Shown here: piece after piece, positions 1-14,130 of the stretch
How the letters are laid out: the number at the start of each line of letters is the position of its first letter
How positions within the stretch are numbered: position 1 is the first letter of the stretch
From: a virus
DNA: 14,130 bases
Reading direction: 5' to 3' (one strand)
UHGV virus genome: UHGV-0306157
The notes under the pieces: model-generated
Told to the model about the DNA's origin: nothing
Databases searched by the model: none
The model's input: the letters and a program-made list of their open reading frames with translations, nothing else
Made by a program: the position numbers and the translations under genes

Positions 1-266
1 GACCGGAGTCCAGTAATCGAATCCCAGTTGCAGGAGTTTGAAAAAACGCTTGTGGAATGCGTAGTTACGCACACGCTTAAAGTCTGCGTGTATCCACTCA
101 CCTATTTTGATTTGATGCAAAAGATCGCAACTCTCCGGCGTCGCCGGGAGAAGTAATCCGGAAGAGGTTTGTTTGACCAGTTGTATATGCGCCATCGTAG
201 TTCTCCGCTGGCGCAGTAGAATGGGTGTTCAGCCCGTTATGTAGTATACCAGAATTAATGCCAATA

Positions 267-518
267 CTAACAGGATGCTCTGACTCGCAATTCATCCAGC
301 AGTTTATCATTTCCCATAATGTCACTTACCCTCATCGGTAAAAAAATTGCCTTTCGACCATTACGATACATCATTGATTTTGGGGTTTCAGAGAAGTAAT
401 CCATTTCGACTATAACTGACAGGTCATCACGACGTATGACTGCGTATTTGCTACTAAATAGTTTCTTTATTTTTTCCACGATGCCTCCAGGTTTATAAGT
501 ACAAACGGTTATATCCAC
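267..518 (-). CDS. hypothetical protein, 83 aa (weak call; possibly a fragment or frameshifted remnant together with ORF 98..325)
   Basis: Open frame from the six-frame track inside the AT-rich segment; GTG start with no Shine-Dalgarno; no recognisable motif; an out-of-frame ORF 98..325 overlaps it on the same strand. Confidence 0.25.
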   Translation of the reverse strand: MDITVCTYKPGGIVEKIKKLFSSKYAVIRRDDLSVIVEMDYFSETPKSMMYRNGRKAIFLPMRVSDIMGNDKLLDELRVRASC

Positions 519-754
519 ATAGAGACAAAAATATTAATCTGAAAAATATTTATTTCACGCCGTATATTTGATTGTTTAATGTGCAGGTACAATGACTTTT
601 ATTTTTTGTTGTGTATATAATCAAATATATGGTTATTTTTCACCCTGCGTATTCAGCGCGCAACAAAAAAACCGCCGAAACGGGTTAAGTGCGGGTGCGT
701 TGAGGATGCCTGACACATCAGAGGTGGCGAGGGATTTCTCCCTCGCCTGGTCTC

Positions 755-907
755 TTACTCCTCAGGTTCGTAAGCTGTGAAGACAGCGACCTCCGTCTGG
801 CCGGGTCGGATTCGTACCTCGCAGAGGTCTTTCCTCGTTACCAGTGCCGTCACTATGACGGTTAAACAGATGACGATCAGGGCGATTAACATCGTCTTTT
901 GCTGCAT
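755..907 (-). CDS. hokD: Hok/Gef-family type I toxin (small membrane peptide), HokD/RelF-like, 50 aa
   Basis: Hand translation of the minus strand gives MQQKTMLIALIVICLTVIVTALVTRKDLCEVRIRPGQTEVAVFTAYEPEE: one hydrophobic helix followed by the TRKDLCEV...GQTEVAVF..YE signature of Hok/Gef peptides, closest to my recollection of HokD(RelF). Absent from the ORF track because it is under 60 aa. In-frame GTG at 910 is an alternative start. Confidence 0.8.
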   Translation of the reverse strand: MQQKTMLIALIVICLTVIVTALVTRKDLCEVRIRPGQTEVAVFTAYEPEE

Positions 908-921
908 CACAGCCTACTTAC

Positions 922-957
922 CCTTACCTTTCGTTCAAGCGGTAAGGTCACTTTTTC
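922..957 (+). terminator. intrinsic-terminator-like hairpin; candidate 3' end of a Sok-like antisense RNA opposite the hok leader
   Basis: 7-bp inverted repeat CCTTACC (922-928) / GGTAAGG (941-947) with 12-nt loop, followed by TCACTTTTTCTGTT; lies antisense to the region just upstream of the hok start; preceded by tandem CTTACC CTTACC. Confidence 0.4.
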
Positions 958-1057
958 TGTTATGTGCTAACTAACAAACCTCTTTTATCTGCATTAAAAA
1001 TCGCTATCATGTGTCATCCTCAACCTGTTAATAGCCTATTATGGACTTTAGTAAACA

Positions 1058-2887
1058 ATGAGCACTTCCGCATACAAGAGCAAAATTCGAACACTCCAGT
1101 GCGCGTTAAAAAACGGTGAATTTGAACCATTCATACAACATATCCGTTTTCCATACTTTAAAAATATAGAGCAGAATGCAAGGATCGATTTTCAGTTCCC
1201 TATAACGGCTTTAGTAGGAAAAAATGGAACTAATAAAAGTTCTGTTATCAAAGCGCTATTTGGTTGCCCACATGGTAAAAATATAACTCGTTATTGGTTC
1301 ACAACTGAAACAGATGAGTTTCCTGACCTAAAACTTGCTGATGGCAGTTCTCTTAAACCTAGATATATATATGGATATAAAAATGCTGATGGCCGTTTAG
1401 TTGAAATACTCCAAGCGCGTATCAATGCTACCAAGAAAACAATCGATTATTGGGAAACAAGTCGACCATCTGTTGGTGATAACATGGAGAGTATTTCGGA
1501 TGATCTGGGTGCTAATAGTAATGCAACCAGATGGAAAAAAATCAAGAAGGGATTGGTTTTCCTAGATTTCAGATCGGAAATAAGTGCATTTGATAGATGT
1601 ATGTATCACTCTGATTTTAAATTAAGAAAGAAGAAGAGCGGTGTATTAATTACAAAGCAAGACTATATCAGAAGCAAATCTAAATATATAAAGAAAGCTT
1701 TTGATGAAAAGCTAAGTAATTTAAGACTTTGGGGGACGGAAACCATTGTTAAAAATATAATCTTGGCGCCAGAACTAGTTGAGCACGTCTCATTTATATT
1801 AGGGAAAAAATATAAAGTCATTAAATTTCTTGAGCATCGGTTATTTGGAACCAGAGGAGGAACCGCTTTACTTTCAACTGATAAGTTGAACTATACAGAA
1901 GCTTTTGCTGGAAGTGGTGAATTTGCAATAGTTTCACTAATACTCAATATTTATTCGGCCAAACCTAATTCATTAATTCTTCTTGACGAACCAGAAGTTT
2001 CACTTCACCCTGGTGCACAGAAAAGGATGATGGATGTTCTGTACTCTATTGTTGAGCAGAAAAAACATCAAGTGGTAATATCAACCCATTCTCCTGTTAT
2101 TGTGAACACTCTTCCCAAAGATGCCATTAAATTATTTGTTTTTGATGAAGAGAATGAAACAGCTAAAATAGTTCAAAATATAGCACCGGATGAAGCTTTT
2201 ATAGAGCTAGGGCATGATATTAACAAGAAAACAATAATTGTAGAAGATAAATTAGCTAAAGCAATTATAGATAAAGCGATTAAAAATGATGAAAGATTAA
2301 GCTTATCATTTAGTGTAAGTTATATACCAGGTGGTTCGGAGACCATTTTAAGCAAGCATCTTCCCAGTTACGCTGTGGTAGAACGCAATGATATTTTGTT
2401 TTTACTTGATGGTGATAAAAACAAAAAAATAAAACCAGTAAGAATTAGTGAAATTGCTGATGCTGATTTAGTTAATACAATGTGCAAATATTATGGTTGC
2501 GAGTTAATTATCAATGCCAGTGGTAGTAATGGCAAAAAAAATGAACAAGAATCTAATAGACTCAAAAGGCAAGTGCTTGAGTATGCATTCAATAAAGTGC
2601 AGTATTTACCATTTGATACTCCCGAACAATTACTCATTGAAAAGGCAATTACGCCAAGTGAAAAAGAAATAATTGATTCACAGACCTGGAGTTCTAATGA
2701 TCCAGAACTGTATAAGAATCAAATAAGATTATTAGCGCAACACCTGTATGATAAAGAAGAAGTAAATGCAGAGGAGATTTTTTGCATCCAAAAAATAATG
2801 ACCGCAAGACTTAAAAATGAATTGCCTGAATTTATAAAAATAAGAAAAATAATTACTCAGGCTCTTGACCGTGGTATCATTAGGTAG
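1058..2887 (+). CDS. ABC-type (SMC/RecF/OLD-like, AAA_21-like) ATPase with putative C-terminal TOPRIM-like nuclease domain, 609 aa
   Basis: Long ORF. P-loop VGKNGTNKSS (nt 1217-1240, deviant: N in place of the Gly before Lys); signature-like AGSGE; Walker B LILLDEPEVSLHP (Asp at 1985-1987); H-loop ISTHSP. C-terminal part has IIVEDK (Glu at 2243-2245) and LLDGDKN (DGD at 2408-2416) about 55 aa apart, compatible with TOPRIM Glu + DxD. Strongly AT-rich relative to flanking prophage genes. Confidence 0.8.
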   Translation: MSTSAYKSKIRTLQCALKNGEFEPFIQHIRFPYFKNIEQNARIDFQFPITALVGKNGTNKSSVIKALFGCPHGKNITRYWFTTETDEFPDLKLADGSSLKPRYIYGYKNADGRLVEILQARINATKKTIDYWETSRPSVGDNMESISDDLGANSNATRWKKIKKGLVFLDFRSEISAFDRCMYHSDFKLRKKKSGVLITKQDYIRSKSKYIKKAFDEKLSNLRLWGTETIVKNIILAPELVEHVSFILGKKYKVIKFLEHRLFGTRGGTALLSTDKLNYTEAFAGSGEFAIVSLILNIYSAKPNSLILLDEPEVSLHPGAQKRMMDVLYSIVEQKKHQVVISTHSPVIVNTLPKDAIKLFVFDEENETAKIVQNIAPDEAFIELGHDINKKTIIVEDKLAKAIIDKAIKNDERLSLSFSVSYIPGGSETILSKHLPSYAVVERNDILFLLDGDKNKKIKPVRISEIADADLVNTMCKYYGCELIINASGSNGKKNEQESNRLKRQVLEYAFNKVQYLPFDTPEQLLIEKAITPSEKEIIDSQTWSSNDPELYKNQIRLLAQHLYDKEEVNAEEIFCIQKIMTARLKNELPEFIKIRKIITQALDRGIIR

Positions 2888-2910
2888 TGATTCTGGATGC
2901 AGAGGGAAAA

Positions 2911-3951
2911 ATGAAAAAAATCAAAGTGTTTGACTTCTTTTCCGGTTGTGGTGGAACCAGCCAAGGTTTCCATCAAGCTGGAATGGATATTGTTTTTGGC
3001 CTCGATTTCGACGTTGATGCAGCCAGTTCATTTCGTGCAAATTTCCCGCAGGCTGCTTTTATTAACTCGGACATTAGGTTAATCGACAACAATGCCATAA
3101 ACAAGTTAGTAAAAAAACATCGTAATGATTACATTCTTTTTTCAGGATGTGCGCCTTGTCAACCGTACTCTAAGCAAAACTCAAATAAAAAAAATGATGA
3201 TCCACGATTAGATCTATTAAAGGAATTCAGTCGTTTTGTAGAGCATTATATGCCTGATTTTATTTTTGTTGAAAACGTGCCAGGAATGCAAAAGTTTAAC
3301 AAAAATGAAGGAACATTCATGATGTTTTTAGAAATGCTTTCATCAAAGGGATATAGTGTAGATTATAAAGTAATGCCAGCTGCGTGGTACGGTGTACCAC
3401 AGACGCGAGAAAGATTAGTGCTCATTGCATCCAAGGATTTTTATGTCGCATTGCCTTCTCCTACACATGGGGTTGGAAATACTCCCTATTCAACAGTAAA
3501 GGACTGGATCGCTAATTTACCGAAGATAGAAGCAGGAGAAAAGCATAATAGTATTCCTGATCATGAAGCTGCACGCTTATCAGAGCTTAATTTGCGTAGA
3601 ATAAAATGCACTCCTGAAGGTGGAAGTCGAGAATTTTGGCCAGATGAATTGATTTTAGAATGCCATCGTAACCATAAAGGGCATACAGACGTATATGGAC
3701 GTTTGAGTTGGGACAAACCAGCCAGCGGACTAACAACTCGTTGTATTAGCTATTCAAATGGACGTTTTGGACATCCAACACAAAATCGAGCAATATCGGT
3801 TCGTGAAGCAGCGTGTCTACAAACATTTCCTTTGGATTATAAATTTATTGGTTCTTTGCAATCTCGGGCTCGTCAAATAGGAAATGCGGTCCCTCCGAAG
3901 ATGTCTGAAACGATTGGAAAACATTTGCTTAATATAATCAAAGCCTCCTAG
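2911..3951 (+). CDS. DNA (cytosine-5)-methyltransferase, 346 aa, all catalytic motifs present
   Basis: Motif I FSGCGG, motif IV GCAPCQPYS (catalytic Cys), motif VI ENVPGM, motif VIII QTRERLVLI, motif IX ISVREAACLQTFP, motif X GNAVPP, with a variable region between VIII and IX. ATG at 2911 preceded by GAGGG (2902-2906); the track start at GTG 2887 overlaps the ATPase stop. 23-nt gap to the upstream ATPase gene implies an operon. Confidence 0.9.
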   Translation: MKKIKVFDFFSGCGGTSQGFHQAGMDIVFGLDFDVDAASSFRANFPQAAFINSDIRLIDNNAINKLVKKHRNDYILFSGCAPCQPYSKQNSNKKNDDPRLDLLKEFSRFVEHYMPDFIFVENVPGMQKFNKNEGTFMMFLEMLSSKGYSVDYKVMPAAWYGVPQTRERLVLIASKDFYVALPSPTHGVGNTPYSTVKDWIANLPKIEAGEKHNSIPDHEAARLSELNLRRIKCTPEGGSREFWPDELILECHRNHKGHTDVYGRLSWDKPASGLTTRCISYSNGRFGHPTQNRAISVREAACLQTFPLDYKFIGSLQSRARQIGNAVPPKMSETIGKHLLNIIKAS

Positions 3952-3966
3952 GAGGCTTTATTTTAT
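3941..3966 (+). terminator. intrinsic terminator at the end of the ATPase-MTase cassette (possibly bidirectional)
   Basis: Perfect palindrome AAGCCTCC-TA-GGAGGCTT (3941-3958), which contains the MTase TAG stop, followed by TATTTTATTGTTAT; the convergent minus-strand gene ends at 3984. Confidence 0.55.
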
Positions 3967-3983
3967 TGTTATCCCCCTAGTAG

Positions 3984-4415
3984 TTAATCGTGCTCACCAG
4001 ACAACCTCCTGAAATTACTCTGGTAAAATGCCAGTACACGCTGCATAACTTCGCTTTTCCGGCACTTGCGACAGATTATGTTCTGACGCCTGTCGTAGCG
4101 GCGTATTTCTCCGTCTGGTAATGACCAGATAAGGTCAGGATCAACCACAACCGGTTTCTTCATCTTTGCCCTTGATAGTTTTTTGCGGGCGTTTTGCCAG
4201 TCTTTACGCGCCTGCTCAGACGGGAATAATCCGTAGCCAGAATTGTAAACATCACCACTGGCGACCAGTTCTCTGGCAAGAGTGCTTATGTAATACCTTG
4301 ATGCACCGGTTTTAGCCTCCAGAGCCCGTAACGTCTCGCGACCGCTCAGACGTACAAGTTCAACAGCCTGCCCTTTAATTTTTTCCCACTCTTCTGGTGT
4401 AAATACTTTTGCCAT
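3984..4415 (-). CDS. hypothetical phage protein, about 143 aa
   Basis: ORF from track; I place the start at the ATG at 4415 (MAKVFTPEEW...) because GGAGG lies 5 nt upstream; basic C-terminal region with CRKCRK; no family recognised. Confidence 0.55.
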   Translation of the reverse strand: MAKVFTPEEWEKIKGQAVELVRLSGRETLRALEAKTGASRYYISTLARELVASGDVYNSGYGLFPSEQARKDWQNARKKLSRAKMKKPVVVDPDLIWSLPDGEIRRYDRRQNIICRKCRKSEVMQRVLAFYQSNFRRLSGEHD

Positions 4416-4430
4416 AGGTGCCTCCGGCAA

Positions 4431-5180
4431 TCACTTTTCCGATGCAACATGGCGGGAAGAATCAGTAATCTGTCGTACAATATCCCTGTGCTTGTTCAAC
4501 TCACGCAGCGCGACGCAGACACGCTCCCACTTCTGGACATGATTTTTCGCCCGACGCAGTTCGCGGTTTGCCATATGCAGTGATGGTAAAACCAGGTCAT
4601 CCGCTCGCGTTTCAGTAAACGATGGCAGCGACTGCACAATGTCCGCCACAGTTTCTGTTTTAATATCTTCCTGTGTTGCAGCCTCCTGTACTGGTAACGC
4701 AACACCTGCGGGCTGAGGAAAGGCCTTACCATCAGTTTCCGCTACCGATGCTGCTTTCGGCTCTGCTGGTAAATTATCGCCCGGTATGCAGTAACGAAAT
4801 TTACCGCCCTGATTTACGCGAATCAGACGACCTTTGCTGATTGCCATTGCCAGCGTTGAAGCCACTTTGCGTGATGTGGTACCAAACAATGTAGCCAGCT
4901 CATCAGCCGTTTGTGGTCCGCGTTGTTCAATCGTCGCGGTTAAATCGCTCTCCGAAATTTTTGTCACTGTTGTCGTAGTAGTTTCTTCCGGCGCTGGCTG
5001 TTCCTGCTGAACGTTGTTATCAGCCACACGCCAGGTGTACGCGCTTTTATCAACAAAACCAGCCTTTTTCAGTTCCCATAGTTCGTTCAGCACTTCTTCA
5101 CGACTGATATCAAGTCGCGCAGCAAGTTCTATGGATGTGGCTTTTCCCATTGCTTTCAGTGCGTCAAAAACAGTCTCCAT
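4431..5180 (-). CDS. hypothetical phage protein with N-terminal winged-helix-like region, about 249 aa
   Basis: ORF from track. Start at ATG 5180 ([44 protein letters not shown]) is preferred over 5231, which would overlap ydaV by 29 nt; GGGAGA lies upstream of 5180. Thr-rich linker [10 protein letters not shown]. Confidence 0.5.
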
Positions 5181-5202
5181 TAAATTTTTCTCCCGGTAAA
5201 AA

Positions 5203-5949
5203 TTACTTCGCAATTCCTGGCTGGACGACATTCGGACGCCAGCTCTCCCAGTTAAAATTCACCCAACGCCCGCCGTTCATGGTCATGCGATCCATAATCC
5301 TCTCGCCGAGCAATGGTTTCATGGCCTCATAGTTCAGGTTTGTCAGCATTCCCACGCTACGCATCGACGCTGTCCGTCGATCAATAATCTGGTGCAGTAC
5401 CACCTGCTCGTTTTTCGTCTCGCGCTGAATGCCAATTTCATCAAGAACCAGCAGATCCACTTCGCACAGCTCCCGCAAAAATTTTTCGCCTGACTGCCCG
5501 TCGTCATAGCTGGCGTGCAGGGCGCTCATAACATCAGCCACGGTAACCACAATCACTGTCTGACCGTCTTTCAGCAGGCGATTCCCGATAGCTGCCGCTA
5601 AGTGATTCTTCCCGGTACCAGGTTTTCCGCTGAACGCAAAATTTGTACACCCGGTCATCAGTTCATCGGCGATGGATTTCGCCTGGCTTAACGCGTATCG
5701 CTGCCCTTCGTTCTGCACCTGGTAATTCGCAAACGAGCATTTGCGGTGCAACGGCTGGATGCCAGAGCGATTCAGGATTTTTTCCACCCGCAACTGACGA
5801 TTCAGGCGGTTGATCTCCTCGCAACGTTTCTGGCCTTCAGCAAGTTGCCACTCGCGCCACTCCGCAACCGTTCTGAATGGGGCGGTTACATGTGGTGGGG
5901 TCAGTCTGCGGATACGCTCCAGAACGCCTCCTGTCGCAATATTTTTCAT
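5203..5949 (-). CDS. ydaV: DnaC-like replicative helicase loader (phage P-like replication protein), 248 aa
   Basis: Walker [22 protein letters not shown] and Walker [11 protein letters not shown]; near collinear resemblance to the E. coli DnaC AAA+ domain as I recall it; lies directly downstream of the O-like gene. Confidence 0.85.
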
Positions 5950-5955
5950 GGCCTG

Positions 5956-6744
5956 TTACCCCCTGAAGCCTGGCGGGATCGCACTGTCCGGCAACGAGAC
6001 GGTGTTAACCTGTCGGAGCAACGTCTCAGGCCGAACACCTTTCGGCGCGAACAGGCCCTGGTATTCATTGGCGATACTGTGTCGAATCACCTGCTCAGGT
6101 GTAAAACCCTGCTGGCGGAATTTTTCCAGCTCCCGTATCGCCCAGTTAGCGCCCTGCTCCGTTCGAATCGGTTTTCGCAATGCCTGCCTGAACCGGACCC
6201 ACTCATGCCAGAGTGTTTCCGGCAACCAATCGGGCAGCTCAATAGCCTCCGGCTCAAATTTTTTAGACGCTCGTTTTTGGCGAGGGGGATTTAGGGGGAG
6301 ATCAGTATTTATATCTTCCTCTTCCTCTTCCTCTGGTAACGCTTTTTGATCCATTTGTGTAACGCTGCCAGCGTTACCTTTTCGTTTCAGTTCGCGTATT
6401 TTTGTAACTCGCTCGTTTGTAACCGCCCGTTTTTTAGAGCTTTTCCCGTTATGACGTTCAAAGTTAGGTAGAGAAAGCCCACCGTCATTTTCGACCAGCC
6501 ATCCAACCTGAATTAACGCATCAGCAAAACCAGCCATAAAAGTGATGCGATCTATTGCACTTTTTGTAACGCCGCGAGCGTTACAATCTGCATTACCGTC
6601 TATCATTTGTTGATCCGCCCATGCCCAGAAGCGAATAACCTTCCCTAATGCGGCATCTGGATCAATATTCAGAATCTCAGCAAGCCTGAATATTTCCGGC
6701 TTATCCGGCGTAATAACCTCGAGCTTTATCCAGTTTGAAGCCAT
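5956..6744 (-). CDS. ydaU: phage replication initiation protein (lambda O-like, YdaU/DUF1376-type), 262 aa
   Basis: Position immediately upstream of the dnaC-like gene in a lambdoid replication module; acidic poly-Glu linker (EEEEEED); iteron-like palindromes embedded mid-gene; AGGTGA RBS upstream of the ATG at 6744. Confidence 0.6.
   Translation of the reverse strand: MASNWIKLEVITPDKPEIFRLAEILNIDPDAALGKVIRFWAWADQQMIDGNADCNARGVTKSAIDRITFMAGFADALIQVGWLVENDGGLSLPNFERHNGKSSKKRAVTNERVTKIRELKRKGNAGSVTQMDQKALPEEEEEEDINTDLPLNPPRQKRASKKFEPEAIELPDWLPETLWHEWVRFRQALRKPIRTEQGANWAIRELEKFRQQGFTPEQVIRHSIANEYQGLFAPKGVRPETLLRQVNTVSLPDSAIPPGFRG
6336..6423. repeat. cluster of GTAACGC-type repeats inside the O-like gene (candidate origin iterons)
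   Basis: Half-site GTAACGCT at 6336-6343; 19-bp perfect palindrome GTAACGCTG-C-CAGCGTTAC at 6359-6377; direct repeats TTGTAAC at 6402-6408 and 6417-6423; adjacent polypyrimidine tract at 6311-6333. Confidence 0.5.
6564..6586. repeat. palindrome TTGTAACGC-N5-GCGTTACAA (second copy of the GTAACGC inverted repeat)
   Basis: Perfect 9-bp arms read directly from the sequence; lies within the O-like coding region. Confidence 0.5.
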
Positions 6745-6756
6745 TTGTTTTCACCT

Positions 6757-6777
6757 TGTAACGCTCGCAGCGTTACA
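6757..6777. repeat. palindrome TGTAACGCT-N3-AGCGTTACA (third copy, noncoding, just upstream of the ydaU start/RBS)
   Basis: Perfect 9-bp arms; located in the ydaT-ydaU intergenic spacer 6745-6821, about 15 nt upstream of the AGGTGA RBS. Confidence 0.5.
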
Positions 6778-6821
6778 TTTAACTGATACCGAACAAAACA
6801 ATCCGGCACGATTAATTTCAA

Positions 6822-7244
6822 TCAATGCACTACGACAGAATCGCCGGGCGACCCACCACCGCTGAAATGTGCTTTCCGGTAAACGGCCTGGACTGCATCA
6901 TCATGCGCATCAATTGCCGTACTCAACGCTTCCTGCGCCGCCAGTAATGCACGGCGTTCCAAGGTATCGAAGATGCAGAGTCGGTGACGCAGCTCGCGCG
7001 GAAGAATTGCCAGAACCGCAGGGATCAGTTTCTGAATTTTTTCCCTTTGCGCTTTCGTTTCACCTTTCAACCAACGGTGATAGATATTCTGCTGATTGTT
7101 CCAGTCCTTGCCTGGTACAAGGGGCAATTCGCCGCCCCCCTGGCGCAGATATTCTTCAGTAATTGCGTTAGCGACCCACGCCTGCCCTTTTTCGGCTGCC
7201 AGGGCTAACAACACTGATTCGATGTGCTCATGCCTGATTTTCAT
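6822..7244 (-). CDS. ydaT: YdaT-family protein (Rac prophage; reported toxic partner of YdaS / CII-like regulator), 140 aa
   Basis: 140-aa ORF whose sequence (MKIRHEHIESVLLALAAEKGQAWVANAITEEYLRQGGGELPLV...) matches my recollection of K-12 YdaT; its start overlaps the ydaS stop by ATGA, implying translational coupling. Confidence 0.7.
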   Translation of the reverse strand: MKIRHEHIESVLLALAAEKGQAWVANAITEEYLRQGGGELPLVPGKDWNNQQNIYHRWLKGETKAQREKIQKLIPAVLAILPRELRHRLCIFDTLERRALLAAQEALSTAIDAHDDAVQAVYRKAHFSGGGSPGDSVVVH

Positions 7245-7483
7245 GAATCAACCGCTCCTATGCTGTTTTCGCTATGCTTACCGTCTGGGGGGAATACATC
7301 GTCAAGTCCACAATGAGCGCCAAGCCGATTAAGGGTAGAAACAATTTTTCTGCACTCCTCTAGTCCAGGGGTACGAAAATTTGCTTCGTAATTTGCCAGT
7401 CGGCTTTGTATCCACCCTAACTGAACAGCAAGTTGTCTTTGAGACAGCCCAAGCTGTTTTCGATATGTTGAAATTTTGTTCAT
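7241..7483 (-). CDS. ydaS: Cro-like HTH (XRE family) regulator, YdaS-like, 80 aa
   Basis: HTH motif LGLSQRQLAVQLGWIQSRLANYEAN; GGAGG RBS 6 nt upstream of the ATG at 7483; divergent from the repressor gene. Confidence 0.7.
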   Translation of the reverse strand: MNKISTYRKQLGLSQRQLAVQLGWIQSRLANYEANFRTPGLEECRKIVSTLNRLGAHCGLDDVFPPDGKHSENSIGAVDS

Positions 7484-7579
7484 TGAAAACCTCCGATGAC
7501 AATTTTAAACACATCTTGTGTTATATGGTCAAGCTGTTTTGTGTTTTATGTAAATCACGATTCGTGATACAAGGATGCA
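7484..7579. promoter_or_regulatory. divergent promoter/operator region between ydaS-like and racR-like genes (OR-like)
   Basis: 15-bp palindromes AACACAtctTGTGTT (7508-7522) and ATCACGattCGTGAT (7554-7568) plus half-site TGTGTT (7540-7545). Minus-strand promoter candidate: -35 TTGACC (complement of 7527-7532), 17-nt spacer, -10 TTTAAA (complement of 7504-7509); the first palindrome sits in the spacer/-10. Confidence 0.6.
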
Positions 7580-7999
7580 ATGGAAAAAGAAAACGAAAAA
7601 ATTGCCGCTAGTAGGCTCAATGACAAAATTGCAATGCGTCTTAAAGAGCGCAGGCAGAAGCTTGGTTTATCTCAAGGAAAACTTGCTGAAATCTGCGGAT
7701 GGACGCAATCGCGTATAGGTAACTATGAGGCGGGCAGCAGAAATGTTGGAGTGCATGACGCTGTCGTATTGGGAAAGGCACTTGGCATATCTCCTCCTGA
7801 GCTCCTCTTTGGAGAACAGGAATCTTCTGAATTGTGGTTAAATGAATCCCAACGAAAACTTCTTGAGTTGTTTAACCAGCTACCGGGCTCAGAACAACAA
7901 CGAATGATTGAGCTATTTGAAGTCCGGCTAAAAGAAATCGATGAGTATGTAGAAAAATATTTGAGAGGCAGGCTTAAAGATAATCCCCCACCGGAGTAA
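7580..7999 (+). CDS. racR: prophage repressor, HTH XRE family (RacR/cI-like), 139 aa
   Basis: HTH LGLSQGKLAEICGWTQSRIGNYEAGSRN near the N-terminus with a C-terminal extension; divergent from the Cro-like gene; AAGGA RBS; followed by a strong terminator. Confidence 0.6.
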   Translation: MEKENEKIAASRLNDKIAMRLKERRQKLGLSQGKLAEICGWTQSRIGNYEAGSRNVGVHDAVVLGKALGISPPELLFGEQESSELWLNESQRKLLELFNQLPGSEQQRMIELFEVRLKEIDEYVEKYLRGRLKDNPPPE

Positions 8000-8029
8000 T
8001 GATCTTGCTATCACAGTAATATGCCAATC

Positions 8030-8054
8030 AGCCCGCTATCAGCGGGCTTTTTTT
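8030..8054 (+). terminator. Rho-independent terminator downstream of the repressor gene
   Basis: AGCCCGCT (8030-8037), loop ATC, AGCGGGCT (8041-8048), then a run of T to 8054. Confidence 0.8.
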
Positions 8055-8083
8055 GTACCATCATCATATGACATCCACCACAA

Positions 8084-8125
8084 AACACATTTCGTGTTGA
8101 CACAAGAAAACGTATTGTGTTTAAT
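8084..8125 (+). promoter_or_regulatory. sigma70-type early promoter with overlapping operator (OL-like) driving ydaF-kilR-ydaE-racC-recE-recT-lar
   Basis: -35 TTGACA (8097-8102), 17-nt spacer, -10 TTTAAT (8120-8125). 15-bp near-palindrome AACACAtttCGTGTT (8084-8098) overlaps the -35 and half-site TGTGTT (8115-8120) overlaps the -10; both match the operators in the 7484-7579 region. Confidence 0.6.
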
Positions 8126-8305
8126 AAGCATATCCAAACAACGCCCCACCAGAGAACGGCAGGACAATACCTCGAGTTATCCAGCCACTGAACAGGGCTA
8201 AGTAGCCAGCCTGAGGCATACGAACATGACGGCAGTTGTTGATTGATACAAAGCGCAGTAGATAAAACGTTCCGCCACCCGGCGTTAAGGGGAAATGAGG
8301 TCAAC

Positions 8306-8458
8306 ATGGATACTATCGATCTTGGCAACAACGAATCTCTGGTATGTGGCGTGTTTCCCAATCAGGACGGCACATTCACCGCCATGACGTATACCAAAAG
8401 CAAATCGTTTAAAACCGAAGCTGGCGCACGTCGCTGGCTTGCCAAAAATACCAGCTAA
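8306..8458 (+). CDS. ydaF: small Rac-prophage protein (YdaF/DUF1391-like), 50 aa
   Basis: ATG at 8306 preceded by GAGG (8297-8300); product MDTIDLGNNESLVCGVFPNQDGTFTAMTYTKSKSFKTEAGARRWLAKNTS matches my recollection of K-12 YdaF; the longer track ORF from 8243 lacks an RBS. Confidence 0.6.
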   Translation: MDTIDLGNNESLVCGVFPNQDGTFTAMTYTKSKSFKTEAGARRWLAKNTS

Positions 8459-8866
8459 ACCATTTATTGGATTAATTCAATATTCTTGCTGTAGGGGTAT
8501 AGCCGAGGCCACCAAAGCCCGGAGGTGGTGAAATAAAACCGGGCACAACACGAAGGCGCATTTCCGGTATCCATAAAGAGTCGGTCTTGTCTGTTAAATT
8601 TAAATGGTGGGAGTGCGCCTCCGGTTGTAAATAACGACATTGCTATGTGTAGTCTTTGGCGGCATCAGTTCTACTCCGTGGCTGCCCTGCCGCCCCTTTT
8701 TAAAGTGAATTTTGTGATGCGGTGAATGCGGCTAAGCGCACGCGGCACAGTTAAAAGCATCAGTGTTATGGGTGGATTATCCGGCGTTAATTGTTAACTG
8801 GTTAACGTCACCTGGAGGCACCAGGCACCGCATCGACAAAATTCATTTGTAAAAATGGAGATAATT

Positions 8867-9088
8867 ATGATTGCTCATCACTTCGGAACTTATGAAATAC
8901 CACGTCAGTGTGTGACTCCTGGCGATTATGTTCTTCATGAAGGTCGGACATATATCGCCTCGGCAAACAATATTAAAAAGCGAAAACTTTATATTCGTAA
9001 CCTGACTACAAAAACATGCATTTCTGACTGCATGATTAAAGTCTTCCTCGGTCGTGATGGTTTACCTGTAAAGGCGGAGTCATGGTGA
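8867..9088 (+). CDS. kilR: KilR, FtsZ-inhibiting cell-division toxin of Rac, 73 aa
   Basis: [49 protein letters not shown]...[15 protein letters not shown] matches recalled KilR; GGAG RBS (8857-8860) sits 6 nt before the ATG at 8867; the track start at 8855 overlaps that RBS. Confidence 0.75.
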
Positions 9089-9258
9089 TGACTAAGAAAA
9101 TAAAATGTGCTTACCACCTTTGCAATAAAGGAATTGAAGAAAGCAAAAGCATTAAAAGACCACTTCATTTCATGCGTGGAGTTATACCAACGACGGAAAT
9201 GAAAAAATATTGTAGTGAAATCTGTGCCGAAAAAGACCAGATGGCACACGAACTTTAA
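9088..9258 (+). CDS. ydaE: small Cys-rich (zinc-binding-like) protein YdaE, 56 aa
   Basis: Not in the ORF track (<60 aa). ATG at 9088 overlaps the kilR stop (TGATG). Product [56 protein letters not shown] has CxxxxC...CxxxC spacing; matches my recollection of K-12 YdaE in position and sequence. Confidence 0.6.
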   Translation: MTKKIKCAYHLCNKGIEESKSIKRPLHFMRGVIPTTEMKKYCSEICAEKDQMAHEL

Positions 9259-9332
9259 TTAACTGACTATCCGAAACTGAATTTATGCCAGCAATGGCAG
9301 GGATTCGCTCAACCTTAATTAAGGAGAAAAAC

Positions 9333-9608
9333 ATGATTACCAGTTATGAAGCCACTGTTGTTACTACTGATGACATTGTTCACGAAGTCAGCCTGGAAGG
9401 AAAGCGTATTGGCTACGTGATTAAAACAGAAAATAAAGAAACCCCTTTCACTGTGGTTGATATCGACGGTCCATCAGGCAACGTTAAAACACTTAACGAA
9501 GGCGTCAAAAAAATGTGCCTGGTGCATATCGGAAAGAATCTGCCCGCAGAAAAAAAAGCCGAATTTCTGGCAACTCTGATTGCAATGAAATCAAAGGGTG
9601 AAATCTGA
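9333..9608 (+). CDS. racC: RacC protein, 91 aa
   Basis: ATG at 9333 with AAGGAG (9321-9326) 6 nt upstream; product MITSYEATVVTTDDIVHEVSLEGKRIGYVIKTENKETPFTVVDIDGPSGNVKTLNEGVKKMCLVHIGKNLPAEKKAEFLATLIAMKSKGEI; sits directly upstream of recE as in Rac. Confidence 0.75.
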   Translation: MITSYEATVVTTDDIVHEVSLEGKRIGYVIKTENKETPFTVVDIDGPSGNVKTLNEGVKKMCLVHIGKNLPAEKKAEFLATLIAMKSKGEI

Positions 9609-9639
9609 AAAAAAAAGAAAGCCTGCACACTGTGCAGGC
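9609..9639 (-). terminator. Rho-independent terminator oriented on the minus strand (no minus-strand gene upstream of it)
   Basis: GCCTGCAC (9621-9628), loop ACT, GTGCAGGC (9632-9639); on the minus strand this is followed by UUUCUUUUUUUU (plus-strand A-run 9609-9620). Confidence 0.55.
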
Positions 9640-9709
9640 CTGAGTGAAGAACCTGGGACATTTATTCATCACTCGCAGTAATTTTAATCTGAGTTGAGGT
9701 TAAAAAACA

Positions 9710-12700
9710 ATGAGCACCGATAAACAAGTTTACCCACTGTATTACGAAGCAAAAAATGACAAAGTAAGAAAATGTCTCGGTATTAAAGGCGGTTTCTACT
9801 GGGCTGAAGCGAAAAAATTATCCATTGCCATATCCCGTGGTGCTGTTGCGATTGACGATGCTGGCTACGATGAAGATGACTTTAAAAAACCTGTTCGCGT
9901 CAATTTGCCCGTTGTTGATGACCTTCCACCAGAGGGCGTATTTGATACGGAATTCTGCAACCGTTACGAAAAAGGCGGAGAAGATGGCATCACAATGGTA
10001 TTTATCGCGCCCTCATCCTCTGCGCAGGACAAGCCAGCCAGCACTGACAATACCAATGTTAATGGCGAAGACATGACGGAGATTGAGGAGAATATGCTAC
10101 TCCCGATTTCCGGTCAGGAGCTGCCCATTTGCTGGCTTGCTCAACACGGCAGTGAAAAACCGGTAACGCACGTTTCACGCAACGAACTACAGGCATTACA
10201 CATTGCACGAGCTGAAGAACTACCAGCTGTTACTGCCCTGGCTGTTTCCCACAAAACCAGCCTGCTCGACCCGCTGGAAATTCGCGATCTCCACAAACTG
10301 GTGCGTGATACTGACAAAGTTTTCCCTAATCCTGGTAATTCAGACCTGGGACTGATGACTGCTTTTTTCGAAGCATACCTGGGCGCTGACTACACCGATC
10401 GCGGTCTGCTGACAAAAGAGTGGATGAAAGGAAATCGTGTTTCACGCATCACCCGCACGGCTTCCGGTGCTAATGCCGGTGGAGGGAACAAAACCGATCG
10501 CAATCCGAATTTAGTACACACCTTCGATACGCTGGATGTGGAGATTGCAGCGGCCACACTTCCGATGGATTTTAATATTTATGAAATTCCGGGCAGCGTT
10601 TATCGTCGCGCAAAAGAAGTCGTCCAGAAGAAAGAAAGTCCGTTCAAAGAATGGTCCGCAGCACTTCGCGCAATCCCGGGTATCCTGGATTATTCCCGCG
10701 CCGCTATTTTTGCACTTATCCGGAGCGCACACCCTGAGTTTTATCATTACCCGGGACGCCTTCAGGGGTATATCAACGCCTATTTAACGGAGACTGATCA
10801 CGAGAACCCTACCGAGGAAACTCTCGCTGCTGCACGACATACACCGGAAAAAGATATCCTGGAAGAAGTTAACCGCGAACTGGCTGCTGAATGCGAAACA
10901 GAAGAAGAAAAAAATAATGAGGAAAAATCACAACCGTCTGACGCAATGGCAGATGAACAGGCAACGACTGAAGCAATGGAGCCGGATACAACTGAACATC
11001 GCCAGGACACGCAATCGCTGGATACTCAGGCACAGATAGATCCGGTTAATCAGGTAAAAGTTACCGCTGACGAAGTAAACAAAATTATGCAGGCAGCCAA
11101 TATCAGTCAGCCTGACGCCGATAAGTTGCTTGCTGCCTCTCGCGGAGAATTTGTTGCAGGGATTAGCGACCCGAATGATCCGAAATGGGTGAAAGGGATT
11201 GAAACCCGCGATTCTGTGAACCAGAACCAGCAAGAAACGGAACAGAACGACCCAAATACGCAACAAAACGAGCCAGAAACGAAACAGCCTGAGCCAGTAG
11301 TGCAACAACAGGAAACGGAGAAAGTTTGCACCGCCTGCGGTAAGGCTGGCGGCGGCAACTGTCCTGACTGTGGCGCGGTGATGGGCGACGCAACGTATCA
11401 GAAAACCTTTAATGAAGAAAATCAGAATGAATATCAGGAAAAAGGTCTGGAGGAAATGGAAGGTGCTGAACATCCGCACAAGGAGAACGCTGGCAGCAAT
11501 CCGCATTGCGATTGCAGTGATGAAGCTGGTGAAACGACAGCACCTGTAGTAACTGAAATCATGTGGCCGTCATATTTCGAGCCTGGCCGCTATGAAAACC
11601 TCCCGAACGAGGTTTATCACTCCGCCAACGGAATAAGCAGCACAATGCTGAAGGATGCCCGCATCAGCCTGATGTATTACCACGGACGGCACATTGCCGG
11701 AACTATTCCGGGCGAGGAAAGTGATGCATTGCTGCGTGGGCGGATTATTCACAGCTATGTTCTGGAAACGGATAAATTCGCTGATGAGTATGCCATTCCG
11801 GTACCGGTTCCTGAATATGTGGTTACTACTTCTAACGAACTGATCGCCATCATTAAAAAACACAATGCCAGTCTGCCAGCACTGATGACACCAGAGCAGA
11901 TGAAAGAGTGGATCGAAAGCTACAACAGCACTCTTATACAGCCACTGTCGGTAAGTGCCGGGGCCGAAGAAACAGGCATCCTTTACGGTTCGCTTCTGGA
12001 GGAATTCCGGCGTATTCCTGAGGGGGAAAAACACACAGCATCAGCAATGAAAGCCTGTATTAAAGAATACAACGCAAGCCTCCCTCCTCTGCTGAAAACC
12101 AGTGGAACACGAGAGCAGCTCCTGGAGCAAATTGAAACTGTAGATCCAGAACTGGCAAAAAAAGAACGTGCTAAATCTTTGCCTTACAACATCAGTGGCA
12201 CAAAAGAGCAATTAACCGAAATCGCCCGGAAAATTCGCCCGGAACTGGTAACACTGGAGGACTGGCAAAAACGCCAGCAAGAAGAAAACGCCGGGAAAAC
12301 GTTTATCAGTCCGGATATGTATGAACAGGCAAAAAATATTCACGCAGCACTGCAAAACAATACTGATGCAGCAAGGCTACTCAACCACCCGGATCGCAAA
12401 TCTGAAATCAGCTATTTCGGGTTTGATGAAGAAACCGGGCTGGAAATCAGGGTCCGTCCTGATATCGAAATCCGGCTGCCATACGAAAGCATTTGCGCCG
12501 ACGTGAAGTCAGTCAGCCTCGGTTATGTGCGACAGGAACGACTGAAAGATCGCCTGCACCGTGAAATTATTGAACGTGATTATCACCTCAGCGCAGCAAT
12601 GTATTGCGATGTGGCAAACCTGGACAAATTTTTCTGGATCTTCGTCAACAAAGATGCTGGCTATCACTGGGTGGCCGTCGTGGAAGCCTCGCAGGAACTC

Positions 12701-12850
12701 CTGGAACTTGGTCGACAGGAATATCGCCGGACACTACGACAGATAAACGAAGCTCTGGAGACAAACAACTGGCCAGCACCGATTACCGAAAGTTATACCG
12801 ACGAATTAAACGACTTTGATCTTCGTCGTCTTGAAGCACTGAGCATCTGA
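9710..12850 (+). CDS. recE: RecE-like exodeoxyribonuclease VIII (long acidic linker, C-terminal PD-(D/E)XK-like nuclease region), 1046 aa
   Basis: Position upstream of recT-like and lar; N-terminal segments (NTNVNGEDMTEIEENMLLPISGQELP..., CTACGKAGGGNCPDCGAVMGD) match what I recall of RecE; C-terminal RPDIEI ... ICADVKSVS resembles a PD-(D/E)XK core; central low-complexity E/Q/N/T-rich region explains the many spurious minus-strand ORFs. Confidence 0.7.
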   Translation: MSTDKQVYPLYYEAKNDKVRKCLGIKGGFYWAEAKKLSIAISRGAVAIDDAGYDEDDFKKPVRVNLPVVDDLPPEGVFDTEFCNRYEKGGEDGITMVFIAPSSSAQDKPASTDNTNVNGEDMTEIEENMLLPISGQELPICWLAQHGSEKPVTHVSRNELQALHIARAEELPAVTALAVSHKTSLLDPLEIRDLHKLVRDTDKVFPNPGNSDLGLMTAFFEAYLGADYTDRGLLTKEWMKGNRVSRITRTASGANAGGGNKTDRNPNLVHTFDTLDVEIAAATLPMDFNIYEIPGSVYRRAKEVVQKKESPFKEWSAALRAIPGILDYSRAAIFALIRSAHPEFYHYPGRLQGYINAYLTETDHENPTEETLAAARHTPEKDILEEVNRELAAECETEEEKNNEEKSQPSDAMADEQATTEAMEPDTTEHRQDTQSLDTQAQIDPVNQVKVTADEVNKIMQAANISQPDADKLLAASRGEFVAGISDPNDPKWVKGIETRDSVNQNQQETEQNDPNTQQNEPETKQPEPVVQQQETEKVCTACGKAGGGNCPDCGAVMGDATYQKTFNEENQNEYQEKGLEEMEGAEHPHKENAGSNPHCDCSDEAGETTAPVVTEIMWPSYFEPGRYENLPNEVYHSANGISSTMLKDARISLMYYHGRHIAGTIPGEESDALLRGRIIHSYVLETDKFADEYAIPVPVPEYVVTTSNELIAIIKKHNASLPALMTPEQMKEWIESYNSTLIQPLSVSAGAEETGILYGSLLEEFRRIPEGEKHTASAMKACIKEYNASLPPLLKTSGTREQLLEQIETVDPELAKKERAKSLPYNISGTKEQLTEIARKIRPELVTLEDWQKRQQEENAGKTFISPDMYEQAKNIHAALQNNTDAARLLNHPDRKSEISYFGFDEETGLEIRVRPDIEIRLPYESICADVKSVSLGYVRQERLKDRLHREIIERDYHLSAAMYCDVANLDKFFWIFVNKDAGYHWVAVVEASQELLELGRQEYRRTLRQINEALETNNWPAPITESYTDELNDFDLRRLEALSI

Positions 12851-12861
12851 GGAAGGACACA

Positions 12862-13914
12862 ATGAACGAATTAACTCAACAAGAAAATATTAACTCTAAT
12901 GTTGCGGTTTTCAGCCCTCAGTCCCTGGCTGCAATTCAGACATTTTCCCAGGTAATGGCTTCCGGCATGGCTACTGTACCGGAACACCTCCGGGGAAATC
13001 CATCAGACTGCATGGCCATCACCATGCAGGCGATGCAGTGGCAAATGAACCCTTACGCAGTAGCTCAGAAAACTTTCGTTGTGAATGGTGTGCTCGGATA
13101 TGAAGCGCAACTGGTTAATGCCGTAATCAGTACTCGTGGGCCGCTAACCGGGCGTATTGAATATGACTGGTTCGGGCCGTGGGAAAAAATTATCGGGAAA
13201 TTTGAAATCAGGAAGAACGACAAGGGGAAAGAATATCGTGTACCTGGCTGGAAGCTGGCCGATGAAAACGGGATCGGAGTTCGCGTCCAGGCAACACTAC
13301 GCGGAGAGAGCAAGCCACGCGTACTGGAGTTACTTCTGGCGCAGGCCAGAACACGTAACTCAACGTTATGGGCCGATGATCCTCGCCAGCAGCTTGCCTA
13401 TCTGGCACTGAAACGCTGGGCGCGCCTTTATTGCCCTGAAGTGATTCTTGGAGTGTACACCCGGGACGAACTGGACGAACCACAGGAAAAAATCATTAAT
13501 CCGGTTCAGGAACATAAAAATACATCCGCCTGCCGTGCGGAACGTGAAACAACAATTATTGAGCAGGATGCCGGGGAAAACTGGATCAGTGCTTTCCGTG
13601 AACGTATTGAGCAGGCACAAAGCACCGGAGAAACAACATCACTTCGCCAGGAAGTGGAAGATCATAAAAATACACTTGGCGCTCTCTACACAGAACTTAA
13701 AGGAAAAGTGGTTCAGCGTCATCACCGTCTCAATGCTATTGCCCGTATTGAGACGATGATAAATGACCTGCCTTCATCAGGTGATCCAGAAGCAGAACAA
13801 AAATTTATTGCTCTGGAAAATACGCTGAATGCTGCACGACCACATCTGGGAGAATTATATGAGGCGTATAAAACGACACTGACAGATATGAAACCAGAAT
13901 ATATCGGCTCCTGA
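12862..13914 (+). CDS. recT: RecT/Red-beta family single-strand annealing protein, 350 aa
   Basis: Immediately downstream of recE (11-nt gap, AAGGA RBS); TVPEHLRGNPSDCMAITMQAMQWQMNP and VLGYEAQLVNAVISTRG align with the recalled RecT core (TVPALGNCDTMSFVSAIVQCSQLGLEP ... IIGYRGMIDLARRSG); longer and divergent compared with K-12 RecT. Confidence 0.65.
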   Translation: MNELTQQENINSNVAVFSPQSLAAIQTFSQVMASGMATVPEHLRGNPSDCMAITMQAMQWQMNPYAVAQKTFVVNGVLGYEAQLVNAVISTRGPLTGRIEYDWFGPWEKIIGKFEIRKNDKGKEYRVPGWKLADENGIGVRVQATLRGESKPRVLELLLAQARTRNSTLWADDPRQQLAYLALKRWARLYCPEVILGVYTRDELDEPQEKIINPVQEHKNTSACRAERETTIIEQDAGENWISAFRERIEQAQSTGETTSLRQEVEDHKNTLGALYTELKGKVVQRHHRLNAIARIETMINDLPSSGDPEAEQKFIALENTLNAARPHLGELYEAYKTTLTDMKPEYIGS

Positions 13915-13921
13915 TATTTAC

Positions 13922-13947
13922 TATGGCGGTGTAGCCTCACCGCCATA
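13922..13947 (+). other. stem-loop between recT and lar (weak terminator/attenuator or RNA processing site)
   Basis: Perfect inverted repeat TATGGCGGTG (13922-13931) / CACCGCCATA (13938-13947) with loop TAGCCT; only a weak A/T-rich tail follows. Confidence 0.35.
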
Positions 13948-13977
13948 ACAAAACTTTATTTTATGAGAGAAAAGACA

Positions 13978-14130
13978 ATGCGGTATGAAAAAGTCAAAGC
14001 ATGTCCGTTTTGTGGTTGTCCATCAGTAACGGTGAAAGCTATTTCAGGATATTACCGCGCGAAGTGTAACGGATGCGAATCCCGAACCGGCTATGGTGGA
14101 AGTGAAAAAGAAGCACTCGAAAGATGGAAT
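13978..14130 (+). CDS. lar: Lar/RalR restriction-alleviation protein (type I toxin RalR), 5' part only, truncated by the window end
   Basis: ATG at 13978; product MRYEKVKACPFCGCPSVTVKAISGYYRAKCNGCESRTGYGGSEKEALERWN with CxxC...CxxC zinc ribbon matches recalled Lar; runs to the last base without a stop; absent from the ORF track. Confidence 0.7.
   Translation, partial: MRYEKVKACPFCGCPSVTVKAISGYYRAKCNGCESRTGYGGSEKEALERWN

Follow-up and report, generated by a model that had tools for sequence, protein, structure and literature searches.

The stretch of DNA considered here (the window) comprises the 14,130 nucleotides of UHGV virus genome UHGV-0306157, and by its gene content it is a lambdoid prophage of the Rac type (Rac/Qin-type). 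It carries a full-length Rfam match to the DicF antisense RNA at 8644-8695 on the plus strand (60.9 bits, gathering score 48), together with the other Rac/Qin-type markers recE/recT (9710-13914) and a cro/cI-like pair (7241-7999). Synteny with the Rac-type prophage of E. coli O55:H7 DEC5E identifies recE, recT, kilR, ydaT, ydaV, and the DUF1627 and DUF977 genes. The DEC5E backbone is 96.4% identical over 77% of the window, making it the closest whole-window relative.

The subject of this analysis is a small toxin gene of the hok family on the early-right strand, just ahead of the DUF1367/YbcO/Q-like genes. The DEC5E hok lies in the same place, flanked by the DUF977 gene on one side and the DUF1367/YbcO/Q-like genes on the other. 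In the window, the space between the DUF977 gene and hok is taken up by a two-gene AT-rich cassette that encodes an ATPase and a C5 cytosine methyltransferase (Table 1). The best PADLOC model for the ATPase is HEC-04 (4e-34), and the protein also resembles ATPase-Toprim, AriA, and PtuA. This slot is a hot-spot for cargo: the ATPase and methyltransferase occupy 952-3983 of the window, and a different pair, annotated 'beta family protein' and 'sce7726 family protein', occupies it in DEC5E (L010 908-3785). At the far end of the cassette, between the convergent methyltransferase and DUF977 genes, stands a perfect 8-9-bp palindromic hairpin, AAAGCCTCC-TAGG-GGAGGCTTT (3939-3960), which is terminator-like on both strands by scan and would impede the passage of early-right transcripts into the cassette and on to hok. 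The toxin gene stands out in base composition, as the first-pass annotation had noticed when it described a GC-normal island between AT-rich blocks: GC content is 54% at 701-900, against 33-34% at 401-700 and 31-38% at 1001-3500.

Of 5426 complete E. coli genomes, 32 have the junction of hok with the cassette and likewise 32 have the cassette itself; the junction also occurs in 12 viral contigs from IMG/VR. By comparison, a complete leader of the hokD/hokW type is found in 4300 of the complete E. coli genomes.

Table 1. Features of the hok region and the adjoining cassette (positions in the window).
Feature	Position	Strand	Basis or remark
hok mRNA intrinsic terminator, weakened	665-684	-	fold and alignment
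fbi (fold-back inhibition) element, CCTCAACGCACCCGC	691-705	-	identical to DEC5E
9-bp stem-loop directly 3' of the hok stop codon	726-747	-	fold and conservation across alleles
hok (hokD/hokW-type) toxin ORF	755-910	-	stop TAA at 757-755
hok translation-initiation remnant	905-935	-	alignments; six substitutions relative to complete loci
7-bp hairpin CCTTACC/GGTAAGG, 12-nt loop	922-947	.	aligns with hairpin 5' of hok SD
Breakpoint zone	936-951	.	alignments; megablast matches to cassette-free hokD loci stop at 933-936
ATPase-MTase cassette leader, in place of hok leader and sok gene	952-1057	+	co-occurs with ATPase gene
Two-gene AT-rich cassette	1058-3951	+	reads away from hok
ATPase AAA_15/AAA_21, 609 aa	1058-2887	+	PGAP 'ATP-dependent nuclease'
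C5 cytosine methyltransferase, 354 aa	2887-3951	+	

The hok reading frame and its 3' region

The toxin reading frame specifies 51 amino acids from the GTG at 910 or 50 from the ATG at 907, and the encoded peptide is MMQQKTMLIALIVICLTVIVTALVTRKDLCEVRIRPGQTEVAVFTAYEPEE. It matches Pfam HOK_GEF (PF01848) with E=2.8e-23 (81.7 bits, cutoff 22) and is about 96% identical to HokD (RelF) of E. coli K-12; HokW of the Stx2 phages is also a close relative. Judged by these similarities, the gene is a genuine HokD-like membrane-toxin gene of the Hok/Gef family, in agreement with the 50-aa Hok/Gef-family toxin that had been read earlier at 755-907 on the minus strand. The same reading had called the gene unannotated, which was true of the ORF track at hand but not of PGAP, where the gene at the same junction is named hokD or 'Hok/Gef family protein' in all genomes among the matches listed. 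The exact allele of the window is a called gene in GCA_011078155.1, the sole record of that sequence. What sets this allele apart is a T36P change (codon 36, 805-803 on the minus strand), giving RIRPGQ in place of RIRTGQ; Thr36 is present in all other cassette-linked alleles, in K-12 HokD, and in HokW.

The reading frame is intact in all nine distinct cassette-linked hok alleles, none of which is annotated as a pseudogene, and the peptide could perhaps still be in use. Intactness is nonetheless little informative here, because the lineage is young (its cassettes are 98.4-99.1% identical) and the coding sequence is a mosaic produced by recombination with intact loci.

The K-12 hokD mRNA is reported to undergo A-to-I editing at Tyr47 (Tyr>Cys) at a level of about 6% (PMC12214031). 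The counterpart of the edited site, a Tyr47 codon UAC followed by G, is conserved in the window (772-770, minus strand).

Downstream of the stop codon, the elements expected of a hok mRNA are still in place. The 9-bp hairpin GGCGAGGGA-TTTC-TCCCTCGCC (726-747), to which the first-pass annotation had drawn attention as a strong structure just past the hok stop, folds with -19.7 kcal/mol (z=-5.1), a value reached by none of 200 shuffled sequences, and it is conserved: its fifth pair is A-U in the window, G.U in DEC5E and K-12, and G-C in Rac442, a compensatory series. The stem-loop that ends the processed (Tr) hok mRNA, and guards that RNA against 3' exonucleases (PMC9841398), is homologous to this hairpin. 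The fbi element follows. In the predicted fold of the full-length DEC5E RNA (z=-8.7), fbi pairs with the 5' tac element GCGGGUGCUUGAGG to give the textbook tac-fbi helix, a helix unavailable to RNA from the window, where fbi is kept and no tac partner exists.

The hok terminator has been weakened by two substitutions, CCCGTTTCGGCGG+U7 in the window against CCCGCTTCGGCGGG+U6 in its relatives, so that a 4-bp stem, CCGU/GCGG, which includes a G.U pair, followed by U7 stands where relatives have the 6-bp stem ACCCGC/GCGGGU. Transcripts may read through it into the downstream ORF. That ORF (267-518, minus strand) was considered as a candidate for Rem, encoded downstream of hokD in K-12, and rejected, as the two have no similarity.

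A permissive Rfam search of 500-1200 gave only chance-level matches below threshold, the best of them at 21 bits, between the hok 3' UTR (665-746, minus strand) and the model of the Hfq-binding sRNA IsrK, whose gathering score is 50. A similar match below threshold is seen in K-12 hokD (L005 2030-2111, minus strand), and the scores for the two loci are 21-25 bits. I rejected an isrK identity for the hok 3' UTR: the match is the chance-level best of that search, K-12 hokD behaves the same, and the resemblance probably amounts to the common shape of a hairpin, a spacer, and a terminator.

The missing leader and the altered start region

The state of the region upstream of hok is a different matter. 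In complete loci, the Rfam sok model, RF01794 (157 positions), spans the 150-175 nt that immediately precede the hok start. Six such loci score from 104 to 122 bits: DEC5E (122), K-12 hokC (118), 933W hokW (114), Rac442 (111), K-12 hokB (110), and PPompW (104). In contrast, no match was found at E<=10 in window positions 500-1200, nor did K-12 hokD give one at E<=0.1, or the loci with the cassette in RM8385 and ATCC 8739 (L001, L002) one that reached the gathering score.

Alignments show where the leader was lost. The window is 98.7% identical to DEC5E from 895 down to 520, both pairwise and in multiple alignment A2, and in both alignments homology to complete hok/sok loci ends upstream of about 936-951. 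Lost along with the homologous leader are therefore the promoter of hok, tac, ucb, the start of mok, the target of Sok, and sok itself. The absent segment corresponds to the 5' leader of about 130-175 nt in complete loci, and in its place lies the leader of the cassette, which is found together with the ATPase gene in every case (32 of 32 genomes, 12 of 12 viral contigs).

Searches for the individual elements agree. The tac sequence of this subfamily, GCGGGTGCTTGAGG, is not matched in the window even when 3 mismatches are allowed, and it is absent from A2 as well. No minus-strand ORF of at least 20 aa overlaps the hok start, the region of the mok ATG is missing, and the frame equivalent to mok is closed, two codons ahead of the hok start, by an in-frame TAG (CAG>TAG at 916). 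Comparison with known loci, recommended earlier as a means to place mok, tac, and fbi, thus located fbi but neither of the others. The failure to find a canonical mok frame, recorded in the first-pass annotation along with the thought that the locus might be partly decayed, was borne out: tac, mok, the Sok target, and sok are all absent. Its principal claim, a hok/sok-like type I toxin-antitoxin locus, does not hold up: nothing matches the sok model, the leader is absent, and alignment with DEC5E shows the regulatory region to be truncated by the neighboring insertion. No type I toxin-antitoxin or addiction function is to be expected of this locus, because neither the antitoxin nor its target is present.

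A replacement promoter is not apparent. The segment homologous to the hok promoter region, about 170 nt upstream of the start in complete loci, has been deleted, and scans of 660-1060 on both strands for promoters and terminators gave nothing above shuffle expectation. No site within 660-1060 on either strand reaches 9/12 of the sigma-70 consensus, and the best minus-strand candidates (8/12) are equaled in 289 of 300 shuffles, although consensus scans of this kind cannot rule out promoters. The best sigma-70-like match in the neighborhood, ATGACT-18-TATAAT (10/12), lies at 592-621 on the plus strand, within the AT-rich spacer that hok has on its downstream side, and is directed antisense across hok; it is probably a by-product of AT-richness, since the number of such matches equals that expected from shuffles.

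The short stretch that remains upstream of the reading frame is itself altered. Six substitutions at 905-928 have converted AAGGAG to AAGGGT, CAG to TAG, ATG to GTG, AAG to ATG, and C to T (at 926), and the AAGGGT, TAG, GTG, and ATG changes set the window apart from all complete loci and from K-12 hokD. Exact matches to the variant 27-mer, to the GTGATG start, and to the variant hairpin were confined to the same 12 IMG/VR contigs, all 12 with the cassette leader, and an exact-pattern scan for the variant start region in a collection of one genome per species gave no match. I considered that the leader of the window might come from another hok subfamily and rejected the idea: the exact scans turned up only cassette-linked contigs and no intact ancestor.

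In hok of plasmid R1, mutations of the mok start codon or early stop mutations in mok abolish the synthesis of Hok, and so do single substitutions by the hok SD, including A163G (PMC9841398). The equivalent of A163G is present in the start region of the window. Poor translation of hok, with very low output of Hok, is predicted on the grounds that mok is absent and that a change equivalent to A163G causes loss of function in R1. Some translation may be possible, since an AGG lies 5 nt upstream of the ATG at 907 and an upstream ORF of 14 codons (951-907, minus strand; GTG start, no Shine-Dalgarno sequence) terminates at that AUG, its UGA overlapping the start codon (GUGAUG). Such a layout is typical of termination-reinitiation coupling, though it may be due to chance.

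The locus is probably, then, a truncated remnant of the hokD type, devoid of antitoxin, whose leader was replaced by the cassette and which is essentially silent. On this account, the 3' two-thirds of a hok/sok locus of the hokD/hokW type would have remained in a Rac-type lambdoid prophage after an AT-rich cassette of ATPase and C5-methyltransferase genes, acquired horizontally, had replaced the 5' leader with its own left end, sparing the intact Hok ORF, the stem-loop, fbi, and the weakened terminator. As canonical synthesis of Hok requires translation of mok up to the hok start, and as mok is missing here and both the SD and the start codon are mutated, little toxin would be expected even from a transcribed gene; the hok RNA itself would have to arise by read-through on the minus strand. 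Most likely the gene is transcriptionally dependent on its surroundings, poorly translated, and essentially silent, like hokD (relF) of K-12.

Alternative readings of the locus

Rather unlikely, though the likeliest of the alternatives, is the possibility that hok functions as an orphan toxin. Hok would be made during prophage induction and would aid lysis and phage release, as HokW does in Sp5, its mRNA provided by long minus-strand transcripts through the cassette that begin in the early-right operon or at promoters within the cassette (comparable to K-12 hokD with relBE). The arrangement of genes is in keeping with this: hok is co-stranded with the early-right genes (cro-like, ydaT, ydaV, DUF1627, DUF977) and with the DUF1367/YbcO/Q-like genes, and because it lies between the early-right and Q-like genes on one strand, transcripts bound for the Q-like gene must cross it. 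The ORF has stayed intact in all cassette-linked alleles, the mRNA of K-12 hokD is detectable, 6% edited, and induced by Sxy, and HokW is produced after induction, with deletion of hokW halving the yield of phage (PMC8621323). Against it, minus-strand transcripts would meet the terminator-like 9-bp hairpin at 3939-3960 before they came to the cassette, the SD has lost its core, GTG has replaced the canonical ATG, and there is no mok to open the start region. Moreover, HokW in Sp5 is controlled through the loss of sokW RNA, and the window has nothing equivalent to that RNA.

Much less probable is an antisense antitoxin unrelated to Sok, a plus-strand RNA running from within the hok coding sequence to 922-957 and blocking the hok start codon. 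The hairpin and T5 on which this reading depends do exist: the stem (922-928/941-947) is followed by UCAC and then by U5 (T5 at 952-956, plus strand). The first-pass annotation had taken them for a plus-strand hairpin with a T-tract at the position of a Sok terminator. The stem and the T5 were seen rightly, but the fold is weak (-8.8 kcal/mol, z=-1.5; 15 of 200 shuffles equal it) and the terminator scan did not call the hairpin with its T-run. The position is not that of a terminator, either. In complete loci, sok RNA, which is about 60-70 nt long and complementary to the region where mok initiates, is transcribed away from hok from a point some 50 nt upstream of the hok ATG (in K-12, sokC occupies 16952-17010 and hokC starts at 16903), and its terminator, by alignment, lies about 100 nt upstream; sokW of 933W has the same layout. 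The sok promoter overlaps a small hairpin that directly precedes the hok SD, and it is there that 922-947 aligns. In hokW, the hexamers of the sok promoter are TTGCCT-17-TAACCT, their position inferred from the promoter-less mutagenic primers of PMC8621323. The corresponding hexamers of the window, TTACCT and GTCACT, match only 5/12 of the sigma-70 consensus, and the second position of the -10 element is without its key A. The alignment thus makes 922-957 a relic of the -35 region of the sok promoter and of the hok SD region, wrongly placed earlier as a Sok terminator, and the T-run at 952-956 belongs to the junction with cassette DNA. Any transcripts that started at the relic would enter the ATPase gene and not cross hok.

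A promoter for the supposed antisense RNA is no easier to find. The best candidate, TAAACA-18-TAACAT with its -10 element ending at 892, would yield an RNA of about 58 nt (about 899-957) over the start region, but it matches 8/12, a score equaled in 171 of 300 shuffles, it lies within conserved coding sequence common to complete hok/sok loci, and the stricter scan of 660-1060 was empty on both strands. The terminator would need to work with a 12-nt loop, a 4-nt spacer, and only five U, and descent from the region of the hok SD and sok -35 accounts for the hairpin. The earlier suggestion of a Sok-like RNA ending near 957 fails on the same grounds: the hairpin is weak, RF01794 is silent, and the promoter is at shuffle level.

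I give very little credence to a related idea, that the cassette-linked hok, after losing sok and mok, came under a new control independent of Sok, a rewired translational switch. Its parts could be AAGGGT, the GTG-ATG, the perfect 7-bp hairpin over the old SD, the 14-codon upstream ORF, and a plus-strand RNA to 957. If this were true, a Hok free of its antitoxin would remain of use, for instance in helping lysis or as an abortive-infection effector beside the cassette.

The least credible reading ties hok to the cassette, as an addiction module for it (the role proposed in the first-pass annotation) or as the membrane effector of a defence-like system: the junction co-occurs with the cassette in all 32 E. 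coli genomes and all 12 viral contigs, and the ATPase resembles the defence ATPases named above, but these co-occurrences count as a single event because all belong to one lineage, hok and the cassette genes are divergent rather than co-oriented, hok was at this site before the cassette (in DEC5E, hok/sok is complete and the slot holds other cargo), and a toxin without antitoxin would not bring about post-segregational killing. Furthermore, three divergent homologues of the cassette, from Pantoea (L023) and from viral contigs (L032 and L033), with ATPases 63-69% and methyltransferases 72-73% identical, keep the ATPase-methyltransferase pair with no Hok in the flanks examined (4 kb to either side, but 573 bp upstream in L033). 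Noncoding DNA upstream of the ATPase gene does not align among the three homologues, so that the left border of the cassette is not defined by them. The conservation of the pair in these three suggests an autonomous two-gene module, defence-like or R-M-like. Since the divergent cassettes lack hok and the hok/sok of DEC5E is complete, the adjacency of hok and cassette is best explained by a single event of insertion or replacement, with no functional pairing.

Relation to known hok systems

The reading preferred here, a truncated and essentially silent hokD-type remnant, has a close precedent in hokD (relF) of the K-12 Qin prophage. Both genes encode 51-aa toxins, about 96% identical, and reside in lambdoid prophages, and both have the same 3' UTR (stem-loop, fbi, and terminator) without sok, mok, or tac. 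They differ in their breakpoints: K-12 hokD has relBE upstream on the same strand and is co-transcribed with it, whereas hok of the window has a divergent ATPase-MTase cassette. They differ also in their start regions, K-12 having kept a canonical AGGAG SD and ATG and the window having AAGGGT and GTG-ATG. The hok loci of K-12 have been described as inactivated by IS elements, point mutation, or rearrangement, according to PMC7232551 and PMC12214031, citing Pedersen & Gerdes (1999), and hokD itself is regarded in the literature as inactivated by rearrangement, yet its mRNA is detectable. The window has what defines a Sok-less relic of the hokD type: a HokD-like peptide, a 3' UTR that has been kept, and loss of sok, mok, and tac by a 5' rearrangement. 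As a toxin gene of the hokD type it is already known and annotated as a matter of routine, and its kind of truncation is known as well.

The other comparisons bring out what has been lost. The prophage-borne hokW-sokW of the Stx2 phages Sp5 and 933W belongs to the same Hok subfamily and has a nearly identical coding region and 3' UTR; primer YO-350, used with hokW-sokW (PMC8621323), matches 699-723 of the window exactly. That locus, experimentally a toxin-antitoxin system of type I that assists lysis, has a full leader with tac and mokW and a 71-nt sokW with its own promoter, all of which the window is without. The DEC5E locus similarly retains a 175-nt leader and sok, its different insert lying further upstream. 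More distantly, hok/sok of plasmid R1 (parB) shares the Hok/Gef fold family (two related cassette-linked alleles align with R1 Hok at E about 3e-9), the 3' stem-loop after the stop codon, and the same fbi logic, but R1 has a promoter, tac, ucb, mok, Sok, and post-segregational killing, and the window has none of these regulatory parts.

Beyond annotation hygiene, the importance of the locus is slight. It does offer a natural example of a prophage hot-spot at which the landing of a defence-like moron cassette has cost a hok/sok locus its antitoxin half. At least 32 complete E. coli genomes still carry the toxin ORF, in keeping with the view that Hok cannot be synthesized in the absence of mok and tac. 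The natural alleles, the complete one of DEC5E and the truncated one of the window, would form a useful series for studying the mok-dependent translation of Hok.

Follow-up and report, generated by a model that had tools for sequence, protein, structure and literature searches.

The window analysed here is a 14,130-nucleotide stretch of the virus genome UHGV-0306157, and it carries, at positions 1058–3951, a gene for a predicted ATPase-nuclease followed by the gene of a C5 cytosine DNA methyltransferase (Table 1). The two open reading frames, the 23-nt gap between them, and Glu396 and Asp451-Gly452-Asp453 of the first protein lie where an earlier, sequence-only reading of this DNA had placed them. 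That reading had also described the cassette as more AT-rich than the prophage genes and as transcribed against them; this agrees with a GC content of 0.358 in the cassette versus 0.50 at 3984–7483 and 0.49 at 9710–13914, and with the minus-strand orientation of the genes at 3984–7483, to which the plus-strand cassette is antisense. The closing terminator that it proposed is present as a GC-containing hairpin with a stem of 8–9 bp (3940–3959) and a T-run tail, which shares positions with the stop codon of the methylase gene and can be read as a terminator in the minus-strand direction as well. Since a terminator scan of shuffled sequence gives about as many sites, it is the position of the hairpin, and not the scan statistic, that argues for its role. 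The methylase has an alternative start, a GTG at 2887 overlapping the stop codon of the ATPase gene; RefSeq chooses the ATG.

Table 1. Features of the two-gene cassette, with positions numbered along the window.
Feature	Position	Strand	Details
ATPase-TOPRIM gene	1058..2887	+	ATG start, 609 aa, stop TAG 2885-2887 (ORF and translation)
ABC ATPase head	1058..2167	+	residues 1-370
TOPRIM-type nuclease region (predicted)	2168..2542	+	residues 371-495
C-terminal helical region	2543..2884	+	residues 496-609, least conserved part of the protein
Intergenic spacer	2888..2910	+	23 nt, RBS-like GAGGG at 2902-2906 (sequence read)
C5 cytosine DNA methyltransferase gene	2911..3951	+	ATG 2911, 346 aa, stop TAG 3949-3951
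Terminator-like hairpin	3940..3967	+	AAAGCCTCC-TAGG-GGAGGCTTT, tail ATTTTATT

The N-terminal part of the first protein has the elements of the ABC-type ATPase of the OLD superfamily: Walker A (G54-x-N-G-T-N-K60-S-S, nt 1217–1243), the signature AGSGE (284–288), Walker B (D310, E311) and the H-loop (H344). The C-terminal part contains the conserved Glu and DxD metal site of a TOPRIM domain, with Glu396-Asp397 (nt 2243–2248) followed by P424-G-G426 and Asp451-Gly452-Asp453 (nt 2408–2416); E396, D397, D451, G452 and D453 do not vary in any of 67 homologues, nor in a set of 20. The final region, in which mean pairwise identity falls to 0.23, is predicted to be helical with pLDDT above 90, and co-aligns in structure comparison with the helical part of OLD C-terminal regions. 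Pfam matches are AAA_21 (2.6e-20), AAA_15 (6.1e-20) and SMC_N, and 32 E. coli genomes carry the PGAP label 'ATP-dependent nuclease'. In the profile check suggested by the sequence-only reading, PADLOC ATPase-TOPRIM profiles align across the region, through residues 459–464 (HEC-04, the best, 4.2e-34; ATPase-Toprim_I-B, 2e-26), whereas no Pfam TOPRIM model matched, which makes the domain a divergent one. All profile matches in Pfam, NCBIfam and PADLOC v2 are partial ATPase matches, and none of the three holds a full-length profile. The full-length AF2 model (pLDDT 80.7) has as its top Foldseek matches in the PDB Thermus scotoductus OLD (6p74) and GajA. The four best PDB matches to the C-terminal model (pLDDT 91) are Class 2 OLD C-terminal regions, with a probability of 0.98–0.99 but weak by E value (2e-3 to 7e-3) and TM score (0.35–0.42). 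Motifs and models together support the view, which the earlier reading had put forward, that this is an OLD superfamily ABC ATPase with a predicted TOPRIM-type nuclease at its C-terminus.

The second gene encodes a methylase that is complete and intact in its catalytic motifs, as had been claimed. Motifs I (FSGCGG), IV (PCQ, with Cys83), VI (ENV), VIII (QTRER), IX and X (GNAVPP) follow in order, and PF00145 (DNA_methylase) aligns over profile positions 1–322 of 324 (4.9e-61), as in C5 methyltransferases. TIGR00675 (dcm) matches at 1.4e-48 (166 bits, cutoff 100.65), as do the PADLOC profiles MTase_II (1.3e-96), DruM and DrmMII; the PDB entries that match best in sequence are catalytic domains of Dnmt1. 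P82-C83, E121, V123, Q164, R166 and R168 do not vary in any of the 67 partners. A Klebsiella homologue at 63% identity bears the automated label 'Modification methylase HgiDII', which was not taken as evidence of specificity. A Tn-seq paper with an essential cytosine methylase was set aside, as it concerns the MvaI system, which differs from this methylase.

We surveyed 80 genome loci, one per species and from about a dozen phyla, and 64 viral loci from IMG/VR. A C5 methylase is directly adjacent to the ATPase on the same strand in 61 of the 80 genome loci, and in a further 10 lies at most 3 kb upstream with a single intervening gene. In IMG/VR the methylase is adjacent in 60 of 64 loci, and three of the four exceptions are at contig ends. 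In the reverse direction, a scan of viral contigs with the single methylase protein returned near-identical copies only and was repeated with an alignment as the query; the ATPase lies beside 40 of the 41 methylases that are at least 57% identical to this one, the one exception being at a contig end with no room upstream. Four homologues were looked up, three of them methylases and one an ATPase, in Klebsiella, Pseudomonas syringae, Pasteurella and E. coli, and each proved to be part of the pair. Gene order varies, with the methylase downstream, upstream or convergent. In the 85 pairs where the ATPase comes first, the gap has a median of 12 nt and is 30 nt or less in 77, with an overlap of 1 or 4 nt in 18. 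Because of this short median gap and these overlaps, the genes are predicted to be co-expressed as an operon. Both catalytic centres appear to be under selection, since no key residue varies in any of the 67 pairs. The Mantel r between ATPase and methylase is 0.56, a value that none of 2000 permutations reached. These surveys show that the pairing is near-obligate, reciprocal and co-diverging across phyla. The sequence-only reading had made co-occurrence in other genomes the test of whether the two genes form a unit, and they do co-occur, across phyla and in both survey directions.

This pattern bears on an alternative in which an orphan anti-restriction methylase and a stand-alone OLD- or HEC-04-type defence gene merely travel together. 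HEC-04 and Class 1 OLD proteins do function as single genes, defence genes cluster, orphan C5 methylases are common in phages, and sister methylases on viral contigs at 40–55% identity have no ATPase beside them. However, adjacency is preserved across about a dozen phyla at 32–41% ATPase identity and in both survey directions, the pairs have operon spacing and start-stop overlaps, the two proteins co-diverge, and the methylase clade at 57% identity or above is seen only with the ATPase. We therefore regard independent cargo as very improbable.

The partners of the ATPase include HpaII-type and other C5 methylases, down to 23–24% identity (L072, L078), and no N6 or N4 methylase partner was seen among the surveyed loci. 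The association is specific to C5 methylases, and the common denominator of the partners is an m5C enzyme and not a single methylase clade. The ATPase of L072 and L078 comes after a complete M.HpaII-like and R.HpaII pair, and is there an addition to a true restriction enzyme, not its replacement; some variants add a MutL-like GHKL ATPase. An apparently intact ATPase-TOPRIM gene stands without an adjacent C5 methylase in 6 of about 137 loci with room for one (L049, L070, L140, L016, L025 and L063), suggesting that the nuclease is not necessarily lethal alone, unless a methylase acts in trans. The methylase is split over two frames beside the ATPase in one metagenome-assembled genome (L036), and the ATPase is frameshifted beside an intact methylase in two copies (E. 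coli EC11 and L170). When seven ATPase blocks were compared with the target-recognition region of the methylase, with control for the methylase core, the partial correlations were 0.04–0.13; no ATPase region tracked the target-recognition region, and this block covariation analysis found no candidate methyl-reading or sequence-reading element.

The cassette occupies a variable cargo slot of a Rac-like prophage in E. coli-type sequence. In the Pseudomonas syringae and Pasteurella prophages the pair comes directly after a cI-like repressor, a position that fits expression in the lysogen. The family comprises 373 clusters at 50% identity, with members in Escherichia, Klebsiella, Salmonella, Yersinia, Pseudomonas, Pasteurella and Mycobacterium. 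The cassette was found only in prophages and proviral contigs, and among 50,697 records of isolated phages neither megablast nor tblastn at 1e-20 gave a match. Variants of the pair occur in 32, 8 and 10 complete E. coli genomes, almost all of them intact; these are too few for statistics, and an asymmetry of pseudogenes between the two genes was dropped as a test. The Rfam scan of the window returned DicF as its only match, with no Sok RNA next to hok at the gathering threshold.

The specificity for C5 methylases raises the question of repair. The nicking enzyme Vsr often accompanies C5 methylases, and the ATPase-nuclease might be its functional analogue, processing T:G mismatches or damage that arise from 5-methylcytosine. 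Consistent with this, N6 and N4 methylases were never seen among the partners in the surveyed loci, the ATPase's place after M.HpaII-like and R.HpaII genes is reminiscent of the vsr-like gene that has been reported close to the HpaII system, and the MutL-like GHKL ATPase of some variants is a theme linked to repair-like R-M systems. On the other hand, every relative that has been characterised acts in defence or conflict, and the pair is enriched on prophages and sits in a variable cargo slot. With 32 carriers among 5426 complete E. coli genomes, it is distributed like an accessory defence gene rather than a repair function, and the protein has no similarity to mismatch-recognition domains. 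A repair accessory is accordingly extremely improbable.

The protein is close in plan to HEC-04 (Hma-embedded candidate 04), a validated single-gene ATPase-TOPRIM phage defence that requires Walker A and the TOPRIM residues E319/D375/D377 and is toxic upon induction (Payne et al., bioRxiv 10.1101/2024.01.29.577857). In both, the ABC ATPase and the TOPRIM nuclease are fused in one polypeptide with the same layout of Lys, Glu and DxD, and the Glu-to-Asp spacing is 55 residues here and 56 in HEC-04. However, the profile match is partial (residues 234–459 here versus profile positions 162–383 of 494), HEC-04 is shorter (a 494-position profile versus 609 aa), and the N-terminal half and inserts differ. 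HEC-04 is nested in methylase-containing Hma systems with no C5 methylase pairing described, whereas the methylase partner is conserved here.

With the OLD family as a whole the protein shares the architecture of an N-terminal ABC ATPase with a TOPRIM domain at the C-terminus, and with P2 Old also a defence context carried by a prophage. The known classes are Class 1 (P2 Old, Thermus scotoductus OLD and Vibrio cholerae OLD, which function as single genes), Class 2 (Gabija, GajA and GajB), Class 3 (retron-linked), Class 4 (PARIS, AriA/AriB) and Class 5 (archaeal Cran1). Sequence similarity to them is, however, confined to the C-lobe of the ATPase, at about residues 301–372 (Old 58.6 bits, GajA 58 bits), and no match to Pfam OLD-TOPRIM or DUF2813 reaches threshold. 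The partners known from other OLD classes are a helicase, a reverse transcriptase, a separate TOPRIM protein or a membrane protein, whereas the conserved partner here is a C5 methylase; the OLD-family reviews and class definitions that we consulted name no methylase partner. Class 2 was rejected because a C5 methylase gene takes the downstream position, both here and in the majority of homologues. Class 3 was rejected because the window has no reverse transcriptase gene (Rfam gives only DicF), the match to ATPase-Toprim_I-B being partial (90.9 bits). For Class 4, both domains lie in one 609-aa ORF here and the AriA profiles match the ATPase part only.

The pair resembles R-M systems in its linked and co-inherited methylase and nuclease genes, in the occurrence of both gene orders and of convergent genes, in its mobile and patchy distribution, and in copies whose nuclease gene is broken while the methylase is intact. 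ATP-dependent R-M systems built on C5 methylases exist (for example NgoAVII/CglI, LlaJI and BsuMI), and so do other defence systems with C5 methylases, DISARM class 2 (DrmMII) and Druantia type II (DruM), both of whose profiles match the methylase here. The difference is that the predicted nuclease is a TOPRIM domain behind an ABC ATPase, with no helicase or McrB-type motor. A Type II restriction enzyme, with a known fold and no NTP hydrolysis, does not describe this ABC ATPase-TOPRIM protein, and no REase model is among its best 25 PADLOC matches; to our knowledge, restriction enzyme folds are PD-(D/E)XK, HNH, GIY-YIG, PLD and half-pipe, with TOPRIM not among them. ABC ATPase nucleases tied to a DNA-modification system are also found in PrrC-EcoprrI, RloC, AbiL/RloAB and HEC-01 to HEC-03, where they are possibly a second line of defence. 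Those, however, belong with Type I or Hma systems, whose methylases are N6-adenine enzymes, and they use HEPN, PIN, NERD or separate TOPRIM proteins as nucleases. A computational precedent has CxC-clade ABC ATPases and DndE with cytosine methylases as the modification arm (NAR 2024, PMC10853773), but its ATPases belong to the DndD/CxC clade, require DndE as partner and have no fused TOPRIM. Pfam, NCBIfam and PADLOC v2 hold no model of the pair, and a full-text literature search, outside Krishnan et al. (NAR 2020), found no description of an ATPase-TOPRIM and C5 methylase pair, in line with the earlier suspicion that no named system fits.

We favour, with a probability of about 0.5, the reading that the two genes make up a self-contained defence operon linked to modification, which a Rac-like prophage carries as cargo; it would be similar to an R-M system, with m5C marking self. 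The methylase would deposit 5-methylcytosine at its target sites in host and prophage DNA, and the partner would engage DNA through its SMC/Rad50-like ABC ATPase head, the TOPRIM nuclease being released on DNA without the mark, such as that of an incoming phage. This would be the logic of R-M, with an ATP-dependent nuclease of the OLD family in place of a conventional restriction enzyme. We infer that methylation protects and that the nuclease reads the methylation state; its target may be DNA, as for GajA and Vibrio cholerae OLD, or tRNA in a suicide response, as reported for P2 OLD and PARIS. By analogy, the characterised relatives, which are validated defence nucleases such as HEC-04, support a defence role. 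Several OLD-family effectors were recently found to be tRNases triggered by DNA structures or phage proteins, a mode that needs no methylase and thus counts against this reading.

Another reading is a guard or abortive-infection module, in which the ATPase-TOPRIM protein would be a dormant suicide effector, perhaps a tRNase. It would either be kept inactive by the methylase protein or fire when a phage anti-restriction factor disturbs the methylase or methylation, and self-DNA methylation would then be incidental, or would itself be what is guarded. Precedents are PrrC, silenced by the EcoprrI R-M complex, and PARIS, which fires on Ocr. The closest profiles and structures are indeed of the abortive or sensor type (HEC-04, the retron I-B ATPase-TOPRIM, AriA, PtuA and Old), HEC-04 was discovered embedded within a methylase-containing system, and P2 OLD is reported to be a tRNase triggered by DNA structure that leaves DNA undegraded. 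The frequent translational coupling is in keeping with a stoichiometric complex, and the ATPase occurs intact without a neighbouring methylase and as the third gene behind a complete HpaII system. However, with partners only 23–24% identical (L072, L078), a fixed protein-protein lock would need to re-evolve each time, and so the variety of C5 methylases fits the reading of a DNA mark better. Furthermore, the catalytic residues of the methylase are invariant in 67 of 67 pairs, which argues that methyl transfer itself, and not merely the protein, is selected, and a lone methylase without a restriction partner is an odd thing to guard. We consider the guard module unlikely, and favour the m5C-marked operon.

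The pair bears on how ATPase-nucleases of the OLD family distinguish self from non-self, for which each class has proved to have its own trigger: DNA ends, phage proteins, retron DNA or replication hairpins. The pair may, at somewhat less than even odds, be the founding example of a new R-M-like class of immunity and of a further OLD class, in which a TOPRIM nuclease, driven by an SMC/Rad50-like ABC ATPase, is licensed by the absence of 5-methylcytosine. At those same odds, it would be the first TOPRIM-fold restriction component, spread over about a dozen phyla and frequently borne by prophages as their weapon against phage competitors. As a family it is compact and easily recognised; absent from PADLOC v2, it goes unscored by that tool in phage-host and phage-therapy surveys. 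If the favoured reading is true, R-M biology would gain a new nuclease fold and a new ATP-dependent mechanism, and a methylase-wired OLD class would provide an explicit, genetically tractable self-mark, linking the OLD family to epigenetic discrimination between self and non-self.

The central prediction of the sequence-only reading, that the ATPase-TOPRIM and C5 methylase genes form a unit, was borne out by surveys in both directions, by gene spacing and by co-divergence. Starting from the ATPase and taking one genome per species, we surveyed 80 genome loci, which belong to Gamma-, Beta- and Alphaproteobacteria, Actinomycetota, Bacteroidota, Acidobacteriota, Bacillota, Planctomycetota, Myxococcota, Desulfobacterota, Patescibacteria, Lentisphaerota, Fibrobacterota, Ignavibacteria and one cyanobacterial relative. 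The C5 methylase gene was directly adjacent on the same strand in 61 of the 80 loci (45 downstream, 16 upstream), and in 10 it lay on the same strand less than 3 kb upstream with a single intervening gene. Four loci (L016, L025, L063 and L079; L-numbers denote surveyed loci) had a C5 methylase only further away or on the opposite strand, and five had none in the locus, three of these five being cut by contig ends. On IMG/VR viral contigs, the methylase was adjacent to the ATPase in 60 of 64 loci (54 on the same strand, 6 convergent), and three of the four exceptions are contig ends. The reverse survey, from the methylase, found the ATPase beside 40 of 41 viral-contig methylases at least 57% identical to that of the window, the single exception being a contig without upstream sequence, and beside 0 of 39 methylases at most 49% identical. 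Three methylase homologues and one ATPase homologue were looked up, from Klebsiella, Pseudomonas syringae, Pasteurella multocida and a second E. coli lineage, and all four turned out to belong to a prophage-borne pair, situated either in the Q antiterminator/lysis-gene interval or directly 3′ of a cI-like repressor. In P. syringae (L091, 1434-5023) and P. multocida (L092, 1439-5038) the pair directly follows an HTH/Peptidase_S24 cI-like repressor gene on the same strand, a position from which expression in the lysogen is expected.

Where the ATPase precedes the methylase (n=85 pairs), the median gap is 12 nt, 77 gaps are of 30 nt or less, and 18 pairs overlap, by 1 or 4 nt. Pairwise distances among the ATPases correlate with those among the methylases (Mantel r 0.56; 0 of 2000 permutations as high). 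In 67 complete pairs the methylase residues of motif IV Pro-Cys, the Glu and Val of ENV, and QxRxR are invariant, as are, in the ATPase, the Walker A Lys, Walker B Asp-Glu, signature, H-loop His, and TOPRIM Glu and DxD. The two activities are thus under selection, and jointly so. That the two genes are independent morons that merely co-travel is improbable, since this explanation fits the distribution poorly. The same poor fit applies to a Vsr-like repair role for the ATPase-nuclease, which we consider more improbable still.

The coordinates proposed for the cassette (1058-3951) proved exact, with both ORFs and the spacer found there (Table). Its GC content is 35.8%, versus 49-50% in the genes on both sides. 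An in-frame GTG at 2887, which overlaps the ATPase stop by 1 base and would give a methylase of 354 aa, is chosen as the start by some gene callers (cluster P0121); RefSeq starts the gene at ATG 2911, where the ribosome-binding site is better. Directly upstream of 1058 we found no convincing sigma-70 promoter. PGAP names the products 'ATP-dependent nuclease' and 'DNA cytosine methyltransferase'; the parts are thus already annotated, the two-gene system is not.

Table. Features of the cassette and its surroundings in the window
Feature	Position	Strand	Details
hok (Hok/Gef toxin gene)	755-910	-	PF01848, 2.8e-23
ATPase-TOPRIM ORF	1058-2887	+	609 aa; stop TAG 2885-2887
Spacer	between ATPase stop and ATG 2911		23 nt; GAGGG at 2902-2906
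Methylase ORF	2911-3951	+	ATG 2911; 346 aa; stop TAG 3949-3951
Hairpin	3940-3959		encloses methylase stop codon; then ATTTTATT
DUF977 gene	3984-4430	-	
DUF1627, DnaC/IstB-like ATPase, YdaT-like and Cro-like HTH genes		-	
RacR-like repressor gene	7580-7999	+	
DicF antisense sRNA gene	8644-8695	+	Rfam RF00039, 60.9 bits vs gathering score 48
recE	9710-12850	+	ORF 1046 aa
recT	12862-13914	+	350 aa

The surroundings of the cassette are a Rac-like prophage. DicF sits in the prophage immunity region, with the RacR-like repressor gene on one side and recE on the other; recE and recT are both longer in the window than the annotated copies of E. coli FORC 064 (2601 and 810 nt, respectively). The hok gene is 150 nt from the ATPase start, and its leader and promoter region therefore abut the cassette; an Rfam scan revealed no Sok RNA at the gathering threshold. 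Among 5426 complete E. coli genomes, 32 have the cassette at 99% identity or more. The gene pair FORC64_RS13965 and RS13970 is 99.5% identical to the window. For two copies (H1 and H2) the flanking genes were read, and there the cassette is located between the DUF977 gene and hok, whereas in other E. coli Rac-like prophages (H39-H42) a QueH (epoxyqueuosine reductase) homologue and a Doc-family toxin fill this slot instead, which indicates that the cassette is a discrete moron and the slot a variable one.

Pfam detects only an ABC-type ATPase in the first protein (AAA_21, AAA_15 and SMC_N), and its TOPRIM models gave no match. That residues ~370-609 form the suspected TOPRIM nuclease is nevertheless supported by four independent lines of evidence, although the domain is divergent. 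The top two PADLOC profiles are both ATPase-TOPRIM fusions, HEC-04 (a validated single-gene phage defence; 4.2e-34) and the retron type I-B ATPase-Toprim (2.4e-26), aligned through residues 459-464. Foldseek with a full AlphaFold model (20 homologues as input; pLDDT 80.7) gave as best PDB matches full-length OLD from Thermus scotoductus (6e-12 over 613 aligned columns) and GajA of Gabija. For a second model, of residues 370-609 alone (pLDDT 91.3, pTM 0.85), the top four PDB matches are to Class 2 OLD proteins from Xanthomonas and Burkholderia, in their C-terminal regions, with probabilities of 0.98-0.99 but E-values of 2e-3 to 7e-3 and TM of 0.35-0.42; PARIS (8ux9 chain A) ranks sixth. Glu396-Asp397, Gly426 and Asp451-Gly452-Asp453 are invariant among the 20 homologues and, in the set of 67, in every sequence apart from Gly426 (66 of 67). 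Glu and Asp lie 55 residues apart, in agreement with HEC-04, where mutation of the E319/D375/D377 site abolishes defence. Profile similarity to P2 Old and GajA is limited to the ATPase C-lobe. Taken together, these results place the protein in the OLD superfamily by architecture, an ABC ATPase with a TOPRIM, and outside all described classes of that superfamily. Among the 1.84 billion representative proteins that were scored, the family is well delimited, with 373 clusters at E ≤1e-30. The second protein is, judged by its sequence, a complete, ordinary C5 methyltransferase, which matches PF00145 end to end (4.9e-61), exceeds the TIGR00675 cutoff and matches PADLOC MTase_II at 1.3e-96.

Several loci depart from the simple pair. 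In six (L030, L061, L076, L080, L084 and L087), a GHKL ATPase gene (540-680 aa, HATPase_c_3, with a Hypoth_Ymh (HEPN-like) tail in two of four scanned) lies between the methylase and ATPase-TOPRIM genes; Bacteroidota, Patescibacteria and Lentisphaerota are among the groups with this three-gene variant, which is reminiscent of MORC/paraMORC R-M systems (Iyer et al. 2008). In L079 (133-7740) the two genes are separated by those for a 1007-aa HEF_HK/GHKL histidine-kinase-like protein and a Response_reg_2 receiver protein. Two Bacteroidota loci (L072, 3657-7764; L078, 3645-7752) carry, as abutting or overlapping genes, an M.HpaII-like methylase, R.HpaII (PF09561, 1.3e-132) and the ATPase-TOPRIM, which can thus also supplement a complete conventional Type II system. 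Since these methylases are only 23-24% identical to that of the window, the constant partner is a C5 methylase as such and no one particular methylase. In six loci the ATPase-TOPRIM is intact and retains every catalytic residue, and its gene has no C5 methylase beside it. In one of them, L070, two adjacent ORFs on the minus strand (4292-5475) encode one an AspBHI N-terminal and the other an Mrr catalytic domain, which jointly correspond to the domain set of a methylcytosine-dependent restriction enzyme, of the type that cuts methylated DNA; this neighbour could account for the missing methylase. Also in L070 (9337-10977), a Response_reg_2 protein is encoded near the ATPase. Evidence from natural decay is anecdotal: the ATPase is frameshifted beside an intact methylase in two copies (L001, 12001-13831, E. 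coli EC11; L170, 2169-3970), and the opposite, a methylase split in two frames, occurs in metagenome-assembled L036 (7283-8271).

We give a probability of roughly one half to the cassette working by restriction-modification logic, and the R-M-like interpretation made at first reading is upheld to the extent that sequence analysis allows. The methylase would put an m5C mark on self DNA, and the ATPase-TOPRIM, engaging DNA via its ABC head, would be unleashed where the mark is missing. This reading draws on the near-obligate reciprocal linkage of the two genes, on the occurrence of every gene arrangement typical of R-M systems, on selection on the methyl-transfer chemistry and, by analogy, on HEC-04, the nearest validated relative, which is toxic and needs its catalytic residues. 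The effector step could be either direct restriction or a suicide response, because OLD relatives differ in their targets: PARIS and retron-Septu cut tRNA, and P2 OLD was recently reported to sense DNA and cleave tRNA while sparing the DNA, while GajA cuts and Vibrio OLD nicks DNA. The main rival, a possible though distinctly less probable one, is a guard in the style of PrrC/PARIS, in which a suicide nuclease is kept silent, by the methylase protein or by the methylation state, as long as no phage interferes. That the ATPase-TOPRIM partners unrelated C5 methylase clades speaks for the reading of a DNA mark rather than a fixed lock between proteins. In a co-variation search for a methyl-reading element, no ATPase region co-varied with the methylase recognition region.

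As the sequence-only reading had supposed, no named OLD system fits the pair, the C5 methylase being a partner foreign to OLD Classes 1-5; HEC-04 is nearest by profile, and that match is partial. The cassette appears R-M-like as a system, going by its genes, but its nuclease fold, a TOPRIM behind an ABC ATPase, is not known from restriction enzymes. Computational precedents exist in the CxC-DndE systems, where ABC ATPases are linked to cytosine methylases, and in GHKL ATPases of cytosine-methylase R-M loci; neither describes the present pair. The novelty would lie in the combination of R-M-like logic with an OLD-family effector. The cassette is a candidate system that is clean, widespread and cheap to test, if not revolutionary; should the restriction-modification reading be true, the OLD family would gain an explicit self-mark.

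Follow-up and report, generated by a model that had tools for sequence, protein, structure and literature searches.

The window, which is the whole stretch of 14,130 nucleotides that was analysed, carries on its plus strand an ORF (1058..2887) for a 609-amino-acid protein, and the ORF, profile searches and fold together describe an OLD-family protein with an N-terminal ABC ATPase, a TOPRIM nuclease and a C-terminal helical domain. The neighbours of this gene are Hok and a C5 methyltransferase. In RefSeq the protein is labelled 'ATP-dependent nuclease'. The Pfam profiles AAA_21 (2.6e-20), AAA_15 and SMC_N all match it above their cut-offs, and among the PADLOC profiles it is matched by HEC-04 (4e-34), the retron I-B ATPase-Toprim (2e-26; the ATPase-Toprim_I-B profile covers residues 42–464), AriA, PtuA, Old and GajA; no Pfam Toprim model matched at ≤ 0.01. 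The AlphaFold2 model has a pLDDT of 89.3 overall and about 90 at the P-loop, and in Foldseek the full-length model gave TsOLD (6p74, 1.4e-12) and GajA as its best matches, with the heads of SMC, Rad50 and PtuA also among the fold and sequence matches. We conclude that this is an OLD-family protein in which an ABC ATPase is joined to a TOPRIM nuclease: the ATPase part has a Walker B motif of the form hhhhDE, a signature Ser-Gly and an H-loop His, and the same chain continues into a TOPRIM domain that has its Glu and DxD. Neither the C-terminal TOPRIM nuclease nor the partnership with a methyltransferase appeared in the preliminary description of this DNA.

The ABC signature-like motif A284-G-S286-G-E288 (1907..1921, plus strand, as for all motifs of this protein) is invariant in 69 non-redundant homologues. 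The Walker B and D-loop region, L306-I-L-L-D310-E311-P-E313 (1973..1996), aligns with the Walker B motifs of TsOLD, AriA and PtuA, and D310, E311, P312 and E313 are invariant in the same 69 sequences. The H-loop, T343-H344-S345 (2084..2092), of which T343 and H344 are invariant, aligns with 'STHSP' of TsOLD, where the H-loop mutation H310A abolishes ATPase activity (PMC7049728). The preliminary description had called Walker B, the SGE signature-like motif and the H-loop intact, and all three are indeed present and invariant or nearly so across the 69 homologues. In the TOPRIM domain, the catalytic glutamate motif V-E396-D397 (2243..2248) is invariant and aligns with 'LVEDVLAK' of an ATPase-TOPRIM relative on an IncI1 plasmid; D451 and D453 of the DxD motif D451-G-D453 (2408..2416) are also invariant, and E396, D451 and D453 match the metal site of HEC-04 (E319, D375 and D377) by spacing. 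Residues 461–609 (2438..2884) form a mostly helical domain that is poorly conserved, with few invariant columns, and is modelled at a pLDDT of about 95 with helices at 468–604. In Foldseek the C-terminal model was closest to C-terminal regions from class 2 of the OLD family (6nk8 and 6njv, at a modest E value of 2e-3 and a probability of 1.0); there the TOPRIM and helical domains of the protein align jointly with their class 2 counterparts. Altogether, G54, N56, G57, K60, S286, G287, E288, D310, E311, H344, E396, D451 and D453 are invariant in the 69 non-redundant sequences, while Ser61 is conserved to 90% or more, a few homologues having Thr instead. As the ABC and TOPRIM catalytic residues are invariant, the site is evidently under selection and not decaying.

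The methyltransferase partner and its prophage setting

The partner gene (2911..3951, plus strand) is assigned to the C5 DNA cytosine methyltransferases on Pfam, PADLOC, TIGR00675 and motif evidence; a GTG codon at 2887, which overlaps the stop codon of the nuclease ORF, is an alternative start. Pfam DNA_methylase (PF00145) matches over the full length at 5e-61 and PADLOC MTase_II at 1e-96, with a further match to TIGR00675, and the translation contains FSGCGG, PCQ and ENV motifs, so the cassette appears to supply the methyltransferase with catalytic motifs that a restriction-modification (R-M) system needs. A terminator-like GC hairpin at the end of the cassette (3940..3959, both strands scored) is a consensus match only, and terminator-like sites were no more numerous than in shuffled sequence; the same was true of the sites returned by a promoter scan. 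Within an E. coli Rac-like prophage, the nuclease and C5 methyltransferase genes make up a cassette of two genes with low GC, and this module is horizontally acquired. Of 5426 E. coli genomes, 32 carry the nuclease, and precisely these 32 also carry the methyltransferase; a paralogous E. coli prophage cassette shows the same pairing. Beyond E. coli, 80 loci from other species were compared: a C5 methyltransferase adjoins the nuclease in 50 of them and lies within a few kb of it in 21 more. A phage collection contained no close homologues of the 609-amino-acid protein, and a plasmid collection yielded only distant relatives, all with canonical loops; the relative on the sequenced IncI1 plasmid, for example, has GSNGTGKS. 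A partial search of the literature for a methyltransferase-linked OLD class or a GKNGTNKS-type loop found no relevant description.

The favoured explanation for the linkage is that the neighbouring methyltransferase would shield host DNA in the style of R-M systems, with the ATPase-TOPRIM protein as the nuclease. This reading is weakened by the HpaII-type R-M or GHKL neighbours of some relatives that carry Gly before the Walker lysine (G-type relatives) and by the weak co-divergence of nuclease and methyltransferase (Spearman 0.24–0.37). Another possibility, which we consider rather unlikely, is that the ATPase-TOPRIM protein is not the restriction endonuclease and acts as a PARIS-like abortive-infection guard over the methyltransferase or an R-M system; it might, for instance, detect the anti-restriction or anti-methylation factors of a phage and respond by degrading nucleic acid such as tRNA. 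AriA/AriB and PtuA, which it resembles in sequence and fold, do act as guards, and some G-type relatives adjoin a complete Vsr, M.HpaII-like and R.HpaII system or GHKL ATPases. When the divergence of nuclease regions was compared with that of the methyltransferase or of its target-recognition region, the correlations were weak and uniform (0.15–0.37). Weak co-divergence with the methyltransferase and swapping of partners would be expected of a guard. However, the window and most loci hold only the two genes, and a lone methyltransferase without another nuclease would leave nothing to guard; the strict co-occurrence of the two genes also speaks against this role. In addition, the nuclease is frameshifted and the methyltransferase intact in one genome, and loss of the nuclease with retention of the methyltransferase fits classical R-M genetics.

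The asparagine of the Walker A motif

The Walker A motif of the protein, placed by sequence, alignments and model, is the variant G54-K-N-G-T-N59-K60-S61 (1217..1240, plus strand), encoded by codons 54–61 as GGA AAA AAT GGA ACT AAT AAA AGT. Motif position 6, just before the catalytic Lys, is Asn in place of the Gly of canonical GxxxxGK[ST]; the first Gly, the catalytic Lys and the Ser/Thr stand at a β-strand/α-helix junction as in other Walker A motifs. The preliminary description had reported a motif that deviates at the Gly preceding the Lys, with Lys and Ser intact, and this is confirmed by the sequence and the alignments; its N59/K60 numbering is likewise correct by translation of the ORF. 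It had also allowed that the true P-loop might lie elsewhere, and here the profiles, pairwise alignments and model geometry all agree on 1217–1240. Pfam AAA_21 begins at residue 49 and SMC_N spans residues 26–69, so that both take in GKNGTNKS; phmmer aligns it with GPNGAGKT of the T. scotoductus OLD protein, GKNGAGKS of AriA and APNGAGKT of PtuA; and the AlphaFold2 model puts it at the junction of a strand (49–54), a loop and a helix (60–68). A misassigned P-loop is ruled out by these profiles, alignments and geometry, and a sequencing error or pseudogene is ruled out by the identical sequence in 32 complete genomes and a 492-member cluster.

Whether the Asn is conserved in its clade had been left as a question for alignment, and it proved to be present in all 114 of 114 full-length homologues, at 38–99% identity. 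Both Asn codons are used for N59 in independent genomes (AAC in 20, AAT in 10), and, together with its presence in every homologue, this means that the residue is not a chance or sequencing oddity. The family was also reduced to clusters at 50% identity, 140 in all, of which 83 have N before the Lys, 49 have G, 6 have S, 1 has H and 1 has C; no reversion to Gly was seen inside the Asn clade, though Ser intermediates occur. Among the 80 loci from other species, N stands before the Lys in about 30 and G in about 47, the proteins being alike in length and architecture. A simple neighbour-joining tree groups N into one large clade and two independent origins (L069 and L072), with three Fitch changes from a G root, the number of independent Asn origins being approximate on such a tree. 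We take Gly to be the ancestral state in the methyltransferase-linked OLD branch and Asn its derived, clade-defining state, on this sampling of sequences, with Ser, His and Cys before the Lys as rare derivatives of Asn.

We propose that GKNGTNKS, the genuine P-loop, is probably a functional Walker A motif with a derived Asn, in a methyltransferase-coupled OLD ATPase-TOPRIM module. Asn is the non-Gly residue that most readily takes the left-handed (αL) backbone conformation, and this is the conformation that Walker A position 6 would have to adopt, with its NH directed to the β-phosphate, so that Asn would be preferred there. The protein would thus be expected still to bind ATP by way of its backbone amides, K60 and S61. 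ATP-driven dimerisation of the heads would then use the signature S286, the Walker B E311 and H344, and would in turn license the TOPRIM nuclease. In a survey of PDB structures, Walker A position 6 was αL and otherwise exclusively Gly, and GTPases of the GKPNVGKS type have Asn at position 4, the other αL position (PMC11959459).

That exclusive Gly could also be read in favour of a dead nucleotide site, that is, a pseudo-ATPase whose nuclease acts without ATP, as could the negligible effect of ATP on DNA cleavage by TsOLD in vitro. We regard a dead site as highly improbable, however, as K60, D310, E311, S286 and H344 are kept invariant and S61 at 90% or more over hundreds of diverged sequences, and such conservation of the ABC site is not expected of one that is decaying. 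Two relatives, HEC-04 and P2 Old, moreover cannot function without their Walker A Lys. A non-Gly residue before the Lys is also compatible with catalysis, as the MCM2-6 proteins show: their Walker A motif, GDP[GS]T[AS]KSQ, has Ala or Ser at this position in an active helicase (PMC2952866). MCM, as MCM2-7 and as archaeal MCM, is thus a natural active ATPase with a non-Gly residue directly before the Walker Lys, although it is an AAA+ ring helicase with Ala or Ser, whereas the protein studied here is an ABC ATPase with Asn.

As far as the sequences can tell, the Asn is no evidence of a dead or merely regulatory site. The preliminary description had raised the idea of an ATPase with a sensing or regulatory role 'rather than a motor', but the deviation alone is no sign of this, as close orthologous branches that bear Gly share both the architecture and the partner. 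OLD/ABC family proteins work as ATP-driven dimerisation switches, and since this holds for the whole family, Asn or no Asn, the suggestion is unsupported as it was stated. The Asn side chain may nevertheless tune the rate of hydrolysis or the lifetime of the dimer. In its full form this becomes a kinetic or regulatory re-tuning, in which the Asn contacts the γ-phosphate, the catalytic water or the signature or D-loop of the partner subunit and is positively maintained because slow hydrolysis produces a long-lived ATP-bound switch or sensor, in line with the altered nucleotide handling or sensor role that the preliminary description had suggested; we hold this to be a real possibility, if a doubtful one. 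Such re-tuning would account for the strict retention of Asn among clade members as little as 38% identical, whose Asn codons switch between synonyms, and for the lack of Gly reversion despite the Ser intermediates. Systematic differences between the N and G clades point the same way: a covariation scan found many columns that differ, for example P24, K/R65, H184 and F289, of which F289 directly follows the signature motif and K/R65 lies on the P-loop helix. Phylogeny, however, confounds these co-varying positions. In the two independent Asn lineages the co-varying residues are missing and a G-type background is retained, which indicates that no obligatory compensation accompanies the Asn, and architecture and partner are common to G-type and N-type proteins. 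P24, K/R65, H184 and F289 were accordingly rejected as obligatory partners that compensate for the Asn; they are regarded as clade markers on the basis of these two lineages and a basal Gly sequence, and the scan is given no weight. GKNGTNKS is a conserved hallmark of a large clade of OLD-type proteins that accompany a cytosine methyltransferase on prophages, and it has the look of a site variant that still functions.

Relation to known systems and implications

TsOLD (PDB 6P74), a class 1 OLD protein in which the Walker A Lys and the H-loop His are catalytic, ranks first among PDB entries by sequence and also first in the comparison of full-length folds. It differs in having a canonical GPNGAGKT loop, Glu for the Walker B Asp and a degenerate signature, where the 609-amino-acid protein has Asn, an Asp-Glu Walker B and an invariant SGE; moreover, class 1 proteins (P2 Old, TsOLD) are by definition stand-alone, whereas a C5 methyltransferase partner is conserved here. 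Class 2 proteins, including Gabija GajA (PDB 8SM3, 8X5I) and BpOLD and XccOLD (6NK8, 6NJV), share the arrangement of ATPase, TOPRIM and helical C-terminal domain, and the top four PDB matches of the C-terminal model are class 2 C-terminal regions. GajA, though, has a canonical P-loop and an identity of about 12–14% to the protein described here, and no UvrD-like GajB helicase stands beside the nuclease in the window, the downstream gene being the C5 methyltransferase; among the loci from other species a UvrD-like neighbour was found at one distant locus only (L081). No reverse transcriptase ORF flanks the nuclease gene, as it would in class 3 (retron) systems, and the separate AriA ATPase and AriB TOPRIM proteins of class 4 (PARIS) contrast with the single ORF found here. 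The best PADLOC profile, HEC-04 (116 bits), aligns over residues 234–459 only, against profile positions 162–383 of 494. HEC-04 is likewise an ATPase-TOPRIM fusion with the same E...DxD spacing, and mutation of its Walker A Lys or TOPRIM acidic residues abolishes phage defence, but HEC-04/IbfA are stand-alone genes of about 500 amino acids without a methyltransferase, while the 609-amino-acid nuclease has a conserved partner.

In its two-gene logic, a methyltransferase plus an ATP-using nuclease, the cassette resembles Type III R-M systems (Mod and ATP-dependent Res). Easy swapping of methyltransferase partners would fit sequence recognition supplied by the methyltransferase. The components differ: in Type III, the ATPase of Res is SF2 helicase-like, its nuclease is of the PD-(D/E)xK type and Mod methylates N6-adenine, whereas the cassette encodes an ABC-type ATPase, a TOPRIM nuclease and a C5-cytosine methyltransferase. 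A further proposal, unlikely as it stands, is that GxNG[TS]NK[ST] defines a new methyltransferase-coupled OLD 'class 5', whose members would be TOPRIM restriction enzymes gated by ATP and responsive to m5C status, with the Asn in contact with the γ-phosphate or the trans-signature. If this were true, the ABC head would be a slow, long-lived ATP clamp that licenses cleavage of unmethylated DNA only, and the family would be the first natural P-loop family in which Asn functionally replaces Gly at the 'exclusively Gly' nest position.

OLD nucleases are widespread and mechanistically poorly understood, not least in the gating of the nuclease by its ATPase. A large, diverse and selected Asn family, with Gly orthologues and Ser intermediates, amounts to a natural experiment on Walker A position 6. 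E. coli prophages carry the OLD and C5-methyltransferase cassette, including that of the tractable strain ATCC 8739, and methylation-dependent protection offers a simple genetic read-out with which to dissect ATP gating. A methyltransferase-coupled module would also add to the four classes into which OLD proteins are now divided.

The variant P-loop and the domains that carry it

The 609-amino-acid protein with the variant Walker A loop is encoded on the + strand (window 1058..2887), and nt 1217-1240 are its codons 54-61 (GGA AAA AAT GGA ACT AAT AAA AGT), which read G-K-N-G-T-N-K-S. Re-reading these codons from the ORF bore out the coordinates, the sequence and the numbering of N59 and K60 in the preliminary description. 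The stretch is a real P-loop, as Pfam, phmmer alignments and the AlphaFold2 model concur in placing it at the site originally claimed. The Pfam AAA_21 match begins at residue 49 and the N-terminal Walker A segment of SMC_N is aligned to residues 26-69; phmmer comparison with PDB sequences paired ITALVGKNGTNKSSVIKAL with the Walker A sequence LTAIVGPNGAGKTTILRAI of the T. scotoductus OLD protein (TsOLD), and also with GKNGAGKS of AriA and APNGAGKT of PtuA. In the model (mean pLDDT 89.3) the loop lies between strand 49-54 and helix 60-68, a canonical strand-loop-helix. The signature-like motif, Walker B and H-loop that had been named alongside it were all found in the ORF, on the + strand, as A284-G-S-G-E288, L306-ILLDEPE-E313 and T343-H344-S345 respectively.

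Pfam detects only an ABC-type ATPase in this protein (AAA_21, 2.6e-20; AAA_15, 6e-20; SMC_N). The best PADLOC profile is HEC-04, an ABC ATPase fused to TOPRIM (4e-34), followed by the retron type I-B ATPase-Toprim effector (2e-26, residues 42-464) and then, in order, by AriA, PtuA, Old and GajA. E396-D397 and D451-G-D453 are invariant among homologues, and the spacing of E396...D451-G-D453 is that of the E...DxD metal site mutated in HEC-04. The top PDB folds for the full-length model are TsOLD (6p74, E 1.4e-12) and Gabija GajA, with PtuA, the retron I-A ATPase and SMC heads lower; residues 375-609, modelled separately (pLDDT 94.2), are closest to the C-terminal regions of class 2 OLD proteins from Burkholderia and Xanthomonas (6nk8, 6njv/w/x; probability 1.0, E about 2e-3), AriB being the next match. 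Profile, motif and fold matches therefore give the order ABC ATPase, TOPRIM nuclease, helical tail. The TOPRIM nuclease domain had been overlooked previously. The protein has the domain features that define the OLD family and probably works like its members.

Conservation of the asparagine and its effect on the ATP site

The preliminary description had proposed an alignment of homologues, and this found the Asn to be conserved in its clade: among the 120 best homologues from a collection of 5.8 billion proteins, all 114 full-length sequences (38-99% identity) carry GxNG[TS]NK[ST]. These close homologues come from Enterobacterales, Pseudomonas, Bradyrhizobium, Microbulbifer and many metagenomes. 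No variation is seen across 69 non-redundant members at G54, N56, G57, N59 and K60 in the P-loop, at S286, G287 and E288 in the signature, at D310, E311, P312 and E313 in Walker B, at H344, or at E396, D397, D451 and D453 in TOPRIM. A wider scan, in which a single genome stood for each GTDB species, gave 80 loci (30-41% identity) spread over Proteobacteria, Bacteroidota, Actinomycetota, Bacillota, Planctomycetota, Patescibacteria and other phyla; length and architecture are those of the window protein throughout, with Asn in about 30 and canonical Gly in about 47. When 1.84 billion representatives were searched exhaustively with a profile, 577 clusters scored at E < 1e-30, and in the best 140 of the 577 the residue before the Lys is N in 83, G in 49, S in 6, and H and C in 1 each; the Lys-Ser/Thr pair is never missing from these 140.

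In a neighbour-joining tree of 143 sequences, parsimony places Gly at the root, with three changes. There is one large Asn clade, whose sister (locus L008) has Gly, and further Asn sequences from Polyangiaceae (L069) and Peptococcaceae (L072) are nested within Gly branches. Since their background is that of the Asn clade, the Ser, His and Cys variants derive from Asn. Background residues of the Gly clade are retained in the independent Asn lineages, so a compensating change was not required. The Asn codons are AAC (20) and AAT (10); Gly to Asn takes two nucleotide changes, with Ser (AGY) as an intermediate step.

The residues on which ABC ATPases depend for binding and hydrolysis are all fixed over hundreds of diverged sequences, and the Walker A Lys is needed for function in HEC-04 (K62A), TsOLD and P2 Old. 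Judged from sequence, the ATP site is not decaying, and N59 almost certainly marks a selected, functional site. The earlier interpretation holds in part: the loop is deviant, and the alignment showed its Asn to be clade-conserved, but the site is probably neither degenerate nor specifically 'regulatory'. Its contrast of a sensor rather than a motor does not really apply, because OLD and other ABC ATPases are dimerization switches anyway. A recent survey of PDB structures finds Walker A position 6 in the alpha-L conformation (PMC11959459). Asn is the commonest non-Gly residue in that conformation. Gly to Asn is thus a conformationally conservative swap, at a position where a structural survey of P-loops found Gly alone; the MCM helicases (Walker A GDP[GS]T[AS]KSQ) are active ATPases with a non-Gly residue there (PMC2952866). 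We propose that the backbone NH of N59 would stay on the beta-phosphate, keeping ATP binding, and that the side chain may reach the gamma-phosphate, or act in trans on the signature motif, and so alter kinetics. Strict retention across deep divergence hints at entrenchment or benefit of the Asn. That Gly-type orthologues with the same partner coexist freely argues that any effect is modest.

A methyltransferase partner in a low-GC prophage cassette

A complete C5 cytosine DNA methyltransferase (MTase) gene (PF00145, 5e-61; PADLOC Type II MTase, 1e-96) lies on the + strand from ATG 2911 to stop 3951, starting 24 nt past the nuclease stop codon, and the FSGCGG, PCQ and ENV motifs can be recognized in its translation. 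Its best solved-structure matches are eukaryotic DNMT1 catalytic domains (E about 1e-38), with bacterial M.HaeIII and M.HhaI far behind (1e-20 to 1e-14). In RefSeq the first gene of the pair is an 'ATP-dependent nuclease' and the second a 'DNA cytosine methyltransferase'. Of 5426 complete E. coli genomes, 32 carry the nuclease gene, ATCC 8739 among them, and precisely those 32 carry the MTase gene. In one of the 32, EC11, the nuclease (L001:12154-13984, corresponding to window 1058-2887) is frameshifted into two CDS and the adjacent MTase is intact, an asymmetry that fits what is expected of a restriction-modification pair. Beyond E. coli, 50 of the 80 loci have a C5 MTase gene immediately next to the nuclease gene, either upstream or downstream of it, and a further 21 have one no more than a few kb away. 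In the mechanism that we propose, the MTase would mark host DNA, the OLD-like protein would bind ATP and its heads would dimerize on unmarked DNA, and TOPRIM would then cut by two-metal chemistry.

Gly-type genes also lie inside larger m5C islands, and nuclease divergence correlates weakly with that of the MTase. A PARIS-like guard role for the ATPase-TOPRIM protein, which we consider unlikely, and a Type III-like arrangement, with sequence recognition supplied by the MTase, are therefore live rivals. Strict co-occurrence and lone loss of the nuclease with the MTase kept fit restriction-modification genetics.

The larger m5C-linked defence islands belong mostly to canonical-Gly branches, with Asn in a few (such as L011, L015, L060, L064 and L081). 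Around the ATPase/TOPRIM gene they hold an MTase and a GHKL (HATPase_c_3; MORC-like) ATPase (L023, L024, L011), or Vsr, MTase and R.HpaII, a complete HpaII-type R-M system (L028, L030, L052); other neighbours are Z1 (L060, L064), GmrSD_N (L015) and UvrD (L081).

GC content is 33-37% in the two-gene cassette (window 1000-4000) against 48-55% in flanking prophage genes, which indicates recent horizontal acquisition. On one side of the cassette is a Hok toxin gene and on the other are the DUF977/replication genes of an E. coli Rac-like prophage, which also carries RacR, KilR, RecE and RecT. The Hok/Gef-type ORF (51 amino acids, window 755-910, - strand; 'Hok/Gef family protein' in NZ_CP027255) is divergent, just upstream of the ATPase gene, and a GC-rich hairpin (3940-3959) with a terminator score on both strands overlaps the MTase stop codon. 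The cassette is 99.5% identical between the window and EC11, yet the prophage replication regions differ (window 4431-7483 versus L001:15081-19283), the former with a DnaC-like ATPase ORF (5203-5949) and a 262-amino-acid ORF (5956-6744), the latter carrying annotations for 'replication protein P' and a DnaT-like protein. The difference suggests that one and the same cassette sits in mosaic prophage backbones. A paralogue, 39% identical and with the loop GQNGTNKS, forms the same two-gene cassette in other E. coli lambdoid prophages (L084-L087; gene 5001-6791, MTase 6795-7835), between antiterminator Q and holin/lysis genes; this cassette is indexed in 520 blocks of the collection. Counting the Rac-like setting and the one at antiterminator Q/lysis, at least two different prophage accessory-gene hotspots thus contain the module.

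Relation to known OLD systems

Four OLD classes have been published, stand-alone, GajB-linked, retron-linked and split PARIS (PMC10568477), and because of its conserved MTase partner the window protein falls in none of them. HEC-04/IbfA is related, although the HEC-04 profile spans only part of the protein. TsOLD has Glu for the Walker B Asp and a degenerate signature, whereas in the window branch both are canonical and only Walker A position 6 deviates. A relative on an IncI1 plasmid (503 amino acids, L082:1350-2861; pRHB39-C22_2, CP057041.1; best PADLOC match the retron I-B effector, 3e-40) has the canonical loop GSNGTGKS instead of GKNGTNKS and may be the IbfA-type abortive-infection gene of these plasmids; its ORF lies just after the replication gene and is absent from the plasmid gene table that was consulted. 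A literature search, incomplete in coverage and so no proof of absence, returned no paper on the Asn loop or on a methyltransferase-coupled OLD class. At a position described as 'exclusively Gly', N59 is an unusual exception found in nature, and it occurs in a genetically tractable, prophage-borne module of an OLD protein and an m5C methyltransferase.

Follow-up and report, generated by a model that had tools for sequence, protein, structure and literature searches.

Conserved palindromes in and beside a phage replication initiator gene: probable initiator recognition sites and a predicted origin

The window analysed here is the whole 14,130-bp stretch of the viral genome UHGV-0306157, in which a replication initiator gene and a helicase-loader gene lie on the minus strand. 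The initiator gene, an open reading frame at 5956-6744, encodes a protein of 262 aa that matched PHROG 2509 ("replication initiation protein") with an E value of 5e-89. Downstream of it, ydaV (5203-5949, minus strand) encodes a DnaC-like helicase loader, as indicated by matches to the Pfam families IstB_IS21 and Bac_DnaA and to PHROG 50 ("DnaC-like helicase loader"). The initiator gene occupies the ydaU position of a Rac-like prophage. In its product, a predicted winged-helix-like domain at the N-terminus (aa 1 to ~121) is followed by an acidic linker and then by a C-domain that begins at about aa 160. In AlphaFold2 models, the core of the N-domain was predicted as a helix-helix-beta-hairpin, and its fold matches were weak and mostly to winged-helix domains.

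A preliminary description of this DNA had called the gene ydaU and likened it to lambda O, and neither assignment held. The C-domain is common to K-12 YdaU and the Gifsy O-like proteins, and K-12 YdaU shares only its C-terminal 124 aa with the initiator, at 80% identity. A Pfam scan of the initiator returned zero families, even at an E value of 10, and hhalign comparison of the N-domain profile with the K-12 YdaU N-terminus gave a probability of 0.2%; membership of YdaU/DUF1376 was therefore rejected. The lambda O family was rejected as well, as there was no Phage_rep_O match at E ≤10 and an hmmsearch of PDB sequences with the N-domain profile recovered no relative. O-like PHROG 678 and the Gifsy O-like proteins match the initiator in its C-terminal part only. 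An NCBIfam scan yielded no family, and only a faint match to a DnaT C-terminal tail.

The palindrome GTAACGCNNNNNGCGTTAC (GTAACGC-N5-GCGTTAC) has three exact matches in the window, at 6359-6377, 6566-6584, and 6758-6776, and no fourth copy was found in the 14,130 bp even when up to two mismatches were allowed. Chance levels were set with 200 dinucleotide shuffles of the window, which gave 0.02 exact palindromes vs the 3 observed; 0 of the 200 shuffles reached three, and chance is excluded as their source. Including flanking bases, the palindromes have 9-bp arms with spacers of 1, 5, and 3 nt (6359-6377, 6564-6586, and 6757-6777, respectively), and their centers are 207 and 192 bp apart. Both the three inverted repeats and their spacing of about 200 bp had been reported in the preliminary description, and both were confirmed. 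Two complete phage genomes (37.8 and 44.8 kb) carried full palindromes only inside or beside the initiator gene, and no other cluster of the GTAACGC-type repeat was seen in the complete phage genomes examined.

We refer to the three palindromes as sites 0, 1, and 2. Site 0 (TGTAACGCT-CGC-AGCGTTACA, 6757-6777) is non-coding, as had been noted; it lies 14 nt upstream of the ATG and is directly adjoined by the Shine-Dalgarno sequence AAGGTG. Site 1 (TTGTAACGC-CGCGA-GCGTTACAA, 6564-6586) lies within the N-domain coding region and encodes CNARGVT, which falls in a predicted loop (aa 49-60) of low pLDDT in the AlphaFold2 models. The central palindrome of site 2 (GTAACGCTG-C-CAGCGTTAC, 6359-6377) stands where the coding region of the N-domain ends and is translated as GNAGSVT. 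Translation of 5956-6744 on the minus strand places the two coding copies in ...DCNARGVTK... and ...KGNAGSVTQ..., in agreement with the peptides first read there.

Additional GTAAC half-sites had also been described, and GTAAC 5-mers do occur at 6336, 6404, and 6419; a full GTAACGC half-site is present only at 6336-6342. The other two, GTAACTC (6404-6410) and GTAACCG (6419-6425), are degenerate and not conserved family-wide, and appear to be weak or possibly vestigial. In the nearest Enterobacterales lineages (L060, L068, and L074), a perfect GCGTTAC stands where the window has 6404-6410; other lineages have no counterpart. These half-sites were thought to lie inside the codons for the acidic linker, but they are found just upstream of those codons (6314-6334).

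The terminal half-site, GCGTTACC on the gene strand (6335-6342), directly adjoins a 21-nt polypurine tract, AGAGGAAGAGGAAGAGGAAGA (gene strand, minus; 6314-6334), which encodes the acidic linker EEEEEED and is a candidate DNA-unwinding element. Beside this tract lies an AT-rich segment, TATAAATACTGATC on the gene strand (6300-6313), which holds a GATC, and a C5-TAAAT-C5 element (gene strand, 6284-6298) marks the boundary of the shared C-terminal module. Nearest-neighbor energies place the least stable 40-mer of the gene at 6300-6339, where the gene's GC minimum (0.375) is located too; the core sites thus adjoin its least stable DNA. Site 2 and the terminal half-site together (6335-6377) correspond to aa 123-137, between the N-domain and the C-domain, and are placed the same way in homologues. 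C-tract pairs related to C5-TAAAT-C5 follow the purine tract in K-12 ydaU and in 13 of 53 non-redundant homologues, and because so few homologues have such a pair, the element was rejected as a universal origin part. No DnaA box was found near the region, which counts neither for nor against an origin. GC skew in temperate phages chiefly mirrors the direction of transcription.

We compared 160 related loci drawn from viral and genome collections. An active relative, the Rac-like phage vB_EcoS-673R7, encodes a Rep that is 95% identical. The same palindrome occurs at two gene positions in homologues of Enterobacterales, Pseudomonas, Xanthomonas, Planctomycetota, and Verrucomicrobiota, most of them having site 1 at gene nt about 148-160 and nearly all having site 2 at about 337-391. 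Half-site 5-mers rose to 2.2 per locus between gene nt 100 and 200 and to 3.2 between nt 300 and 400, on a flank background of about 0.05 per 50 nt, and were spaced 12 bp apart in 89 cases and 11 bp in 32. Site 2 is an array of half-sites 11-12 bp apart, and homologues have arrays of 3-6 half-sites; the window core consists of one full palindrome and one perfect half-site, and many homologues have larger arrays. The junction GCGTTACC(A/T)AGAG... is kept throughout the initiator family, and the longest purine run had a median of 20.5 nt in 54 non-redundant homologues vs 10 in shuffles. This polypurine DNA is translated in three frames among homologues (PREEKRREE, PEKRREEK, and QRREEK), and Arg within it is encoded by AGA in 77 of 77 codons, compared with 9% elsewhere. 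An upstream copy or small array was found in the Rac-like, Serratia, Pantoea, Erwinia, Mixta, and Winslowiella lineages and in one Stenotrophomonas, and these upstream copies differ in spacer and in distance to the ATG.

Codon usage at the sites was strongly constrained. At site 1, each of 41 non-redundant genes encodes Asn by AAC and Val by GTT, a type of count that is not fully independent because the compared sequences share ancestry; in the rest of the same 41 genes, AAC makes up 61% of Asn codons and GTT 32% of Val codons. The site 1 Ala codon is GCT in 34 of the 41. Synonymous sites should be saturated below 80% protein identity. Site 2 uses two reading frames: 30 cases encode GNAxxVT and 15 encode VTxxAL. 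Comparison of close E. coli relatives showed no variation in the arms of sites 0 and 1 but changes at 13 of the 15 spacer positions across the three sites, and 51 different 19-mers have identical arms. The fixed codons, the use of two frames, and the fixed arms around variable spacers bear out the earlier proposal that conservation acts on DNA rather than on the peptide, and the comparison indicates that the three palindromes are real conserved sites under DNA-level selection. The outcome of a homologue check set beforehand was in line with this, in that the nucleotide palindrome was kept, not merely the peptide, and non-coding upstream copies were present in several Enterobacterales lineages.

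The half-site sequence differs in a few lineages, changing at all sites of a genome together and following the N-domain clade. The clade of phiPSA1, SPN1S, and BUCT711 has the half-site GTCCGC, in strict ->->-<-<- arrays at two places, Raharianne has GTAGACG, and lineage L149 has GTTGCGC at both sites. The dyad is kept when the motif changes: GTTGCGC...GCGCAAC is translated as GCAPSAT, and in L148, which has GTCACGC...GCGTGAC, the Val codon has turned to GTG, so that in GHAPSVT the Val GTG pairs with CAC. The (AGAGAAG)n or (GAGGAA)n polypurine tract is nearly invariant and common to clades with different site specificity. The half-site switches show that the sites co-vary with initiator lineage.

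We consider it likely that the palindromes are recognition sites for the initiator and that the initiator gene itself contains the origin, in the stretch coding for the junction of the protein's two domains. On the best reading, the core of such a lambda-ori-like origin would be the linker-coding region, about 6284-6425. The palindrome core TAACGC-N5-GCGTTA, with half-sites 12 bp apart, would be read by a dimer of the initiator N-domain, and the elements would follow in gene-strand order as palindrome (6377-6359), half-site (6342-6335), polypurine tract (6334-6314), and AT-rich segment (6313-6300). Once bound to the array, the initiator would distort the adjoining low-stability tract and melt it, and its C-domain would then recruit the DnaC-like loader YdaV with host DnaB. 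The distal palindromes at 6566-6584 (in the 5′ half of the gene) and 6758-6776 (just upstream) would be auxiliary sites, which may either increase the initiator concentration near the core by looping to it or give feedback on initiator expression by serving as roadblocks or operators. The identity of the binder, melting of the tract, firing of the origin, and looping are what we infer from sequence. The preliminary description had proposed lambdoid-like origin iterons, and this stands in part: the sites are probably initiator-binding origin elements, but three widely spaced palindromes are not an iteron array, and the origin-like core would be the site-2 cluster with the half-site at 6336-6342 and the polypurine/AT-rich tract rather than the three palindromes. 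Literature on the motif and related phages yielded no published binding or origin-mapping data for the initiator family, and literature on oriJ, ydaU, and DUF1376 iterons yielded no description of these sites.

It is unlikely that the palindromes are operators only, through which the initiator or another regulator would repress or roadblock rep-ydaV transcription, with the origin elsewhere in the prophage. One copy does lie just upstream, beside the Shine-Dalgarno, and another near the start of the coding sequence; only some lineages have the upstream copy, a pattern often seen for accessory regulatory sites. In iteron plasmids, inverted repeats bound by Rep dimers are autorepression operators, and a purely regulatory element could also account for the conserved tract and sites. 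However, a scan of 6200-7600 predicted no sigma-70-like promoter near the upstream copy, and the best-conserved cluster, site 2, sits 370 nt into the gene. Site 2 is also joined to the three-frame-conserved, least stable polypurine/AT-rich tract, which an operator would not need, and the lack of any second cluster of the motif in complete phage genomes likewise speaks against an origin located elsewhere.

Binding by a different protein, either a host factor or a neighboring phage protein such as the CII-like YdaT, the Cro-like protein, or the DnaC-like loader, appears quite improbable. YdaT-type boxes are located nearby, at 6808-6825 and 7234-7251, but the YdaT box, TTGATT-N6-AATCAA (PMC9986795, PMC11879457), is unrelated to the palindromes, and across phyla the motif accompanies the initiator N-domain while the genes next to it are exchanged. 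Neighboring genes of homologues are DnaC-like, DnaB-like, or neither, which leaves the initiator itself as the only constant candidate binder. Enteric phages with Escherichia, Salmonella, and Klebsiella hosts carry GTAACGC or GTCCGC according to their N-domain clade; that the half-site is set by this clade in the same or related hosts argues against a host factor.

We regard it as very improbable that the palindromes work as mRNA hairpins in translation, RNase processing, or stability. This was most plausible for the copy adjacent to the ribosome-binding site, which can fold with 9 bp and whose 76-nt mRNA segment has a z of -2.5 vs shuffles, but the Shine-Dalgarno is unpaired in the predicted fold and the distance from the palindrome varies by lineage (14-25 nt), which disfavors the translational hairpin suggested earlier for this copy. 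On the antisense (+) strand, 6359-6377 together with CTTTTCGTTT resembles a terminator pattern, the only such hit, but the count of terminator-like patterns in a scan of 6200-7600 was within shuffle expectation. Direct-repeat half-sites flanking the palindromes cannot pair, and 5900-7600 had no Rfam match at E ≤1, with one chance tmRNA fragment elsewhere. The identical arms in all copies and the joint switches between lineages point to a sequence-specific reader and not to independent hairpins. Finally, selection on a repeated peptide GNAxxVT with the DNA palindrome as a by-product is scarcely credible: D-G-N-A-x-x-V-T is indeed the conserved site 1 motif and the window's two coding copies share one frame, but synonymous choice is fixed (AAC and GTT 41/41; GCT 34/41), site 2 is VTxxAL in one third of lineages, one copy is non-coding, motif changes alter both arms with the dyad kept, the peptide sits in a low-confidence loop, and no homologue was seen with the peptide kept and its codons scrambled.

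Within the preferred reading, that of initiator recognition sites and an origin inside the initiator gene, it is possible, and we propose it tentatively as a whole, that this very large initiator family carries a bipartite origin written in its own coding sequence. One site would lie within the very codons for the DNA-binding domain by which it is read, and the site would thus dictate the peptide GNAxxVT and not the reverse. The nearly invariant (AGAGAAG)n tract would be the unwinding element across site-specificity clades. A basic helix, F-x-R-H-N-G-x-S/T-A-K-x-R, precedes the polypurine element and is equally invariant, and it might read that element, perhaps as single-stranded DNA. Were this so, variable duplex recognition and invariant melting would reside in separate parts of one small domain.

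The predicted arrangement can be compared with lambda ori and O. In both, the origin (predicted here) is mid-gene in the initiator, between the DNA-binding and partner-binding domains; the initiator sites (putative here) are inverted repeats with an AT-rich tract on one side, which is unwound in lambda; the helicase-loader gene follows; and the N-domain and its sites swap as one module between related phages. Within lambda ori, the most important sites are those nearest the AT-rich tract (PMC7466680). The initiators are unrelated in sequence, however, and lambda has four contiguous 19-bp iterons, whereas here there are 7-bp half-sites in 11-12 bp phasing (->->-<-<-) and palindromes about 200 bp apart. 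A second cluster lies ~200-300 bp away in the gene here, with a third upstream in some lineages, and the candidate unwinding element is, unlike that of lambda, a polypurine tract, (AGAGAAG)n or (GAGGAA)n, that hardly varies.

The K-12 Rac replicon (oriJ, YdaU/DUF1376, and YdaV) shares the gene order racR, cro-like gene, ydaT, rep, ydaV, a C-domain that is 80% identical, and the same DnaC-like loader. The linker-coding region of K-12 ydaU also carries repeats, followed by AT-rich DNA and then C7-TAAAT-C7. Its N-domain (DUF1376) is unrelated, however, and the repeats at the same place are TGTTCAAACA vs GTAACGC here. The window would therefore represent an alternative replication-specificity module, and knowledge of oriJ cannot be transferred to the GTAACGC sites. 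This difference is the module swapping that would be expected if initiator domain and sites travel together.

Iteron plasmid Reps (pSC101, F, P1, and R6K) are winged-helix initiators that act on repeated sites. Half-site inverted repeats near the rep start serve autorepression, and arrays beside an AT-rich element serve initiation. Plasmid iterons, at about 17-22 bp, are direct repeats located outside the rep gene, whereas the half-site arrays here are mixed, direct and inverted, and lie within coding sequence; no promoter was predicted to overlap the upstream palindrome. The N-domain was found in 2 of 72,556 records of a plasmid collection, and the one examined was a 41-kb phage-like circle, so this record does not supply a small plasmid that could act as a naturally occurring minimal replicon.

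The half-site switches (GTAACGC, GTCCGC, GTAGACG, and GTTGCGC) are a natural series for the evolution of initiator specificity, and could help to predict replication incompatibility or cross-activation of co-resident prophages. The short peptide and the acidic or basic linker would look conserved because the DNA is the target of selection, and the locus is a clean case of overlap between protein coding and a cis-element in which codon constraints are measurable. In annotation pipelines, the gene, now a "hypothetical protein" or "YdaU," could be named and the predicted origin marked. The initiator family, for which there is no Pfam model, comprises 6,870 clusters at 50% identity in Pseudomonadota, Planctomycetota, and Verrucomicrobiota, and homology indicates that the same design of sites within the initiator gene is repeated in thousands of related genes of phages from several bacterial phyla. 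The module is common in E. coli prophages, for which it provides a concrete candidate origin and recognition code; the query region was matched in part in 2,578 of 5,426 complete genomes and over at least 80% of its length in 676.

A Rac-like lambdoid prophage of E. coli makes up the window. It has a racR-like repressor gene (7580-7999, + strand) and, on the - strand, a Cro-like HTH gene (7241-7483), the CII-like ydaT (6822-7244), an initiator gene of 262 aa at the ydaU position (5956-6744), and the DnaC-like ydaV (5203-5949); recE and recT lie beyond ydaV. The preliminary description had called the initiator gene ydaU, an identity that we correct here: despite the position, K-12 YdaU has only the last 124 residues in common with the 262-aa protein (80% identity, nothing else shared). 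The protein had no Pfam match, even at E = 10, is labeled a hypothetical protein in RefSeq, and matched PHROG 2509, "replication initiation protein" (5e-89). Its N-domain family comprises 6,870 clusters (50% identity, E ≤ 1e-3), and among the family members listed, no Pfam domain covered the N-terminal part.

A pattern scan of the window located exact copies of GTAACGC-N5-GCGTTAC at 6359-6377 (site 2), 6566-6584 (site 1), and 6758-6776 (site 0), with arms of 9 bp once flanking bases are counted, spacers of 1, 5, and 3 nt, and centers 207 and 192 bp apart. No further copy was present in the window with up to two mismatches allowed. The chance expectation for the pattern is 0.02, and none of 200 dinucleotide-preserving shuffles held three copies, which bears out the initial report of three such palindromes, two coding and one non-coding. 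The coding copies yield the peptides CNARGVT and GNAGSVT, while site 0 ends 14 nt short of the ATG and is followed without a gap by AAGGTG. Additional GTAAC 5-mers lie at 6336, 6404, and 6419, of which only the first is part of a full half-site (6336-6342).

Homologues of the N-domain were drawn from annotated phages, IMG/VR contigs, and genomes at one per species, ranging over Enterobacterales, Pseudomonas, Xanthomonas, Ralstonia, Burkholderiales, Planctomycetota, Verrucomicrobiota, and others, the most distant at ~30-45% protein identity. In nearly all of them, a palindrome scan found GTAACGC-N5-GCGTTAC at two fixed gene positions, nt ~148-160 (site 1) and nt ~337-391 (site 2). Per locus, the core 5-mer reached 2.2 copies at nt 100-200 and 3.2 at nt 300-400, with ~0.05 per 50 nt in the 1.5-kb flanks, and neighboring copies were spaced by 12 bp (89 cases) or 11 bp (32 cases). 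Two complete phage genomes had the full palindrome exclusively in the initiator gene or its immediate neighborhood. Some Verrucomicrobiota/Akkermansia lineages (L106, L111, L123, L124) are without the site-1 palindrome; these loci have two overlapping site-2 palindromes, TGTAACGC-N5-GCGTTACAAATGTAACGC-N5-GCGTTA, at gene nt ~345-395, as though the second cluster had shifted to a place beside the first.

Across homologues, the site-2 cluster consists of one to four direct half-sites and then one to three inverted ones, the last of which, GCGTTACC, adjoins a polypurine tract, CC(A/T)AGAGAAGAGAAGAGAAGAGAAGA, with TA-rich DNA usually coming next. According to lineage, the tract encodes PREEKRREE, PEKRREEK, or QRREEK, and its Arg codons are AGA in 77/77 cases, against 9% elsewhere, even at ~60% genome GC. 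It has a median length of 20.5 nt, versus 10 in shuffled genes. On the gene strand of the window, the central palindrome GTAACGCTGGCAGCGTTAC (6377-6359) is followed after 16 nt by the terminal half-site GCGTTACC (6342-6335), the polypurine tract AGAGGAAGAGGAAGAGGAAGA (6334-6314), an AT-rich segment TATAAATACTGATC (6313-6300), and CCCCCTAAATCCCCC (6298-6284). The least stable 40-mer of the initiator gene, at 6300-6339, is also its GC minimum (0.375). Lambdoid origins have the same layout, in which the inverted repeats that the initiator binds lie midway along its gene, beside a tract that is unwound (PMC7466680). On this sequence evidence, the site-2 cluster is an origin-like core, with binding, melting, and firing all putative. 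The most serious rival, in which the palindromes serve as operators only, leaves unexplained why the purine/AT-rich tract is conserved at the DNA level. Two GATC (Dam) sites fall within the putative core, one in the gap that separates the central palindrome from the terminal half-site (6349-6352; TGGATCAAAAAGCGTTACC) and one where the AT-rich segment ends (6300-6303). An equivalent of the former recurs in several related Enterobacterales lineages, hinting at methylation or SeqA-type control.

A protein repeat would place selection on the peptide, and codon, frame, and non-coding evidence contradicts it; the preliminary description had already argued against such a repeat from the non-coding copy. 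At site 1, Asn is AAC and Val is GTT in all 41 non-redundant genes (<80% identity) encoding NAxxV(T/S), compared with 61% AAC and 32% GTT in the remainder of the same genes, and Ala is GCT in 34/41. Site 2 uses two reading frames (GNAxxVT, 30 times; VTxxAL, 15 times). In a set of 43 distinct, closely related E. coli sequences, sites 0 and 1 have invariant arms, and of the 15 spacer positions over the three sites, 13 vary; family-wide, the same arms are common to 51 different 19-mers. Where the motif changes, both arms and every site of that genome change: L149 has GTTGCGC...GCGCAAC at both sites, with the peptide GCAPSAT; L148 has GTCACGC...GCGTGAC, its Val codon becoming GTG; and the half-site is GTAGACG in Ralstonia phage Raharianne. 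In a clade with Pseudomonas phage phiPSA1 and Salmonella/Klebsiella Uetakeviruses, the half-site is GTCCGC and site 2 is a strict ->(11)->(13)<-(11)<- array. A second such array lies at nt 54-106, elsewhere than site 1 of the GTAACGC group, and the two-cluster design therefore outlasts the codons that host it. These patterns indicate that the target of selection is the DNA, not the peptide.

RNA hairpins are a further reading, and the upstream copy is predicted to fold as RNA into a hairpin of 9 bp, with the Shine-Dalgarno left free. Identical arms at all sites, concerted switches, and direct half-sites contradict the hairpin reading. This copy is limited to some Enterobacterales lineages and one Stenotrophomonas, has a variable spacer, and stands 14 to 25 nt from the ATG; Pantoea-type loci add direct half-sites on its flanks. 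A promoter scan found no promoter near it, and no Rfam family was found there. Given the free Shine-Dalgarno and the lack of a promoter or Rfam match, we interpret sites 0 and 1 as auxiliary sites at the DNA level, which might act by looping, through local concentration, or as roadblocks in autoregulation.

Among homologues, a DnaC-like gene, a DnaB-like gene, or no loader gene stands beside the initiator, and this variability contradicts the idea that another protein binds the sites. The published YdaT box, TTGATT-N6-AATCAA (PMC9986795, PMC11879457), is unrelated to the GTAACGC palindrome, and the half-site follows the N-domain clade in phages whose enteric hosts are identical or closely related (Escherichia, Salmonella, Klebsiella). 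With neighbors variable, the YdaT box unrelated, and half-sites clade-dependent, the initiator's own N-domain is the only consistent candidate binder. Two YdaT-box-like inverted repeats do occur on the minus strand, TTGATT-GAAATT-AATCGT at the ydaT 3' end (6808-6825, 32 nt upstream of site 0) and TTGATT-CATGAA-AATCAG across its start codon (7234-7251). YdaT is a tetramer that can hold two sites (PMC9986795, PMC11879457); looping could occur between these boxes flanking ydaT, and the downstream one might link YdaT to replication-gene expression.

Comparative evidence thus supports the proposal of origin iterons, in the form of a putative lambda-style origin that lies within the gene of its initiator, with the core elements and gene identity corrected. 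It differs from lambda in an initiator family without a Pfam model, phased half-site arrays in a bipartite layout, and a polypurine element kept across phyla. We found no earlier description of these sites in the searchable literature, which has most subscription-journal papers outside its reach. In lambdoid O genes, the N-domain and its sites swap as a module, and K-12 Rac differs from the window in the same way: a different N-domain (DUF1376) and different repeats, TGTTCAAACA, occupy the same place, followed by AT-rich DNA, C7-TAAAT-C7, and the shared C-terminal module. In the linker-coding region of K-12 MG1655 Rac ydaU (L015, gene nt ~390-540), the repeats GATGTTCAAACA, GGTGTTCAAACA, and inverted GTGTTTGAACAT precede AT-rich, purine-rich DNA and then CCCCCCCTAAATCCCCCCCGGGGG; this repeat region is a candidate for the oriJ sequence.

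The racR/cro-like intergenic region (7450-7570) contains a perfect palindrome with 7-bp arms, ATCACGATTCGTGAT (7554-7568), and direct repeats CAAGCTGTTTT (7450-7460 and 7530-7540) and TTGTGTTATATG/TTGTGTTTTATG (7516-7527 and 7539-7550), which are probably the immunity-switch operators. An AT-rich island (~500-3950) holds all of the window's least stable 40-mers and two abutting + strand genes (1058-3951), encoding a 609-aa OLD/PtuA/AriA-like ABC-type ATPase (best PADLOC match HEC-04, 4e-34) and a 354-aa C-5 cytosine DNA methyltransferase. These look like defense or methylation cargo of the prophage; strain LWY24, the closest annotated relative, has other cargo at this position. Finally, L258 (NC_015459.1, Pusillimonas sp. 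T7-7, 41,205 bp) is filed as a plasmid and comprises the complete genome of a temperate phage, including genes for an integrase, capsid, tail, and lysis. No replication genes are evident in it besides an initiator-family member and a DnaC-like ATPase, and its assembly as a free circle suggests a phage that was excised or that replicates extrachromosomally.

Follow-up and report, generated by a model that had tools for sequence, protein, structure and literature searches.

We consider it likely that this locus controls immunity in a Rac-like lambdoid prophage of E. coli as an on/off switch, with a repressor of the DicA type and a Cro protein arranged around five operator sites. Three of the sites lie between the divergent genes for the two proteins, and two lie at an early promoter behind the repressor gene. 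In the 14,130-nt stretch of DNA that was analysed (the window), the initial annotation had picked out three 15-bp palindromes of 6-3-6 architecture and read them as a lambda-like OR/OL arrangement. That arrangement is supported by phylogenetic footprinting, by the co-variation of OR and OL, and by the homologues and sites of phage mEp213. The palindromes themselves lie where they had been placed, two of them perfect and the third with one mismatch, and all three belong to a larger layout of three plus two sites at 23-bp phasing, not the two plus one first described.

The regulatory proteins and flanking genes

The repressor (139 aa; positions 7580 to 7999, plus strand) and the Cro-like XRE HTH protein (80 aa; 7241 to 7483, minus strand) both match Pfam HTH_3, with E values of 5e-13 and 7e-10, respectively. 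Their genes had earlier been called racR and ydaS, and these names proved to be positional only. BLASTP finds no similarity between the repressor and K-12 RacR (158 aa; E = 2.0), and the Cro-like protein gives no alignment with either K-12 YdaS (98 aa) or DicC. Judged by their sequences, the two proteins are a DicA-family repressor and an mEp213-type Cro, analogous to RacR and YdaS by position and function only.

In BLASTP the repressor aligns with DicA of the Qin prophage over its full length (29% identity over 129 aa, E = 2e-15), and the alignment keeps the LPxSEQ motif of the helical C-terminal domain, which together with an XRE HTH makes up the DicA-type repressors of about 135 aa. A Pfam search with the repressor returned HTH families alone, with no S24 peptidase domain, and matches to solved structures were to the HTH only, with nothing for the C-terminal domain. 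Repressors without S24 are known exceptions, namely DicA, RacR and the Gifsy repressors (PMC10448788). Given this lack of an autocleavage domain, induction would be expected to proceed through an antirepressor or some other route and not through RecA-stimulated cleavage.

The closest DNA-binding domains to both proteins are those of phage mEp213 (GenBank JQ182733): the repressor HTH is 58% identical to that of mEp213 CI, and the Cro-like protein shares 55% identity with mEp213 Cro (E = 1e-28). However, mEp213 CI carries a LexA-type S24 cleavage domain where the repressor here has its DicA-type C-terminal domain. The HTHs of the repressor and the Cro-like protein are also 45% identical to each other (E = 2e-10). 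The initial annotation was right about the similarity of their recognition helices, which read QSRIGNYEA in the repressor and QSRLANYEA in the Cro-like protein. Q-S-R..N is thus common to both helices, and in the repressor the base-contacting positions Q43, S44, R45 and N48 align with Q28, Q29, S30 and Q33 in helix 3 of the 434 repressor HTH.

The second gene of the leftward operon (6822 to 7244, minus strand) encodes a YdaT-family, CII-like regulator that matches Pfam YdaT_toxin (E = 5e-11) and PHROG 163, a CII-like activator (E = 1.5e-36); the gene is 93% identical in nucleotide sequence to K-12 ydaT. An inverted repeat, CTGATTttcatgAATCAA (7234 to 7251), spans the ydaT start codon. This repeat has one mismatch to TTGATT-N6-AATCAA and is placed as is the footprinted YdaT-box of K-12 (PMC11879457), and it would presumably be bound by YdaT.

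On the other side, the start of the early operon headed by the promoter PL (8126 to 9088, plus strand) consists of a conserved leader followed, on the same strand, by a DUF1391 gene (8306 to 8458; E = 3.5e-29), a DicF-like sRNA (8644 to 8695; Rfam RF00039, 60.9 bits) and kilR (8867 to 9088), with gene names taken from the annotation of a 99.7%-identical O103 prophage. YdaE-family, racC-like, recE and recT genes lie 3' of kilR on the same strand. The PL leader has no Rfam match even at E values up to 5, and RNAalifold gave two short helices only, with almost no covariation. Prophages of this type are found in O103 and O111 strains, among others.

Operators and promoters

The divergent intergenic region is 96 bp long and holds three sites, centred at 7515, 7538 and 7561. 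OR1 (AACACAtctTGTGTT, 7508 to 7522) and OR3 (ATCACGattCGTGAT, 7554 to 7568) are perfect palindromes, the former in the spacer and -10 of a candidate leftward promoter, PR, and the latter 12 to 26 nt upstream of the repressor ATG. OR2 (AAGCTGtttTGTGTT, 7531 to 7545) is degenerate with a perfect right half, and its centre is 23 bp from that of OR1 and 23 bp from that of OR3. It lies over the -35 of PR, with which its outer AA is shared. At the homologous position locus L003 has AAGACGaaaCGTTCT, and mEp213 has a full site.

Candidate PR (7502 to 7532, minus strand) was read from the sequence with a -35 of TTGACC (7532 to 7527) and a -10 of either TTTAAA (7509 to 7504, 17-nt spacer) or TAAAAT (7507 to 7502, 19-nt spacer). 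The choice is ambiguous, though the 141-aa class, with TTTAGA against TAGAAT, favours the 19-nt option. The -35 retains its TTG in every haplotype. For the repressor's own promoter, PRM, the candidate -10 is GATACA (7566 to 7571, plus strand), which overlaps the end of OR3; homologous loci have TAAAAT, TAATAT or TAAAAA at this position, 6 to 8 nt before the ATG. Transcription from candidate PRM would probably yield a repressor mRNA with no leader or almost none; the mRNAs of K-12 racR, paaR2 and lambda cI are leaderless (PMC8630535, PMC9638921). Alternatively, an AGGA at 7572 to 7575 could serve transcripts initiating further upstream. The sole intergenic match of a consensus promoter scan (TTGTCA at 7502 to 7497, 18 nt, CAAAAT) was rejected, as its start would fall within the cro ORF.

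Behind the repressor gene, OL2 (AACACAtttCGTGTT, 8084 to 8098) is a palindrome with one mismatch, and its final two bases are the opening two of the -35 of a PL-like early promoter (8097 to 8125, plus strand), read from the sequence as TTGACA (8097 to 8102), 17 nt and TTTAAT (8120 to 8125). OL1 (AAAACGtatTGTGTT, 8107 to 8121), one mismatch from the consensus, lies in the PL spacer and overlaps the -10, and its centre is 23 bp from that of OL2. The initial annotation had placed both the promoter and the overlap of its -35 with the third palindrome correctly, but "near-consensus" overstated the former: in TTTAAT a T replaces the A at hexamer position 2, leaving the promoter without the usual -11 A. 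It is for this reason that PL was missed by the consensus promoter scan, among whose matches neither PL nor PR appeared. TTTAAT is nevertheless invariant across 30 haplotypes, and the spacer that precedes it, 17 nt long in the 139-aa class, measures 18 nt in the 141-aa class. A third OL site, sought 23 bp to either side of the pair (8061 to 8075 and 8130 to 8144), gave no convincing match. An intrinsic terminator of the repressor gene (8030 to 8055, plus strand; an 8-bp stem with six G-C pairs, then TTTTTTT) stands between the PRM transcript and PL, and comparable hairpins are found 3' of the repressor gene in loci L003, L006, L009, L010 and L011.

The core motif CACRNNNYGTG occurs exactly three times in the window, each time at one of the palindromes noted initially. 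Shuffled windows contained a mean of 0.71 occurrences, and three were reached in 6 of 200. About 0.011 would be expected in the roughly 216 bp of control DNA, for a Poisson probability of approximately 2e-7 of finding three or more. When up to two mismatches to AWCACRNNNYGTGWT are allowed, the window has five matches, four of them inside the two control regions.

Conservation and co-variation of the operators

Footprinting drew on a scan of a genome collection, which added five relatives, and on a scan of viral contigs, which added mostly near-identical copies; neither brought new specificities. Across 36 haplotypes of the OR region, 1 of 30 half-site positions varies, compared with 35 of 66 other intergenic positions (Fisher p = 7.6e-7). 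The single half-site change is an A/G substitution in OR1, and the half-sites of OR3 are invariant. In contrast, the central spacer bases of these two sites vary at five of six positions (three of three in OR1, two of three in OR3). The same pattern holds for OL2 among 30 haplotypes, where change is confined to 1 of the 12 half-site positions, compared with 34 of 63 positions elsewhere (p = 0.004), and all three spacer bases vary. The one variable position in the OL2 half-sites alternates between C and T. The initial annotation had regarded this site as a meaningful hybrid of the other two, and the alternation of its inner base among natural variants speaks instead for a tolerated R/Y degeneracy. 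We predict from these patterns that the palindromes are conserved binding sites of a lambda-type prophage switch.

OR2 and OL1 behave differently on their two sides. In OR2 the right half and the spacer ttt are invariant and the left half, GCTG, is variable; OL1 has a constant right half, and three of the six positions in its left half vary. It may be promoter elements that hold the right halves constant, in which case the functional operators would be limited to the three palindromes that are perfect or nearly so, and OR2 and OL1 would be conserved merely through promoter overlap. Repression would be exerted by single sites at PR (spacer and -10) and PL (-35), without the pairwise cooperativity of lambda. 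The variable left halves fit such an arrangement, as does the 141-aa class, in which the right half of OL1 has no recognisable 6-3-6 partner. On the other hand, the 23-bp phasing is exact in both OR and OL, and the spacer and right half of OR2 are invariant though they lie outside any assigned hexamer. Moreover, the OL1 position is filled by perfect palindromes in L006, L009, L010 and mEp213, and K-12 Rac likewise has perfect palindromes at equivalent positions. We therefore regard a three-site switch as unlikely and retain the five-site arrangement.

Operator sequences also co-vary between OR and OL. In nine related loci, representing six operator specificities (AACACR, GACACR, YTCACR, TAAGCC, TAAASC and TAGGC), the best palindrome at OR reappears in the PL region of the same locus at 10 to 12 of 12 positions (shuffle p <= 0.009), whereas other specificity groups match at just 6 to 9 of 12. 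The sites of K-12 Rac, for example, match the OL of the window at only 8 of 12 positions. Across loci, the operator sequence changes along with the HTH of the phage repressor. The geometry is kept: an OL2-like site shares its own last two bases with TTGACA in K-12 Rac, L003, L006, L009, L010 and mEp213, and an operator overlapping TTGACA together with a second site in the spacer and -10 is found in K-12 Rac, in Citrobacter, Enterobacter, Klebsiella and Aeromonas phages, and in mEp213.

Comparison with known switches

The dicA-dicC/dicBp immunity locus of the Qin prophage of E. coli K-12 contains a counterpart of the repressor. DicA is a full-length homologue and, like the repressor here, a short protein with an XRE HTH and an LPxSEQ C-terminal domain and without S24. 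Qin likewise has a small divergent regulator, operators in both regions, and a repressed promoter directly behind the repressor gene that leads in the same order into DUF1391, DicF and a division inhibitor; DicA represses both dicCp and dicBp (PMC10448788). It differs in its operators, which resemble GTTAGY-N4-RCTAAC, in an upstream PL operator that, unlike OL2, shares no bases with the -35, in a DicC unrelated to the Cro here, and in having DicB in place of KilR as division inhibitor. The flanking genes of the locus described here, ydaT, ydaU, recE and recT, are of the Rac type, in contrast to Qin.

In Rac of K-12 (PMC9638921, PMC11879457, PMC11014345), the RacR operators are 6-3-6 palindromes (PMC9638921), and their sequence, WTAGGC-N3-GCCTAW, shares this architecture with the sites here but not their bases. 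As here, multiple sites lie between the divergent genes, a nearly identical YdaT has a YdaT-box across its ATG, and ydaF-like, kilR, recE and recT genes follow downstream. Two RacR-type palindromes surround TTGACA-17-TATAGT behind racR, with a PL spacing of 25 bp versus 23 bp here, and loss of RacR derepresses ydaG, ydaF, kilR and recET. Unlike K-12 Rac, the window has no sieB.

A lambda-like circuit has been shown experimentally for the paaR2/ydaS-ydaT switch of CP-933P in E. coli O157:H7 (PMC8630535), with operators shared by PRM and PR, related operators at a PL that has the same -35 and -10 as the CP-933P PR, and YdaT as a CII analogue. Its operators are 18-bp repeats with the half-site GTTTAGTAA, and a toxin-antitoxin pair follows the repressor gene, both unlike the locus here. 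In this prophage OR is bound by PaaR2 and by YdaS, which also regulate a PL (PMC8630535). The sites of the lambdoid phage mEp213 have the same CACR-N3-YGTG core as those here, a spacing of 23 to 24 bp and the same overlap of OL2 with the -35. It has three full OR and three full OL sites, compared with two OL sites in the window. N and nutL follow PL in mEp213, whereas no N gene was seen in the window.

These comparisons bear on whether Cro uses the same sites as the repressor. The lambda analogy can fail in detail, as K-12 YdaS was reported not to repress racR (PMC9638921), and the palindromes might serve as operators of the repressor only, with Cro acting elsewhere or weakly and with no symmetric competition between CI and Cro. 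Phage pPE4 offers a hint of partial reading, since its Cro, though identical, adjoins operators in which the outer two bases of each half-site are different. Even so, the CACR core is kept in those operators, the recognition-helix residues Q-S-R..N are common to Cro and repressor, and the related Cro of mEp213 comes from a genome with the same operator core. The YdaS of CP-933P, moreover, does act at both OR and PL (PMC8630535). Operators for the repressor alone are, on this evidence, quite improbable, and we favour binding of both proteins to the same sites.

Readings of the palindromes as accidental inverted repeats, as parts of hairpins or terminators, or as targets of a host factor such as CRP are extremely improbable. 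Short palindromes of AT-rich sequence abound between genes (nine perfect 6-3-6 palindromes occur in the window) and TGTGA/TCACA resembles the half-sites of CRP, whose site is TGTGA-N6-TCACA, but the CACR-N3-YGTG motif clusters only at the two promoters, its arms are fixed while the spacers mutate freely, no T-run follows the palindromes, the half-site orientation and 3-bp spacing do not fit CRP, and the operator sequence shifts together with the phage repressor HTH across loci.

Discussion

In the five-site switch that we favour, the repressor and Cro would each occupy, as dimers, 15-bp operators that follow the pattern A(A/T)CAC(A/G)-N3-(C/T)GTG(A/T)T. OR1 would cover the spacer and -10 of PR, OR2 its -35, and OR3 the repressor's own promoter; OL2 would act at the -35 and OL1 at the spacer and -10 of PL, which would drive DUF1391, DicF, kilR, recE and recT. 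In the lysogen the repressor would occupy OR1 and OR2 together with OL1 and OL2, probably cooperatively, and this occupancy would keep both cro-ydaT and the kilR/recET operon off. From OR2, centred 42 bp before the ATG, the repressor may also activate its own promoter. Cro, once produced, would silence the repressor promoter through OR3. The positions of the sites, their excess over chance, conservation and co-variation, and the protein homologies are established by the analysis; we infer binding, occupancy order, activation, looping and transcription starts, and the cooperativity of the repressor and its looping over the roughly 576 bp between OR and OL are conjectural.

The relation to pPE4 raises the question of how the two proteins read these sites. 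The window has operators of the form AACACR and ATCACG, and pPE4 has CTCACR and TTCACA, so that only the CACR-N3-YGTG core is common to the two. The mosaic joint between the two cassettes falls exactly at the cro start codon. An identical Cro adjoining operators with other outer bases means that Cro and repressor need not read the sites alike, and we suggest tentatively, as a somewhat doubtful possibility, that their specificities are uncoupled in the group that shares this Cro. If Cro reads the core alone and the repressors also read the outer two base pairs, Cro could act in trans on heteroimmune relatives, the repressors would stay specific, and immunity cassettes could be swapped without a change of cro.

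On sequence grounds, the locus is a lambda-type on/off switch of a well-known kind with a new operator specificity. The logic of such circuits has already been shown in lambda, Qin, K-12 Rac and CP-933P, and the conceptual gain is small. What the analysis offers is an operator consensus and a site map for an uncharacterised immunity type that is present in about 150 of 5,426 complete E. coli genomes, O103 and O111 strains included. These may be of use in annotation, in predicting cross-immunity among prophages, and in derepressing recET or kilR in carrier strains. The analysis also corrects the assumption that RacR and YdaS govern every Rac-like prophage: here we propose that control of the toxic genes kilR and ydaT, and of the recombination genes recET, falls to a repressor of the DicA type together with a Cro of the mEp213 type.

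RESULTS

Five candidate operators in two control regions. The initial annotation described three 15-bp palindromes, and all three are confirmed on the sequence. OR1 (AACACAtctTGTGTT, 7508-7522) and OR3 (ATCACGattCGTGAT, 7554-7568), between the divergent regulator genes, are perfect palindromes; OL2 (AACACAtttCGTGTT, 8084-8098), behind the repressor gene, has one mismatch. That count of two plus one missed two sites. OR2 (AAGCTGtttTGTGTT, 7531-7545) lies between OR1 and OR3 with its center exactly 23 bp from each, and OL1 (AAAACGtatTGTGTT, 8107-8121) lies within the spacer of the rightward early promoter PL, overlapping TTTAAT, with its center 23 bp from that of OL2. With this spacing the layout becomes OR1, OR2, OR3 and OL2, OL1, which is lambda-like. 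The right half of OR2 is perfect and its left half degenerate; its outer AA is the TT of the leftward -35, TTGACC (7532-7527). Across 14,130 bases there are three copies of the core CACR-N3-YGTG, every one at OR1, OR3 or OL2; dinucleotide shuffles averaged 0.71 copies, and 6 of 200 reached three. Three cores within the ~216 bp of control DNA compare with ~0.011 expected (P ~2e-7). At up to two mismatches, AWCACR-N3-YGTGWT has five matches in the window, four of them in the two control regions. The candidate leftward cro-ydaT promoter PR and PL are similarly constructed, each read in its own direction: AACACAaaaCAGCTTGACC, 4 nt, AACACAagaTGTGTT, TAAAAT for PR and AACACAtttCGTGTTGACA, 4 nt, AAAACGtatTGTGTT, TAATAA for PL.

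Natural variation at the sites. A scan of viral contigs yielded 80 loci in two classes, one with the same 139-aa repressor and one with a 141-aa repressor (84% identical), giving 36 distinct haplotypes for OR and 30 for PL. In the 96-bp intergenic region, only 1 of 30 half-site positions varies, versus 35 of 66 elsewhere (Fisher p 7.6e-7), and of the six bases in the central spacers of OR1 and OR3, five are variable. At OL2 the figures are 1 of 12 versus 34 of 63 elsewhere (p 0.004), the sole variable half-site position being the inner C/T; no base of the three-base spacer is constant. Fixed half-sites around a drifting center are the signature expected of a dimer that would read two half-sites and ignore the center. 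The third palindrome had been called a hybrid of the other two, but the haplotypes reduce this to a purine/pyrimidine degeneracy that is tolerated at the innermost base. At OR2 and OL1 the right half alone is fixed (at OR2 the spacer also), and the left halves drift. Judged by these patterns, both are best described as weak candidate sites that would need the help of a strong neighbor, and the overlapping promoters may account for part of their conservation.

The two regulators. The proteins encoded on either side of OR had been named RacR and YdaS, names that the comparisons do not bear out: BLASTP gave E 2.0 against RacR and no alignment against YdaS. In the 139-aa repressor (7580-7999, +), Pfam detects an XRE HTH alone; an S24 peptidase domain is absent. 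A full-length alignment links the repressor to Qin prophage DicA (29% identity, E 2e-15), and its HTH shares 58% identity with the phage mEp213 CI N-terminal domain. The repressor is chimeric, joining an mEp213-like HTH to a DicA-like C-terminal domain within a Rac-like genome. The 80-aa protein (7241-7483, -) shares 55% identity with mEp213 Cro (E 1e-28), and the identity between the two HTHs of the window is 45% (E 2e-10). Their translations carry the recognition helices QSRIGNYEA (repressor) and QSRLANYEA (Cro). Repressor residues Q43, S44, R45 and N48 align, in a gap-free stretch, to Q28, Q29, S30 and Q33 of the 434 repressor, in which Q28, Q29 and Q33 make base contacts. Since both proteins have Q-S-R..N at these positions, the earlier point about matching helices holds.

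Co-variation of OR and OL across loci. We compared repressor relatives from other genera together with their flanks. At each locus, a 6-3-6 palindrome of the divergent intergenic region is found again at a promoter that follows the repressor gene. When OR sites and PL regions were compared 9 x 9, 10-12 of 12 half-site positions of the OR-derived site matched in the locus's own PL region (shuffle p <=0.009), except in the row of comparison locus L072, for which the script picked an OR3-type site without an OL counterpart; loci of other specificity groups matched at 6-9 positions. The nine loci represent six specificities: AACACR (this window, the 141-aa class and Citrobacter), GACACR (Enterobacter and Aeromonas phage pAEv1818), YTCACR (phage pPE4), TAAGCC (Phytobacter), TAAASC (Klebsiella phage Kp4865-4) and TAGGC (K-12 Rac). 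In the repressors from Phytobacter and Klebsiella, a DicA-type C-terminal domain is retained behind a different N-terminal HTH. Among CAC-core loci, in few independent cases, the outer bases correlate with the residue or residues preceding the conserved SR: AA with Q, GA with TA, and CT or TT with GS.

Phage pPE4 has a Cro identical to that of the window, in a cro-ydaT stretch 95% identical. From the cro ATG onward it has another intergenic region, a repressor only ~62% identical and another OL. Its sites (TTCACAtttCGTGAG, TTCACAcatCGTGAT, CTCACAtatTGAGTT, CTCACGataTGTGAG) have the CACR core alone in common with those of the window, which suggests that Cro may read the core and that the repressors may add outer-base specificity. 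The swap point of the immunity cassette is exactly the cro ATG. This phage (vB_Apl-pPE4, PP818812.1, L009 2252-3705) was deposited as an Actinobacillus phage, and its kilR region is 92% identical to the window; either that host looks questionable or the transfer was very recent.

Promoters. The near-consensus promoter proposed for PL is present as TTGACA (8097-8102), 17 nt and TTTAAT (8120-8125), matching 11 of 12 consensus positions; the -10 lacks the A at position 2, which is why a consensus scan did not list it. TTTAAT is invariant over the 30 PL haplotypes, the bases following it vary, and the spacer is 17 nt in the 139-aa class versus 18 nt in the 141-aa class. We accept this candidate assignment as most likely PL. 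The -10 of PR is ambiguous, TTTAAA with 17 nt or TAAAAT with 19 nt; the counterparts in the 141-aa class, TTTAGA versus TAGAAT, favor the 19-nt option. Between the repressor gene and PL lies a strong terminator (8030-8055).

The repressor's own promoter, PRM, is not obvious. A candidate -10, GATACA (7566-7571), shares bases with the end of OR3 and lies 8 nt before the ATG; at the same place homologous loci have TAAAAT, TAATAT or TAAAAA, 6-8 nt ahead of the start codon. This position suggests a leaderless repressor mRNA, as described for lambda cI, K-12 racR and paaR2 (PMC8630535, PMC9638921). On the leaderless reading, OR2 is centered 42 bp ahead of the start, the position from which lambda CI activates PRM, and by analogy we infer that the repressor may activate PRM from OR2.

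Genomic context and other elements. A prophage of E. coli O103, O111:H11 and other strains has 99.7% identity to this region, at least 80% of which is present in 153 of 5,426 complete E. coli genomes. The annotated context is Rac-like, with YdaT and DUF1376-type and DnaC-type replication genes on one side and DUF1391, kilR, ydaE, recE, recT, ralR, xis and int on the other. Between the DUF1391 gene and kilR, the PL operon carries a full-length DicF sRNA homologue (8644-8695, +; Rfam RF00039, 60.9 bits, E 1.5e-11) with its own terminator-like hairpin (8678-8693), placing DicF and KilR, both FtsZ-directed division inhibitors, under one promoter.

The ~150-nt leader from PL to the first gene (8140-8300, +) is conserved among heteroimmune phages of Escherichia, Citrobacter, Enterobacter, Klebsiella and Aeromonas (8459-8625 (-) in L001, the K-12 MG1655 Rac locus; 3520-3668, 3476-3625, 3512-3682 and 3535-3680 in comparison loci L003, L006, L010 and L011), with invariant blocks AAGTAGC, GCATACGAA, GCAGCAG and GTTCCGCC..GGCG. 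It had no Rfam match up to E 5, and its RNAalifold structure is weak; our guess is an antitermination or processing signal. Just downstream of PL, a minus-strand terminator-like hairpin with a T-run (8142-8166) could stop antisense transcription arriving from the kilR side. In K-12 Rac, sieB is transcribed in the direction of this hairpin, whereas the window lacks sieB.

A second palindrome, GTAACGCT-N3-AGCGTTAC, occurs in three copies ~200 bp apart (6361-6375, 6568-6582 and 6760-6774; two perfect, one with one mismatch) versus 0.63 expected from shuffles. One copy closely precedes the DUF1376 (YdaU-like) replication gene and two fall in its 5' half, in a segment without blastn-level conservation with K-12 Rac; they could be origin or autoregulatory sites. 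Genes for an ATP-dependent nuclease and a DNA cytosine methyltransferase (1058-3951, +) are oriented opposite to the replication genes around them and look like a moron or defense insertion; their names are those annotated in the 99.7%-identical O103 prophage, where hokD is also nearby.

DISCUSSION

The locus is most likely a conventional lambdoid switch; the lambda-like OR/OL reading of the initial annotation was right in substance, with protein identity, site count and detail corrected. The repressor, on OR1/OR2 and OL1/OL2, would silence the cro-ydaT and DUF1391-DicF-kilR-recET operons. Cro, once made, would act on the same sites, with OR3 a plausible first target. Looping between OR and OL is conceivable, as they are only ~576 bp apart. 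YdaT would be the CII analogue. A YdaT-box-like inverted repeat (CTGATTttcatgAATCAA, 7234-7251; one mismatch to consensus) lies across the ydaT start codon, as in K-12, where the box activates a reverse promoter within ydaS directed toward racR (PMC11879457). Since the repressor has no S24 domain, RecA-stimulated cleavage cannot be the induction route; induction is likely through an antirepressor, by analogy with the DicA and Gifsy repressors.

The core seen here is also that of three OR and three OL sites, spaced 22-24 bp apart, in phage mEp213; this phage has an S24-type CI, N and a nutL boxB hairpin. The last bases of one of its OL sites are common to TTGACA, exactly like OL2. In K-12 MG1655, the racR-ydaG gap (L001 8631-8668) has RacR-consensus palindromes TAGGCataGCCTA and TAGGTaatGCCTA (other strand) flanking TTGACA-17-TATAGT. 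By sequence, this is the putative OL/PL of Rac, with the geometry found in the window; in the publications consulted, RacR sites are mapped to the racR-ydaS intergenic region only, and the RacR regulon is described as not characterized in detail.

RacR forms octamers and footprints on multiple 6-3-6 palindromes, WTAGGC-N3-GCCTAW (PMC9638921), and silencing of racR in K-12 derepresses ydaG, ydaF, kilR, recE and recT. PaaR2 and YdaS of CP-933P footprint on OR and regulate a PL with the -35/-10 of PR (PMC8630535), and DicA represses dicCp and dicBp via operators flanking dicA on both sides (PMC10448788). As the circuit has been shown experimentally in these three close analogues, the window locus adds a member to a known type, with an operator specificity that is, as far as our literature search reached, previously undescribed.

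Follow-up and report, generated by a model that had tools for sequence, protein, structure and literature searches.

A DicF-family small RNA and a folded leader in the spacer upstream of kilR in a Rac-like prophage

Two prophages of Escherichia coli K-12 have an annotated small RNA (sRNA) gene at equivalent places: dicF of Qin lies between ydfA-ydfB-ydfC and dicB, and kilS of Rac lies in the 5′ UTR of kilR. Qin DicF binds Hfq; RNase E generates its 5′ end, whereas its 3′ end arises either by termination, which gives a 53-nt form, or by RNase III, which gives one of 72 nt, and it represses ftsZ and pykA via its 3′ part and xylR via its 5′ end (PMC5069750). KilS was detected by RIL-seq in the kilR 5′ UTR and verified by northern blot (Bar et al. 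2021, PMC8175672); according to the same study it can be transcribed from a promoter of its own, and yncL is a reported RIL-seq partner. An Rfam-based list for EDL933 holds four DicF entries, one of them, DicF_3, 56 nt long (PMC5331693), which is also the length of the DicF-model match to K-12 KilS (L002 4411-4466). The third RNA that matters here is STnc100, a multi-copy prophage RNA of unknown function, copies of which are expressed in EDL933, one of them northern-verified (PMC5331693). Its relative PasD is an abundant Hfq-bound sRNA in EPEC (bioRxiv 10.64898/2026.05.13.724894).

The window, the whole 14,130-nt stretch of DNA that was analysed, is a Rac-like prophage. Its positions 8300-9000 are 99.9% identical to loci of the O157 strain 493/89, E. 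coli 2013C-4974 and others, and the locus of O55:H7 CB9615 has 99.7% identity to the window. Like K-12 Rac, the prophage adjoins ttcA. The genes of the operon follow each other in the order repressor, ydaF, sRNA and leader, kilR, ydaE, racC, recE, recT. Between the stop codon of a DUF1391 gene, which by synteny corresponds to ydfA in Qin and ydaF in K-12 Rac, and the ATG of kilR lies a non-coding gap of 408 nt (8459-8866). The first-pass annotation had described this gap as free of ORFs of 60 or more residues, and this is correct; the longest ORF is one of 58 aa with an ATG start, on the minus strand at 8464-8640. RefSeq records of the locus annotate no ncRNA in the gap, which therefore looks empty despite the DicF-family regulator and the leader that we describe here. 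Taken as a whole, the explanation that we consider highly probable is that the gap is a non-coding RNA module in the early-left operon of a Rac-like lambdoid prophage, made up of a DicF-family, Hfq-type sRNA and a processed, folded leader before kilR (Table 1).

Table 1. Coordinates of the features in and around the gap between the DUF1391 gene and kilR.
Feature	Position	Strand	Basis
RacR-like repressor gene	7580-7999		
ydaF/ydfA-like DUF1391 gene	8306-8458	+	RefSeq annotation of a 99.9% identical locus (L001); K-12 annotation
AT-rich sieB-less junction, 31 nt	8459-8489	.	Alignment; a convergent sieB occupies this position in K-12 Rac
Rac-type upstream leader / sRNA precursor	8490-8643	+	About 97% identity to K-12 Rac upstream of and into kilS
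DicF-family sRNA	8644-8701	+	Rfam RF00039, fold, terminator-like site, ftsZ duplex
Single-stranded 5′ part of the sRNA	8644-8657	+	
Hairpin of the sRNA; loop and 3′ arm are the anti-ftsZ sequence	8658-8694	+	
T-run of the sRNA, predicted intrinsic terminator	8697-8701	+	
STnc100-like structured leader, multi-branch, in the dicF-kilR spacer	8685-8874	+	Rfam RF02076
Long closing helix of the kilR leader	arms 8697-8724 / 8826-8854	+	MFE fold, consensus fold, inverted repeat I2
kilR, FtsZ inhibitor protein	RBS GGAG 8857-8860, ATG 8867, end 9088	+	Annotated kil/kilR, WP_000560227.1

The genes around the gap have some peculiarities of their own. Directly after the repressor gene, at 8030-8048 on the plus strand, there is a strong intrinsic-terminator-like hairpin of eight pairs, six of them G-C, followed by seven T; about 250 nt separate it from ydaF, and the ydaG of K-12 is not annotated there. 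The racC-like ORF (9285-9608) is intact in the window, with 107 aa from the first ATG; the annotation of the near-identical 493/89 locus gives it as a pseudogene with a frameshift. The recE ORF (9710-12850) encodes 1046 aa and exceeds in length both the recE of K-12 (2601 nt) and the one annotated with 2676 nt in the otherwise 99.9% identical 493/89 locus; a 3147-nt form occurs in Rac-SA53 and FEA3. The N-terminal region of RecE looks acidic, of low complexity and variable in length.

The first-pass annotation had suspected a small RNA in the gap and had proposed a covariance-model search. A gathering-threshold Rfam scan of the whole window yielded one hit above threshold, to DicF (RF00039), at 8644-8695 on the plus strand (60.9 bits against a gathering score of 48, E-value 1.5e-11), which is far beyond chance. 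Together with a position equivalent to that of dicF in the Qin annotation and of kilS in the Rac annotation of K-12, this bears out the suspicion. The match spans the full model (1-52 of 52) with all stem pairs canonical; for comparison, the model scores 76.7 bits on Qin DicF and 39.1 bits on K-12 KilS. A GGCGGCA...TGCCGCC hairpin with a following T-run, which had already been noticed in the first pass, is this same DicF match. Its arms lie at 8658-8664 and 8688-8694, it folds at -17 kcal/mol, and a terminator-like site was called at the hairpin and the UUUUU behind it. The hairpin and the two further motifs named in the first pass all exist, only their coordinates were slightly off: GTTAACTGGTTAAC had been placed at 8787-8800 and is found at 8793-8806, and CACCTGGAGGCACCAGG is located at 8809-8825. 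The window hairpin differs from that of Qin DicF by four substitutions and one indel, an extra C, and the two substitutions that fall in the stem preserve pairing (U.G to C-G and U-A to U.G). A scan of the GTDB species representatives for the DicF core returned only eight loci, those of Escherichia and Shigella together with four from assemblies or MAGs outside Escherichia.

Predicted duplexes of full-length RNAs with long targets were non-discriminating, shuffled sequences scoring nearly as well, and we used hairpin-only and seed-only tests instead. In these, the segment from the hairpin to the 3′ end of the window sRNA pairs with ftsZ from -29 to +2 at -27.2 kcal/mol, which was reached by 3 of 500 shuffles. 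K-12 DicF forms a duplex of -27.9 kcal/mol with the same target segment (0 of 500), whereas the KilS duplex is not significant (-22.8 kcal/mol, 37 of 500) and the class of short hairpins described below is at background. Compared to K-12 DicF, the window allele has lost one ftsZ-pairing position beside the start codon (U to C at 8672), has one U.G pair improved to C-G, and retains the pykA complement. Its 5′ end, in contrast, has lost the complement to xylR: K-12 DicF forms 13 perfect pairs with codons 2-7 of xylR (-20.3 kcal/mol, 3 of 500 shuffles), whereas the window 5′ end reaches only -10.5 kcal/mol (294 of 500). The xylR seed lies outside the Rfam definition, and its loss is a functional difference, not an exclusion from the DicF family. 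At the predicted 5′ end of the window sRNA, the nine nucleotides of CTATGTGTA (8643-8651) are perfectly complementary to the yncL 5′ UTR (-33 to -25; 44 of 2000 shuffles), with one position of which K-12 KilS forms a G.U wobble. Predicted duplexes (duplexfold) of KilS and of the window RNA with yncL were uninformative; only this exact 9-nt complement stood out, and we regard it as a lead only. For the sRNA of the gap, the analysis thus shows family membership, synteny, structure and in silico target complementarity; we are dealing with a known RNA family in a known context and with a minor allelic variant of it.

A three-way alignment of the window, K-12 Rac and Qin shows the gap to be a mosaic, in which the sieB-less junction is followed by a Rac-type segment (8490-8657, about 97% identical to K-12 Rac), a DicF-type hairpin and the leader common to all three (8697-8866). 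The equivalent of the KilS 5′ end is position 8607, and from 8671 on the window hairpin is of the DicF type; correspondingly, a megablast of 8600-8700 against KilS-type genomes gave alignments limited to positions 1-71 of the query. Full-length matches to 8600-8700, where a 5′ part of the KilS type adjoins a hairpin of the DicF type, occur in 86 of 5426 complete E. coli genomes, a set in which counts are inflated by laboratory K-12 derivatives. A simple sigma-70 scan called no plus-strand promoter in the gap. A possible extended -10 element, TGTTAAATT, is found at 8592-8600, and the identity to K-12 together with the statement on KilS transcription (PMC8175672) makes a KilS-type promoter possible.

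Across the phages and prophages compared, three classes of hairpin occupy this one position. The DicF type is found in Qin, phage Evi, mEp460 and the window, the KilS type in K-12 Rac, 666R9, 683R6 and Rac-SA53 (34-41 bits on the DicF model, below threshold), and a short perfect hairpin in phiSTEC1589 and PhiR5_2. The gene downstream of the hairpin module is kil in most of them and dicB in Qin and mEp460; canonical DicF thus precedes kil in phage Evi and dicB in mEp460. In phiSTEC1589-Stx1c (L016) and PhiR5_2 (L017), at about 1513-1780, the hairpin, an STnc100-like leader and kil lie downstream of the gene for the N antiterminator in the same operon, and the hairpin is a short perfect stem without ftsZ complementarity. 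E. coli FEA3 (L022 2425-2745) has a clean 123-bp deletion equivalent to window positions 8516-8638, which removes the KilS-type promoter and 5′-end region. Despite this deletion, the DicF-type sRNA and the folded leader remain 100% identical, and the upstream segment is therefore dispensable for the maintenance of the prophage.

The remainder of the gap is dominated by a single folded element. The region 8696-8870 folds at -61 kcal/mol, with a z-score of -5.1 and none of 200 shuffles as stable, which again is far beyond chance. The fold is closed by a helix of 26 pairs with small bulges, enclosing several hairpins, and a consensus fold of ten homologous spacers has the same closing helix and structure. 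In Rfam, the element matches STnc100 (RF02076) over the full model (1-206) with an E-value of 2e-8 and 44.3 bits, which does not reach the gathering score of 47; with the homologous spacers of Qin, K-12 Rac and phages, the model gives 28-44 bits. Of the consensus helices of STnc100, the leader forms the closing stem, the UUAAC stem and the CCUGG/CCAGG hairpin, one helix is marked non-canonical, and the independently computed MFE and consensus folds agree with the STnc100 stems. In the alignment to the model, the small hairpin shows a compensatory change from G-C to U-A. Both remaining motifs of the first pass fall within this fold: the GTTAAC repeat is contained in a 10-bp stem (8783-8792/8800-8809), and CCTGG...CCAGG is a 5-bp hairpin (8811-8815/8821-8825). 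According to the predicted structure, GTTAAC and CACCTGG belong as stems to a single folded leader and are not separate sites. In the 10-bp stem, two pairs covary, both partners being changed in K-12 Rac and in 683R6; this accounts for the absence of the second GTTAAC from K-12.

Within the overall explanation that we favor, this leader would be a processing and UTR element that the window has in common with the dicF-dicB spacer of Qin and that is distantly related to STnc100. A 72-nt form like the published one of DicF (PMC5069750) would have its end near 8715, within the 5′ arm of the closing helix, which points to the helix as a site for RNase III. By analogy with Qin, the 26-pair helix may thus be the RNase III substrate that separates the sRNA from the kilR mRNA.

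These elements suggest the following course of events, in which the route to the mature sRNA is modeled on that of Qin DicF. Once a RacR-like repressor is relieved, the operon transcript would yield the sRNA, and read-through would give kilR and the recET genes. The 5′ end of the sRNA would come from RNase E cleavage of the operon transcript; an alternative start near 8607 may be provided by the internal KilS-type promoter. The 3′ end would be formed by the sRNA's own intrinsic terminator or, in read-through transcripts, by RNase III cleavage in the closing helix, after which the kilR mRNA would retain a short leader immediately before its RBS. Given the complementarity of its hairpin loop and 3′ arm to the RBS region of ftsZ, the sRNA should block FtsZ translation, and KilR protein made from read-through transcripts would block FtsZ assembly. 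The result would be a two-layer division block on prophage derepression, as exerted by DicF and DicB in Qin, with the sRNA terminator limiting transcription into kilR. We infer the processing sites, promoter use, Hfq binding and ftsZ repression of the gap sRNA from its resemblance to these systems.

The precursor itself has a further predicted pairing. In the minimum-energy fold of 8459-8701, the terminator hairpin gives way to a duplex between 8494-8517 and 8654-8677, so that the yield of sRNA may depend on processing. The complementarity of the upstream segment to the 5′ arm and loop of the sRNA amounts to 75%, and the pair is among nine comparable inverted repeats within 460 nt. The precursor fold of Qin sequesters the 3′ arm of DicF, whereas that of K-12 Rac does not. 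The predicted duplex may be an antiterminator, a processing duplex or due to chance. Given the 75% complementarity, the nine similar repeats and the absence of the pairing from the K-12 Rac fold, we did not adopt it as a mechanism.

An absence that had been noted in the first pass bears on how the gap arose. The annotation had placed the exclusion gene sieB of K-12 Rac, correctly, in this region, and had failed to find it here. Indeed, in K-12 the gene is located between ydaF and the kilR leader, and tblastn and blastn searches with K-12 sieB against the whole window gave chance hits alone (best E-values 0.48 and 0.074), all of which lie outside the gap. Both K-12 Rac and O157:H7 86-24 have the order ydaF, convergent sieB, leader with KilS, kilR, and in counts over complete E. 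coli genomes, which are inflated by laboratory K-12 derivatives, the K-12-type sieB-leader junction, which is present at full length in 1370 of 5426, is about six times as common as the sieB-less junction, present in 230. All this would fit the gap being a functionless scar of a sieB deletion. However, the alignment with K-12 Rac, which had been suggested as a check, shows that a leader of about 380 nt is common to both, with sieB as an extra in K-12. About 380 of the 408 nt (8490-8866) are thus found beside sieB in K-12 Rac with about 97% identity, meaning that the non-coding leader exists with or without sieB, and the same 380 nt contain annotated or model-supported RNAs. The notion of a deletion scar is thereby refuted for the gap as a whole, as just the 31 nt of the sieB-less junction and the 3′ end of ydaF differ. 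The latter difference argues for a cassette polymorphism or exchange rather than a clean deletion, and a sieB-less phage, vB_EcoS-683R6, exists; we therefore give the scar very little probability. Right after the ydaF stop codon, the junction has a palindrome, TATTGGATTAATTCAATA (8465-8482), which forms a weak hairpin without a T-run. A small protein gene hidden in the gap, for which the 58-aa minus-strand ORF would be the candidate, is close to negligible as an explanation. This ORF has an ATG start, falls just below the cut-off of 60 aa and is open in K-12 Rac; yet its start codon is lost in vB_EcoS-683R6, it is frameshifted in Rac-SA53, part of it is removed by the FEA3 deletion, and RefSeq annotates it in none of the genomes examined.

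Two other explanations accept the RNA elements and assign them different roles. The hairpin could act purely in cis: as an intrinsic terminator or attenuator, it would restrict transcription running from ydaF into the toxic kilR, and the released RNA would have no role in trans. An attenuator for kilR was also among the suggestions of the first pass and is a reasonable one; the predicted intrinsic terminator of the sRNA is located upstream of kilR in the operon. The terminator-like site called at the hairpin agrees with a role in cis, as does the precursor fold, where the upstream segment and the 5′ arm of the hairpin can pair in the way of an antiterminator, although this alternative pairing is missing from the K-12 Rac fold. 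Moreover, related Rac-like phages carry different hairpins at exactly this position, of the KilS type or short and perfect, without significant ftsZ complementarity, and it follows from such plain hairpins in sister prophages that the position may require termination only. The window allele, however, keeps the DicF-type loop and 3′ arm, with 60.9 bits and a complementarity to ftsZ and pykA near that of the proven regulator, which makes a purely cis-acting element quite improbable. Qin DicF is documented for both attenuation and a role in trans, so that the two readings are not mutually exclusive. Alternatively, the main product of the gap could be a separate STnc100/PasD-like sRNA from 8697-8866, excised by RNase III or transcribed by itself, with its own targets and DicF as a mere neighbor. 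The full-length model match, the very stable fold, the expressed and partly northern-verified copies in EDL933 (PMC5331693) and the abundance of PasD in EPEC (bioRxiv 10.64898/2026.05.13.724894) speak for such an RNA. On the other hand, the match is below the curated threshold, our scan found no promoter before and no terminator after 8697-8866, and the element runs straight into the kilR RBS in the manner of a 5′ UTR, whereas canonical STnc100 and PasD have Q, stx and lysis genes as neighbors in the late regions of prophages. We consider a separate sRNA of this kind unlikely, and retain the DicF-family sRNA followed by a processed kilR leader as our explanation.

The mosaic structure allows this explanation to be extended, tentatively and with more doubt than confidence, to a natural chimera in which a KilS-type promoter and 5′ seed have been joined to a DicF-type anti-ftsZ hairpin, its targets being re-wired, and in which the STnc100-like leader is a separate device for kilR. 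In such a chimera, ftsZ and pykA may be kept as targets, xylR lost, and the KilS partner yncL gained or strengthened; the leader, bounded by the RNase III helix, would set the amount of kilR. If this were true, the swapping of seeds between prophage sRNAs would be an observable route of sRNA evolution.

The practical value of these findings is in the annotation of the locus. Some O55:H7, O157 and other E. coli have an additional, predicted DicF-type anti-ftsZ RNA in a Rac-like prophage, whereas most strains, including K-12 and O157:H7 86-24, have KilS at that position instead. The two DicF seeds can be exchanged independently, and both the dosage and the target range of DicF could vary between lineages; a new kind of system is not involved. 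DicF and its presence in multiple copies among the prophages of EHEC have been published, as have KilS and STnc100. We found no description of the mosaic allele or of the homology between the spacer and STnc100 in the accessible literature, and both are variations within known kinds.

Among the systems to which the locus can be compared, the Kil/DicB pL modules of the lambda type share the most general features: an FtsZ-directed killing gene, an early-left operon controlled by a repressor, the proximity to recombination genes and, in the relatives phiSTEC1589 and PhiR5_2, N upstream in the same operon. They differ in that an RNA inhibitor of ftsZ and a protein inhibitor of FtsZ are paired in Qin and in the Rac-like group; this pairing is not known as a feature of lambda. 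The leader resembles STnc100 in the GGUGAAU...CACC closing stem, the UUAAC stem and the CCnGG-AGGCA-CCnGG hairpin, but it is below the gathering score and its closing helix has 26 pairs as opposed to about 8. In addition, it is found in the early-left operon between the sRNA and kil or dicB, unlike the canonical copies of STnc100 and PasD in late regions.

With K-12 Rac KilS (b4833), the window has the orthologous locus in common, along with the prophage type, the 5′ part of the RNA, the putative promoter, the downstream leader and kilR. In contrast, the KilS hairpin, GGCGGCAUCAG...CUGAUGUCCGCC, is replaced in the window by one of the DicF type, KilS itself reaching only 39.1 bits with the DicF model and lacking significant complementarity to ftsZ, and sieB is adjacent in K-12. 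In comparison with Qin DicF, the hairpin has four substitutions and one extra C. The single-stranded 5′ part is UAUGUGUAGUC in the window and UUUCUGGUGACG in Qin, so that the validated xylR seed is absent; the precursor is of the Rac type, not of the ydfB-ydfC type, and the downstream gene is kilR, not dicB. What the window shares with Qin DicF is the model family, the hairpin architecture, the terminator, the anti-ftsZ and anti-pykA loop and 3′ arm, the position in the operon after a DUF1391 gene and before a gene for a cell-division inhibitor, and a folded downstream spacer that is about 90% identical.
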